Assembly: GCA_038496445.1 (NCBI GenBank)
Contig: JALMLS010000577.1
Coordinates: 248,001-312,000 of the forward strand
DNA from: Trichosphaerium sp. ATCC 40318
Lineage: Eukaryota; Protista; Tubulinea
Reading direction: 5' to 3'
DNA: 64,000 nt
Of this stretch, positions 1 to 64,000 are shown in pieces (the first letter of the stretch is position 1; each line of letters begins with the position of its first letter). Made by a program: the position numbers and the translations under genes. The notes under the pieces were generated by a model. That model ran no database searches and had not been told where the DNA came from. It saw nothing but the letters and a program-made list of their open reading frames with translations.

Positions 1-3000
1 AAGGCAAGAAGCCAAAAGGCAAAGGCGGTATTAGCCTCGGTTTTGGCGGAAAAGGAAAGGGATCTGGATCATCATCCTCTTCTTCCTCATCCGGCTCTGG
101 AAAGGGCAAAGCTAAAGGCGGCTTCGGATTCGGTCTTGGTGGTAAAGGAAAAGCCAAGGGCGGTATTGATGTCGACGCTGACGTAAAGGTCGGTGGTGAT
201 GTCGATGTTGACGCTGATGTCAAAGTCAAAGGTAAAAAGCCAAAAGGAAAAGCCAAAGGTGGTATTAGCCTCGGTTTTGGCGGTAAAGGAAAGGGATCTG
301 GATCATCATCCTCCTCTTCCTCTTCCGGCTCTGGAAAGGGCAAAGCCAAAGGCGGCTTCGGATTCGGTCTTGGCGGCAAAGGAAAAGCCAAGGGCGGTAT
401 TGATGTTGACGCTGATGTCAAAGTTGGTGGCGATGTCGATGGAGATGTCAAACTCAAGGTATGCTTTATTAAATAATAAATTAGAATTCTAAACTTTTAT
501 AGGGCGGCAAAGCCAAGGGTGGTGTTGATGCTGATGTAGATGTTAACCTCAAAGGCAAAAAACCAAAAGGCAAAGCCAAGGGTGGTATTAGCCTCGGCTT
601 CGGCGGAAAAGGAAAAGGATCAGGATCATCTTCCTCTTCTTCCTCATCTGGCTCTGGAAAGGGCAAGGCCAAAGGCGGTTTCGGATTCGGTCTTGGTGGC
701 AAAGGAAAAGCCAAGGGCGGTATTGATGTCGACGCTGACGTAAAGGTCGGTGGTGATGTCGATGTTGACGCCGATGTCAAGGTCAAAGGCAAAAAGCCAA
801 AAGCCAAGGGAGGTGTAGACGTAGACGTTGATGCTGACCTTAAGGCTGATCGTCAGGGAAAGCGTACCTTCTCATTTGGATTCGGCAAAAAGAAGAAGCC
901 AAAATCCCCTAAAGGTGATGTTGATGTAGATGCTGACATAAAGGTACACTTGCGAATACCTATTCTGTTTCTTACTCTACAAAGGTTGGCGGAGACGTAG
1001 ATGCTGATGTAAATTTGAAGGGCCACAAGAAGAAAAAGAGTGGTGGTTTCCATCTTGGATTCGGCAAGGGCAAACATGGCAAAGGAAAAGCCAAGGGAGG
1101 CGTTGATATTGACGTTGATGCTGATGCTGATTTAAAGCTCAAGGGCAAAAAAGCCAAGGGCGGCGCTGATGTTGATATTGATGCTGATGTCGATGCTGAC
1201 GTAAACCTCAAAGGCAAGAAGCCAAAAGGTAAAGCCAAAGGTGGTATCAGCCTCGGTTTCGGTGGAAAAGGAAAGGGATCAGGATCATCATCCTCCTCTT
1301 CTTCATCCTCAGGCTCAGGAAAGGGCAAAGCTAAGGGTGGCTTCGGATTCGGTCTTGGTGGTAAAGGAAAAGCCAAGGGCGGTATTGACGCTGACGTTAA
1401 AGTTGGTGGCGATATTGACGGAGATGCTGACCTTAAGGTTAAGGTATTTATATCCTACAATTACTACAATTTTTTACTGACCGTGAACTAGGGCGGCAAA
1501 GTCAAAGGTGGCGTAGATGCTGATGTAGACGCTGATATTAATGTCAAGGGCAAAAAACCTAAAGGCAAGGGTGGTATCAGCCTCGGCTTTGGCGGAAAAG
1601 GAAAAGGATCAGGATCATCTTCCTCTTCTTCATCATCCTCTGGCTCTGGCTCAGGAAAGGGCAAAGCTAAGGGCGGCTTCGGATTCGGTCTTGGTGGCAA
1701 AGGAAAAGCCAAGGGCGGTATTGACGCTGACGTAAAGGTCGGTGGCGATGTCGATGTTGATGCCGATGTCAAGGTCAAAGGTAAAAAACCAAAAGGCAAA
1801 GGCAAAATCAAGGGCGGTGTAGACACTGATGCTGACGTCAAAGTAAAGGTACTGTTCTTCAACTCTTGAGATTTTGTCATTAAATATTTTTGATAGGGCG
1901 GCAAGAAGGGAAGCGGTGGTTTCCACTTCGGCTTAGGAAAAAGCAAAAAAGGCAAAAAAGCCAAGGGCGGCATTGATGTAGACGCTGATATCAAGGTCGG
2001 TGGTGATGCTGATGTTAAGGTTAAAGGCAAAGGCAAAAAACCAAAAGGCAAAGTCAAGGGTGGTTTGAAAATGAAGGGAAAGGTCAAGGGCTCCGGCTCT
2101 AGCTCTGGTTCTTCAAGCTCAAGCTCTAGCTCTTCAAGCTCTTCAAGCTCTAGCTCTTCAAGCTCAAGCTCTAGCTCATCTGGTTCTGGATCTGGTTCTG
2201 GCAAGGGAAAAGCCAAGATCGGTTTCGGTGTTGGTGGTAAAGGAAAGATGAAGGGCGGTGTTGACGCTGATGTGAAAGTTGGCGGCGATGTTGATGGCGA
2301 TGTCAAAGTAAAGGTGCGTTTCATTCAGTAGTGTGTTTATTCTAAAGATCGCATAGGGTGGCAAAGTCAAAGGTGGCGTAGACGCTGACGTAAAAGTCAA
2401 AGGAGGCAAACACAAAAAGGGCAAGAGTGGTGGCTTCCATATTGGCTTCGGCGGCAAAGGCAAAAAAGGAAAAGCCAAGGGTGGTGTTGATGTCGATATG
2501 GACGTTGATGCTGATGCCAAAGTCGGTGGAAAAGCGAAGGTTGACGGTGATGTAAAAATCAAAGGAAGTGGCAAGGCCAAGGTCAAAAAGCCAAAAGGCA
2601 AAGTCAAAGGCGGTTTGAAAATGAAGGGCAAGAAAGGCAAGGGTAGCGGCTCATCTTCGAGCTCAGGATCCTCTTCGTCCTCTTCATCCTCATCAAGCTC
2701 ATCCTCTTCGAGCTCATCCTCGAGCTCATCCTCAAGCTCATCGTCAAGTTCCGGTTCCGGCTCCAGTTCTGGCTCTGGAAAAAAGAAGGGCAAGGCTGGT
2801 TTCGGTCTCTCTGTAAAAGGAAAAGGCAAAGGCGGCGTTGACGGTGACGTTAAAGTCAAAGGTGGCGCTAAAGTAAAGAAACCTAAAGGTAAAAAGAAGA
2901 GTGGCAAATTTGGTGTCAAAGCCAAAGGCGGCGCTAAAGTAAAGAAACCAAAGGTCAAAGGCGGTGCCAAGATTGATATCGATGCTTCAGGAAGCGGTGA

Positions 3001-5520
3001 TGCAGACTTGAAACTAAAGGTAAACAATTTTTCTTTGATATTCAAATCTGACTCCAACTTTTAGGGCAAAAAAGCTAAAGGCGGCATTGATGTAGATGTT
3101 GACGCATCTCTATCAGGCAGCGCCGGTCTCAAACTCAAGGGCAAAGGTAAAAAACCTAAAATGGGTTTGAAGGTCGATGGTTCCATCTCTGGTTCCGCAA
3201 GCGGTTCTGCAAGCGGTTCTGGTGGCCTCAAGATCAAGGGCGGTCTTAAGGTTGGTGGTAAGGGCAAGAAGAGCGGGTCATCATCTGGCTCAGGATCTTC
3301 CTCTTCCTCAAGCTCATCATCCTCCTCTTCCTCTTCCTCCTCAAGCTCATCCTCCTCTTCATCATCTTCCTCCTCAAGCTCTGGTTCCGGTTCCGACTCT
3401 GGTTCTGGCTCAGGCTCAGCAAAGTTGAAGGTTGGTGGCAAGATCAAGGGCGGCAAGGGCGCAAAGGTCAAGGGCAAAGGAAAGGGCGGTTTGAAGGTAT
3501 GTCTTAACTCTTAGCAAGAAAAAAATGTTTTGTTAACACCTCTGCAGCTCGAAGGTGGTGCCAAGGTAAAGGGCAAAAAGGGCAAGAAAGTCAAGGGTGG
3601 CGCAAGCGCAAGTGCTGATGTCAACGTTGACGGACCAAAATCTCCTAAAGGAAAGGTCAAAGGAGGAGTATCTTCTCCAAGGACAGAGTACGTTACTTTT
3701 TTTTTTTTTTTTTTGATTTTACTTCTCGTTTTTATTAACTCTGTACTTAGCGGTAAAAAACGCCGATTCTCCATTGGCTTTGGATTGTTCGGAAAGGGCA
3801 AAAAGAGCAAAAAGGGTGGCGACTTCCAAGAACCTGAAGTTGGTGTCTCTGGAGGCGTAGATGTAGATGCTGACGTAAGCGGCTCAGCTGGATTGAAACT
3901 TAAAGGCAAAAAAGCCAAAGGCGGCATGAAAATAGATGCTGATGCTGACGTATCTGGTTCAGCTGGATTAAAACTCAAGGGCAAAAAAGCCAAGGGCGGT
4001 ATTGATATGGATGGATCCCTCTCAGGCAGTGCTGATCTTAAGCTAAAGGTATGTTTAGTAATATTTGTTCCTTGGTTGATTCTTACTTTGGTTTTAGGGC
4101 AAAAAAGCTAAAGGCGGCATTGACGTAGATGTTGACGCATCCCTCTCAGGCAGCGCTGGTCTTAAACTCAAGGGCAAAAAAGCTAAGGGTGGTATTGGCA
4201 TGGATGTCGATGGATCTCTATCAGGCAGTGCCGGTCTCAAACTCAAGGGCAAAGGTAAAAAACCTAAAATGGGTTTGAAGGTCGATGGTTCCATCTCTGG
4301 TTCCGCAAGCGGTTCTGCAAGCGGTTCTGGTGGCCTTAAGGTCAAGGGCGGCCTCAAGGTTGGTATTGGCGGTAAAGCCAAGGGATCTCACTCCGGTTCC
4401 TCTTCCTCCTCGTCTTCCAGCTCCTCTGGTTCTGGTTCTGGTGGATTCAAGGTTGGTCTTAAAGGTGGCATTAAAGGTGGTGTAAAGGCAAAGGGCAGCC
4501 TTGACGCTGATGTTGATGTCAAAGGAAAGGCTGAAGTTGACTCCGAAAAGATCGACAACCAACGTGATTACTTACTCGTTCTCACAACTGGATTAGTATC
4601 CTCCAAATGGAAGCGCAAGTTCTTCAACTTGGATAAAATGGTACGCACAAAACCGAATCGAATTTTAGCTATCAACATGGCCTGTTACAATTACTTATAT
4701 TTTAACTAGGGCAACCTTCGTTACTGGAACAAGAAAGTAACAAACACTGCTGAAGTTGGTTCTCAAACCATTCCTCTCGCAGGTGCTACATTCACTTTGG
4801 GCGCTAAAGGAAAGCATGAATTCGTTATCGTAATCAAAGCTAAAATCACCACAAAGAAGGGTGAAGTTGATCGCGAATGGTTTTTGGCATTCCCTGACAA
4901 AGGTATGTTATTGTCACATATTTGGTAAGCTCTTATTAACTCTTTATCTAGCAAGCCAAGATAAGTGGATGGTTAGTCTCAAAGCAGCTGCTGCTGTTGC
5001 CAAACCTGACACACATACGTTCACAAGGCGTATGCTTCGTGGCAGTCAAAAACCAGGCAAACTCAAGCTTGGCGGCGGTATGAAGGCAAAGGGTGGCATG
5101 TCCCTCGATGTTGATGCCAAGGTTGAAGCTGATGTATCAGTTGATGCTAAGATCGAAGCTGATGTAAGCGGAAGCGCAAGCGGAAGTGCCAGCGGAAGTG
5201 CCAGCGGAAGCGCAAGCGGAAGTGCTGGTGTGAAAGTATCTGGTGGTATCGGTGGCGGTATCGGCGGCGGTATCGGCGGTGGTATCGGCGGCAAAGTTAG
5301 TGTAAATGCTGGAGGAAGCGGAAGTGCCAGTGGCAGTGAGTCAAGCTCCAGTTCAAGTGCCAGCGGAAGCGCAAGCGGAAGTGCTGGTATGAAAGTATCC
5401 GGCGGTATCGGTGGCGGTATTGGCGGTGGCATCGGCGGTGGTATCGGCGGCGGTATCGGCGGCGGTGTAAGTGCTAAAGTCAGCGTAAATGTTGGTGGAT
5501 CTGATTCATCCGATGAGTAA
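1..5520 (+). CDS. Large low-complexity G/K/D/V/S repeat protein with a C-terminal PH domain (5' part outside the window)
   Basis: One frame is kept across GT-AG introns at 459-502, 944-984, 1444-1491, 1849-1896, 2314-2356, 3020-3064, 3497-3547, 3688-3750, 4049-4097, 4641-4709 and 4903-4951. Repeats include GGVDVDADVKVKGKKPK, FGFGLGGKGKAK and poly-Ser. PH-like segment: DYLLVLTTGLVSSKWKRKFFNLDKMGNLRYW...IPLAGATF...KHEFVIV...REWFLAFPDKASQDKWMVSLKAA. Stop TAA at 5518-5520. Confidence 0.85.
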
Positions 5521-5684
5521 TTTTAAGCCTATTTATTCCTCTTGCTTGTAAAGAGATTTTATTTAAATAAATGTAAATGTTTCGCAATTTGTAGTCTGAT
5601 TTTTTTGTTTCTCAATGAAACTGGCTAACTTTTTAACTGACGGAAATTTGAAAAGTTATGAATTCTTCTTTCATTTTACACAAA

Positions 5685-6522
5685 ATGGCCAAACGGAAAG
5701 CAACGGTCAATTACCACAAGAAAAAAAAACAAGCGCGATTGACGACGTTTATAAACTGTACGTTTAGGTAAAAAATGGTGCCAGAGTCTCAACTGTGGTA
5801 GGCAAGTCTACAAATGCCAAGCTACAGCGCATCGAGTTAGTTGATGGCGCAGTTTTGTTGTGGCACCAGCGTTTTATGACTGACTCTGATGCGGACGCTC
5901 TTTTAGCCTCATTACAACCTTTGAATTGGAGACAGTCTCGCGCATTTTCAAAAACTGGTAGAACCATGCAGCTAAAACGCCAATTTCAATGGATGGCAGA
6001 TGATGGTACGAACAGAATCAGGTTACATTCAAGCGTATTATCTCTAGCTGTAACACGTTAACTCGCGCTTTTTATTAACAGACGTTGCGGTACAAAAACA
6101 TTTAGTTTGCAGCGAAGACGTTGCGTTAGGTTGGTCTCCATTAGTATCACAACTTAAAGACAGGCTCGAAAAGGAGTTGGAAACAACATTTAATTACGTT
6201 CTTATCAATAAGTACCGTGATGGAAATGACAAGGCTAGCTATCATTCTGACAACGCTGTGCGTGTTTTTTTAACCTAGATCTACAACGAATTAAAGTGAG
6301 TTATAGAGACATGACTTTATTGCTTCAATATCCTTGGGTGCGACCAGGAAATTCGTTTTGAAGAACAAGAAGGACACTTCTAGAAAACAATCCTTTATGC
6401 TCACTCATGGCAGCTTGATTGTTATGGTTGGAGCTGCTACGCAGACACACTGGCAACACTCTTTACCCGTTATGAAACGAGTAACGGAAAGTAGGATAAA
6501 CTTGACATTCCGTCACACATAA
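5685..6522 (+). CDS. AlkB-family 2OG-Fe(II) dioxygenase (ALKBH2/3-like DNA demethylase)
   Basis: Spliced product contains FNYVLINKYRDGNDKASYHSD, IASISLGATRKF, LTHGSLIVM, WQHSLP and RINLTFR, i.e. the HxD...H iron ligands and RxNLTFR motif; 3 introns. Confidence 0.88.
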
Positions 6523-7129
6523 GTCACTCTCATGACCTAAAACCGAAAAATCCAATTAGTGTTGCTTGCTGGGTTCAAACTGTATTATCATCAAGCAAAT
6601 AAATACCCGTAAAAATAAGTAAAACCACTGTTTTGACCTTTCAAAATTTTGTTCGCCCTGTGGCTTAATTTGAGCGAAACGCCAATATTAGCGTAGCTGT
6701 TTTCTTAAAGTTGATCTTGTAGCTGCTTACTAAACGCTTAAATTGTGAATACGACAGTATGTTAGCCCTAACATTTCTACCCAAGAAAAACGAAGAAAAC
6801 AGTCAGTGTGAGTTTACAAATTTCACTTGGTGACATAAATAGAAAGCACATCAGGCACGCAGTGTTTATTTATTCCTAAAACAAAGACAATCAAGTACGT
6901 AGCGTCTGGTTTGTTTTTACTATAAATTCTCCTAACAATGTCGTATTAGTACTGGCATTTGGTATTAAACGTTCCTGTAGCGACATTTAGTAAGTTATTA
7001 CAAAAATTGAATAACTTTCACTTTGAGGTACGCCAATAAACGTTTATTGAAAAAAGATTCAACGTGTTCTCGTAAAAACAGTCGCGTACCTTGTTTTTTT
7101 TTTTGGGTCCGCAGGTTTCCAGGGCGGAA

Positions 7130-8411
7130 TAGCGATGTTCCAAACGAATAGAATACCGAATCTATCGCCAAAACGTGAAAAGTTGGAAATAGTCGACTCT
7201 ATTCCGATTCGGTTTTCAGAGAAAGAGCGACTGTAAAACTGAAAGTTGTTGGCTTTTTTCAATCACCAAGTGCTTTTTTTTCATCCAAACTACTCTCATA
7301 TGTTTTAAAATACATAGTTTTATACATAGAGTGGTTGAAAGCCATATATTGAGCGAGTTTAAGATGTTTGTTTGTTTGGATTCTTTATTTATGATTGAAT
7401 TTACAAGAACTTTTCTAGAATAATACATAGCTTATTTCCTGAGGTGTAGTTTTTGCCGTCTTTACGTTTGCATCAAAGAAATAGGTTGATTGTTTCGTGT
7501 CTGATGTAGACCAACACACCAGCCGTGTTGACCGCCACAAAAACTTCCCTGGCCATGAAATGAAACCAGCTTTATGGTCGCCCTTAGGCTCACAACACGG
7601 ACGATTGGTGGAACAAACACCTTCGCCATCTTTCGACTGTGGGGAGTAATAAAAAACCCACTCCGATTCGCGGGAAATACAAAAAGGGTCACCCATTAAC
7701 CCGACTCGCCATCCTGTCGTCACGCGTAAAAAAAAAGGGAACTGTGGGAATGCAACGTCAGTTTTTTCCAACTATTAGTTTTGCCCAGCTTAAGGCGCAA
7801 TACGTCTTCTGACACCATAAGCCTTCGTCCAGTGTATAGGCATATATCAATCGCTCGCAACCGGGAGGGATAATAAAAGGATCTATGACCAGGGATAGAC
7901 ATCAAAAAGTCCGTCTCTCACCTACCTTTAAAAACCATGAAACTCCAAAGAGAAGTTGCAATGGTCGAAAAAGTTTGACCCCCTCAAGCCAGTTTAAGAT
8001 ATCTACATTTTAGCAGTAAAACAAAGTCACGGTAGGCCTAACCGACACTTTAGTTGTGTGAAATTGTGCCAGTGGTGACGTTTTTTTTGACAATTCGAGC
8101 CAATCTTGAGCACGCCACGTGATCTATTATTTTGCTGTCCCAAAACCATTTTTTAGTACTTCCCACATAGAAATAGCCATCACTTGAGGTAAAACATATT
8201 TTTTCAAAATTTTGTAGTTTGATCTGGCAGTCGCTGCATTAAAAAAAAGTCGTAGACGTTGTGAGGATGTAAAAAAATGGTTTTAGGACAGTAATAAGGA
8301 TGTAATTCGTGCCATTTTGTCTCCACAAAAGCGATAAGAATATATTCAAATAAACCAAGGAAATTTTTTTCAAATACGAATTTTGCAATCTATCCGTTTG
8401 GAACATCGCTA
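7130..8411. mobile_element. Non-autonomous hAT-superfamily DNA transposon (1282 bp)
   Basis: Left TIR TAGCGATGTTCCAAACGAATAGA (from 7130) is the reverse complement of TCTATCCGTTTGGAACATCGCTA (ending 8411) with 1 mismatch. Perfect 8-bp TSD GGGCGGAA at 7122-7129 and 8412-8419. TAG-initial TIR plus 8-bp TSD is typical of hAT. No transposase ORF inside. Confidence 0.88.
8135..8291. mobile_element. Probable Tc1/mariner-type MITE nested in the hAT element
   Basis: Inverted ends CTGTCCCAAAACCATTTTTT and AAAAAATGGTTTTAGGACAG (1 mismatch), with weaker pairing further in. Right flank is TA, left flank is TG (possibly a decayed TA TSD). Confidence 0.55.
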
Positions 8412-8478
8412 GGGCGGAACCTAAATACTTGTCAATCTCTTATTCTTACTTTTTTCAGTTTATTCTTTTGGCAATAAG

Positions 8479-10176
8479 ATGTCTTCTGTGTTGACTTTAC
8501 TTGATCTTCCATGTGAAATTCAACAATATATCTGTACATTCAATATAGAAGCATTCACAAAATTTCATACATTATCAAAGAAAGCAGCAATCAACACGCA
8601 TTTTGATAAATCATTACAGCGTAAAGGAAAATGGATCAAATGGTATAAAAGCGGAAGAGTGATGGCTCATGAGTATGCTAAAAATGGACAATGCAACAAA
8701 TGGTATGAGAATGGGCAACTTTGTCTTCAATACACATTAGTTGATGGAAAGAGTAAAGGCATCCGTAAAATGTGGTATGAAAACGGACAACTCAAGGTAC
8801 AAGAAATGCTGGTTGATGATAAGCAAAATGGTGAAGTCAAAGCATGGTATGAAAACGGACAACTTGAACAACAAGCCATGTTGGCTGATGGTAAGATAAA
8901 TGGTGAAGCCAAAGAGTGGTATGAAAACGGGAACCTTAAGGTACAATCAGAGTGGGTTGATGGTAAACAAAATGGTGAAACCAAAGAGTGGTATGAAAAC
9001 GGAAACCTTAAGGCACATTCTATGTGGCGTGATGGTAAGATAAATGGTGAAACCAAAGAGTGGTATGAAAACGGGAACCTTAAGGTACAATCAGAGTGGG
9101 TTGATGGTAAACAAAATGGTGAAGTCAAAGAGTATGAAAATGGAAAACTGATGAGGCACACAATGTTTGTTGATGGTAAACAAAGTGGACCTGAACAAGA
9201 GTGGCATGAAAATGGACAGCTTAAGGTACAAGCCATGTGGGTAGATGATAAGCGGAATGGTGAAGTTAAAACATGGTATGAAGATGGACAACTTCAGGTA
9301 CAAGCCATGTGGGTTGGTGATAAGACAAATGGTGAAGTTAAAGCATGGCATGAAAATGGACAACTCAAGCTACAAACAATGTTTGTTGATGATAAACAAC
9401 ATGGTGAACGCAAAGAATGGCATGAAAATGGACAACTCAAGGTACAAGAAATGCTGGCTGATGATAAGCGAAATGGTGAAGTCAAAGCATGGTATGAAAA
9501 TGGACAACTTCAGGTGCTAGCCATGTTTGCTGATGGTAAGACAAATGGTGAAGCCAAAGAGTGGTATGAAAACGGGAACCTTAAGGCACAATCAGAGTGG
9601 GTTGATGGTAAACAAAGTGGTGAAACTAAAGAGTGGTATGAAAACGGTCAACTCAAGGCAAAAACCACATTTGTTGATAACATTCAACATGGTGAAGTCA
9701 ACACATGGCATGAAAATGGGAAGCATGAGGCACAATCTGTATGGGTTGATGGTAAACAAAATGGTGACTCCAAAGAGTGGTACAACAATGGACAACTCAA
9801 AGCACAATCTATGTGGGTTGATAATAAACAAAGTGGTGAAGCGAAAGAGTGGCACGACAATGGACAACTTAAGACACAAAGCATGTGGATAGCTGGGAAA
9901 CAAAGTGGTGAAATAAAGCGGTGGACTAAGAATGGCGAGCCAATGGAAGAACAAGGAAACAATGTCAACACATGGCTTAGTAGAAGAAAGGAAAAGAAGC
10001 AAAGGCACTTTGGTGTTACTACCAGAAACAACAAAAGAAGCAGCTTAATGATACGTTCATTAAGCACCTTGTTGTTCCCTTTTCACATGTTACGTATCAC
10101 AGTATATGCTTGGTTTAGGTACTTTGCAACCACATGTTACTCAACAGTATCATACTATTGGTCAACCAAAAAATGA
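8479..10176 (+). CDS. Intronless protein with an N-terminal F-box-like motif and about 18 MORN-variant (MORN_2/YwqK-like) repeats
   Basis: LTLLDLPCEIQQYICTF at the N-terminus, then tandem 24-aa units of the type GExKxWYENGQLKxQxMxVDGKQN; 565-aa ORF with no introns. Confidence 0.88.
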   Translation: MSSVLTLLDLPCEIQQYICTFNIEAFTKFHTLSKKAAINTHFDKSLQRKGKWIKWYKSGRVMAHEYAKNGQCNKWYENGQLCLQYTLVDGKSKGIRKMWYENGQLKVQEMLVDDKQNGEVKAWYENGQLEQQAMLADGKINGEAKEWYENGNLKVQSEWVDGKQNGETKEWYENGNLKAHSMWRDGKINGETKEWYENGNLKVQSEWVDGKQNGEVKEYENGKLMRHTMFVDGKQSGPEQEWHENGQLKVQAMWVDDKRNGEVKTWYEDGQLQVQAMWVGDKTNGEVKAWHENGQLKLQTMFVDDKQHGERKEWHENGQLKVQEMLADDKRNGEVKAWYENGQLQVLAMFADGKTNGEAKEWYENGNLKAQSEWVDGKQSGETKEWYENGQLKAKTTFVDNIQHGEVNTWHENGKHEAQSVWVDGKQNGDSKEWYNNGQLKAQSMWVDNKQSGEAKEWHDNGQLKTQSMWIAGKQSGEIKRWTKNGEPMEEQGNNVNTWLSRRKEKKQRHFGVTTRNNKRSSLMIRSLSTLLFPFHMLRITVYAWFRYFATTCYSTVSYYWSTKK

Positions 10177-10364
10177 CAAACATTTACCACAAGCGATGCC
10201 CAATTGGAAGATTATGAATAGTTTAGTGTTGAATAGTTTAGTAAAATAAATCTCACGTGTTTTTGAAGTTATATTATTTGTATCATTGCAAGTTTATTGT
10301 TTGCAACAGTTGGTTGGAAACAGTCAAAGAGTAACCACAAAGAGTGATTTTGGCAAAGATATGA

Positions 10365-11003
10365 CTATAGCCTGTAACTCGCAAAGATATGACACACAAT
10401 CAGCTTTTTTCCTAACATAAGGTTGTATCTATCAAAATACCCGCTAAGATTAGTACGTCTATAGAGCATTTTGTAAATACTGCAGTAGCAGCCATTGCCA
10501 CCGCCTAGCACATAGTTTACTATTTGTAAATTGTGCTTATTACCATTCATGTTCTCGGCATATCCATCAAAATAAGGACTCGTAGTGTGTTTGTTTGAAT
10601 TAGAGTTGGAATCTTTGATAGTGATAGCATGTGGAAGAAGTAATCGCCAAGTATTGATGTTCGCATGTGAACCTGCTTTCTGGTAGCCCTTTTGCTTCAA
10701 AATATGACAACTAATACATTCTCGGAGACATTCCGTTGTTAACGACAGCCACTTGCTCTTACTTGCAGGTGTACACATAATTGTCATACTATCAGCAAGT
10801 GAAACAACAGTGTTGGTATCAAGGCATTGGCTGGTCCAAATATTACAGCTGAAGGTCTGACAGCTTTGGCGGGTGTACACACTATCGTGGTGCCACTCTG
10901 CAAGGGATATCAGCTGCTGAGAGGTTAGTGAGTGTGCACGCTTTAGATATATTAACATACAGATATAACATATTAATGCACTAGAGAACTCAAGAGGAAA
11001 CAA
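10365..11003 (-). CDS. Hypothetical intronless ORF, no recognised domain
   Basis: 212-codon open frame convergent with the MORN gene; true start uncertain. Confidence 0.3.
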   Translation of the reverse strand: MFPLEFSSALICYICMLIYLKRAHSLTSQQLISLAEWHHDSVYTRQSCQTFSCNIWTSQCLDTNTVVSLADSMTIMCTPASKSKWLSLTTECLRECISCHILKQKGYQKAGSHANINTWRLLLPHAITIKDSNSNSNKHTTSPYFDGYAENMNGNKHNLQIVNYVLGGGNGCYCSIYKMLYRRTNLSGYFDRYNLMLGKKLIVCHIFASYRL

Positions 11004-11075
11004 GCCATTGTGTTTAAATTTTTTTTTCTTTTACAAGTACAGCAAAGGGAAGTGTTCATGATTTATATCCAACGG

Positions 11076-12020
11076 TTATGGAAACTCGAATACTAGTGTT
11101 TTGCATGATTTTGGGTCGAGAGGTTTTGCATCTGGTTCAGTAGTCACGTGCTTGTATCCAGGGAATCGTTTAAAACTAAATGTCAATCTTTCCTTTAACC
11201 ACATTCCATTTTGTTTAGCCAAACGTGGTAAATTCCTAAAAAATAGTTAACCTACAAGTGCAAGAAAGATAATAGTGAAGAGTAGGTTTTTTTTTGTAAA
11301 CTGTTTGGGAATTTGGGATTGGCACGTGCAACCAAAACTTATCGCCTTTTTTTTTTGTCTTTACGAACGTACCAAAGGTTGTACGGTGGTCCATCCTTAA
11401 TTGTAATGTGTATATTGCCTGTTGGTATTATGCATTCTTTGGCAGAGTTTATAAACGCAGAGACAAGTAGTCTGTTCTCGTGAGTCCGTTGTTTGCCAGT
11501 ATGAGGGAAATTAAAGATTATTATGTCAAATCTAATAGAAAATTGGTAAAAACCTCAACGCCACATTTTGTTTTGTTTTTTTTTTCGTCGGTGAGCGTAA
11601 TTGGACGTACTTTTGTGATGGAAAATGATGTTCTAGGTTTGTTGCGTCAATTTCATGCAAAACTTGTACATTATGCTTAGCAAGCGCCTTTAGGTTTGAC
11701 GTCGTGTTTGTATACTTGGTTGTAACTGTTTCGAGTGAATCTAGTGATGTACAAACGAGATTGTCTCCTTTATTACCAATTGACGTTAAAAGTCCTACAG
11801 TACAATAAATACCCTTAATGCTGGCTTCAGCACCTTTGGAGAAAGAGAAATCACCGTCACCAACTACCAGAAGTCGTTGTGTCTTGTGATAGGTCACCAG
11901 GCGTCCGTTATGCGTTTTTCGTCGTGTAGCGCCTCCTCCATTCTTTTTAGCATTATTTCCTGTTTTTTGCTTTTTGGAGTTCTTCTTTGGTTTTGGTTTA
12001 TCCCTACGCTTTCTCTTCAT
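11076..12020 (-). CDS. BMT5/DUF2431-family rRNA uridine-N3 methyltransferase-like protein
   Basis: LLVVGDGDFSFSKGL, LVCTSLDS, VLHEIDATNL, a Lys-rich N-terminus, and C-terminal FKRFPGYKHVTT; several introns. Confidence 0.85.
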
Positions 12021-12256
12021 AGTGTATAATTCAAAATAATACAGACCGCAGTTGACACCTTTTTGTCGCGAGATTTCTTTAAGTTAGTATATTTTAGTCT
12101 CTGTCACCGTCGCACGCTGGACAGTGATGTTGTTTCTATTAAGTGTAGTTGCAAAGGGCACACGGCGTTCTTTACGTTGACTGAAAACAACACGTGTTGT
12201 TCCTTTTGGCTGTATTAAAAATGGCGTATTTCAACAAGAAATTTTTTGGTTTTTTT

Positions 12257-15178
12257 TTACATTTTTTCTTGTCCTATTATGACATTAGGATCTGGTTTCT
12301 TTTTTGGTATAATGAGGCACAGCAACTAATAAGTGTCAGTAAGTCAATAGTCTAGTAGTCACAGAATGACATTGAATGGTACGTACAACGCATACAAGAC
12401 ATAGACATACAAGTGAGAAAAGGACGATAGCAATAATAAGATACACTTTGTAGTCGTCCCAAAATTTAGCACTTCCTGTAAGAATTTGGCGTGAAGGAGG
12501 TTCAAATACAGTTGATGTTGAAATTTGGATCTTTCCATCTCCTTTTGTAACTGGAGTACTATCTACACTAATTGGGAAATTACCAAGTTGGATGAGATAC
12601 TCCTGTTAAAATATTTAACCAAATGTCAATCGAATTAGTCCTAAAGGTACCTCTCCCTCTTCTGCAGAAAAGGTTATTCTACTCTTAAAATTACAGTCAT
12701 TAGAACTACAACTTATTAAGTTATTGTTGTCAAGTTCCATGCAATTGTTAGTAGTGTATACAGCCATCTATGAAGGGTAAGTATTAACGTTTCTGCATTA
12801 GAAGTTGGACCTTTGTATCTACTGTTGTCAAGCCACCACACGTGTCTATTGTTACTTCGCTTGTACCCTCCGCCTTCCACTTAAACCATATATCAGCTTC
12901 GATATCCAATAACCCATCTGTATCACACCTTGTAAGACCTTGGCCGGTTGTACCTTTAGTTGCACTATCAAACGGTTATTTCTTGTTTTACCAAAGTTAC
13001 CAAACATACCGTGAGTTATCCCAATCGAATAATCCTAGTCCTGTAATATTTAAGGCATCTTCGCACTCATCAGCAACTAGTATAGAAATTATTCTGTGCA
13101 TTCAAAGTAAAACACGTGACAAGAGGATTAAATAATCTGACTTTCCAAAATATTGCATTAAACATGTAATGTACTGCCTTAAATGATTTCTGGCGTACAT
13201 GGTATATCAAACTCTGATGGTGGATCAGGTTCTACTACAGAAAGACATAGAGGAGACCTTGTTCTTACAGTATCCTCTAGAAATCGTCTAATCGCCCAGT
13301 TCACACGCACACTATCATTACCATAAAAATTGCGTCTTCCCATCCATTCACCTATATTTCCTAGTGTACCACCAATGCGAGTATTATCACAATAACTCAT
13401 AATAGATCCTTTAAAAATCGGATTATGAAAGCTTTTTTGAAACAAAAACGTTCAACATGTGACGATCTCTTACCTCCAGTGGGTGGCAGTTCTTCTTCGC
13501 CTCCCCAACACGAGAATTCTTCGTTGTTACAATGGTCTATTGCAGGAGGATCTTGTCCGTCGTATTCAAAACAAGACAGTTGAAGTGAGTTGTAGCAATG
13601 TGTATGACGGCTATTAAGATTGTGACCTAACTGAATGGTTATGACCTTGAAACAACTATTAGAATATTTAACACACCAATTTCATGACCAACAACAACAG
13701 TATCCCATTTTGGATTATTCTCTTGAACACCAGAAACACCTAGTGGGTCCGATGAGTGCTCGTTTAATAAATGTATTCTGTACCAAACGGATTGTTTGTA
13801 CATGCTCTCCCAAGGTACGCTTCACCGCCAACGTTACGCCCTGTCAATAAATGTACAATCCCAAGATTGCTTTGTTCAATCAAAGTACTTTTGTCACCAC
13901 TAGAATTCGGTAAGGATAAAACAAAACCCTTATCAGACAGTAACAAAGCAAGCCGTACAACTGGTATAAGCTCTGGAGAGAATTTAATAAGTTTCTTCGG
14001 TATTGACTATTGCTTACTCCTTCTCCTGAAGGCCACGGTTGTCCCTCTTTTTTATCTTCAGCAACAAACAAAAATTGGAGAAAAAAGGAGTTTGGCGTAC
14101 GTGGATAAAAACTGAGCTCTTCTACTATAACACGCAACCCTAAATCGCGCTCATACATAACATTGATGCGGTTCACTAAGCTAGCTATATAATCACTAGC
14201 TGCACGTGCTGCTAATCCTCCAAAATCCTTTTCATAAAAGTCGTAAAAATTTGTGTCTGTTTCGAACGCTGCCTTAGTTTACCAGTTAATAAAAAAGACC
14301 GCACGAATACAATCCTAACCTTTATGCTATATAAGGGTTGCCAGTCTCTGTAGATCGAAGGGCACTCCACGCTAAAACAAAGTTTAGAGTACTCAACACT
14401 GTGAGTGGCATACGAAGGTGTCTGACGTTTTGACAAGTCAGGCATGTCATGTTCATCCGGAACTGGATGCTCGTGCATACTACAACTAAACCCAGATTCT
14501 CCCAATGACCTCTTTGATTGTGGTCTCATTGACAATGAGTCTCCATCCATGTGTCCTATGAACCAAGAATTCTGAATGTTAATGTCAAGCTTTCATTCTG
14601 TTGTTTGCAGTAAGTAACTACGTTTTACCTGATGATATATCCACGCTGTAACATTCATCCACTCATGAACGGTTAAGAAAACTTGAGATTCGTCATCTGT
14701 GGTGATCACGCCATTGAAAAAATGCGACTCTAAATATCGTTTTAGCGTTGTATATTGGTCTAAAATTGATCTATTTCCATCTCATTATTCAAAAAAAAAT
14801 GAAAGTTCAGTTGTTTTTCAGATGGTAGGTAGTTCTGTACTTGGTGGATTCATATATCCTTCTCCTTTGACGAATATGCGCGTGGTCGGAGAATAAGGTG
14901 TTGGACGTTTTTGTAGCGTGTATTTAAGTGGTTCCACAGTCCCTCTAGGCTATTGGTTTAGTTTAAAGCTTTCTGTGAGGTAGTATGTGCCGTTTATTTG
15001 TATTAGCATGAACTTCAAACTCAACGCCTGTTTCGTATACTCCAGGGTTGGCCACAAAGTCTTTGAACGTAATTGAAGCTGAAACTATACATAACAATCC
15101 GCACGTGATCTAAATACCATTATGAATATGCTTATACACTACTTTAATGGTTTGTACAAGAAAGACCTTCACCATCAT
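12257..15178 (-). CDS. Type I membrane zinc metalloprotease, M12B/reprolysin-like
   Basis: Signal peptide MMVKVFLITCGLLCIVSA; VHLLTGRNVGGEAYLGRAC; spliced zinc motif HEIGHNLNSRH; Met-turn GSIMSY; Cys-containing beta domain; TM segment VYLIIAIVLFSLVCLCLVCVLLCLII and a short tail. Confidence 0.82.
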
Positions 15179-15322
15179 TCTCCAAGTGTAGAAATCACTT
15201 AAATGTTAACAACTTACAATAGTGGTTTCCAATGTAATCTACTGGACAAAATTAAGTCGACGCTGGTAATCCTTTCTTGGGTATTCAACGTGTTATAAGT
15301 ACAATTGAGATGTTTATTTTAT

Positions 15323-16750
15323 TTACTTTTTTGTACGTCGTTTCTTTAACTTTTGTGTTGTTGGTGACGCTGACGACTGCCTTTTTGGTGATTTTTTTTC
15401 CTTTTCTGGTGTTTTATCTTTACCTCCTCGCAACTCACTCGCAAATAGTACTTCTAATAGTTGTTTAGTTTGCGAAGCATGGTTCAAGTATATCTTATAT
15501 CGTACCAACAGCCCAACCACAATATTCGCCTAGGTGTTTCTTGAAGTAAGACGTAATTTCAGAATACTGTGCTTTTGTAGGCGATTTCCCAGGGAGAGAC
15601 ATGTACCGCTTTGCAATTTGATACACGTGCGTATCAACCGGTACTCTATCTAGCTTCGACCTGTAATTGTAATTGAGCAAACGTTTCAAGTAACCACTTC
15701 AATTGATAGCACGCACATGCCAAACAATGTCACGCAGTCAGCAACTTTGGGTCCTTTAATAATATTATTTTCTGCACTACAATTCGAGATTGTACTTACC
15801 GATGCCTTTGATCTTTATTAACTCTGACCGCACTTCTTCAACGTCTTCCTCTGATAGCTCATCGAGCCATTTCTTTCCACCACACTCTAGAATATATTGT
15901 GCAGCGACTGGAATGTACTAAATGAGACTGATTAAAAACTACATGTAAATACAGCAAAAATAAAAGAAAAACAAAGTGTCAACTTACTTTTGCTCTGTAA
16001 CCCATACCCAAGTCTCTTAACTCTTGTTCGGTAGCCTCTGCTAGTTTTTCGACGGTTGGGAAGTCGTAAAAGTCTTCACCGTCTATCGTAGTTACAAGGT
16101 TTCCGTATGCTTCTGAAAGCGCTTCAACAAGTCCTTGAATGCGTTTGATATTATTGTTTTGAGAAATGATAAATGAGAATAACGTCTCAACTGATTCTTG
16201 CTTTAAAATACGTAAACCAGGTATCTCTTTTACGGCAACCTCCAATCGTTTGTTTAATTTTGATTTACCAGTCGTCCAAGTTTTTTCTAATGCGTTCAAG
16301 TCGCTGTCAAGCCTGAAGTATGTTTTAATGTCTATTAATGCGTGTTAACACTTCATTGATAGGTTTCGTAAAATTATTAGGTTGTAGGCATGAAACTACA
16401 AGCAAACCAGCATAGCAGTACTGACAGCGCCCATCATAGCGAAACGCACCCTCTTCAAATGAATCTAACATTATTAGTCAAATTGACGTTTACTTTCTAC
16501 GCTTACCGCTTGACACTGGGGGAATAGCGCTGACACATAGGAACTGTTCTTTTTTCGCTGTATCCAACCACACAGAAACGACTCTATTCAATATAACAGC
16601 ACGCCATCTACCGTTTTCTTGCTTGCGCCACCTACGAGCTTATTACGCTGATTTACTTACGAAAAGTTAATACCTAAATGCTTGGCCACAATCAAGCGTA
16701 TTTTTTAGGTGCAACCCACCAGTTGTGAGCTTTATGCGTAAAGCAGCCAT
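15323..16750 (-). CDS. OGG1: 8-oxoguanine DNA glycosylase/AP lyase
   Basis: TLDCGQAFRW, ETLFSFIISQNNNIKRI, FPTVEKLA, LRDLGMGYRAKY, helix-hairpin-helix IKGIGPKVADC, and VPVDTHV. Confidence 0.93.
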
Positions 16751-16954
16751 TTGTTTAATTGAAGCAGTACTGAATCACGTGTGACTTACCACTTTTTTGC
16801 TTGGTTTGTAGTACACCCAACCGCTCAGCTGTGTACAAAGAAAGTCAGCCTGCTAGCTAAATGAAAAGAGGGTTGCCTGTTCTGCTTTTGTATCTTTTCG
16901 ATTCATAGACTTGCCACCCAAAATCAAGATGAAAAACTGCAAGCTTGAATAGCC

Positions 16955-17782
16955 ATGTCTTCTTATTCTAGGATCGCCTCATTTGTTAGGAGCATAACTA
17001 CATCCGCAACAGCGCACTCAAGTGCATCAAAAAAAAGCAAAATTGTTGTTTGCTCAAGGTCATTGTTTTGGTTGTTTCCATGTGCTTACTGTTATAGGAA
17101 CGATGAAGGCTCAGCAAACGCGGCTGTAATGGTAAACCAGGCAAGCTTCCCTCGGAAGGAATTACCAGCCTCCCAGAGAGTACCGCTACGCGACAAAACA
17201 ATGAAGCAAAAAGTTGAGCCGTTAAATATGACATCTACTCGCTAATAGTAATACAAGGTTCCTGAAGCTAAGATTCTACCTCCCTGTGCAAGACAGCATT
17301 TTCTATCACCTACGAAAGTTGCACCAAGTTTATCTTTAGCAGATTGTATCATATTCTTAAAAGCATGCACTACAAATAGCCTGCAACATCGGCCTTTCGA
17401 AGACTTGGTTGAAATTGTTTTCTGCGCTTTGGACACCCTTCGGGATTTGCACGCTAGAAACATCACTCATGGAGCAGTTAGAACTAGCAGCATCTTATAT
17501 TTACCGGCTGGCGAGATTAAACTATCGAATTGCGATAACTCACTCCAGCATGCGACACCGAGAACTAAAACAACATTGAAAAAACGCAAGTATGCTGACA
17601 TTGTCTCCTTGGCTGAGATGGTTGTCGAACTTGCTCTGAGCAGTGACGTACTGTCTCCAAACGAAATTAATCTTCTTCTTACGTTTTCAATGGAGTGCTA
17701 CGACAAAAAGAGAACACTGAAAATTTTATGTGATTACTTGAGTATTATACGAAATCTTGGACAATCAGACTTTAGAATTTAG
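16955..17782 (+). CDS. Degenerate kinase-like (pseudokinase) protein
   Basis: LDTLRDLHARNITHGAVRTSSILY...GEIKLSNCD...ADIVSLAEMVVEL matches kinase subdomains VIa-IX, but with no HRD, DFG or visible Gly-loop/VAIK. Confidence 0.5.
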
Positions 17783-18131
17783 AACCTAGAATCAGGTTTA
17801 CCTGCCTCTCATGTTCAATGAATCAACACTCTATAAATTGTTAAAGGATATATTTACCAGACATAGAGCTATGTGCACTAGCTTGGTATACATTTCTTGC
17901 TACAACTTGTTTGTAAATAAACTTTTCCATGTTGCTACGAATAGTACTGTCTTGCATGAAACGTGAACACAAGGTAGTGGTTAGTTAAACACTCGTTGTA
18001 GTATACAACAGCCATACCGCTTACTTTTTATTTTGCAGTGAGGGGATATTAGCCAAGGCTGTATTTATTTACAATCATTAGATATTTTTTTATTTTACAA
18101 TTATTTAACGTCAATTGGCTTTGTTTGTCTT

Positions 18132-21100
18132 TTAACTATACCCCAGTCTTAGCAAATTCTTTCTTCTATAAAAAAGGGTTAGTGACTCCATACAGTGTTG
18201 GATGAAAAATAAGAAACGCACATTTTTGACTTTTTTGACTTTCTGGCTCTCTTCAACTTTGTTGGCGAAACCTCCTCACTAGTATCCTCATCAAGTTCAC
18301 CCTGCATCGTCATAGCACCTTGACCAGCTCTTGGTGTATTTTCCCTAAATTTACCATTAATACATATTCCAGTAGCTTTAATCTCCAACCTGCTGCTTGC
18401 AGGTGATAGGCTTCCCATGCTTCGTGATCGATGAAGGCGAGCTCGTGCACTCAATAATCCGCCTTCTTTTGACATTTGTATTGTTTGTCTATTACCTCTA
18501 TTACCTCGAACCCTCCTAATCCAATATAATGAGACTCTGCTAACGCATTGAAATAAAGCTAACGAGGTACCTTGGCGAGTGATCACTTTTGCTCAAAGCT
18601 GTCTTCTGTTGGCTGAAAATGCGAATATTATCACCTTTCTGTTTCCTTGGTGAACCAGGTTCCCATATAGGCACAGTCGCACTTTCAAGTGGTGGTAAAG
18701 AAGGCATAACGGTTGGTATTTCTCTGCTGTACCGTAGATCAGCGTAAGATGTCGATGGCGCTAGGAACCAAATTTATCAGTACTAATGACAACTTTGTGA
18801 GTTTGTCTATCTTTCGTACTAGATAGTATTGATCCAGAAGCTTCACTTGCATCATAAATGGTGGATGGTGTTGAGCCTACCTAAAAAAATACAAGATTAG
18901 AAGATATACAGTCAGTTAATCTTGCGTGTACAGTATTAGCACGTTCAAAGAAACCTCCAACTTGAGAGCCTTTTCCACTTCGAAGATGTTCTTTTAATTT
19001 TGCAATTTCTTGATCAAGTTGCCTTTGTTCTAGTATTTGTTCATCCTCATCCTTTTCGAATTTTAGCCACATGTGCATATTCTCAAAAACCCCTGTAGCA
19101 CGTGATAAGAAAAACTAGTGACTGCATAATAATCACATATAAAGAACGTACAAGCATGAAAAGATACAGGTTTGCGACCAACTACAGCTTCAAAATCATT
19201 GCTCACTTTCAAACTACTTGATTGTATGTAAAACTGTACAAGAGACCTAACAGATACAGTATTAACAAAACTCAATCATGTGATTACAGCGTACGTGCTG
19301 GGAGCCGAAACTCGTTTTTTAAGGAACGCTATTGCCTCTTTTTTTGTAACCGGTTTATGCGTGAGCTCTCGCAATCCTTGTCAAAAGAGTTAGCACTTAC
19401 GAGAAAAACAGTTCTAATTATATTTCTTTTTTACCTCCATTGATGAGTACTTTGACTATGCTTTCTATTCTTTCACCATAGGATGTACTACTAATGGTAT
19501 ATGTCTTTTCATCATGCTGTGATCCCTTGTGTGTTGCAATTTTTACCAGAAATTCAGCGCAATCCTTACCGTTAATGAGGTGCTACAGCAAAACATTGTT
19601 AGTATCTCAAAAAAAAGAAAAGTATTTACCCAAGCCCAGTGAGTCATAGCAACAAGGTGGTTCTTTTCCTTGACTTCTTCGCCGAAAATGGCGTTAAAAT
19701 CATCATATGTAGAACCTGCTCTTACAATTGTGTAGTGTGTAACAATACGTTTTACCTAGGCTTGTTATCACCACAGAATCATAAATTTGATAAAAAGTAG
19801 TCATCGTACTGATTGCTCTATTTCATGTGCCCATTTACTCAATTTATTGGTGAACCTACCGCAACCTGGTACACATTAAGTACACGTGTACAATTAAGTA
19901 ATTTAAAAAAAAAAGATTGATGAGTTGTTAAGACTAACCTATGCTGCATGGTGTGAACCTAATAGCACGTTGTACACCCACTTTGTTATTTGCTTTTCCA
20001 TATATTTTTAAAAACTCTCTGAACCTGAAATACTCTTGTTGATCGTTATCTGTAAAGAGTAACAAGCAAGTGACATCTTGAGTTAAAAAAAAGGTCAACA
20101 AAAAAAATTAAACTCTAAAAAGCAGTTGTACTTTGGAATAGGTTAGACCACGTTGCAGGATTTTGTTCTATCAAAAAATCGTTAACACCATTGTAATGTA
20201 TTAGACTACATACCTGAATAGCGAATAACAGTAATGTCAAATGGTATGGCATCCTCTATTTTAGCCTTTTCTGGCATAGCTAATTTAACATTGTATCGCT
20301 GCAAAACAAACACATTAAGCGAATAAATCTACGCATGTTTTTACGCTTACTTTAGCAACCAACATCTGTGCTACTACACGGGCAACCTTACTTGTCCCAC
20401 TGTACACCAAATACTACAGCAATGAGACAAAGAAAACACTTGCTCAACGTACAGTATCTTTGGTTATCAAATCCATTTCTTTGCAAAAGTCTGCTGACTT
20501 GGTTAACTTACTGCCTACAGGTACAAATTAGACCACTTGCGCACATGATTGTTACACATACCTTTATTCCTTGATTTCTTGTCACGAATGCTATCCATCC
20601 ACGCCTTCCACTGACCGTCCCGTATTTTTATTGCCTTGGAATCCAAAAAAACAGCTCTTTAAACAAGTATGAGTCATTTGTTAATATTAAAATATTAACG
20701 TACTTCCCACCAGATACACCAATAGCACGTGATCCACCAAGAGATATAACCTCAATCTCTGGCTTCTCTGGCCTTTTGTATACATATTTTGGCTTTTTAC
20801 TTTTAATCACCAGCCGAAGGTTTTTAATTACAGTCTCAGCTTGGGCGATACACCGCTCTGGATAGGATTCTTTGAAGGAGTTAACAGCACCAGCAACAAA
20901 TATATGAGGCCAATCAGGAAGTTGAAGGTATTCATTGACCTGAAAAATTAACTGTAAGTAATACTGTTCAGCTCTGTTCTCACGTTTTCGTACTTTAATA
21001 TACGAATCAGTTGTGAGACAGTCATGGAATGTTGACTTCATAAATTCTGACGATGGCTGTGGATCACAGAAAAAAACCTAAGAAAAATATAAGCCTTTCC

Positions 21101-23170
21101 ATTAGGTTATTATAACCTAACCTTCTTAGCGTTGAGGCGGTAATTTCCGCCTGGCATAAAAGAAAACCCATTATCATCATTTTTTTGTACAAACTCCCAG
21201 TCAACACTTCTTAGCACTTTGACACCTTTTTTAATCAATGCATCAAATACCAAACTCGCACACTAGAACATTAGTGATAATCTGTAAACGAAAATTAATG
21301 TACACGTACTTCCTTATTAACATTATCTACAAGATAGTAATCCTTAGCCACCAAGGTTACTGTATGCTTAGTCTTAGAGCGCCTACAACTTGTCACAAAT
21401 ACTTAGGAATTAGCAACTACGCACTTGTGCACCTCGGCCAACTCCCCTGCAATAGATACGCCCATAGCACCGCATCCAACTACAAGAACATCCTACAAAG
21501 AAAATAAGAGTAAAAAAAAATGTAAAGAAGCATACAGTGGATGTTTTCAACGCCTTCATATGTGTTCGTAGTTCAGCCATGCTATAATTCATTACGTAGC
21601 AAGGATCTGGATGCTTTACTTTCGCTAAAATGAATATTTAGCACGTATAGAAGAAAGATCGCATGCGTGTACCTATATAAGACATGCCAGTACATACAAC
21701 TAGATAGTCATATGAAATTGTTTGCGTTTCCAATATAACCTTATCTAGGCCAACTCTCTTGACTTCGCCTATAACAACACGTGTCCTTTTTAGATATGAG
21801 TCATGTAAACATGTGATATTCCTTTCTGCCTTTGCTTTCGCTTTTTCTTTCATTGTTGAATGAAAGAATCCAATTAAAGCAGGGCTGATGTCAAACGATT
21901 CCTATAAGTAATTAGTAAATCAAAGTTAACCTTCAGGATACGCGTATTGCCTCATACCTTCATGTCAATCAATACAACCTCAATACCTTCATCTTTTTCC
22001 ATTCTTTTGGCAATAAGAGATCCAGCAAAGCCACCACCGATAATAACTAATCGCGATTTGGATATTTCTGTGAGATCGGCTTTTAAATCCAAGAATTCTG
22101 GGAGGTAAGTGATAATCAAATAAATAGCCAGCTCTTTTATTGCATCATCGAATATAGAGTGCTTGCGTATGCCAGATTGTGACATCTCAGAACACAAGTT
22201 TTCAATTGTTTTTGGTGCTAATTTAAGCTTGCACGTGGTACCAAAATATCTCCTGCTGATATGCTTTAAAAGGTCTTTTAACTCAAACAGATCAGCCTAA
22301 AACCATTCTTATAAGCAAAAAGTCTCACTCAACACAAAAACAAAAAAAAAATAGTTGTCACATGACGTATGACAATCAAGAGTTCGAATGGAACGAATTA
22401 AATTAAAAAAAACTCCTTACACAATTTGTTGGATAGTGTTGGAAGTTTTTTATTTGATTTGTAGTTTTTATTGTTTCAGGAGAAAATCTGCAAAATATAG
22501 GGTACGTACTTGGCGAAATTTTATTACATCTGCCCAAAAATCTACATTGATATGTTCTTTTCCATGTGCCTGGACAAAATACCGAAATTGATCCTGGCGG
22601 ATCTTGTCGTTCATAATCGCTTCAATCTGTTCCATACGCTTATCCAACACCTCCAGAAAGAATTGATCGCGTTTAAATCGCGGAAAACTGTCAGCTGACA
22701 ATGTAGTATGGACGGAACTTAAAGCGTCTTCGAATACACTCTGAAAATCGGCCAGGGGTGTAGAAGAGCGCTAGTTACATTATAAGGCTCGTTTTGTTAT
22801 TAAATAAAAAACAATTTTATACTCAGTTTGCGTCTTACCTTGCGAAATACCTCTACAATACGCTCTTGGATATTGCCTGGAATGTTAACTTCGTACTGAG
22901 AGTTTTTGTTGAAGTATTTATTGTACACCATGACTGATGCAATTGCTGGATCATCAGCCCTTCTGACATTGCGTACATCTAGGTAAAACTCTAGATTCTA
23001 AATATGGTAGTTAGACGCGCTGTTTGCAGTAACAAAAGGTGCTCGTAAGCGTGTTGTACCTCTTGAGCGTATTCTTTCGTTAGGAATTTTTTAAACGCCG
23101 TGACGAAGTCAGCATCATCTAGAACAGTGTCTAGAGTGAATTGACTAGCCAGCGCATGAGACAGAGCCAT
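18132..23170 (-). CDS. RGS-RGS-FSP1/AIFM2-like FAD oxidoreductase-NmrA-like fusion protein
   Basis: RGS1: LDTVLDD...AFKKFLTKEYAQENLEFYLDV. RGS2: IMNDK...FRYFVQAHGKEHINVDFWADVIKF. Oxidoreductase: LVIIGGGFAG, YDYLVVCTG, VLVVGCGAMGVSIAGEL. NmrA-like: YLVYSGTSKVARVVAQML, TIVRAG, INGKDCAEF, FEAVVGRKPVSFHAWVFEN. S/R-rich tail. Confidence 0.75.
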
Positions 23171-23402
23171 TTAAAATAGCGCTCTATTTCCTCACAAATA
23201 ATGTACCGTTACATTCGATAGAACAGGAAATCGGTAACGTTTGCAGTAAATAACGCCAACCATTTAAAAAACTGAAAACTGTGAAGTGATGGTTCGGCTT
23301 AAGCCAGGCAGGAACTGAAATAACACGAAAAGGATCTAAACAACACCACGCAATAGGTGGAGTGTAGCAGTGATCAGTTGAGGCTTGTTTGTGTCACATC
23401 CT

Positions 23403-26400
23403 ATGGAAAAGAGTGTACAATTAAACACTGATGACGGTACCAGCGTATTTCATAACGGCAATTTGCTAAATTACATACTTAGCCCTGGAGCCTGAAACTG
23501 ATATCAATTCACAGCTCAGCGAACAGCTTAGCCGCATTATATCATTAAAAGAAACAATAATAGACTTTTACGAAGATGACGAATTTCAAGTGCGTTTAAT
23601 GGCACGGACGCCACCCTTATTCGCGCGTAGGCAGTATTAGACTTGTTTTCGAACATGAAGGAAGTGCGTGTCGTTACCAAAAATCTGTTTTCTGGGACAT
23701 CCCCTTTTGCCACTGTCCGCACAATGTCTCAGGAGCACTTGAGCAGAGTAAGTTAGATTGGTTGGTACAAAAGCTAACCAAAAACAGCTTGAAAGTGATG
23801 TTGTTACTGTGGCACTCTACGGCCGCACGAAGGCAGGAAAAAGTTCCCTCGGAAACGTCATTCTAGGAGAAGATGTACTACCAACAGCAGAAACACCGTG
23901 CACATCCTGTGCCTGCATCATAAATTCAGGAAAGCTGGATAAAGACAGGTACTAAAATATGCAGCTACTCGCATCTAAATGGACAATATAGGGCAGCTAT
24001 GGTAGTTTTAGAGCCCGATGCTAATATAGATGCAACGTGGAATCGCCCTGACGTACAAGACGAGCATCTGGAACTTAAAGCTTCATTGCAAACTCTCGTA
24101 AAAAACCCAGTAATTTCAAATGACAACCTCGGTTAGTTATCATTTTTCATTACGTAACTGAGCTAACAATGACAAGATAAAATACTTCCCCTAGTAATAG
24201 ACATGCCCGCAGTACTACGCGACTGCCCTCTTGTCAAGGAAGTCCAATTACAACGGTAACCGGAAACAAATATATTCCAAATCTTTCTTTGACACCTGTC
24301 ACATTTATAGCCCAATTTTTGGTATTGATAAACCTGGTATACGTGTCATCGATACTCCCGGAGAAAAAGAAAATTACCTCTTAAATTTAAGAGCCAAACA
24401 CAGTGCGCAATCAGCATCGCTGATAATCCACGTTTTTCGGTGTCAGGACGCTATGGTATGGACATGTAAAGATAACAATTTACTTACCTATTAAAAGAGA
24501 GACGAGCTAAAATTTATCGAACGCCAGCACGCCATTGGCGGGGATATTGTATTTGTTCTCAATATTTACAGCACTGACACAGAAGAAGCGATATTGAAGG
24601 CAGAGAAGAGGTTACGCCAACAGTTAGCACAGTTAAAGGATCCTAAAATCTTTAAAGTACGTGCAATGTAATTTCGAGTTTGAAGGTTAACTTTTACACC
24701 TAGTTCAATGTAAAGCAGTGTAATTATGGTGATTATAGCCCAGATTTCGTTGCCTTCAAGTTGGCACTTTGTGAATGTTTACAAATACGGTCTAAAGCCA
24801 TGGTATCAGCTTTGTTGAGCAATATGTATCAATTGATCCGGTACGTAGCTGCAACCAAATACGTGCTTATCTTCTGTAGTGTGCAACATTTGTTTGTGTC
24901 CAAGATTATAGCATCCCATGTTAGGACGTCAGTTAAGAGACCAGACAATGAACTATCTAGGATTGATTACAATGTGATTAAGCAAAAAGCAAAAGAAATA
25001 CAACTAGAAATACTAGCATTCGAAAAAGAAGCAAGACAAAAAGTAAAACAAATGCAAGTGAAGTTTAAGGCGCATTACTTGAAAGTAGTGGAAAAATTTA
25101 GAAACAAAGTACTCGGTAACGGCATACTAGATGTACGCGCATCTATTTCGTATAGTTCATCAACACGCTCTTTACGAAGAGCTTTGTTATTAATGTACTT
25201 CGGTATTTAGGATATGGAACCTAGTGTTCCCTTTGAAGTACAAGAGACTACATTCTGGAAAAGATTCGAAGAGAATTTCAAAGGGAAACGTTTCACTGAC
25301 TATGACTCTGAGTTATTTGAGCAATTGAAGATAAATTTTGAAAGAGAATCACGCAGCTCTTTGATTACCTTCGTCCGTACAGAGCGAACAAAACTGGATA
25401 CGTAAGTGCTGAGTATATTATTGATAAGAAACATTTAATTTGATGCAAAAAAGGTGGATAGAAAGTGAAGTAGAACGCTTGCAAGCAGTCACAGAAGAAG
25501 TCTTTGCCAATATTGGTAGTTCAATTTGGTATGTTTGAACGAAAGTATTTTTTTGTTTATTGTAACATGGTTAACATGGCTACAGGTCATCTCAAACACG
25601 CGAATTGTTTGTTAGAGTTGAAGGACAACTCTCCAAATTCACTCAGGTAACGTTAATTTATTTTTGTGGGTTTCTTTCTAACAGTTGGTAGTGGAATGCT
25701 CAACGATTGGGTATGCTAAATTTGTAGTTTAGTTGGTTTCTCTTATTATTTTTCTAGTACCTCCTGCTGCAGGTTTTGGTGTCGCTTCAGTTGGTATTGC
25801 CAGTACCGGCGTAGCGTTATTTGGTACAATAATATGACCCACTATTTATTAACCCCTTATAGCTGCTGGCACGTTGTCTGCAACAGCTACAGTAGTAACT
25901 GGCGGAGTAGCTCTGCTAGTCACAACCGCAGTAGCTGCAGCAGTTACCCTTGCAAATGTGAACTGGAAATCGACGATGTCGTATTCGCCTGGAAAAGACG
26001 AACAAGGCACGTGATTTATTTTAGCGTGCTTTTCTTAACAGCAATGTAGAAACCAAAGAAAGAATATTTGACCTGCTAATAAAGACATTAAATGAGCTCA
26101 CAAAGAAACCAGAGTTCGGAGATTTGGCAGCTGGTGCTCTTGGCAACCTTGATGGGAAAATTGATTACATCAGTAATTGCCTCAACGTCTGTCTATTAGA
26201 GATTGAAAGTATTGTAGAGGTAAGATTGGCAGTTTATTTTTTTGTTAGTCTAACAAGTATGGAAGGCTCAACAACTCTCTTTGGACTTAGATTATAATAA
26301 ACTCTGCGAATACTTATGGATGAGAGACTTCTTGACAGAGTACACAGTAAAACTTATGGAAGAATGCGCTAGATTCGATTTTAAAACTACAGAAATTCTG

Positions 26401-27643
26401 CGTGTACTCGTTGAGAAGAAAGCAGCTTACAACACAGTACGAAAAACACCATTATCACCTTTCTCTTGACGCTCATATGATTATATAAGATGCCAATGTG
26501 TTTCGTATGCAAAGAGCCAATTCTTCGTTGTAACCATTTGTGTACCTATTGCGGTTACAAGTTACAAGATCAATGTCCTTTATGCAGCAGCACGACTGAG
26601 TGGATTGTAGATAAAATAAAGCCGCACAAAAATTCCAGTGGCGGTGAAGTACGTGACACTACAAAGCGAAACAAAGCGTAATTAATTCTTCTAGGATATA
26701 TTGAACAAGTTCTTGCACTTCAAGCCGACATTGTCACAATTTTCATCATTGATTTATACGACTACTCAAGAAGAATTCAATAGCGCTGACCTATACGCAC
26801 AACTAGAGTACGGTATAGAATCATTATAAGTCTAATTGTAGAGTAGACAACACGTAAATACCATCAAACAATTTTGTATTTGGTTTAAACAACACCACAC
26901 CAAATCGGATGTTAAAGAAGTTGCGCGTACATTGAGATATATACTTAATAAGATCGTTCGCAACTTTACGCCGAAATATGGTCTCCCTTATGATGTTAAA
27001 AAGTTGATTCTTGCTTGGGTACACAGAAAACTATTTGAGACGCGAGACGCTATATCTCCTCTACTGTACCGCATATACAAAAAACACGTACGTGTCAATA
27101 GGCTACGTAGTCCCCAATTAGTAGTTTTTCAAGTCTAACTTTCCTAATTAGTATGACTCGCAAGATAACGCGTTCATAAAGGTAATACTAGAGCACACGG
27201 ACGATCCCTTGCCTAGTGTACGTGTTCCGAAATAAGGAATTCTTCTACTTACTATCTTTACGGAATAGGTCCTCGAAGGTTCTACGCACTGGAAAGATGC
27301 TGTAGATGCACTAAAACGAATGTCTATAGCGAAATCTCCGTACAAAAAATTATCTCACCTAAAAGAAATGTCTCAATGCATTCACAGGACAAACCCAAGC
27401 ATGTACGGCTATTATTGAAAAAAAAATTATTCTTGCTGAAAAGTTTTTCGTAGGGGAGCTGATGACGCATGGCCTGCGATAATGTATGTTATAACGCAAG
27501 CAAAGTACCAGTATATGCTATCGGAAATCAACGTTGTTTACGATAGTTTGTATGAGTTTGTCGAAAACGCTGATAGATACCTTCTATGCACCGTACACGC
27601 TATTGTCACAGACATGGAGAACATTTTAAACAATGCCCCGTAA
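23403..27643 (+). CDS. Mitofusin/bacterial-DLP-type dynamin GTPase with hydrophobic hairpin, zinc ribbon and C-terminal VPS9 domain
   Basis: G1 ALYGRTKAGKSSLGNVILGEDVLPT, G2 PCT, G3 IDTPG, degenerate G4 FVLNIY. Coiled helices, then an Ala/Gly/Val/Thr hydrophobic stretch, then CFVC...CTYC...CPLC. VPS9 core: AKSPYKKLSHLKE...MGADDAWPAIMYVITQA. Confidence 0.78.
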
Positions 27644-28159
27644 CTTCAAAAAACTGAGATAGTCCGTAAATAGTAACCACTACTTGTAAATAATCCCCTT
27701 GTAAACGTATTGTATAGTAGCAGAAACGCTTGTAGCTCAGTGATTGCTAAAATAAAAACGAGATAAAAATATTTATACCGTTGCGTAGTTTATGGCGTTT
27801 CCCTTGTTCCAAATGAGTTGTGTGGCGTTATACGCGTCGACACAAATTTAGTGTACTGCACGGAGCTTTAAAAACAGAGTAGCGCTCTAAACCACCTGAG
27901 AGTGTTCCACATAGCGAATCAATGCGGTTAACGAACGTAATTTAGCGTTTGACGCTAAACTGTGAACGTTTAACACTTGAGTGCACCAGTGCATTCATAG
28001 CCGTGTGAATTGCAAAACACAACAAATGAAGTTCGTGCAACTGCAAGTAGATTGCGTTAGTATTCTCCACCAAATTATCATAATAGCGTAGGTTAGCAGT
28101 GCAAACTGCTATAAACACCAGTGAAACGAATTTAGCCTAAATAGTTAGAATAGTTTGTG

Positions 28160-28206
28160 AAAATCAACCACGTTAGAGTATTATTCAGAAATTTCACAAA
28201 TTCCCA
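28160..28206 (+). promoter_or_regulatory. Conserved actin upstream block (copy 1)
   Basis: AAAATCAACCAcGTTaGAGTATTATTCAGAAATTTcacAAATTCCCA matches the reverse complement of 59192-59238 at a similar distance from the ATG. Confidence 0.65.
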
Positions 28207-28267
28207 CCAATTGAACTCGGCGAAAATCATTAACTACAAATACTCTCAGTATTAACAACAACTAAAA

Positions 28268-29738
<1,471 letters not shown>

Positions 29739-29894
29739 GTGCAACCTGTCACGTATTTGTAAAAAGAGAAAATAAATGTAGTTCTCAAACTTGTGCTTTT
29801 GTTGGTTTCTTTTTTGGGTTAGTTAACGTTTGTTGTCATTAAATTGTTTCGTGGACAAAAATGGTATCAATTTTTAAGTTCTACAAATTTGACT

Positions 29895-31140
29895 TTATTT
29901 ACTTTCTTTTTCTCGTTTTCGCTTCACTGCCTTTCTACCAACGTCATCGTCGTCGTCAATTTCCATTGCATCGACGTCCTCAGCTTCAGGTTCGGGTAGA
30001 GGTCTTTCTTCACCGTCAGTAATCGCTACAACACCTTTATAGTAATCTCTCCTCTCTTCAAAGTAGTTAGCACTTTGAAAAACCAATGAACTTACCAGCT
30101 CTATCAATCACTGACAAAGCATTTTGCGACATACTGGCTTTTGCTGCCGTAGGATCAAGGCCAAAAAGAATTCCCCTAGAGGGTGCATAAATATGAAAAG
30201 TCACGCGCAACAAAACCGTACAAATTTATAATGTCGTAGGGTCCACGTAATAGCATATTGTGAGATGCATTCGAAGACAAAAGAATATTCTTTCCTCTTG
30301 TGAATTCTACAATCTTAATTGCATTCCCAAGTGCGTGACGCTTTGTAGCTTCATCATCTAAGTTACCATCAATAAAAAACATTACAGAAATATGTATAAA
30401 TCGATCTAACGACTGATGCATTTCACGTACGTTCCAGCAAAGAAGAAATTGACAATTCGAAAAAAATGGAATTATGTACAGCTTGTATCACTGGCTTTAC
30501 GCGTAACATTCCGCGTGCATCTGGTAGCGAGAAGCTTATGATGTCTACGTCTGTTTTTATAACCAACTGTAAGTTTGTTTAAACGGTTTGGATCAAAAAT
30601 GTAAATTGCGTGCCTAATCCTTTATCTACCTCCTTCATGAGCGCTATAAACGTGTCTCTGTTCATTGGTCGCACGGCAATTATGTCATAGTTTGATAAGT
30701 ATTTATAATTTGATTTCTGCTCGAGTTATTAGGCCCACAGGGCGTCATTTGATATGAAAGAGCGTACCATGGTTAAAATGCTCTTTGGCGTGTCAAGAAC
30801 TACGGTTAGGCGTTTATATTGCGCAAACTTCTTTCCTTTGGCATCCATACGCAGTGGAGCCAAGAATGTGGTCTTATCACGCAATTTAACATCTGGTATT
30901 GGTCCATCCTGCGCATGATAAGTATAAATGCATCATGAAGCTACATACTATCTTTTGTAGCGCTTTTACGTCGGTAATTACTCTATTAATCGCAATGCCA
31001 TCAAAACCAACTGATTACACTTAGTATACGCTCATTTAAACCCGCACGTAACGTTTCATTGCTGTTGCGACAACTTTTTGAAGTTTTGGCATGTATGCAG
31101 GATCTTCCTCATTGTACGTTATCCCCAAGTCGTAAAACAT
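29895..31140 (-). CDS. RPP30: RNase P/MRP subunit p30
   Basis: MFYDL...AMKLGFDGIAIN, KRLTVV, YDIIAVRP, VDIISF, IFFELS, TRGKNILLSSNA...LRGPYDIINLG. Confidence 0.9.
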
Positions 31141-32494
31141 AATCACAAGGCGTCAGCAGATTCTCACAAATAACTGAAACGAAATAAAACAGCAATTCTC
31201 AAGACCTACGGTCAAGTTCTTTAAAAACACTCATATTTTGCGCTATCACGTGTATTTATTTCATTCTCATTGGTGTCATTGCCTTTCTCTTCATGTCGTT
31301 AGCGCATTTGTTAAATCAAAACGAAAATTGTGAATGTTCCCAACACGAATAAACTGAGGCCAAATACAAAGTGAATACGTGATTCATGAGCGCAACGACC
31401 TGATTTAAAACCTCACAAAAGGTACGATTATTCTAAAAATTATATATTAAAACTCAATCGGCTTGGCGGTTTCTTTGCAATGTTGTATTTGCATAAATTT
31501 CTGGTTTGTTGTTGAGGTTTGCTAATTAAATCTGCAGACAGATAAATGCTGGCGATCAGCTAACTATGTGCGTGCATACCACATCATCAACTTGTTGAGC
31601 GCACGTGGCTGATTTTAGGGAAACCTTTGGTGTTTCTAGCCAGAAATCACCAGTTTAAAACCCATTCACTTGTGCATTAACCAGATTACACACGTGATAC
31701 AAACCGCTCAAGATGTTGCGCTAGTGAGGTCACCTTTGCATTTTTATTGTGTCAGCGTTTAAATGAAAGAATGGTGCCTGGGACGCGTTGGTCGACCTTT
31801 TTGGGCAAAACTTGGCGACATTAACCTGCACAAATAACCAAAGGCATTAATTTTAGTGAGACTTTTGAAGGTATTTTAACATTTTGAAATTTGTATCAGG
31901 ACGGAGAGATAAAGCCGACCTGTGCAGTTTATGGCGTTTCGGTAAACTCCGAAGTTTCATTTATGTTTAATGAAAGAACTAACAGGGACGGGGATAGCGT
32001 GACTGTGGCGCTTTGGTTGTAAGATACATTACCCATGAAGGCAATTTGCGAAAAATTTTCAGAGTTACAGGCAACAACTCAAATCAATGCCAAGGTATGT
32101 AGGTGATTTTTTTTTAGTCTTTTTTACGAAAGCAGGAATAGCATGTAAGTTATTGGAGATATTCTGATAAAATAATTTTTTTGTATCTATGCCGTGACAT
32201 AATTCATTAGGATCGTTTTTTTTTCCAATATTTCCAACAACTTTTTTTTCCCAACGTCCTTGTGCATCCCTTACGGAGATGTGATACCACATTAACATGT
32301 TAATGAACGACTCGCATTATTTGTGTGCGTGTTGTGGTATTGGTATACTGTACCGAGAAAAGATGTTTGAAGCCTTTTTGGATAAAAAACTGCACCATTT
32401 TTTTTCAGAGGATCCTTAAGGAAAATGTGTCCTTTCTAAAAAAGCAAAAACCAAAAAACATACAACTCAAGCAACAACGCTTTGCGTGTCCAAA

Positions 32495-35400
32495 ATGAAA
32501 GTTATATTGCTAACACTTTCATTGTTCATATGCCTGGGATCAGGCTTTATTCGTCTTGTCTCTCCTAACGGTAGGTTTTTTTTTTTTTGAGTTTTCGTAA
32601 GTTTCGGGGATGCTCGTCTAACTAATAACCTTTAGGCGTAGATGAAGGTTCATGCATAACTAAGCCTTGTAAAACACTAAACTATACTTTATTTTCCGCA
32701 ACATTAGCGGCAGATACAATAAGAATGGAAGCAGGAGTTTATAAAGGTGCGAAAAGAAGTCTTTGAACAAGTTTTGGCTGTGGAGTTATTTTTATTTTTT
32801 ATTTTTTGTGCACTTTTTCGTTGTGTCTCACTTTGGCTTAGGTCCGGGAAATTCGCGTATTGTGTGGGAGGAACCTATTCTCGTGCATCATATACGCATC
32901 GAAGGTATCACGTTTTTCGAAGCGGCGTTTTTAGGAATATTGTTCTTTAACACTTTGTTTAGGTGACCCAAATGGTGGTACTATTATAGATGGTGATAGA
33001 CAACACTTCCTCTTCTTCGTTAGTCGTTGTGGCAATCCTGGTGGTGCTTCTCTCCAATTAGTGGAGTTTGAGAAAATAACTTTTACGGGAGCAGAGTTTA
33101 GTCATGAATTTCCGTACAGTAACGATAAAATAGGAGCGGATGTACGTCATCACGTGTTTTTTTTGAAATTGTTTTTTTTTAATTTTTAAACTGACGTTTT
33201 CGTTTGTAGTTCGCTGGTGGCTCTGTATTCTACGCGCGGGACGCTTGCACAATATCTTTCGTGTACGTAAACTGAACGATACTTTTAAAAAACTGCAGTA
33301 GAGTTTCAATCGTTAATGTTTTTCGTTTTTAGGGACTGTATTTTCGAGAACAATAATAGCGGCAACCTTCCACCTCCTACTGTAGGTTCGCACAACCAGT
33401 TCAGAGGTATCTTGCACGCGAATCAGTCTACTATAAACCTTACGCGGTAAGCATCTTTTTTTTTTGTTTCCGTCGCAGTTTTGAAGTAGTTCATCACGTG
33501 ATCTCAAAACTGCACTTTTTTTCTGAAAAAGATTACATTCTGAAAATTTGGTAGTACCTTTGTTTTTTTTTTCTAGGCGTAGACTAACACCTGTTCTGTT
33601 TAGTGTTACTTTTCGAAATAACTCTATCGATCAAAACGGGGGAAGTGGTCTTATGTTTGTCAACAATGGTAACGTTTCGATGGAGGGGTGCTTGTTTATT
33701 GATAATACAGTTAAGTTTCGAGGTACTAAACAATTTTTGGATTGGTTTTTGGTTTGTAGCTCACGTTTGTGTAGGAACTATTTTGATTGAAGGAAAGTAT
33801 AACGTTTCAATTAACAATACAGTATTCAAAAACAATGCAGCAACTAGAGGCGCTGGTATAGGTAATTGTTTTTAGCCTTGTTTTTTGTTTTTGTCTATGT
33901 TGTTCAAAACTGATGTTTGCCTTCAGTTGTTCGTGATAATCAGGTAAAGGATAGTGTATTAGAGATAAGCAACAGTGTTTTTGAGAACGCTAGGGGATAT
34001 ATAGAAGGAGGTATGGACATATTCAGGTTTCTTGAAACAAGTCCTTAATGTTATCTTAGCTGTCTCTTTTTATGGCGAAAAACTCTTGATTGACCGTTGT
34101 ACCTTCAGGCACGTGACCATTCGTCGGTTAAAACCTTGAACTTATTTTTTCTTGTCTAGAGGAAATTTTATGGGCGTTAGTATACACCACTCTTCTAATG
34201 CACTAGAACGACCAACTGTGAGTGTTGTGAAAAACAGCATATTTGAGAACAATGCGGACTCTGGCAGTACGGGTTCGGCTATTGTAAATACAGCTGCTAG
34301 AGTGGAAATGGAAATCAGTAATAGCACGTTTATCAATAATACGGCTGGAAGGGGTGGAGCAATATATTTCCATGCGAGATACGGCTCGCTTGGAATAAAA
34401 AACTGTTCTTTTGAAGGGAATTCTGCAACCATTATGGGAGGCGCAATTGATACCTTCGCTGCTACTATTAATAGCTCTACTTTTATTAAAAATAGTGCAG
34501 AGATTGGTGGGTCTATATTCTCATTGGGTCATGTTAACATAAATCAGTGTGTATTCGGAGAAGACGATAGTACGTCGATATAATGTCTTCGGTTTTTTTT
34601 TTCTTGTTTACCTCGTTTTGGCTAACTTAACGTTTCTTGTTTAAGCTATAAGAGCCAACGGAACGCTGACTTTGATATCCTCAAATTTAACTGGATCAGA
34701 CCCTGTTTCTGGCTACAACCAAAATATTATTGAGGGTACAATAGATCGTTAACAGCAAAAGTTGTAAATAGCTAACAAATCTTTTCCCTTCAAGGTCTTG
34801 ATGTCAAGTCATTTCAGATCAATGCAGGCGAATGGAACTTCATCAACACGCACACGGAAGTCTCTAAGCTACAGATTAAAGGCGGTTTATTGAATATACA
34901 TAATGACGCTGTTCTAAATATCAGAGATACATTGGAATTATCAAAAGTAGTTGCCATACACGTGCGTTTCGAAACAAACCAAAAAAAAAAGAGCTTGTAA
35001 TTAATATCTTTCTCGTAGGGTCCTCCTTTTAAGGATGATACAGTTTCTGTCCTCTCAGGAGATGGTGTGAAGCCTAAAGTTATTATTCACGAAGACAGTG
35101 TAACATCAGCTGTCCTTGGCGATACCTTGTTAGAAAATATTGACTTGATTAATCGAGGTAACCCTTTGTTTCCTGGCTATGATTTTCTAACTTTCTTAAA
35201 AGGAACGTTCGTGCTCAAAGCAGAAACACATACTACCCTTAAACTCAGAAACACAACGCTATGTACAGAAGGAGTAGATTCGGTTTTCATTGTAAACTCT
35301 AATGCCGTATTGGATGGAGACATTGGTTCTAAAATCATAGTCAATAATTCAACATTTATTGCACATGTACGTTCACGAGTATGTAGACTAGATTGCTTAC

Positions 35401-37517
35401 AACTACATCAGGACTCTGTAGAAGTTCGCGTACCAATTGAGCTACACGATGACAGTACTTTTACTCTTACCCTTACTACTTCGACTATTAAATGGACCGT
35501 TAGTCCTCAATTCGGTACAATGGCTTTTGTCCACTTTTGAAAGTAAAAATTCTTCGTTTCTAATCTCGCTTTCAGCTGGCACCCTTAAGGTAGTCATACC
35601 AGTAACTATTGAAAAACCAAAGATTGGTGACGTTTATAACCTTATGTTCTGGAACGGAACTGAACATATTGGAGAGTTTTCAAAGCTTGACATGAAGATA
35701 TCTGGTAAATTGATTTACACTGAAAATGGATTAAAGCTTGAAATCATCGATAAAGTAAGACAACCACATCTCCAAGGCTCTTTCGGTGACATCACAGTAA
35801 TCATCATGTTATCTTTATTTATAATTGGTTTGTCAACGACGATACTCGTATCATCTATTCTAGCATGCCACTGGTACTTATTAAAAAAAGAAGGATTTGA
35901 AAAAAATGATAGAAAAAGTTTTAATGAGTTTTAACCAAATCTCCCTTTGTAGGTCCAAGTCTGAAGTCATCCATAAATCAAATAAGCCTTCTTTACCGCT
36001 TATACTCGTTGGAATATTCCTTAGTTATATTGGTAGTTTCTTATGGTAAGTCTTCGTAAAAAACTTTATCTGTAACACGTGATTATTAATTTTTTCTTGT
36101 TAAAGGGCTGTACCTGTTTCAGATGTTGTATGCGAGTTGCGTGTTTGGCTACCATTTATGGGATTTATTGCGTTTATATTGTACGAGTTTTCTCTTATTT
36201 TTCTTTTTTTGTTGGAGCACTGTTGAGAAGTGGTTTTTTTTTCAACATTGTTTTTGATTCCTTTAAAAGCTTACCTCTTTTAGCCCAGTTCTTGCTAAAA
36301 CGTATCGTATCAAGCAAGTTTTCACACTGAGATCGCTGACGGATACAATTGTATCTCTAATGGATCTTGTCAAAATAACACTTGGAGCCATCGTAATCCA
36401 ACTCGTATCCAACAATGACTTCGTTATTTTTAATTTTCTACTTTTTCTAAATGAAAAATATCGACCTTCATTCTTAAAAGATAATATTGATACTCTGGTC
36501 TGCGTCATCACCAAATAGAGTAGAATACTTTCCAGATAAAGAAAATGATGATTTTACTATCCCAAGATGTAGCAGCAGGATTGGATACATATTCTTGCTC
36601 ATTGTTGGACTTTATGACGTACGTCATCAAACCTCTTTCTGAGCTAGTCTTGCTGTTGTTTCTTCTTCTAATTCTTGCTTTGTTAGGGCGCTATACTAAT
36701 CATTGGTGCTTACTTTGCTTATGTAATATACAGACTTAAGATGGCACGTGCTTACAATGAATCAACTTGGCTTTCATGTGCACTGTATAATAGCCTTGTT
36801 TGGGGAGTTTTATTGGTAGTCTTTGGTGTTGTTTTCAGTATTGCTGGTGCACTTGATATATTCAGCACGGTGTTGGGTGTTATCATTTGGATAAATACAT
36901 CAGGTAACTGACAGCTTTTAAAGAAATGTTGTTGTTCACTCACGTTTTTTCTGTAGTCACACTTGGCGTATTGTTTGCACCTTTAGCACGTGATATTTTT
37001 GCTGAAGCCAAGCAAAAGAAAGATGACACGTACGTTATTTCTTTTCAGCAGCTAGTTTTAATCTCGTCGTGAGTTGGTTGGCGTAATTGCCAACAACTAT
37101 TGCCACATTCAACTCTTTAATTAAGCCGGCAATCTATGATTGTTTTATTTTGTGTCTTTGCTCAACTAACGTTTTCTTTGAAGGTCGGTTCATGTTACCA
37201 GGATGAATACTCCTCCGAAGAACGCTATAGCATCTGCTGGATCAAGTTTACAAGGAACAGGTATCCATACAAATGCGTCAACTAGTAAAGTAGCAAAACT
37301 TCAACGTCAAATTGCAATTTTACAAGAAGAGAATGAAATGCTCAGGGACGCTCTCAACAAGCTCTCTAAGAATAATTCAAATCAAAAAGATGCCAAAGAA
37401 GATAAAGGAGACAAGGGAGACAAAGAAGATTCCGAAGATGTAGAAAATGTAGAGGAAGTCTTGAGTAAAACAGAGCAAAACTTATCATCTATGATTGCTA
37501 CTCAATCAAGAAATTGA
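32495..37517 (+). CDS. Class C (family 3)-like GPCR with a pectin-lyase/PMP-like beta-helix ectodomain
   Basis: Signal peptide; VSPNGVDEGSCITKPCKTL; repeated FxxN and GGAI motifs (FINNTAGRGGAIY, FEGNSATIMGGAI). 7TM with LAKTYRIKQVF and AYNESTWL (7tm_3 hallmarks). C-terminal coiled coil KLQRQIAILQEENEMLR. Confidence 0.8.
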
Positions 37518-38052
37518 AACCGAGGTCTAAGTGGCCACTAAAAAACACCTTGTATTTTAATAAAAAACGTAATGAAACAATTCTAGATTCTGCGAGATAG
37601 AAAACCTTTTGAACGAATATTTCAATCAGTCAAAAAAAAAAAAGGAAAAATGTTCACCAAAGAAATACATCTAGCAAGGCATCAGCGCACGTGACAAGTT
37701 GTTGAAAGTAAGCTCATTGCATTTACATTACCTACGACCTGACATAGCACTATGTTAGGTAGAGAGGGCTTTGGCAGTGTAAATTCTTTGGCAAACGTTC
37801 AAGTCATAGTTCACTTTCCTGCCCAACAACAAGACTCATTCGCTTCCATACTTGTAAACACGTGCAACTCATAAAGTCAAAGCAGAGACACGCGAAAAAC
37901 AAACAAAGACATTCGTATTAATAAACCGGTTTCTTTTTTTTTTACTAACAACAAACAGTTTTCACAGGTTTTTTTTTCTTCAAAAAGCTTTTGGTTATGT
38001 ACACTTAACAAATACGCTCTTATGGAGCAGTAAAATGTGGGAACCAAGAATT

Positions 38053-40717
38053 CTACTCATACATAACATCGCAGTAGCGAGATGTTTCACCGTGAACACG
38101 TACACGGTAGATGCAAGTGTAACGATGTCCGTAATTCTCCTTGAATCGGAAAACAACATGGGAGAACGCCTACAAAGAAAAGAATAAGTCAAAGCACAGA
38201 GAAAACAAAAACAAGACAGTCACTGACTTGTCAAGTGAATGTCAGACGTACCTCCTTGTTCTTGAGCTCAAACATTTGTGTTGTAGCTCCAGATTGATCG
38301 TAACTGTGGACACCCAATGGTACCATACGAGATGTGGTTTCAACACATCCTTTATCTTCGTTTTTACCATCTTTGTCTTTACGGCATTTTCTTGTCAAGG
38401 TTTGACCCCAGACTTCGAAGGCTTTAGGAGCAGCACGACGTCTAAAATACAACATCAGCACATAGGTAACAGAAGATGGTCATTGAGCGCTATTTAACGC
38501 TGATTGGGTTCAAAATAGACGTACCCAGTTGGTGATACGCTGGCAGGGATGTGATCAATAGAGAAAGAGTCAACAACAATTGGACAGTGAAGAGAAATTG
38601 TAAGGTTGGCTTTTTGACCATCAAAAGCCCAGCAGTTAGCAGGCCAGATTTCCTTCGAGAGAACTTCAGAAGGCTCAGCAAGGGCACTTGCGCCAGTGAG
38701 GTAGCTAAATACAGTATCTAGGACTCTAAAGAGGAACGAGTAAGCAAATGAATCTTGAAGAACAAAAAGCGAGGGAAAAAAATAAACGGTAGAAAAAAGC
38801 CGTTGAAACAACGACTTTAATTAAGGATTTGCAAGAAAACAGGTTCCTAACGCACCCATGGTCTGGAGAAACGTAGCTGGCAGAAGCAGAGCCCATCATG
38901 GCGTAGTCTACTCTTTGGACGCCGTGGTCACCGTTGATGTAGTCATCTACAACCTTAGCGATCTTGGCTTCATCAACTTTACCAGAAGGATCACTAAGAG
39001 AAAACAGTTAGGAACTGGCACAAAAACAGTCCCTTTTTTTTGGGTAAAATCTTGAGTGTTTGAGGCCGTTGTTGGCATTCAGCGTTAAAAGGAACTCAAA
39101 AAGATACGTACGCTTTGATCTTTGCAAGAACAGCATTTACAATGCGTGATGTTTGAGCGTTGGTGAGGGCTACAAAGAAAGGTGAGAAGACATTACCAAA
39201 AAAAAAAAAAAAGATTATTCGTCGAAACTAGACTTGAACGCTCAAATAACGTACTTGAAGCAGACATGTGGGATTTTACAGCGCGTTCAACAGCGCTAGA
39301 GTCCATCTTATTCTTAAGGGAAGCTTCAGCAGCCTGTGTACGGGTAGTCAAAGAATCCATCTACAAAGATAAATAAGCACGGAGCCACGGCGGAGGGACA
39401 ACAAAAAACCGCGATCTTCAAGATCGCGTCATTCAAATTAAAGGCTATTTGGGTTTTTTTTTGTCTCTTTTGGACGTACTTGGCTCTTAAGGGACTTGAT
39501 TTGTGATGAATACTCAACAGCTTGAGCGCCAGTAAGTTTGGTCTGCAAGTTATTCATTTGTTGCCTCAACTGGACCACCTTAGAAGTCAAAGTACTAATA
39601 TCCTACAAAAACCAGTTAATACGTTACTCTAAGTATAAATAGAAATGATTTTGTTACTAAAACTCGGATGCGCGTATTGTCAAGGCGGAAAAATTTGAAC
39701 CAAAAAAAAAAAAAAGCGCAACTTGAATTTTTTGTTCAATTTTTTTTTGAAGCAATTTGGGGTTTTCGCACGTTTTTGTCTTTATTTGAGGACATTTTGA
39801 GTTCTGTTACGCTCTTTTTGAGTTCTCTTGTGAGACCTATTAAAATAGGAGTATTAGAAAGGAGAAAGAGAAAAGGAAGATGCAAAGCAACTTACTCTTT
39901 CTTACTGAATCAACGTATTGTTGCACTTCTTTGGCGCCATCGCCTTGGAGATTTGGAATGGTAACGTTCTAGATAGAAATAAGAGGAGGTAAAAACAGAA
40001 AAACGCAAAATAAAAAAAGAGCAGAAAAACTCAGAAACTGGCACTAACCTGGCTAGAACCGCCGAACATGCCGCTGGCAGGGTTGAAATCGTTTGTAATA
40101 CCAACAAATACCAAGTAAAGTGCAAATAGGAAAAGAACGCCGATAAGGGTCTTAGCGAGCTAAACAGATAAAATAAGCAAATTTACATGGAATAAAGCGG
40201 TTTTCGTACAGAACCAAGATATTTACGGCTGTTACTTAGAGACCAGACTTCTACAATGGCTATTACTCCCCAAAGGCCCCACAAGGACATGTAAAGTTGT
40301 TGCAAGACCCAAGCGAGAGAAAAGAGTACGAGGCGAACTACAAATCCGTATTGATTTCAAATAGTTTACCAAACAAGCCAGGTACTCGCAATTTACAGTG
40401 CAAAAAGACAAAAAAAAAATACCTGGGTCAGTTATTGAAGGCCAACTTTGGGCGTTGTCCTCTTCCATGGCATCTTTGCCTTTTCCTTGGCTACCATAAC
40501 GCTCTACAAGAGGCGTATCGTAGTTATCCTTTGTTTTCTTCACAGGTTTTTTACGTGGTGTGAGAGTAGGCTTTCTACCTTCGGCATTAGTGTATTTTGA
40601 ACATTCAAAGGTAAAAGCAGGAGCCCAAACGGGTAACGAGCAAGAAGCAGTATTTTGAAAAACCCAAAAAGGCGGGCAGAACTGTATTAGGTACCCGTTC
40701 GCTGTTTTCTTCGACAT
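38053..40717 (-). CDS. SUN-domain (Sad1/UNC-84) nuclear envelope protein
   Basis: N-terminal basic region, TM segments and coiled coil, then DYAMMG, PANCWAFDG, FSIDHIP, APKAFEVWG, ENYGHRYTCIYRVRVHG. Confidence 0.9.
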
Positions 40718-42415
40718 TTTAATTTATATGTTCGAGTAGTTAGTACTACTGAGGTTGCTAACGGTAGAATTTTATTAAAAACAATTGACTTAGCGGGAAA
40801 TTGACTCAATTCTGAGGTATTCTCTCAGTTAATGGCTACTTTGGTAATGTTACCGTTAAATACTGTACTTGAGCGGTAAATTAGTACTACGGCCTTCCCT
40901 GGCCATATTAATACACTAATCAAAGTAACTATTTTGCATCGTTCACAAATGCAATCCACATCATAACGCTATTGATTTTTGTTCGTTGACGTTGCAATGT
41001 AGTTCTGCAACTATCAACGTAGCTAAGGCCTCAAAGTAGCTTTGTACGAAGTGGACTCACACGTCGCAAAATTGTAACGTTTGCAATGAAGCATCTCAAC
41101 ACTCACGAACATGTGTTTAACGTCTTGGTTACGTAACAGATCATTGTATCGGACGGGAACTTTAGCTATTCTTGCTTACGCACCTGAGGCGTGCCCAGCC
41201 GGCAGTGACTCGTGCTTACCCCCTGTGCGTGTGTCACCGCTGTGCCTTTCTAGCACTTTGGCTAAGAGACTAAAATTGTCGTGTATTTCGGGCGCTTGTA
41301 CGTAACATCTGGACGTGTAAGCCGTACACAGTGAGCATTCTACGCATGCTTTATTCCGTTTGAGGCTCAAAACAGTCGCCTTTGCTACACGAGCTCCAAG
41401 GCACCTTCCCAACCTTTCAATACGCTCAAAAACCTCCTCGGATTCGTTTCAACCGGTTTTTAGAAAAAAAGCTAAAAAAACGTCAGTACATTTTCTTTTG
41501 ACATTCGTACTGTACGGTACCAAGCGAACAGCAGTTCTGGCTAGCCTGTGTAATGAGTTGCGATTCTACTACGAACGTTTCATAAAAAATAAATGAGAAA
41601 TACTCAACTCGTTCAAACTCCACCAATACGTACTGACGGATAACATATATCATAGTTACGTTAACCACTTTTTTTTTACAAGTCAAAATTGTCTTGTTTT
41701 AAACAAGATTGTACCCAATTACAATCGGGGTGCCTGCAAACGTGTTTCATCGCCATTTTATCATCAAAATATTTCGAATCTGCTAGTACGAGAGGAACGC
41801 ACGGTGAGAAGCGTTGTACAGGTTATGTAACATGTAGACAAAAGGGGAGGTAACCGTGGAATAGTACTTCGATTAAACATATAGCAACAGCAAAATCTTC
41901 AAAAGAATAGCCTCTTAGGATCGCGTAACTGCATTAGCCAACAGTTCAGTCTGTCAACGCGCATTGGTAGTTTCCTGTTGAATCACAGGCTGCCGTGTCG
42001 ATGGTAAAGCTGGTAGGCTCTACCCTTCGAGTGTATAGAACCTGTGCAACGTCAAACGCTCACAAAACCAAAGCACGTTGCGCAACCACCCCTTTTTTTT
42101 TTGTAGTTTAAGTCTTCTTAACGAGTAACTCATTTGCTCTCCAATGAAGAACGAGATACAACCGTATCAATCACGCCAGAAATGGCAATGTTTCTTTATG
42201 GATACACGTGCTATAGTAGTTTATGTACTGATTAAGACAAGGGTGAATAGACTGTCAAGTAAGAAGCGAGCAATGCTCGTCACCTTAGTAAGTAGTGAAA
42301 GGAGGACTGTTGGATAAGTTGTGTAATAACTCAATTGTCAGTGGCGTGCTATACAAGTTGTTAACGTTTTGACAGTGCTAAAAGCACTGAATGGCAAAAT
42401 AAACTTGAAACTAGT

Positions 42416-43036
42416 TTAGGTTTTCTTAATTTTATTTTTGGTATTTTTACTTGTTTTTTTTCTTTTCTTATGCTCTATGACCAATTCCACGACGTAGCTG
42501 GTGTATGCTATTCTAGTGCATTCGGGAAAAAAGTGTCTTGGAGGGAATGCGTGTTTAGCGAGTGTCTGACGAATTAGTTTCAAATGCTCCAAATCTGCGT
42601 GTGAAGGCGTTTTGTCGATATCATACATAGCAAGTGCGAAAACTGATAGTACTTTGTTGTGATATTGTAAATCTTGAACGAGGTGCCATGCTGATAGTTT
42701 TGGCCAGTTTATCTTTCGTTTGGGTTGTTTTTTTGTACGTTTTTTGATCGATTTTTGTTGTGATTGATTATTAAAAATTAGTTCAGTAGTTATTCCTCTA
42801 GCTTGTCTCCTGGCTCGCCTTCTGCGTCTACGACGTTCTCTCCGTCTTTTACACTCTTTTGTGCGCTTTTTGCTCGACCGTTTTGGTTTTTGACAAGTGT
42901 CAATGTTAGAAGCTTCTCGTAGTGTGCGCTCTACGTTCTTCGGGATGTTGATGCTGTTTTTACGCTGTTTAGAGCATTTTGTTGGTTTTGATGTTACAGT
43001 TGTGTTATAGGTGCTAATAAACATTGGAAAATACAT
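42416..43036 (-). CDS. Hypothetical highly basic protein (Arg/Lys-rich)
   Basis: 206-aa intronless ORF with RRRERRRRRRRARRQAR and a helical-looking C-terminal domain; no family recognised. Confidence 0.45.
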   Translation of the reverse strand: MYFPMFISTYNTTVTSKPTKCSKQRKNSINIPKNVERTLREASNIDTCQKPKRSSKKRTKECKRRRERRRRRRRARRQARGITTELIFNNQSQQKSIKKRTKKQPKRKINWPKLSAWHLVQDLQYHNKVLSVFALAMYDIDKTPSHADLEHLKLIRQTLAKHAFPPRHFFPECTRIAYTSYVVELVIEHKKRKKTSKNTKNKIKKT

Positions 43037-43449
43037 AGTGTGTTGAGTTGATGTGTAATAGATTGAGGTGAATAAATAATGGCCATCCGTCCATGATTGA
43101 TAACGCGCTTTTGGAAGTTTTTTCGTTGAATCTAAGTTTTTGGCCTTTAAAACCTTTTGATAGATTTCTCAAGTGCCTGTTAGTGCAAGAGACTTTCAAT
43201 CATGATACAATATGATTGATACAAGGTTATTTGTTGATTGAAACAATCTTTAACTTTCAGATTGAAAAACAAGTTCGTTTGGTTAGTAATGGTATTAAAC
43301 GCTGGTTGATAGAATTACACGCGGTTTTAGGCAAGTTTAGATTTTTTGCATAAAAAACCGTCAAACCGCTCTTGTTTGTACGTTGCACATTCTTCTTTAC
43401 TATGGTACAATAACTGCTTGTTGGCAACGTCACTTTTTTTTTTTTGGCT

Positions 43450-46400
43450 TTAAAGGTTGTCTATACACAGTTGCGCTACGAGTGTAAACAAATCGCTTAC
43501 ATTATAGCCTATTTTAGAGCTGACTTCAATACCTTCAATCTCATGCCGCAAACAAAATTCCTTGGTGGGGTTACACGCTGTTTAAATTCAAAAAAGCTTG
43601 TTTATAAACGAACCTCTATATCCCAAGATGGTACCATACGATCAGCGGCAAGATCAGCTTTGAGTAAAGCAAGAACAATCACAATACTTTCAGAACCATT
43701 TCTCGCAACTTGATTCTTCCATTTTGACACGTGTTGCCAACCTACGTGCTTGTTATTAATTATTGAGAAGTGAAAGAACGTGGTGATTGATTAGTCAGGT
43801 TGGAAAGAAAGTATTGGGTGTTGGGTTGATTGAGTAAATTTTTTTTTCACAAGTTTTTTTGTCAAGCTTTTTGGGTTGTGTACTTGAGTAGCATGTTAGA
43901 TCGCAACAAATTATGCAAGCGTTGACTTTTTCAAGTGCAAGAGTATACGGTGGATTTGCTGTATTCTGAGAATAGTCTTTCTAGAAGGTAGTGGTGTTTT
44001 AAATAAGAAAAACTCAATTCGTATTCCGTACTATTTTGAGCCATATGGCGGAATTGGCTATCCTCACTGTAGTAAAATTCTAATGTAACAATAAGGTGTT
44101 AACGTCGAACTAAGTTTTTTTTATGCAGGGTGCAACAAGCTTTGTCGACGTTGAGAGGAAAGCGAAAAAACAAAAAAATTACACGTGCCATATCACCTCT
44201 TGTAACGGGAGACTTATATGCTCCTTTACACATGCTGTCAACTAGTGTAGTTTTACCTTGTATTGTAGTAGTTAATAAGATAAAAGAATAGATATATGCG
44301 GCTTGTGATACATACCACTTTGAGGAGATCCTGTGACCACAATTGAAAATGAAAACTGTGCAATATCTTTGCTTTGTGAAGAAAAAAGCTGCTTTATACG
44401 AGTCAATCTAGATTTTTTATAAGACCATGTCTTAGCTCTAGAAGGCTCTCTTGTATGAGAAGACTTTGGAATTCTCATAGATAACGTTGAAAATGAGTTA
44501 AGCCGTCGAACATCATTAGAAGCACGAATAATCCACGAACTTGTTACTTTTGAAAAATAGTCACGTTCGTCTTCTAAGGAAGAAACTAAATCAGTACAAC
44601 GAAATCAATGGATAATACTCAATCTAGTTCATGGTGTTCGATCCTTGGTGAAATTAAACCGTGTTTCACCAAGGGATAAACGCCATGGTCCAGATTGGCC
44701 TTTCCGCAGTAAAAAGTGGAGAAGTTGAAAGATAGCATTTTATATGTTGTATCGTACTATGTCTGAGCTTCCTTTCTAATGATACTTTTCGCCCACATAT
44801 CAATGCAAATGTCCGACATACCCATGCCATAGCAACAAGATGTGTTGAAAGTGGAATGAAAGATATGACACGTTCCCAAACCTCAGTTGGTAAAGGCGAC
44901 GAAAAATAAGTTTTAGCTGCTCCTTGATTCTTTACTAATAATTGCTCCATTACTCTATTTTCAAGATGCCTTGCTATATCAAGAGGTGTACCATCTACAC
45001 TCTAATAGACCGAGTATAAATTAGGTATAAAGGATGAAAATGGAGCTCACTTGTTCTTCAAGAAGGTACTCAAGATTATTTCGTTTGACGTATTTTACGA
45101 GAACCTTCATCACATGCGGAGACTTTCTTCTGGCTGCCTATTTTTTTAAAAACGTTGTAAAACATGTAAAAATTCAATATCAATTCAATGACATATTGTA
45201 CTTACACAATGTAATGCAGTCTCTCCAGTGCTATATTTTTATTAATACAACACAAAAAAAACGAAATTTCGTATTACTTACTTTGATTGACATGTTATAT
45301 CAATTCGCTTAGCAAGCAAGTACTTGACAACAAACGCATTACTACGTCGGGCCGCACAATGTAAAGGCGTTTTACGGGTATCTTCAGTACGTCCGGCTAC
45401 TTTCGCTAAAATTGACTTATTTAGAAGTTATTTCTCTTTGTCACACGTGTACCTCTCAGGAAAGCGTCGTATATTTTTACAAAAGCTTGCTTTTGCTTTG
45501 ATATTCGTGGTCTAAACCCAGCAAATGTCCATAGAGTATCTCCTACTCCAGAACGTGTTATTTTAGCGTTTGTTACTATAACGACGAGCATGTCAAGTAT
45601 AGTATTTTTGTTTGATGTGTTTGAGAACAATAAGCTGACAACATGTTCTAGTAGTGATCCTTTTAAGTATTGATGATCGAATATACAGTTGACGTCTATT
45701 TGTAGTTGCAATAGAAAATACTTTAAGAATCTTTCATCACCTAATCAGACTAACACGTGAGTAAAACAATAATTTAAATGCTTAATTTTTTTTTGAATGC
45801 CTTGTTGTATAGCCGTTAATGCCATTGCTCCCTTTTCGTTTCTTGAAAGACGTATTGGATCATTAAGTACACTGCTCAACTCTTCAATTTCATCTAGTGC
45901 AGTATTATCCTTATTAGCGGCTATACACATCAGAGGACATAGACCAAGCCTAAATCCAAATCAAAACTCTCAAATTTCTCTGTAACTGGCGTACTTATTC
46001 TTTTTACCACGATTTGCACCTGCTTTAAGTAACCATCGAAAATATGTGTAATCTCTTTGATACAAAGATAAATGCAACGGTGTATCGCCTTTACGATTCT
46101 CAAGATTGACATCAACACCTTCCAAAAAAGTGTCAAAAAACCCACAAAAAACATCAGAGAACTTTGCAGTTTGTTTTTTTTATTAATCACGTGCCGTTTT
46201 CTATTAATGTTATAAATAAACGTCTAGTGACTGATCTACCCTCGCTTGAAGGCCAAAGCATTAAAAAATGCAACGCATTATTCCCTGTACGGTCATCTAT
46301 CTTTAAAGGGCTTTGACCTTGCATTACTAACTCTCTTGCAACGTCCAACTGACCTTCAACGTGTTCATAATTGTAATAATTGTCTTTTATGTTGTCAAAT

Positions 46401-46685
46401 ACAATTACCTGATTGTAGTGCATCCAATAAAGAAATACCATTAGTTATACCTATTCTGCTATAGTGCGTTGTGAGTTCATTCATTCAAGCACATGTTGAT
46501 TTAACCTCGTGCGCGTTGGCGCTAGAAAAATATCATTATCATCTGTTTTCGTGGATTGGGTACTCCTGGACTCTAAAAAGACGCATTCAGAGGGCGTTTA
46601 GAGGGTTTTTTGGAATAAATATTCAGTTCACTCTGTTTAATGCACCTTTTTTCCAATCTTTAAATGTGGAAACGTGCCAAGCCAT
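43450..46685 (-). CDS. Ankyrin repeat-F-box-atypical Rab/Ras GTPase protein, copy A
   Basis: ANK: GNNALH, ENGVDVNLENRKGDTPLH, GDTLWTFA. F-box: FSSPLPTEVWERVISFIP...MAWVCRTF. GTPase: IVVTGSPQSGKT, KDYSQ, WKNQV, LLKADL, IEVSSKIGYNVSDLF. Confidence 0.8.
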
Positions 46686-47077
46686 CCAAGTCAAAAAAAG
46701 CGATTAAACAACAACGGTGGAATGACTAAATATTTTTATTGAAAACAAAACACGTGTTGACTTAACCGTATGTGAATTTCATTGTGTCAAAGTAAATGTA
46801 TAAAATAGGTGATGCATTCGATCTATGTATGTATATATACTTCTCAACTCATGAGAGGTTCTGAAAGCACTTTAAACGAAAATACTTTATCCTCCTGACT
46901 GACATTAAGAAAAAAAATGCGAAAGTTTTTGTCCGGACGTTGTGATTTGGCTGCAAAAGGCTCTCGCGATTTACCCATTATTACTCGTAATTTATAATTT
47001 GCCATAAAGCCGTAGCGGCTATGACGTTTTTACTGGTGGGGAGAAACAAGAGTCTGGTGAATGTACATTTTCTTATG

Positions 47078-50000
47078 TTAAGATGAGGAATTTTCTTCAT
47101 CTTCCGCGTTATCCAAGTATTGCTGTGCTACTATAGTGAAAATATCGTTCGTATTATAAGATGTCTTTGCACTTGCTTCAACAGCGCATATTTCAAGCTC
47201 TTTGCAAAACTCCTAGTTTCAACAATATGAGATAGTTTTTGCGAACAAAGATAGTACCTTGATCTCTTTTGGCATCACTTTTCGATCACTGGTAAGATCA
47301 GCTTTGAGAAGTGCTACTAAAATACCACGGGGATCCGCGAAGTATGTTACTTCCTGCAGCCACTTTTTAACATTAATCCAACCTAAGTGTTTACGCAAAC
47401 AATAAGAAAAAAACTAGAATCCAGAGCAAAAAACTCGAAAGAAAAAAATGCGAAAGATGAGTTCAAATATTGTACACCGGCACTCTGATGTAAAATGAAG
47501 GACGTAATAATCAGGGTAAAACTAACCACTACACATACATATATTTTTACGAGGATAGGTATTAATCAAACCTTTGGAGCCAAGAAAAATCAATTTCGAA
47601 AAAAAACCTCAAAAACTGTATCTTTGTTTCTCTTAAAAGCGTACTTTGTTCTTGTGTTATGTCACAGCAAACAATACAACATGAAATACCACGATACCAT
47701 ATCGTATTGTGATGTTTAAAAGGCGTAAACTTTGGCTCAAACTATACACCATAAACAAAATAACAGAGAGTCTTCTTTCACTTACTATATTTAATTTAAC
47801 CTTTCTCTGACCAACTACCATTTTCTTTGTTGTTGTTATCTATCGTAAAAATCAAACTCAAGTCATAAAAATATATACGTACACAGTCTCTTGAAGACTT
47901 GAGGAAGTTAGCAGAGAATTTGTCCGCACAAAACCGTGATACAAGTTGAGATTTTCCTTTTTTTGATTAGCAACAAGTCTTTTCACAATGTTTCTCGTAC
48001 CACACCCAGGATCGCCAAGTACGACTATCTTTATTACTAATTCTTCATCACTATCTCTATCGTTTATTGGTGCTATTGGAGGGTTGTCTGTATCTTTCTT
48101 CTTTGCTAAACCTAACCATGATTTCATTGCTTGCTTAGCCGTCTTTTTACTTGGAGATGTAGGCACACGTGACCGTGATTCTAAAATAAACGATAAGAAT
48201 TACGTGTTATACAATTATAAAACGAGTTGTTAGTACGTACCAATCTCAACAAGAGTCTCAATTGCATGTGGAAGCCATGCAGTCCTTCGTTTGTATCCAA
48301 AGTAAATACCTATTTTTTTATCAATGAAACACATTTACCTTTGTGCTTTACCGTCTCTCACCTTCTTTACAATATTTTGTGCTATAGAACTTATTACTTA
48401 AACTAGAGAATGTTCTACAAGTCCAAGCCATTGCAACTAGACTACTTGAAAGTGGTAACATCTCAAAAACAATAGTCCATATTTCAAGAGGCAAATATGA
48501 ACTGAAATATTGATTTGTTTTTTTTGGTGTATGTTTCTGTAGCAACATCACAAGTTTCTCGTCACCTTCTTTACTAATTTCTTTCGCTATATCTAAGGGA
48601 GTACCATCTATACCCTATATAATAAATGAGTTTGATATTGGTCCAATGATACAACAGTAGAAGTTAACGTACTTCTTCAAGGAGCAAAAAATTAAATCGA
48701 GCTTGCTCCACATGTTGTAGCAGAACTTTCATTATTTTTACAGATCCGCGCCTTGCTGCCTAATCATACCTTAAAATAGTTTCGAGTTATCTCACATACA
48801 ACATGTAGAGCTGTTTCACCGGACCTAGGGATTTGGGTGAGAACAAGCGCAGTATGATTTTTTGGAGCTGTACCTCGTCCTTTTTTTGATATCAAATCCT
48901 TCTGTTAGGAGGTGCTTCACAAGGAACACATAATTATGTTTGACAGCAAGGTGAAGTAACGTTTCTTTCGTTTCATCATCTCTTATATCACGTGACACTT
49001 AACGTGTCAGCAACTACTTAAAAAAAGGCGAGGTACTTGAAAGCATTTGTTGTAGAATCTGTATTAATGCTCTTTTTTGGTATGAGCTTACTGGCATGCA
49101 TGTCACAAGTATCAATGGCGCTTTCCCAATACCACAACTCTTGAGATTGGTGTTCATTATAGAGAGTAAAATATCGTATAAAGCATCACTGTTGTTATTT
49201 CTTAGGTACATAGTTGCATGTTCCAAAATAGTCATTGAAGAGCCGTTATGTTTATACGTTGCGTTTATATCAAGTTGAAGCAATTGTAAGCTTTTTTTAA
49301 CTATTTCAACAAGGCCTAGGCGAACATGATCAGCGAAAGTTAAAGGTAGGTACAAACCTCGCTCAATTGCGTGGAGGACGATTACTCCTTTTTCAGCAAG
49401 TGTCATACCTGGTACAGAACAGTTTAACAATTGCTGATCACGTGCGTCGACAATAAAACTTACGGTTATTTATTGTTGTTCCTGATAATGTAATATGTTT
49501 TCTAGTATCCCTGTTTTGCAGCACCCATTCCAGTGGCGATAAACCAACACTGTATAAAAATGTGAATGCATTTTCAAAATAAAAATAAGGCCAACAAAAA
49601 AGCCGTACCTATTCGGCTGTAAACCGTCAGCGCCTGCCTCCAACAACCACCTAAAACACTTGATATTACTCTTGTATAAACTCATATGCAACGGTGTATC
49701 TCCAGAAGCGTTACCAAGGTTTATATCGACTCCTAAAACATTCCATAAAAAAGAATACTCAAACAACTCATAACTTTTCTTGCCTGACGATAAGAGTAAA
49801 TTGAATAACTCTCGCGCTTTCTCTATCGAGTCTCTATCATAAACCCAATACGAAAAAGCGTGCATGCTATTGTTTGAATTGTTGTCAATAAAAAGTATCA
49901 CGTTTTTGTTTGATAAGAGATGCTCAACATTGTCTAAACCACCTGGACAACATCTTAGAAAAAAAAACCGAGAACTATCCACAAAAAAAAACCAAAACTA

Positions 50001-50294
50001 AATATATCCTCGTTACCTCGCTTTAATTCCTTATGTAATTGTAATCCAAGGGTAGAATTGGAACTACTGTTGCTCCCTCTAGGCGTAGTAGTTCAATGTA
50101 ATGTCAATAAATTTTTATGTACGCTGTCGCGTCTGTTTTGATATTCTTAAGTCTCGGATTGGTTTTTAATCGCTGTAAAGCTAAAAAATCTATTGTGGCG
50201 ATTTAACACCTTTCAGCAATTACTCTTTTTGTGTCGTACCTGCGTTATACAATATACGTCGATTACTTTTATAATAACACCACTGTGTTTCCAT
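47078..50294 (-). CDS. Ankyrin repeat-F-box-atypical Rab/Ras GTPase protein, copy B
   Basis: ANK: GVDINLGNASGDTPLH, ETLLHLAV. F-box: FSSYLPLEIWTIVFEMLP...MAWTCRTF. GTPase: IKIVVLGDPGCGTR, NVKKWLQEV, LLKADL, VEASAKTSYNTNDIF. Confidence 0.8.
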
Positions 50295-50674
50295 GGCTAT
50301 TGTGTAAGCACGTGTTTTCAAAATAGGACTTAACGTTTGTTGATAATGACACTGCGAAACTTTCAAGTGCACCTTGCAGATTTAAAACAAGTGCTTCTTT
50401 ACATGTTCACACGTCTTTCCACCGTTTGTTTTATCTATATCATCACACAAACACTTCGGTCCAATAGCACAAGTATCTTACAGAATCTCACAGATTGTCT
50501 TGAGAGATAAGTGTTTATTTCAACGAAAAGAAAGAGAAAAGGTATTGATGAGACTACGATTACACTGATATTACACCTGCCATTTATAGCTACTTGGATA
50601 CATCACGTGGTTTCAAATCAAAAGGAAACAGTACTTTTTATTAGGGTGCACTGTTTAGTGGTTACATTTCTTGT

Positions 50675-51833
50675 CTATTCTCTACTAAACTCTGTTTCTC
50701 CATCAGTTTGTCTATGAGAAGACACTGGAGCCTTGGTTACGGAACCAGGAGCAGGTGTGGCAGGCTCACAATCGCAACAGCAAGAGCACTCAGCCGTTGT
50801 TTTAGTGATAATACCACTATCGCAACAACCAAGATCCATCTCAGTTACAGATGTTACTTGACAGCCACCATAGTCAGCAACAACAGGAAAACCCAAGGCA
50901 ACACATTGACTAGTAAAACATGAGTAAAAAAAACAGAAAAAAAATCACAAAGCAAAACAAAAGCGTACGCTGCACAATCGTCTTTGGCATTTTGAAGCGG
51001 ATCTTCAGCGTTAGGCTCATTTCTACAATTCACAGAGCTACCAGTACCAATGAGAGGTTTACGGCAAGGTTTTGGTTCACATGTGGAGCAGTTGGTGTAT
51101 GCGAGCATGAAGCCATTTACAAGCTTTGTGTTTCTCAAGTCAACAACAAGAGTGTTTACGCCTGGTGCCAATGTCAAGGTGAAAGTGGTTGCAGCGTTAA
51201 ATCCAGTTGAATGGTAAGCACAAGGCAAAGTGATGAGTTGACCGTTCAAAGTAGCTGTAGCAATGTAGTTGTCAGCCCAACATTTTGCAGTGATTGAAGC
51301 GCCTTCACAATCTGGAGCTGTAAGTTCAACGTTGTATTCAAAGTTCGTGAAGGTTAGGGCACTGGAACTTGGAGCGCTAACCCATCCTGCCTGTTAAAAG
51401 AAATTAGAACTGGGTAGTCTTATTGTTTGTCTTGAAAACGTACTGGAACTGGGAAACTGGCTGGGTTAACCCAACTGTTGTCGTTTAGTACTCGTGAATT
51501 GCAACATTGGTTTGGCGCTACATTGTCGTCCCAACAGTTGTTGAATCCAGGATGTGGACTACCACAAATACCCCAATGAGAATCTCTTGAGGATAGGCCG
51601 GAAGGTAGTAATGAGAAATCGTTGGCGACACCTACAAAAGAGGGTTAGTCTTTGGCAAAAAAGGAACGTTGACAACAGTGGTCACTTTTAGATAATTCAC
51701 GTGAAATGTTAGAAATCGTACCTGTTGGATAAGCGCCGAGAGAAGTCAAGCATTCTTGCACGCCAGGTTCATAAGCAGCCAAGGCAAGAGTAGCAGCACA
51801 GACTAAGAGAAGGACAAGAGATGAGGTGTCCAT
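50675..51833 (-). CDS. Secreted Cys-rich protein with a putative carbohydrate-binding jelly-roll domain
   Basis: Signal peptide MDTSSLVLLLVCAATLALA; WVSAP...CWADN...ATLNG...FTLTLAPGVNTLVVDLRN pattern of galactose-binding-like beta sandwiches; Cys-rich C-terminal part. 3' end approximate. Confidence 0.6.
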
Positions 51834-52560
51834 GAGGATTGATGATGTGAATAATGACAATAAAGGTGCAACGTTGACTAAGTCACTGCAACTTAAACAC
51901 TTCCGAAAACTATGCCACAGAGTGACTACAGCGCTGTTTACAGCTATTAAAACTTCAAGTGATTTTTTTCTAATATTGTTCAAAGAAATAGTACCCTCGT
52001 TCAGGTTTTTGCCCACTGTTGGGCACAATCGGTAACCAAAACCGAATACTGCATGAACTTTCCTAGCTGTTATTGTAGTTGAGTCTAACAACGCTGTTTT
52101 GGAGTGTCATAATACGGAAAAAATTGAGTTGTACTAGCGCAATCAGATGAGTCTTTTATGTTGTCTTCTGGACATGTAGAAAAATGCACCAAAAGCTATT
52201 ACCAACAGGACTGCCACATCTCCTTTTCTCAACGTGGCAAGAAAATAACACCGTAAGTTTCCTATTACATGCTGAGCACCATTGCTTTAAACGAGGAAGT
52301 GCTAATGCCATGCTTTGTTAAAAGTTAATTTCGAAGAAGCACTTGTGCTGTCTGTCTGAATTTTGATCCTACTGGCAGACAGGTGTACTACAGAATCGCC
52401 TGCGATCCTTTAGTTGGCTGGCAGTCTGATAAAAACCGATTTAGCTTCAAAACCAAACAAGAGATGGGCACTGATGGTAACTTTTCTTTATTTTTTTTTT
52501 CACGATGGAATCATTCGATCACGTGATGTAAATGCCGCAACAACTGTAATTATATAATTG

Positions 52561-54661
52561 TTATTCAAACTCTTTTTCAATTAGAAAGTGCATCAATATT
52601 ATTGCTGCGTCATCCTTTTTTTGTCCTACGTGTTTCGCAGTGAATAGAAATTCAACTTCTTCTTTCAACATTGGAACAAAATTATCAGACTTTACTGGTT
52701 CTAATAGATTATCTACTACTGTTGCATTCCTGTCAAATGCGCATGTATGGACAACATAGTACATATACATCTTAAAAAAGAGAACATAGTAAGTAAGCAA
52801 GCAACCAAACAAACGAACAAAAAACATGAAAAAAAAAAAGAGAATTTTTTTTTTATCGCACCTTTAGTGCTGCGGCATTCTTTGAAATACACTCCACCAG
52901 ATCTTCGGGTATCGCCATTAACATACCACCATCATTACCTTGTATTATCTTAACCATACCAGGAAAGAATACTCTTGTTATATCCTTGCAAGGTGACAAC
53001 AACTCCTTGTAAAAAGAAGACTTGTTCTTTTTAGCTGACATGAGTTTTTTAACATTAACGCCAAGATGAAGCAGAATAGATGTATCCCTTAGTATCCTAT
53101 CTGTACTTGTATCTATACCTTCTTTTACACATGACTTAAGACGTTTTAAGTATGTATTAAGAAGAAGTGATATAACATAAGGGTCTCTAATAATCAAACA
53201 AACATCGTCCATATTATTTGTATCCCCAGTTTTAAACTGTTTGATTTGAGTCAAGATGTCGTGTAGTCTATTAGCTGATAGAGTGTCTTCTCGTAAGGAA
53301 GCGTCTAAAAGCCATGCGAATTTATGTAGCTTATCATCTTTGCATAACTAAAATATAAAGCACGTGAATAAACTGAAGAAATTTACAACTTTTGTTTTTC
53401 GAAATTTGTGAAAAGAAAACCATGTGAAAGGTTCGTACCTCGTTTGCATTATTATCATGTAGGTACATGAGTAATTGTCTACGAAGTGTTGGATATCTTG
53501 TATCTTCTGGGTTACTATAGAGAGTCCTAGTAAACTCACAAATCTTTCTATACAATCCAATGTTATCACCAATACATGTTGAAATCTCTTTTAAGCAATT
53601 GATATTCGCTCTCCTATTTTAACGAAGGTAAGGACCAAAAATCATCACGTGAAATTTCATTTCATCACGTGTTTTTGAAAAAGATAACAGAATCTATGTT
53701 TACATTTTCATACCTTTTACGTGGGTCTTTATGACCTCCAAAAGTAGCAATAAATGAGGGATGTCCACTTAATAAAAAAAGAGAATTCGAGCTTCTTATT
53801 TGATCTGAAGGATCACCCATTAGCGATATTGTGTGCTCTCTGAACAAGTCCTCGTTTATTTCCCATATAAAACGTTTCACCTATAACAACGAAACTTAAC
53901 AAAATTGCATAAAAGAGAATAGTATGAAGCAATGTGACGAAAAGGTTTGTAGATGCAAAAAAAAACCCCCAAAAAATGACGGATTAGGTTTTTTTTTTTG
54001 AATTCTGGAGCGTCCGTTGCTGTTTTAGAGGAGATTCTGAGCTGTGTGCACGTATACGTACCTCAAGTGGACAAGATTGATACAGTTTTACGTTATTTGC
54101 TAGTTGTAGGAGGTAGGATTTTGGAATTTGTTTGAGATTTATAGCAAGCTTCTTTAAAATAGCAGTTGCTATTGGTTGTAGCATGTCAAATGCAATGTAA
54201 GGGAATGTTGTACTTAGAAGCGGTAATAATCTAATATCTTTCGTTGGTTTAAAGCGTTTGAGAGCGACGTATTATTTTTTTTTCATTAAAAACCTCCAAA
54301 ATGGTGTGAGAAGGTGCACGTACTGTTCGCAAGGCGTCTCTTCAACCTTTTGTAGTAGCTTTGTTCTGACCATCAGTAAGATGCTGTGGTACACTTTACT
54401 ACGCTCTGAGCCGTGTAGATCTAGCAGTTTTAGGCATGCCATTGAACTTTCATAAGGTAAAGGGCGTCAGCAACGATTTTTTTTGTAATTCAACGTATCA
54501 TTTTCAGCTCCTATCCCATTCTCGCTCTGTAGTTGTGTAATAACAGTTTTTGGGTCTTTTTTAGCCAACTACGTACAAACGTTGATAAGAAGCTAATACG
54601 CTTATATGCATGAGCTACTAACCTCTTGGCGAATAAACGCTGTTCCTTTACCACCAATCAT
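52561..54661 (-). CDS. NELFB: Negative elongation factor B (COBRA1) homolog
   Basis: ITQLQSENGIG, LYQSCPLEVKRFIW, PRKRR, IGDNIGLYRKICEFTRTLY, TLRRQLLMYLHD, KFAWLLDA, DDVCLIIRDPY match the COBRA1 family. 3' end uncertain. Confidence 0.85.
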
Positions 54662-54850
54662 TTGATTTACAGATTGAAAAAGTGTTGATAACGTGCCAAC
54701 AGAGTCGTTTACGTAGTTTAAACAAATCTACAGAATTGGCTGGATTAAACGCTGCTTAACGGTAATTTAAAACAATTTTGACGCAAATTGACTCACATCT
54801 ATCCCGTGACGAGGCTTACAAGCGTTGGATCCTTGGTTGTACAAAACTTG

Positions 54851-57094
54851 ATGGAAGGAGCAGAAAACGGATGTTATTGTCGCCACTGTGGTTCTAAATG
54901 GGCAAACGGACATTTTGAGAAGTATGTGCACTCACCTATACATTGCTGACAGGTAATAGACGCCAATTTCTGTTTCATTTGACAAATTGTGCTGGAAAGC
55001 ATCCTGGTACGTTTTTATCCGCGTGTATACGTTTAAAATGAGTGTCTCATTTGATTGTGCATTTCTAACATCCCCAAGAAAAGCACTCGGAAACGCCTTC
55101 CCTGTTTAACGGTGAGATATGCGCCAAATTAATAACGCCAACGCCCCAAACAGTGTACGTAGAATGTTTAATCTTCTCTTGTTTAAAAATACTCTAAGCT
55201 TGCATTTACGTTAAAAAACCCTTGCATGCCTTCCATACAACGCTTTTGTAAAAACCCCATTGAATTCTAGTCAAAACAAATGAGATTCCTTTTCTGATCG
55301 TTTTTTTTCATTTATCAAAAATCGTTAAAAATCTCGTATTGAGCGCCTCCTTTAGACCTATTCTTCCCAACGATTGGCTTAAAGATCGCAATGAACAGGA
55401 TATACGTATAAGAAGTTCATTGCACAAGGTTGCATGGACTAGACGTCGTAAACGGAGGTGGTGGAAAACTGAAGATGCTAAAAAAAAGGGATCAAACAAC
55501 AAAGTGCGTGTTATTTTTAACACTTAAATTATTTACTGCACGTGATATTTGATTTCTTGTTTTACCATTATAAAGCTTCTAAATTGATAACAGCAGTTAC
55601 ACGTGGCGAAAAAGCAGAAACAAGAGCAATCAGAGCAAAAAAACGTGACAAGTTCAGAAAGTGAAGTAGTTTGTGTTTATGCACCGTATCACATCACCTC
55701 AGACCCAAGAATCAATGCAATACATCATAAAACTGAACCAGATATTATAAAAGTAGAAGACAAAAGTACCGAGAATGACCCTGAATCAGATAATCTACAA
55801 AAAGTCTACGAAGGCATAATTGCAATGAAGAATATAAAAATATCAAAAAAAGACAGACAATTGGCTCAAACTCAGTTATCAGCGTCTAAAAAAACCTTAC
55901 AACGTATGAGAAACCGTAATAACCAAGCAATGCATGAGTTGAAGAGGGAGTTAAAGTGCCAGATAAAGAGTATTGAAGTTGACTTGGAATCACAAATTAC
56001 TTTAACAAGACATAGATGTTTAAGTACTTTTGATAGGCTTGAACGTCTCTTGTCAAACAAAATTGCACGTGAACGTAACCAAGCATTCTCTAAGATACGT
56101 GAACTGAGGACATTGGTGAAGCAGAGGCAGGAAGCACTAAAAGCTAAAGAAGCCTCTCTAGCACCTCTTCAACCAATAAGTACAGTGACAAGGAAGAACG
56201 TGCCAGATAGTCCGTTTCATTCTCATGATGTACGCTCGAATATTGTTCTGATTGGATTATCTAACTAACTGCTACAGGGTACTCATAATATGACGTCGTC
56301 ATTGCCAACAATGGAACCAAATCGAGCAATCTTTATGACAAAACAAGCAAATAGACCTGCCGTAGCAAGACAACGTTTACCGCCTATTCAAGCACCACGT
56401 GTATCAATAAGTACTAACCAGGCTTTATCTAATGTGCAACAAGACTTACCACGTATAAATGGACCAACAAAGAGTAGTATTCCTCCTCAAAGGTACGACC
56501 TAAATGGAAGGTCGGAAGTAAGGTTTTCTCACTTTTTTCTTAAGGTACATTCCTTTCTCTAATTTTCAACACGGCAATAAACAGGCACCTGAAACTATAA
56601 CATCTCCAAAGACAACGAATAACACGTCTTTGATACAACAGCAACATAATCAGACAACAAATGCTTCCAACCAAAGACATATTGGCGTTAAATACTCAAG
56701 TGTTCTTGGACCTACAGTTGATAATAATGCGGTTAAGTTCACTTCAAGAATTTCAGATCAGAATCACTTCAACACGTTACCTGATGATAAAACATCACTT
56801 GCTCGATCAGTTACACCTAATACATCGTTTAATTCGCGTCCACATGTTGAACAAAGATCATCGATGCCATCTACAACGACTTTTGAAGCAACAAACCGAT
56901 TTGTTATACAACAATATAATCCTGAAGTACCGCTTAATGGTGCTGATTTAATGGATACTACAGAGGATCTACCATTACCTGATGACTTGACAGAGTTGTC
57001 ATTACCTTTGCCTATACCAGAGATGCTTAATATGCCTTCTGAAGGGATATGGGAAGAAGAGACAGTATTAGAAGGATCTGTTGCGAAACAATAG
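54851..57094 (+). CDS. Putative zinc-finger/coiled-coil transcription regulator
   Basis: N-terminal CRHC...FLFHLTNC (C2HC-like), coiled coil in ORF 55603-56268, Q/N/S-rich middle and acidic C-terminal tail. Middle exon structure unresolved. Confidence 0.45.
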
Positions 57095-57668
57095 GTTTTT
57101 GAGATTGCGTCTTCTTCTTTGGTGCCCTCATAAGAGCTATGATGCTTTTTTTAACGAACACTATGCTTGGATTTATTAGCGTGTCGTAAATAATTGTACA
57201 ATTTTAATGTAATGGTTCGGTATTCATTTCTTTCTTCATGTTAATTTTAGAAGTAATTGTATGAACAAATCATGGAAGAATGTTATTTATTTGCCCACGT
57301 TATTGTCTGCTGCCAGGTATATTTCTAATGGTAAGTGCCACTAACGTTGCAGTAATGAACTACCTATTTTTGAGAACCCATAGAGCAACTATATACAGTA
57401 AAGTCGTTAAATGTCACAGTACAGAAGGCGGAAAAAGGATCACGTGAGAGAGCAGAATAACTCCCGTAGGTGGTTACAACTGCGGTTGTTTAGGTAGTGC
57501 AGGTCTTGATGAAATGATAGCGTCTGAATTGAAGTTTAAATACAACAAAGTGTCGTGTCACAATTCTCAACAAGTCGCTTGGAGAAAAATAAATTAGAAA
57601 AAACAGGCAATGTTTGGTTTTTAAGTTTTTTATTAGAGTATTTAGAAATACAACCAAAGGGTGGGCAC

Positions 57669-59119
<1,451 letters not shown>

Positions 59120-59191
59120 GATTAGTGTTTTGGTGGTGTTGTTTCTTTTGCTGAGAGCAGAAAGTTGTGTTTTGGACTCACGTGAGAGAAT

Positions 59192-59238
59192 TGGGAATTT
59201 CTCAAATTTCTGAATAATACTCGAACCTGGTTGATTTT
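59192..59238 (-). promoter_or_regulatory. Conserved actin upstream block (copy 2)
   Basis: Reverse complement AAAATCAACCAgGTTcGAGTATTATTCAGAAATTTgagAAATTCCCA; see 28160-28206. Confidence 0.65.
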
Positions 59239-59772
59239 TAGCAAAAGTCGCGTAATACGCGCTTAGTTTCGCTCCGTTTTGCGGTACTTTAGCGACACTA
59301 TCATCTCTAGCAATGATATAATCATATACTAGAACAACTAACGATTTTGAGTGTCACGAAAAGCTTTGTGTAAGAAACCGTCATGAACCTTAAGAACTCC
59401 GCTACAGCGCTGCCTTGAAGCGCTTTGTAAAGTTTACAGTGCGTCACCAAGAACTCAGAAACTATCTCGCAGGTATTGAATACTTCAGGTACGCCTCTGA
59501 CCGTTTACAACTTTGTAGTCACGTGACGCTTTAAAACAAGAAAATATAACCTCAAGTGTCTTTGGGAAGTTCAGAATTTTTATTTTTGACAGGCAGGTAG
59601 TAACGCTTGCTTCGCTCGCTAAAGAGGCAGCGCTGCGTCTCAACTGCTCTGGTTTTTTGAAAAACCGTTACTAGTTTGTTTAAAAGTTAGGCAACAACAG
59701 CGCTTATTTTCTGCTCTTAATCGCACAACGAAGTAAAGAAAAGCATAGTGATGGGAAACTAAAAAAGTGTTG

Positions 59773-62132
59773 CTAAATCCGTTTTATTTCACAGGGACAA
59801 ACCCTTCGCCTGTCTATCTCAACTGCATCGCAGTTCGAGTACTTCTCACAGTCGAGAGTTGTATACTCTTCAACACCATTTACTAACTTCACAAGAGGAT
59901 ACGTCAGTTTGACGTTGTGTTCCTTCTGATCTGCGCTGAGCGTTGTGGCGTTTTTAACTTCTCTAAGATATCTGTTCAAGTAGATAAAATAATCACGTTG
60001 GCACTTTGTTCCTAGTTTGCTACAAGTATCACTGCAAGACTCTGCATTTTCTCCTGTAGTGGCTCTATAATGGTTTCCTTGTATGATTGGTACAGCATCC
60101 AAAGAGCACTTGGTTAAAGAGTGAGACATCTTCGGAACTTTTTTAGTTGTGCGTACATTTGGCTTCTTTCTCCAAGCTGCACTGCTACCGCTTTTCCTTA
60201 GTTCCAGGCTTACGAAAGGTGAGTATTTAGCCAATATAATCAAGGTGTTTGTGCCAATTCTGAATATCAGAACGCCCTGTTTGAGTGCTGAATTTAGTAA
60301 CAAGATAAAAAAAAAGTATGAAACACCTTGTATTCACCTCTTTGAATGCCTCCAGGGCCTATAACCCACGTCCTAAACGGTGCGATCTACACTCTTTAGA
60401 ATTTTTATAAACGATAACCACTAACAGCCTTTCTCCACGATCTATCACCTAAGTGTTCCGCCCAGAAGTAAAAAACCAAAGTAGCATCTAAACAATTTTG
60501 GTCATAAGAAACAAGTTAAAAAAAACTTTTGTACGCACGTGCATAGCATTCTAGTTCATTTGTTGATCTTATTTGTTTTGCACTCTTTATAAGATTTATA
60601 TAGTCTTCGTCTGACGTAAGTTCATATGTCACGTGTGGGTCCGTATTTATCCTAAAAATTAAAATTATTCCAAAAATGCAAGAACAAAACCCTTCTTTGA
60701 TGTTTAGTCACGTACATGAGGTTATCAAAACTTAGAAGTTGGCTGTATGGATCTACTGATAAAGAGTCGTTTCCACTACCCAAATGAAACGTTCTGGGCA
60801 CCTCTGGTTGAATACAGTACAATTCTAGTTTTCATTATTTCAGTTGTTAAATTCTTCTTTTGTTTTTCTTTTGTTACCTTTCTTTCGTCTTATTTTGGCA
60901 AAATGCATTGCAACGTGATAATCCCAAGGCTGATTTCTATCTTATAAATATCGACATGAGGAAAAGAAGAAACACAAACAACAGAAGAAGGAATAAATTT
61001 TTGTTTTAATTCAAAAGAATGTATAACTTACGAATTATGTGGTATTTCAAGCCAGTCTTTTGAACGTACTATCCATCCATATCCTCCAAAATGACTTACT
61101 CTACAGTTTACTATTAACAAAACAAGTGATACTTGTATATAAATATCACAACGTGCTTATTTATACGACTAGTGCTTCGACTTAAACCTCTTAAATCAAA
61201 TGTCAAAACATTGAACAAAAAAAGTTTAACCAGCACCTGAATCCGTGATCATTCCAACTTGTACCACACCTAAGGGTTTTGAGAAAATTGTCTAAATATT
61301 GACTTGATTAAAGAGAATGGTTACCATATTGTATCATCGTTTTCCATCAAATCCTTAATATACGTCATGTATCTTACGAAATCAGGTGCTATCAAAATAT
61401 CCTCATCAATCGCTATAACATATTTCGTCTTTGTAGCGTTTATCATTGTGTTAGTTGCACACCTATCGTCAACCTTAATAATCAAAACAAACAAAGGATT
61501 ACCACAAGTTCAGTACCAATACTTTTCGGTGAGATACAGATGATCTCCGCCACCTTGCTTTGCTCTAAGATTAGCGCATTCAAGTCTAAAAAACTTGTAA
61601 AAATTCTTATCCGGTTTGGGCTGTCACTTGGATAGTGGTGAGCGTTTTGTACCTGTCTATAACATGTGCGCCTTCCCGTTCTAGGAAGGCTTTTGTTGTA
61701 GCGTTTCTAGAGTCGTCAAAGTAGTATACAAGGTGTGGGGGTTGTCCTTGTTTCTTTAGCGCTGTGTACATTCTAATTAAATGATAATAGCTAGGTCACG
61801 TGTCATTTTATTAGTTAACAACTTAAAAAGTAAATACCGTAGTCCCATGATTAGTATTGGCGTGTTATACGTGTTATTAGATTGTTTATCACTCCTTACG
61901 CGTGAATCATCGCTTATTACACGTGTTGGCTCTTGATTTAGGGCTACAGGCACTGAATGAGTCTCACAAGGTTGAAACTCAAGATTGTCTTGTGTAGCGA
62001 TCAATCGTTGGTGTTGTAGAGTTATAATAACCGTGAATACAAATAATGCTGGCTAATGTTGTTTTAATCTGTTGGCTATGATTTTTATGAGGTTACCAGC
62101 CAATAATCTCGTATGATACGAGGATGTATCAT
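59773..62132 (-). CDS. GT13 family (MGAT1/POMGNT1-like) beta-1,2-N-acetylglucosaminyltransferase
   Basis: Type II signal anchor; YVIAIDEDILIAPDFVRY, SWNDHG, HFGGYGW; C-terminal Cys module ESCSDTC...CQRDYFIYLN...RRVCPC. Confidence 0.75.
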
Positions 62133-62974
62133 TGGGTTGCGAACCACGTGATTTTATTTTCAAACTTGACACTGGCTCTGTCTCGTTAAGTTGTTATTCT
62201 TAGGGTGATCAATACACGCTGTCGCCTATTGTACTGAGCGGTGATTGGGCTTATTTTAGTCAGAGAAGCGCTTTGTGGTTGTTGCTGTCTTAAATGAAAA
62301 GGTAGCCTGCTAATACTCATCCCACGCTTTAATGGCCTCCAAGAGGTTGATGGACGATGAAAGATTACTCCCTTACCGTTGCTTGTTCGTTCCTGAGCTA
62401 GAGTGCTTCTTATCGCTGTCCATTTTTGCAGAATCAATGCAACATGGGATATAGTTTTCAGATTGCACGTTTACATTGTGGCACGATACTTCTTTAGATG
62501 GCAAGAGTGATAACCTATTGTTGATTGATGATGTCCATTACGTGTAAGAATCGATCAATGATAACATTCCGCGCTTCAATCATGCGAGTGGGAACACTGT
62601 AGTACATATGAAAAGTGATATAACTGATCAACTACAATTTTCGATTAAAATTCAGATAACTCCCTTCTAGGCGCTTTAAACCAACGTATCCATGATTAAT
62701 AAGCGTTTTCCGAGCAATTGAAGTCTATTGTCCAAAAGTGGAATTCTGTACTTTGTTATTTTCTGACAATACAACAAAGGTTTGGAAATTCTCAGTCTTG
62801 GCTCTTTCAAGGCGTGTATATGTGATTGTTGTATTGTTGAGTGATATCAATTATTAAAAACGCATTGTCTGTGCCCCTTTTTTAATATTTCACTCAGCTA
62901 TCACTCAGCGGTTGAAACCATTCATTTATTTAAGATACAACAAGCACAACAACAACTCTCCAAACAAATAAACA

Positions 62975-63972
62975 ATGGAAACCGTACAACAAGCAACCAA
63001 CAAAACTTTTCAACTTGGAAGAGGAGTATGGAATGTGCCAATGTGTAAGCTTCTCCAACTGTACAAGAACTTGTTCTTGTGCGAAGATAAGGTACAGTAC
63101 AAAGCATTCAAACAGTATGCGAGCGTTCATTGTCTAATGTTTTGTTAGCTCCAATTTTCAATCTGCAAAGAGACAAAGTCTTTATATCTCGTATGGCCTC
63201 AACCTGGATCTCCTGTCGGCGGACCTGTCAGAGTGGGCAAACATGTGAGCATTGAAAAAGCAATAAACGAGAATAACAAAGGTACGTTAATCATGACAAC
63301 ATTTATATCGTACAATGGTACTTATTTTGTTTTGTTTTAGGCCTTTTCTATGTCAACGCTTTCGAAACAAAGTTCACTCTTCAAACGCTTTACTACATTG
63401 GTATGAGAGGTGAAAGACCTCCTATTGGAACACTTCTCGTATCTATCAAGGGCGATCCGAGTTGTATCAATCATGTCGAACCAGCAACACCAAAACAAAA
63501 AGTGGCTTCTTCACTATGTCGTATTACCACATGTAACGGCACAAATGGGTATGGAGATATCAAGAAGTTGTGTGTATGTAGAAGACCAAAACACCATTGT
63601 CAACCAATACACACAGTAGACAATATGCGTGTAAAGTCAAGTGAGAAAAAAGCACACAAAGCGTTCTTGATCTCTCAAAAGAAACACGTGTACCTCGATC
63701 CAAAATACATCGATAATGTGCTCATCAAATATTTGGATGGAGACAAAAATGCAAGTTTACACAGAAACTTCTCATTCAGATGTCCTCATTGCCTTGAAAA
63801 GTCGTTCACATATGATGAATTGATGAAACACACTAATGATTCTCATGACTATCGTCAAATGATCAAGAATGTGCCTCAACTCATTCCAGGACCTGGCGGA
63901 AATCCAGGTGTATGGATTGACAATCCTTGGTGGGAGAAAGCACATTATGATTGGACCCAATTCTGCATGTAA
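62975..63972 (+). CDS. Hypothetical protein with a C2H2-type zinc finger
   Basis: Three exons splice in frame via GT-AG introns; FRCPHCLEKSFTYDELMKHTNDSH. Confidence 0.6.
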
Positions 63973-64000
63973 CTCTAGAAACGTCTTGTAATTAAAGCCA

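Follow-up and report, generated by a model that had tools for sequence, protein, structure and literature searches.

The DNA considered here comes from Trichosphaerium sp. ATCC 40318 (assembly GCA_038496445.1, contig JALMLS010000577.1), and the window, meaning the whole stretch that was analysed, is 64,000 nt long and corresponds to positions 248,001-312,000 of the forward strand of that contig; all positions are given in window numbering. On the minus strand lies a gene whose predicted product carries two RGS domains, a domain related to FSP1/AIFM2, an NmrA-like domain and a C-terminal tail (Table 1). The coding region begins with an ATG at 23170, which is preceded directly by a stop codon, and closes with a stop at 18179-18181, such that of the limits proposed in an earlier sequence-only reading, 18132 and 23170, the start stands and the end has to be moved to the terminal stop. 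The final gene model was scored with splice-site matrices and codon use. Two ab initio models were dropped, the first on account of spurious introns within RNA-covered exons and the second on account of over-long merged introns.

The gene is expressed, with four islands of it carrying transcript contigs that contain GT-AG joints. These contigs back 12 of the 26 introns, namely 22998-23059, 22771-22838, 21902-21957 (this one from a loose end), 20657-20703, 19583-19629, 19377-19434, 19247-19294, 19093-19151, 18881-18931, 18761-18819, 18516-18570 and 18345-18389, and the remaining 14 are ab initio predictions. The single transcript that probably spans the entire model is a modelled one, because no transcript contig crosses 20884-21878 (exons 5-10) or 19889-20485 (exons 13-18). 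In the alignments to Ndh and to NmrA proteins that are described below, the modelled exons each supply the expected fold element and leave no large gaps. Scans of the gene for tRNAs and Rfam families, the 213-nt intron included, gave no match. Upstream, the ATG is separated by 232 bp from the reported start of a divergent dynamin-VPS9 gene at 23403, as had been proposed; the transcript contig of the RGS gene reaches up to 23224 and that of its neighbour, which has a 5' intron at 23436-23481, begins by 23350, so that the untranscribed gap between the two is at most ~125 bp.

Table 1 Features of the RGS gene and its divergent intergenic region, in window numbering.
Feature	Position	Strand	Description and basis
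Whole coding region	18179..23170	minus	27 exons, 26 GT-AG introns, ~1,151 aa
Intergenic region shared with dynamin-VPS9 gene	23171..23402		Divergent; transcript contigs
RGS domain 1	22666..23146	minus	~aa 9-125, exons 1-3; both introns confirmed by contig X2
RGS domain 2	22087..22638	minus	~aa 135-247, exons 3-4; split by 213-nt intron 22297-22509
FSP1/AIFM2-like domain	20563..22056	minus	~aa 258-620, exons 4-12; two-Rossmann flavoprotein domain of the NDH-2 superfamily
GGGFAG	22021..22038	minus	First GxGxxG (FAD ADP-binding loop), intact; sequence and FSP1 PDB match
GCGAMGVS	21454..21477	minus	Second GxGxxG, intact; Glu of GxGxxGxE (FSP1 E156) is Ser; compared with Ndh GGGATGVE
FFCDP	21060..21074	minus	Replaces WxxG NADH motif (Ndh WAAG, FSP1 G244); Ndh alignment
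FVAGA	20886..20900	minus	Replaces AIGD, the 'GD' FAD motif (FSP1 D285); IFVAGA against Ndh IYAIGD
Linker exon 13	20453..20514	minus	FSP1-like to NmrA-like; ab initio; internal ATG (MDLITKDT)
NmrA-like atypical-SDR domain	19070..20413	minus	~aa 642-925, exons 14-23; C-terminal half on contig X1
YSGTSKVA	20381..20404	minus	Nucleotide loop; G(A)TGxxG glycines are S, S, A; ORF 20318-20413
Tail	18182..19069	minus	Coiled-coil-like, then Ser-rich (15% Ser) with Pro and Arg; composition

The RGS pair is recognised by both profile and structure searches. Two exon pieces score 24.1 and 37.9 bits (E-values of 4.9e-5 and 2.7e-9) against the Pfam RGS profile (PF00615), for which the gathering cut-off is 23.9, and exon 3 matches RGS8, RGS1, RGS5 and RGS4 of the PDB in two stretches that represent the end of one RGS domain and the start of the next. 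With the cut-off passed twice and these PDB matches, the earlier RGS calls are upheld. A PDB search with exon 2 returned no RGS match, although the Pfam RGS profile recognises this exon, and exon 4 gives a weak but collinear match to that profile (E 0.11, profile positions 46-110). The two domains align with one another at a z of 5.8, and none of 500 shuffles aligned as well. In the complex of RGS4 with Galpha-i1 the Galpha contacts are made by E87/N88, N128 and D163/S164/R167. RGS domain 1 retains the AQEN, EVNI and DSFPRF motifs, the last of which lies opposite DSYPRF in RGS8 of the PDB (E 6.1e-5); the assessment of the contact residues in this domain draws on these motifs and, for the C-terminal part only, on the RGS8 alignment. 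RGS domain 2, as read from its motifs, is without the Galpha-contact residues that RGS domain 1 seems to keep, with EVNIP changed to LKL-AP, DSFPRF to ITYLPEF, and HIN at the place that matches AQEN.

The end of RGS domain 2 and the GGGFAG Rossmann motif are encoded by a single exon, of which contig X2 (record 3) covers 21957-22181, and the linker between them measures ~12 aa. This agrees with the sequence-only reading, in which RGS domain 2 ran directly into an FAD Rossmann fold and the ORF at 21952-22197 held both the end of the former and LVIIGGGFAG. The junction exon found no homologue among 1.84 billion representative proteins and no relative among JGI metagenome contigs; two protein matches to it proved spurious, one being a repeat artefact and the other a generic Rossmann duplicate.

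What follows the RGS pair is an FSP1/AIFM2-like domain, as had been suggested and as is borne out by an end-to-end alignment of the spliced model with E. coli Ndh, a confirmed member of PF07992, in which a score of 126.5 compares with 49±8 for shuffles (z 9.5, equalled in 0/300). The best meaningful PDB matches to the first Rossmann motif and DMK are to FSP1 (E 0.0022), and the exon pieces that match Pfam Pyr_redox_2 (PF07992) are collinear but, at 17.3 and 11.9 bits, fall below the gathering threshold of 26.1. Past the first Rossmann motif, exon-by-exon searches of Pfam and the PDB returned nothing for the NmrA-like exons or the C-terminal FSP1-like exon and weak or sub-threshold matches for the other FSP1-like exons; exons of this kind are too short for such searches. 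The domain resembles FSP1/AIFM2 in its ~360-aa two-Rossmann fold, which is collinear to the C-terminus, in having GGGFxG followed by (V/I)DMK(D/E)SF, and in the expected spacing of the second GxGxxG. It differs in lying behind two RGS domains, whereas FSP1 has an N-terminal myristoylation signal, and in the replacement of the E of GxGxxGxE, of WxxG and of GD, which amounts to the loss of three of its four cofactor motifs of the NDH-2/FSP1 type. The degeneration reported earlier for FVAGA (in the ORF at 20631-21077) and for GVSIAGE (in that at 21406-21492) is thus real and goes beyond what was noted, as WxxG is also lost. GxGxxGxE, WxxG and GD are the cofactor motifs of FSP1 and NDH-2, and in FSP1 the E156A, G244D and D285N mutations weaken or abolish activity, with G244D causing loss of function and D285N leaving the protein with no FAD (PMC10643123). 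Judged by its motifs, the FSP1-like domain is probably not a flavoenzyme.

For the NmrA-like region the comparators were plasmid-borne NmrA-family genes confirmed with PF05368, and a homologue search with E. coli QorB gave near-identical E. coli sequences only, hence unusable for a family profile. Smith-Waterman alignments of the region to four of the plasmid proteins have z values of 4.1-9.4, and positions 9-282 of the 287 in a five-sequence NmrA profile align to aa 648-924, at 20.3 bits compared with 7.9 for the best of 2,000 shuffles and -2.7 for the FSP1 part, which confirms the NmrA-like domain that had been proposed. Pairwise comparison with E. coli QorB was not significant (z 1.0-1.4), and no exon matched the Pfam NmrA family (PF05368) at E up to 10. 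The exon that carries the nucleotide loop (20351-20413) was added by hand and requires a 39-nt intron (20414-20452); the profile score is 19.0 bits when it is left out. Against the comparator loops GATGNVG, GATGRVG and GATGQLG, SGTSKVA keeps 0/3 glycines, in line with the degenerate glycine motif described before. In known NmrA/HSCARG sensors this loop is required for the binding of NAD(P)(H). The domain is therefore like NmrA, HSCARG (NMRAL1) and QorB in its full-length collinear match to the PF05368 profile, C-terminal subdomain included, and unlike them in its loop, in escaping exon-by-exon Pfam detection and in being fused to other domains, the members of the family being standalone proteins. 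The tail beyond it ends in the basic cluster KLKRARKSKKSK; its introns are all confirmed by contig X1, and it has no match in Pfam.

What, then, might two domains of oxidoreductase ancestry be doing behind a pair of RGS domains? The reading that we prefer, with a confidence only somewhat above even, is that the product of a single gene is a multidomain RGS protein of the cytosol in which the FSP1-like and NmrA-like domains form a pseudoenzyme module that regulates or places the RGS pair. RGS domain 1 would most likely be GTPase-activating towards a Galpha subunit of the organism, because it appears from its motifs to keep the R4-type residues that contact the Galpha switches, and RGS domain 2 would be a diverged duplicate, probably with a binding or scaffold role. 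The FSP1-like and NmrA-like domains would descend from enzymes of the NAD(P)H:quinone-reductase type, would have shed the residues on which the retention of FAD and NAD(P)H depends, and would now most likely act in a structural role or as a surface for protein binding, by which the RGS pair is positioned or regulated. The tail, being basic and rich in Ser, might direct localisation or be a site of phosphoregulation. The losses in the cofactor motifs, taken together with the effects of the FSP1 mutations, are the reason for ranking such a pseudoenzyme scaffold above a sensor of dinucleotides, and from its motifs the module is probably neither a working redox enzyme nor a working redox sensor. 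Against the scaffold is the fact that the FSP1-like domain has kept both of its GxGxxG loops, so that some nucleotide binding is possible.

It is on these loops, GGGFAG and GCGAMG, that a redox- or dinucleotide-gated RGS protein, the idea put forward in the sequence-only reading, would depend; in such a protein, occupancy of the Rossmann loops by NAD(P)(H) or a quinone would alter the GTPase-activating activity. The NmrA/HSCARG family has non-catalytic NAD(P)H sensors among its members, and the linkers between domains are short (~12 aa from RGS domain 2 to the Rossmann motif), which also suits gating; such a mechanism is nonetheless unlikely, given that three of four FSP1/NDH-2 motifs are lost at places where single substitutions in FSP1 weaken or abolish activity or remove FAD, and that the NmrA nucleotide loop is without all three glycines. 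We hold it to be quite unlikely, too, that the eroded FSP1-like and NmrA-like domains form a cassette that senses NAD(P)H, a quinone or some related metabolite and that was wired into G-protein signalling more than once in this amoeba lineage; were this so, how long Galpha-GTP persists would be set directly by the metabolic or redox state. A quinone reductase that is still active and is linked to G-protein signalling, with the FSP1-like or the NmrA-like domain turning over NAD(P)H and quinones through non-canonical residues, would be consistent with the presence of NAD(P)H:quinone oxidoreductases in both parent families (FSP1 in one and, by its annotation, QorB in the other) and with the intact glycine loops of the FSP1-like domain. 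It is, however, very improbable, as the Asp of GD and the Gly of WxxG, the equivalents of which are essential for activity in FSP1 (PMC10643123), are replaced, the Glu of GxGxxGxE is gone and the NmrA loop is eroded.

The question of whether there is one gene or two centres on the 47-nt stretch at 20515-20561. If this remained unspliced, an RGS-RGS-FSP1-like gene would end at an in-frame stop (20516-20518) and a second gene, for the NmrA-like domain and the tail, could start at the MDLITKDT ATG (~20476), 8 residues before the Rossmann beta-strand, such that the stop and the ATG would coincide with the domain boundary. Contig X1 begins at 19719, and the lack of a transcript contig over 19889-20485 also suits such a split. 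Yet the gap between stop and ATG would be only ~39 nt, which is too little to accommodate a promoter and a 3' UTR, and the stretch of 47 nt carries a GTATGT donor, a TGTAG acceptor and a length that is also found in two confirmed introns, with exon phases that are compatible across exons 12, 13 and 14. A pair of adjacent genes is therefore improbable, and the continuous gene of the scaffold reading is retained.

In partnering RGS with a lineage-specific module the protein is comparable to RGS22, D-AKAP2/AKAP10, the GRKs, SNX13/14/25 and the Dictyostelium RGS-kinases, and like multi-RGS proteins it has a tandem made up of a canonical and a diverged copy; an alignment of RGS22 across the RGS-RGS junction was not significant (E 0.22). 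Lineage-specific RGS architectures and RGS domains without GTPase-activating activity are well documented, and FSP1-like and NmrA-like partners are absent from the architectures listed in that survey (PMC3971589). A full-text literature search found no publication that pairs 'RGS domain' with 'pyridine nucleotide-disulphide oxidoreductase'. The combination RGS-RGS, FSP1-like, NmrA-like is an unusual architecture, the function of which is probably ordinary.

Heterotrimeric G-protein signalling is held in check chiefly by RGS proteins, of which protists have evolved many lineage-specific versions. The protein described here would be one in which two domains of quinone-reductase origin have been recruited as an appendage without catalytic function, and it would provide a natural case of folds of the FSP1 and NmrA types put to new use as pseudoenzymes inside signalling proteins. 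Should the part behind the RGS pair turn out to bind a metabolite, it would form a direct link from metabolism to G-protein signalling.

On the minus strand of the region lies a eukaryotic gene that is split over many short ORF pieces and runs from an ATG at 23170 to a stop codon at 18179-18181. Contigs of three public runs were aligned on 17700-23650, with an identity to the window of at least 95% and mostly of at least 99%; that the runs are of RNA is a guess, backed by the short GT-AG introns that the contigs skip, in which respect they behave as transcripts would. They show eleven CT..AC joints (minus-strand GT..AG) of 45-68 nt in this gene and one GT..AG joint in its divergent plus-strand neighbour, a dynamin-VPS9 gene, and a twelfth intron, 21902-21957, was deduced from a contig whose loose end continues into the following exon, which begins ESFD. 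One matching contig, X2, is unspliced from exon 1 to 23224, and the ATG at 23170 is taken as the start since a stop codon immediately precedes it. The remainder was modelled by a dynamic programme that combined codon log-odds from the long ORFs of the window with splice-site matrices for which the twelve confirmed introns were the training set, the RNA-covered stretches acting as constraints; a 63-nt exon at 20351-20413 (YLVYSGTSKVARVVAQMLVAK), in phase between introns of 39 nt and 52 nt, was added by hand. The resulting model has 27 exons and 1,151 codons.

The intron at 22297-22509 is, at 213 nt, a length outlier, the other 25 being of 39-73 nt, and it joins ...FWADVIKFRQ to ADLFELKD... with the same spacing as in the first RGS domain. 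Since it includes a GT..AG stretch of 22 nt and another donor, GTAAGG, it may harbour an alternative micro-exon; tRNA and Rfam scans of it gave no match. Two other introns, 20940-20993 (54 nt) and 18345-18389 (45 nt), keep the reading frame and contain no stop codon, such that their retention would merely insert 18 or 15 residues; splicing of the latter is confirmed by a second contig, X1. Upstream, the transcript of the gene reaches 23224 and the dynamin-VPS9 contig begins by 23350, so that the gap between the two transcripts is at most ~125 bp, a distance that suggests a bidirectional promoter common to both. Close to its 5' end the dynamin-VPS9 contig skips a GT-AG intron of 46 nt (23436-23481). 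Beyond the 3' end of the gene, an ORF of 125 aa on the opposite strand is without a significant match in Pfam (PAD_M, at E 0.006, is below the cut-off).

Features of the gene and its surroundings
Feature	Position	Strand	Remark
RGS exon piece	22803-22997	-	Pfam RGS 24.1 bits, profile positions 27-87
RGS exon piece	22471-22770	-	Pfam RGS 37.9 bits in two stretches: end of one RGS, start of another
GGGFAG		-	aligned to Ndh GGGAGG
YDYLVVCTG		-	aligned to Ndh YDTLVMALG
GCGAMGVS		-	aligned to Ndh GGGATGVE
FFCDP		-	aligned to Ndh VWAAG
IFVAGA		-	aligned to Ndh IYAIGD
Transcript islands			exons 1-3; exon 4; exons 11-12; exons 19-27
125-aa ORF	17405-17782	+	converges on the 3' end of the gene, ~400 bp from its stop

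The two RGS domains proposed in the sequence-only reading are well founded. Two exon pieces score above the gathering threshold of Pfam RGS, and exon 3 is matched by PDB chains of the separate proteins RGS8, RGS1, RGS5, RGS7, RGS4 and RGS2 in the same two-stretch pattern, its DSFPRF being aligned to DSYPRF. The C-terminal half of the second domain lies on exon 4, where the Pfam match is collinear but weak (E 0.11), and as a whole this domain aligns to the first with a z of 5.8, none of 500 shuffles being as good. In this alignment AQEN, EVNI and DSFPRF of the first domain correspond to HIN, LKL-AP and ITYLPEF of the second, at positions which we take to be the Galpha switch-region contacts of the RGS4-Galpha-i1 complex. 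Read from the state of these motifs, the first domain is probably competent as a GAP and the second is probably a diverged RGS-homology domain.

That the RGS part runs directly into a FAD Rossmann fold is also borne out, as exon 4 encodes the final helices of the second RGS domain, a linker of ~12 residues and then SRLVIIGGGFAG...VVLIDMK, with the junction covered by record 3 of X2 (21957-22181). The best meaningful PDB matches to the Rossmann stretch of this exon are FSP1 and AIFM2 (E 0.0022 and 0.033), names for the same NDH-2-type NAD(P)H:quinone oxidoreductase. Profile and PDB searches used single exons: Pfam Pyr_redox_2 is matched below threshold by exon 4 (profile positions 2-30) and exon 5 (63-110), and the FSP1-like exons beyond these were too short to score. 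The spliced model was compared by local alignment scripts, in which residues 256-622 score 126.5 (Smith-Waterman) against Ndh of E. coli, whose membership of PF07992 was confirmed, with shuffles at 49±8 (z 9.5; 0 of 300 as good) and the control, E. coli QorB, at z 0.2. The Ndh alignment runs end to end. Within the NDH-2/FSP1 group the GxGxxGxE and WxxG motifs serve NADH and the GD motif serves FAD, and in FSP1 the E156A variant is impaired, G244D is inactive and D285N is inactive and without FAD (Nakamura et al., PMC10643123). The present domain shares the two GxGxxG loops with FSP1, but these alone are kept, the equivalents of E156, G244 and D285 being S, P and A. The degeneracy claimed for this domain is seen at the E and GD positions, and the WxxG motif is replaced as well.

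Searched exon by exon, the NmrA-like part has no Pfam or PDB match, and a comparator set was therefore built by tblastn of QorB against plasmids, which gave four genes annotated as NmrA family and confirmed as PF05368. Residues 622-925 align to these with Smith-Waterman z values of 9.4, 5.5, 4.4 and 4.1, and to QorB with 1.4. A five-sequence profile aligns over positions 9-282 of 287 to residues 648-924 and gives the NmrA-like region alone 20.3 bits (19.0 without the hand-added exon), compared with 7.9 for the best of 2,000 shuffles and -2.7 for the FSP1-like part, which also contains a Rossmann fold. The G(A)TGxxG loop of the family reads SGTSKVA, all three glycines being replaced, as had been claimed of the glycine motif of this domain. 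In the NmrA/HSCARG sensors it is this glycine loop, lost here, that binds NAD(P)(H). C-terminal to the domain are a coiled-coil-like stretch and a Ser-rich tail of 226 residues (15% Ser) with Pro and Arg, which has no Pfam match and closes with KLKRARKSKKSK plus a few more residues.

The transcript contigs of the three runs leave 20884-21878 and 19889-20485 outside their coverage; nevertheless, the whole model is probably a single gene. A division into an RGS-RGS-FSP1-like gene and a second gene for the NmrA-like part and tail would follow from retention of the predicted 47-nt intron 20515-20561, since the frame would then stop at 20516-20518, with an ATG (MDLITKDT) ~39 nt beyond and just before the NmrA Rossmann strand. 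However, 39 nt is too little for transcript ends, the splice sites and length of the candidate intron are both typical, the phases of exons 12, 13 and 14 fit, and each modelled exon accounts for an expected fold element, which makes two genes unlikely.

With respect to function, the account that we hold by a modest degree to be the probable one is of an RGS protein in which the first domain would act as a Galpha GAP, the second would be a diverged binding module, and the remainder, from two quinone-reductase-type folds, would form a pseudoenzyme platform. The sequence-only reading had the dinucleotide folds as sensors that tune Galpha inactivation, and the FSP1-like domain has indeed kept its two GxGxxG loops; yet the residues lost are those whose replacement leaves FSP1 without FAD or with weakened or no activity, and the NmrA loop has gone as well, leaving a sensor unlikely and an active reductase highly improbable.

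Used as a 113-aa query, the junction exon has no true homologue in a set of 1.84 billion representative proteins, nor in metagenome contigs; it is without close relatives in the searched sets, a result that bears little on distant ones since its diverged RGS half limits the reach of the query. The terms 'RGS domain' and 'pyridine nucleotide-disulphide oxidoreductase' occur together in no paper returned by a full-text literature search. Several lineages, including the amoebozoans, have each had an independent radiation of RGS proteins, most species carry RGS architectures that are absent elsewhere, and GAP activity has been lost in some RGS domains (De Mendoza et al., PMC3971589). A new partner domain thus fits the known behaviour of the family, and the gene is a lineage-specific RGS architecture.

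Follow-up and report, generated by a model that had tools for sequence, protein, structure and literature searches.

Comparison with collinear relatives established that a single gene in Trichosphaerium sp. ATCC 40318 encodes, as predicted from its sequence, one chain of 1048 residues, in which a module of the bacterial dynamin-like protein (DLP)/mitofusin class is followed by a two-zinc finger and a Rabex-5-like helical bundle (HB)-VPS9 tandem. This is a new domain architecture made out of known families. It appears to be undescribed, since none of the papers searched describes a DLP-VPS9 fusion, in line with the first-pass annotation of the locus, which knew of no such family. The family is rare; besides Trichosphaerium, its known carriers are the amoebozoan Rhizamoeba saxonica and two uncultured eukaryotes.

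Gene model and relatives

Within the window, by which we mean the whole stretch of 64,000 nt that was analyzed, we assembled a coding region of 24 exons for 1048 amino acids plus the stop codon on the plus strand (23403–27643). The first-pass annotation had considered the pieces joinable in frame by short introns, and indeed 23 GT..AG introns of 31–78 nt each link all of them into one ORF. The model was anchored on cDNA junctions and on homology to the relatives. A dynamic-programming model with the fewest possible introns likewise kept the frame open, but it used wrong frames and lost the P-loop, and it was dropped.

The cDNA contigs delimit the transcript at least from 23333, where contig 1 begins, to 27736, which is reached by contig 4, giving minimum extents of 23333–23402 for the 5′ UTR and 27644–27736 for the 3′ UTR. 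The 5′ UTR is devoid of ATG codons and contains an in-frame TGA (23379–23381) shortly before the start codon at 23403, which is the first ATG in the cDNA. Exons 1 to 3 (23403–23747) encode an N-terminal acidic and helical region (aa 1–86) that aligns with the N-terminus of the relative P0006, and the introns in and behind this part (23437–23482, 23590–23630 and 23748–23787) are present in cDNA contigs. Altogether, nine of the 23 introns are visible in cDNA contigs, eight of them exactly as modeled, namely the first six and two of the last three (among these eight are 27088–27151 and 27403–27453). In the ninth, starting at 27218, the contig joins 27217 to 27264 through an aberrant acceptor (GT..GG), which shifts the VPS9 frame; the canonical AG at 27267–27268, relative to which the aberrant acceptor lies 5 nt upstream, retains the frame homologous to the relatives. 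Read coverage from one run was zero over 24357–26772, so that the assignment to a single gene in the Trichosphaerium genome rests on homology to the relatives and on splice logic.

This homology extends over the whole chain. The window model aligned with P0006 over aa 21–1043 (1,023 residues, E 2.4e-126) and with P0001 in one HSP (aa 66–1043 versus 1–959, E 3.6e-123), both spanning the suspected break at aa 747/748; it is collinear with P0002 and P0003 as well. P0001 and P0006, the latter being the long isoform, are complete ORFs from the Trinity transcriptome of Rhizamoeba saxonica, and P0002 and P0003 are uninterrupted, intronless ORFs of 3.5 kb on eukaryote-like contigs of uncultured eukaryotes (metagenome project PRJEB11402). 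The GC content of these two contigs is ~52%, compared with ~38% for the window; for P0001, a genomic contig is not on record. All relatives match Dynamin_N as well as VPS9, and the co-occurrence of these two domains, suggested earlier as a check, was thus found throughout. The earlier proposal of a single polypeptide agrees with these full-length collinear relatives, among them a complete ORF at the transcript level and two ORFs without introns at the genomic level. Database searches used single window exons or the relatives as queries, and the spliced 1048-residue model was compared pairwise only. The exon alignment excludes the tail of exon 21 and exon 22, which MAFFT had placed on the GADD region.

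The family consists of four genes from three lineages among the billions of proteins searched, and it is conserved end to end. When the DLP half alone served as query, the homolog search returned only the query's own cluster, and a profile search contributed no more than two further proteins, generic members of the dynamin family whose matches covered 6% of the query. Degenerate-pattern scans yielded no relatives in JGI metagenome contigs and none in IMG/VR viral contigs, including no relatives in giant viruses. The gene is present in a single copy within the 64-kb window, without any family expansion there.

Domains of the predicted protein

The dynamin-type GTPase domain (aa 87–315, 23788–24706) was delimited by Pfam Dynamin_N, PADLOC LeoBC and the four-sequence alignment. 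Its motifs G1 (GRTKAGKS, 23821–23844), G2 (TPCTS, 23893–23907) and G3 (DTPG, 24351–24362) lie where the first-pass annotation had placed them, as do the stalk, hairpin, CxxC pairs and VPS9 core, and the cores of the GTPase motifs (GKS, the Thr of G2 and DxxG) do not vary among the four aligned family members. Dynamin_N scored 40.6 bits on the exon 23788–23946 alone (cut-off 27) and 12.6 bits on 24312–24455; the relatives reached 31.6–45.9 bits over profile positions 1–167. The G4 motif, already recognized as atypical, is degenerate (LNIYSTD, 24558–24578). In place of the guanine-specificity motif (N/T)KxD, we found NIYS in the window and NVDE or NRKP in the relatives, with only the Asn kept, and an alignment with NAWD of the bacterial dynamin-like protein BDLP puts S, E or P at the position of the G4 Asp. 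A conserved D/N-T two residues beyond might substitute for this Asp. Because G4 is degenerate throughout the family, the guanine specificity, or even the activity, of the G domain is uncertain.

Several comparisons point to bacterial DLPs as the closest known proteins of this half. The PADLOC LeoBC model gave 23.4 bits for the window gene, and its matches to relatives scored 50.8 and 43 bits. P0002 matched LeoBC with residues 35–699 at profile positions 71–556 of 601 (E 8.5e-12), including the return leg of the stalk, and P0001 matched Nostoc BDLP (2j68; E 8e-5) with residues 20–423, i.e., beyond the G domain into the helical neck and trunk and through the region equivalent to the outward stalk leg. 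These extended matches were obtained with relatives, with which the window gene is collinear. A family profile matched the Campylobacter DLP 5owv (E 9e-6), and the look-alikes in the Atlas were bacterial Dynamin_N clusters without exception. The affinity to mitofusin consists of a weak match to the MFN2 G domain over ~55 residues (E 0.037–0.24), and bacterial DLPs score better. These data support the assignment of the GTPase half, judged by sequence, to the BDLP/LeoBC/mitofusin class, closest to LeoBC, Nostoc BDLP and Campylobacter DLP. The earlier label of a mitofusin/BDLP-type dynamin therefore stands as to the class, with a clearer affinity to the bacterial DLPs than to mitofusin.

The GTPase domain is followed by a predicted helical stalk. 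Its outward leg (aa 316–555, 24707–25697), with exon junctions that are free of gaps relative to the relatives, contains the conserved motif QHLF(V/L)S(K/R) at 24881–24907. A segment of this leg, used as query, pulled P0001 out of 1.84 billion proteins; the stalk exon, in a feature search of the Atlas, gave nothing but noise, with scores ≤0.81 and unrelated families. Exons 14 to 16 (25710–25966) encode a hydrophobic hairpin (aa 560–616), delimited by Kyte-Doolittle analysis and alignment. It measures 57 residues rather than the ~40 first estimated, is uncharged and rich in Gly, Ala, Ser, Thr and Val, and has a mean hydropathy above 1.4 throughout (19-residue window). P0001–P0003 possess a hairpin of equivalent position and length, with predicted helices on its flanks. 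The return leg (aa 617–747, 25967–26436) was recognized by alignment and by the conserved motifs LEIES and YxxLC. The hairpin would thus lie at the tip of the stalk, a placement read from the order of the sequence elements only; the full-length AlphaFold2 (AF2) model of P0001, computed from a three-sequence alignment, had a pLDDT of 37.8 and was unfit for a fold search.

Downstream of the stalk, a finger with eight putative zinc ligands (aa 751–779, 26499–26585) follows the pattern C-x2-C-x6-C-x-H-x-C-x2-C-x7-C-x2-C. It was identified by alignment of the ligands and by Pfam matches to DZR (20.7 bits) and zf-C3HC4_3 (18.0 bits), both under the cut-off of 27. The three CxxC pairs that had been taken for a zinc ribbon belong to this finger, whose ligand order C-C-C-H-C-C-C-C is that of a RING-like C3HC4 finger with loops shorter than in a canonical RING (x6 in the first loop and H-x1-C). 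The four sequences agree in all eight ligands, and the finger is 44% identical to that of Rhizamoeba. No match to A20, MIU or CUE was found.

The C-terminus comprises a helical bundle (aa 839–941, exons 21 and 22, 26845–27217, interrupted by the cDNA-supported intron 27088–27151) and the VPS9 domain (aa 942–1048, 27269–27640, with the intron 27403–27453 seen in cDNA). Pfam VPS9 (PF02204) matched the latter in two collinear exon pieces, with 18.2 bits for profile positions 1–32 and 20.2 bits for positions 45–102, each below the cut-off of 27 and summing to ~38 bits; P0006, P0002 and P0003 scored 39.2, 30.4 and 26.8 bits, respectively. The zinc finger and VPS9, the latter with 43% identity between the window and P0006, are the regions best conserved with Rhizamoeba. 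The aspartate-finger motif GADDAWPAIMYV (GADDAWP) is located at 27455–27490. Its Asp, which we take to be the catalytic residue (D185 in AtVps9a and D313 in Rabex-5), is retained in each of the four sequences, and phmmer aligned the GAD motif with GADEFLP of AtVps9a; the PDB title “AtVps9a(D185N)” is consistent with D185 as the catalytic Asp. The Pro of GADxxxP is kept in the window and absent in the three relatives.

The fold was examined on P0006, the 43% identical relative. An AF2 model of its residues 800–1038 (pLDDT 63, pTM 0.54, with pLDDT <50 for the last ~40 VPS9 residues) was compared with the PDB by Foldseek. The best eight matches were all HB-VPS9 structures of Rabex-5 or AtVps9a, with probabilities of 0.93–1.00, TMq of 0.33–0.59 and modest E-values (3e-3 to 9e-2), and the next match had a probability of 0.54. 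The region equivalent to the bundle was modeled as helices and superposed on the HB of both proteins. Thus, a comparison of the C-terminus with the VPS9 profile and fold, proposed earlier as a test, was passed on both counts, on the fold through P0006. Neither of the two outcomes named there as refuting the proposal, separate transcripts or a C-terminus unlike VPS9, was encountered, with reads that leave 26440–26490 uncovered.

Possible function and alternative explanations

We consider it rather probable that the locus as a whole is best explained by this single-gene architecture together with a role as a membrane tether or remodeler that carries its own Rab5-family GEF. The hairpin of ~55 uncharged residues would dip into the membrane or cross it twice, which would leave the G domain and VPS9 on the same, cytosolic side. 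By analogy to BDLP, mitofusin and atlastin, GTP-dependent pairing of G domains and opening of the stalk could tether, bend or fuse carrier membranes, and VPS9, whose aspartate finger is invariant, could promote GTP loading of a Rab5-family GTPase (Rab5, Rab21 or Rab22) on the same membrane. With VPS9 carried on a membrane-bound DLP, Rab activation would be confined to the site of the DLP and possibly gated by its nucleotide-driven conformation. Such a protein would most likely sit on an endocytic organelle (early endosome, macropinosome or phagosome) of a phagotrophic amoeba, and the first suggestion, in which the remodeling of endosomal or phagosomal membranes is coupled to the activation of Rab5, is plausible. 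The end-to-end conservation of this tiny family argues for a specialized, selectable function in amoeboid phagotrophs.

As a rule, GEFs of the Rab5 family are soluble proteins that ubiquitin, effectors or lipids recruit to endosomes. Fusion-type dynamins such as mitofusin, atlastin and BDLP operate, to our knowledge, at mitochondria, the ER and plastids and in bacteria, and not in the endocytic pathway. A BDLP-class GTPase and an HB-VPS9 GEF on one chain would imply a direct link in cis from a mechanochemical large GTPase to a Rab switch, and would constitute a natural experiment on the spatial confinement of GEF activity, on DLP conformational cycling as a possible GEF gate and on the redeployment of bacterial-type dynamins in eukaryotes. 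More tentatively, and with considerable doubt, the protein may be a non-organellar eukaryotic descendant of bacterial DLPs, possibly acquired by gene transfer, that works as a self-contained endocytic fusion or tethering machine and activates its own Rab5 via VPS9. If so, the activation of the Rab and the mechanical merging or repair of phagosomal or macropinosomal membranes would be linked within one polypeptide.

It is highly improbable that the locus contains two genes or transcripts, i.e., a BDLP-like GTPase ending at ~26469 and a zinc-finger/VPS9 protein that starts from an ATG at 26490 or is translated from an RNA beginning at ~26850. Retention of intron 18 (26437–26489, 53 nt), the predicted junction between the two halves, would give a stop codon at 26467–26469, and the next exon opens with the ATG at 26490. 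The middle of the locus is unbridged by reads, and one cDNA contig, the same that carries the GT..GG junction, starts at ~26850 behind a SMART template-switch oligo and could mark an internal transcript start. However, just 20 nt separate this stop from the ATG, intron 18 has the GTACGA donor typical of the locus and an AG acceptor, and the relatives run through the junction without a break, in one case as an mRNA and in two as ORFs devoid of introns. Position 26850 falls within a coding stretch that is also conserved in the relatives (RQHV versus KQHV), and exon 21 lacks an ATG in the VPS9 frame, containing only short out-of-frame uORFs. A single fusion whose VPS9 domain is a pseudo-GEF or works chiefly as an address tag that binds the Rab, so that the DLP is brought to Rab5-positive membranes while the Rab is not activated, is unlikely. 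The missing Pro in the relatives, the low Pfam scores (27–39 bits) and the poorly modeled end of the domain would fit such a tag, but the catalytic Asp is invariant and aligned to the GAD of AtVps9a, few parts of the protein are as conserved as VPS9 and the complete HB-VPS9 tandem fold is kept.

Quite unlikely, too, is the view that the protein is mitofusin/Fzo-like and, instead of being endosomal, sits in the mitochondrial outer membrane, where it would recruit or activate Rab5, be it on mitochondria themselves or at their contacts with endosomes. The P-loop of the window gene, which presumably resembles that of mitofusins, was counted in favor of this explanation. The order of G domain, helices, hydrophobic hairpin and helices is the mitofusin order (PMC4159319), and the MFN2 match, weak as it is (E 0.037), points the same way. 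The sequence affinity to bacterial DLPs is clearly stronger, however, and VPS9 substrates are classically endosomal; the acidic N-terminus argues against a presequence, which is a weak point, as an outer-membrane protein needs none. We regard it as very unlikely that the protein is a defense-type large GTPase of amoebae, comparable to the LeoABC/DynA anti-phage dynamins or to GBP/IRG proteins, that acts at pathogen vacuoles and redirects Rab identity through VPS9. Although the PADLOC defense model LeoBC is the top family-level match of the DLP half, this match reflects common descent with bacterial DLPs and not a defense role, a sensor domain is absent, and neither a family expansion in the window nor giant-virus relatives were found.

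Relation to known proteins

Compared with the bacterial DLPs (Nostoc BDLP1, LeoBC of ETEC and Campylobacter DLP1/2), the Trichosphaerium protein shares the Dynamin_N G domain with G1 to G3, the long helical neck and trunk and a glycine-rich hydrophobic membrane element between outward and return helices, and its DLP module of ~745 aa is close in length to the 695-aa chain of BDLP1. It differs in being eukaryotic and encoded by an intron-rich gene, in a hairpin that is longer (~55 aa), fully uncharged and closer to a transmembrane hairpin than to the paddle of BDLP, in a G4 without the NxxD aspartate and in ~300 additional C-terminal residues (zinc finger and HB-VPS9) that are present in no bacterial DLP. 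The domain logic of DLPs and mitofusins was described by Michie et al. 2014 (PMC4159319). Mitofusin/Fzo1 resembles our protein as a dynamin-superfamily member of the membrane-anchored fusion type with the same succession of G domain, helices, hydrophobic membrane region and helices, but the similarity is far weaker than to bacterial DLPs, and mitofusins have neither zinc finger nor VPS9.

On the GEF side, the closest known proteins are the HB-VPS9 tandem GEFs Rabex-5, Vps9p and AtVps9a. The C-terminal ~240 residues, as modeled for the relative, form a helical bundle followed by VPS9, with Rabex-5 and AtVps9a as the only structures matched, and the aspartate-finger motif GAD(D/E)xxP..YV is present. 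As in Rabex-5, a zinc finger precedes the HB-VPS9 tandem; it has eight ligands in C3HC4 order here, in contrast to the A20 finger of Rabex-5. Neither A20 nor MIU was matched, and the window protein ends at VPS9, without a Rabaptin-binding helix or coiled coil behind it. Moreover, the GEF would be tethered permanently to a membrane-inserting DLP, in place of a recruitment by ubiquitin or Rabaptin.

Among amoebozoan proteins, Herman et al. 2018 (PMC6032885) listed a Vps9 protein with a “P-loop NTPase” from Mayorella (CAMPEP_0174232008) and DdRabexA of Dictyostelium, which consists of PX, P-loop NTPase and Vps9. In the descriptions given there, by which we compared them, a dynamin-type domain, a hairpin and a zinc finger all go unmentioned, and the PX domain of DdRabexA is absent from the window protein. 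These listings show that NTPase-VPS9 fusions exist in Amoebozoa.

Gene structure and transcript evidence

The window is eukaryotic in character: its GC content is ~38%, short GT..AG introns interrupt the open reading frames, and an actin gene is present downstream. The cDNA evidence came from one small cDNA-type run, whose contigs were placed on positions 23300–27800. They confirmed eight forward-strand introns, at 23437–23482 (intron 1), 23590–23630 (from a contig with a loose end), 23748–23787, 23949–23991, 24132–24176, 24256–24310, 27088–27151 and 27403–27453. The outer ends of the cDNA are at 23333 or further upstream and at 27736 or further downstream. Its first ATG is located at 23403, with an in-frame stop upstream at 23379–81. 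Four single-base differences between the contigs and the window (23539, 23850, 23853 and 23871) suggest that the RNA and the assembled genome come from different strains or alleles. The actin gene, a conventional one (28489–29738, forward strand), follows ~750 nt past the cDNA 3′ end and has at least one short intron near 29000–29030.

The region 24357–26772 was without cDNA coverage in this single run, and its introns were chosen as GT..AG. A gene model with the fewest introns was rejected because its frames were wrong; therefore, the confirmed junctions were fixed for the final model and GT..AG introns were picked for the uncovered middle. The resulting gene extends from 23403 to 27643, with 24 exons, 1048 codons and 23 introns of 31–78 nt. 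Donors are mostly GTA(C/A/T), and in many introns a CTAAC- or TTAAC-like branch motif lies 12–24 nt from the acceptor. The predicted elements include a donor of intron 16 at either 26011 (31-nt intron) or 25981 (61-nt intron), both in frame, a 19-nt exon at 25692–25710, a 36-nt intron at 26808–26843 and a 39-nt intron at 24841–24879. The latter is a multiple of three and stop-free, and if retained would add 13 residues (YVAATKYVLIFCS) with the frame intact; the relatives have no insertion at this position. For all of these elements, frame and architecture are the same either way.

A ninth cDNA junction, 27217|27264, has an unusual GT..GG boundary. Acceptor 27264 disrupts the frame, leading to a stop 13 codons on, while the canonical AG at 27267–68 yields PLPS|VLEGSTHWKDAV, homologous to PFPSTLKNEEGEHWTKAV in the relative. 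For this reason, judged from the sequence, the productive mRNA must use acceptor 27269. The sole cDNA contig across this intron joins 5 nt upstream of the canonical AG, which would cause a frameshift and truncate VPS9. The isoform may be aberrant, or a polymorphism of the strain may create an AG at 27262–63; single-base differences between cDNA and window occur elsewhere in the same run.

Relatives and the one-gene question

With the longest open stalk segment as query, HMMER was run exhaustively against 1.84 billion proteins and returned one protein only, P0001 (972 aa, E 6e-4). This ORF, labelled ‘complete’, derives from a Trinity-assembled transcriptome of Rhizamoeba saxonica (Amoebozoa, Tubulinea). 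It matches Dynamin_N (45.9 bits) and VPS9 (39.2 bits), and has a Gly-rich hairpin and the cysteine pattern of the window gene. The spliced model aligned to P0001 in a single HSP (aa 66–1043 against 1–959, 28% identity, E 3.6e-123) and over aa 21–1043 to P0006, a longer isoform of 1038 aa from the same organism (E 2.4e-126). Residues 1–22 of P0006 (MIDGDSPFKSLQKKCQ...) are nearly repeated at 67–88, where P0001 starts; possible causes are tandem duplication of a short segment, the use of alternative first exons, or an error of the Trinity assembly.

Two further relatives, P0002 (1163 aa) and P0003 (1170 aa), are unbroken ORFs on ENA metagenome contigs that reach about 378 kb, and both match Dynamin_N as well as VPS9. 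They adjoin eukaryotic genes in a shared order: Rad9, abhydrolase, PfkB kinase, the gene itself, a 418-aa unknown protein, DnaJ and V-ATPase subunit d. The contigs have ~52% GC and the gene is intronless there; they are from two related organisms or haplotypes, other than the organism of the window. In the four-way alignment, no indels occur where exon junctions are predicted in the stretch lacking cDNA coverage.

The first-pass annotation had considered a possible break between the dynamin-like and the zinc-finger/VPS9 halves (aa 747/748). The alignments to P0001 and P0006 run uninterrupted across this point, bearing out one polypeptide. One observation touching on the alternative, two genes at the locus, is a cDNA contig carrying 23 nt of SMART template-switch oligonucleotide (GGTATCAACGCAGAGTACGGG followed by CT; window 26827–26850) immediately before 26850, which might mark an internal transcription start. 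We do not favor this view. Conserved coding sequence surrounds the point where the contig starts (RQHV versus KQHV), no more than 6 nt from where exon 21 is predicted to begin, and a search for an in-frame ATG in exon 21 yielded none, only short out-of-frame uORFs; a truncated cDNA is therefore the best reading of the contig. Two genes would be separated by merely 20 nt from stop to start, and with the alignments crossing aa 747/748 and the uninterrupted ORFs of P0002 and P0003, we regard that arrangement as very improbable.

Domain affinities of the two halves

In a Pfam run on the exon translations (Dynamin_N cut-off 27 bits), Dynamin_N matched at 23788–23946 with 40.6 bits and the exon with the G3 motif with 12.6 bits, both on the forward strand. 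The P-loop exon matches the PADLOC bacterial-dynamin model LeoBC (23.4 bits), as does P0006 (50.8 bits); in P0002 this match spans residues 35–699, almost the entire dynamin-like half including the hairpin region. By sequence, the nearest solved structure to P0001 is Nostoc BDLP (2j68, E 8e-5), from the P-loop to residue 423, deep into the stalk. The family profile best matched the Campylobacter DLP (5owv), followed by BDLP and IniA. Language-model look-alikes, serving as a lead only, were without exception bacterial Dynamin_N clusters of 580–710 aa (score 0.83). Within the initial assignment to a mitofusin/BDLP-type dynamin, the affinity is clearer to the bacterial proteins than to mitofusin, MFN2 being a weak, second-tier match to P0001. 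The order of G domain, helices, hydrophobic tip and helices is common to this half and to BDLP1, LeoA/LeoBC and mitofusin/Fzo1 (PMC4159319). The hydrophobic stretch (aa 560–616) consists of 57 uncharged residues rich in Gly, Ala, Ser, Thr and Val. G1–G3 are unchanged throughout the four-member family, and the G4 aspartate is not conserved. Structure prediction for the dynamin-like half gave no usable model (pLDDT 38).

The zinc finger, encoded at 26490–26648 (forward strand; Pfam DZR 20.7 bits, zf-C3HC4_3 18.0 bits), has the pattern C-x2-C-x6-C-x-H-x-C-x2-C-x7-C-x2-C. As anticipated from the first reading, the C-terminus matches VPS9, with two forward-strand exons covering profile positions 1–32 (27269–27400, 18.2 bits) and 45–102 (27455–27640, 20.2 bits). 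By phmmer, the motif of the relative aligned to GADEFLP..IYV of Arabidopsis Vps9a; that of the window gene is a fuller consensus (GADDAWPAIMYV). Modelled by AlphaFold2 with the window exons added as alignment rows (pLDDT 63, pTM 0.54), residues 800–1038 of P0006 have the predicted fold of a helical bundle (HB)-VPS9 tandem: the eight best PDB matches of the model were all AtVps9a/Rabex-5 HB-VPS9 tandems (probability 0.93–1.00, TM up to 0.59, about 230–255 columns), and the probability falls to 0.54 at the ninth. Zinc finger and VPS9 are the segments best conserved between the window gene and Rhizamoeba (44% and 43% identity, 24–32% elsewhere), which argues for a functional C-terminal module.

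Novelty and proposed function

Protein and family-profile searches yielded no further members, nor did the scanned metagenome and viral contigs. A eukaryote-wide Vps9 survey includes proteins of ‘P-loop NTPase + Vps9’ type from Mayorella and Dictyostelium and nowhere mentions dynamin (PMC6032885); a Vps9 link is likewise absent from a Dictyostelium dynamin review. BDLPs and mitofusins were explicitly outside the scope of a 2023 census of dynamin-related proteins (PMC10280142). The earlier impression that this is not a described family agrees with the Vps9 survey and the Dictyostelium review. On these grounds, we regard the domain architecture, though assembled from known families, as new; its members form a small conserved family.

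This architecture is well supported, and the function as a whole is predicted. The uncharged hairpin of ~55 aa would enter and leave the bilayer from one face, and therefore both catalytic ends would be cytosolic. By analogy to BDLP, mitofusin and atlastin, GTP-driven pairing of G domains and stalk rearrangement would bring about tethering, curvature or fusion of the host membrane. The VPS9 tandem would serve as activator of a Rab5-family GTPase on the membrane carrying the hairpin. The most economical guess for the site of action is an endosome, macropinosome or phagosome. Rival views would place the protein on the mitochondrial outer membrane, assign VPS9 purely to targeting, or see a role in defence. 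For the zinc finger, binding to ubiquitin, to a partner or to lipid is conceivable. The finger precedes HB-VPS9 as does the A20 finger of Rabex-5, but the two fingers belong to different fold classes.
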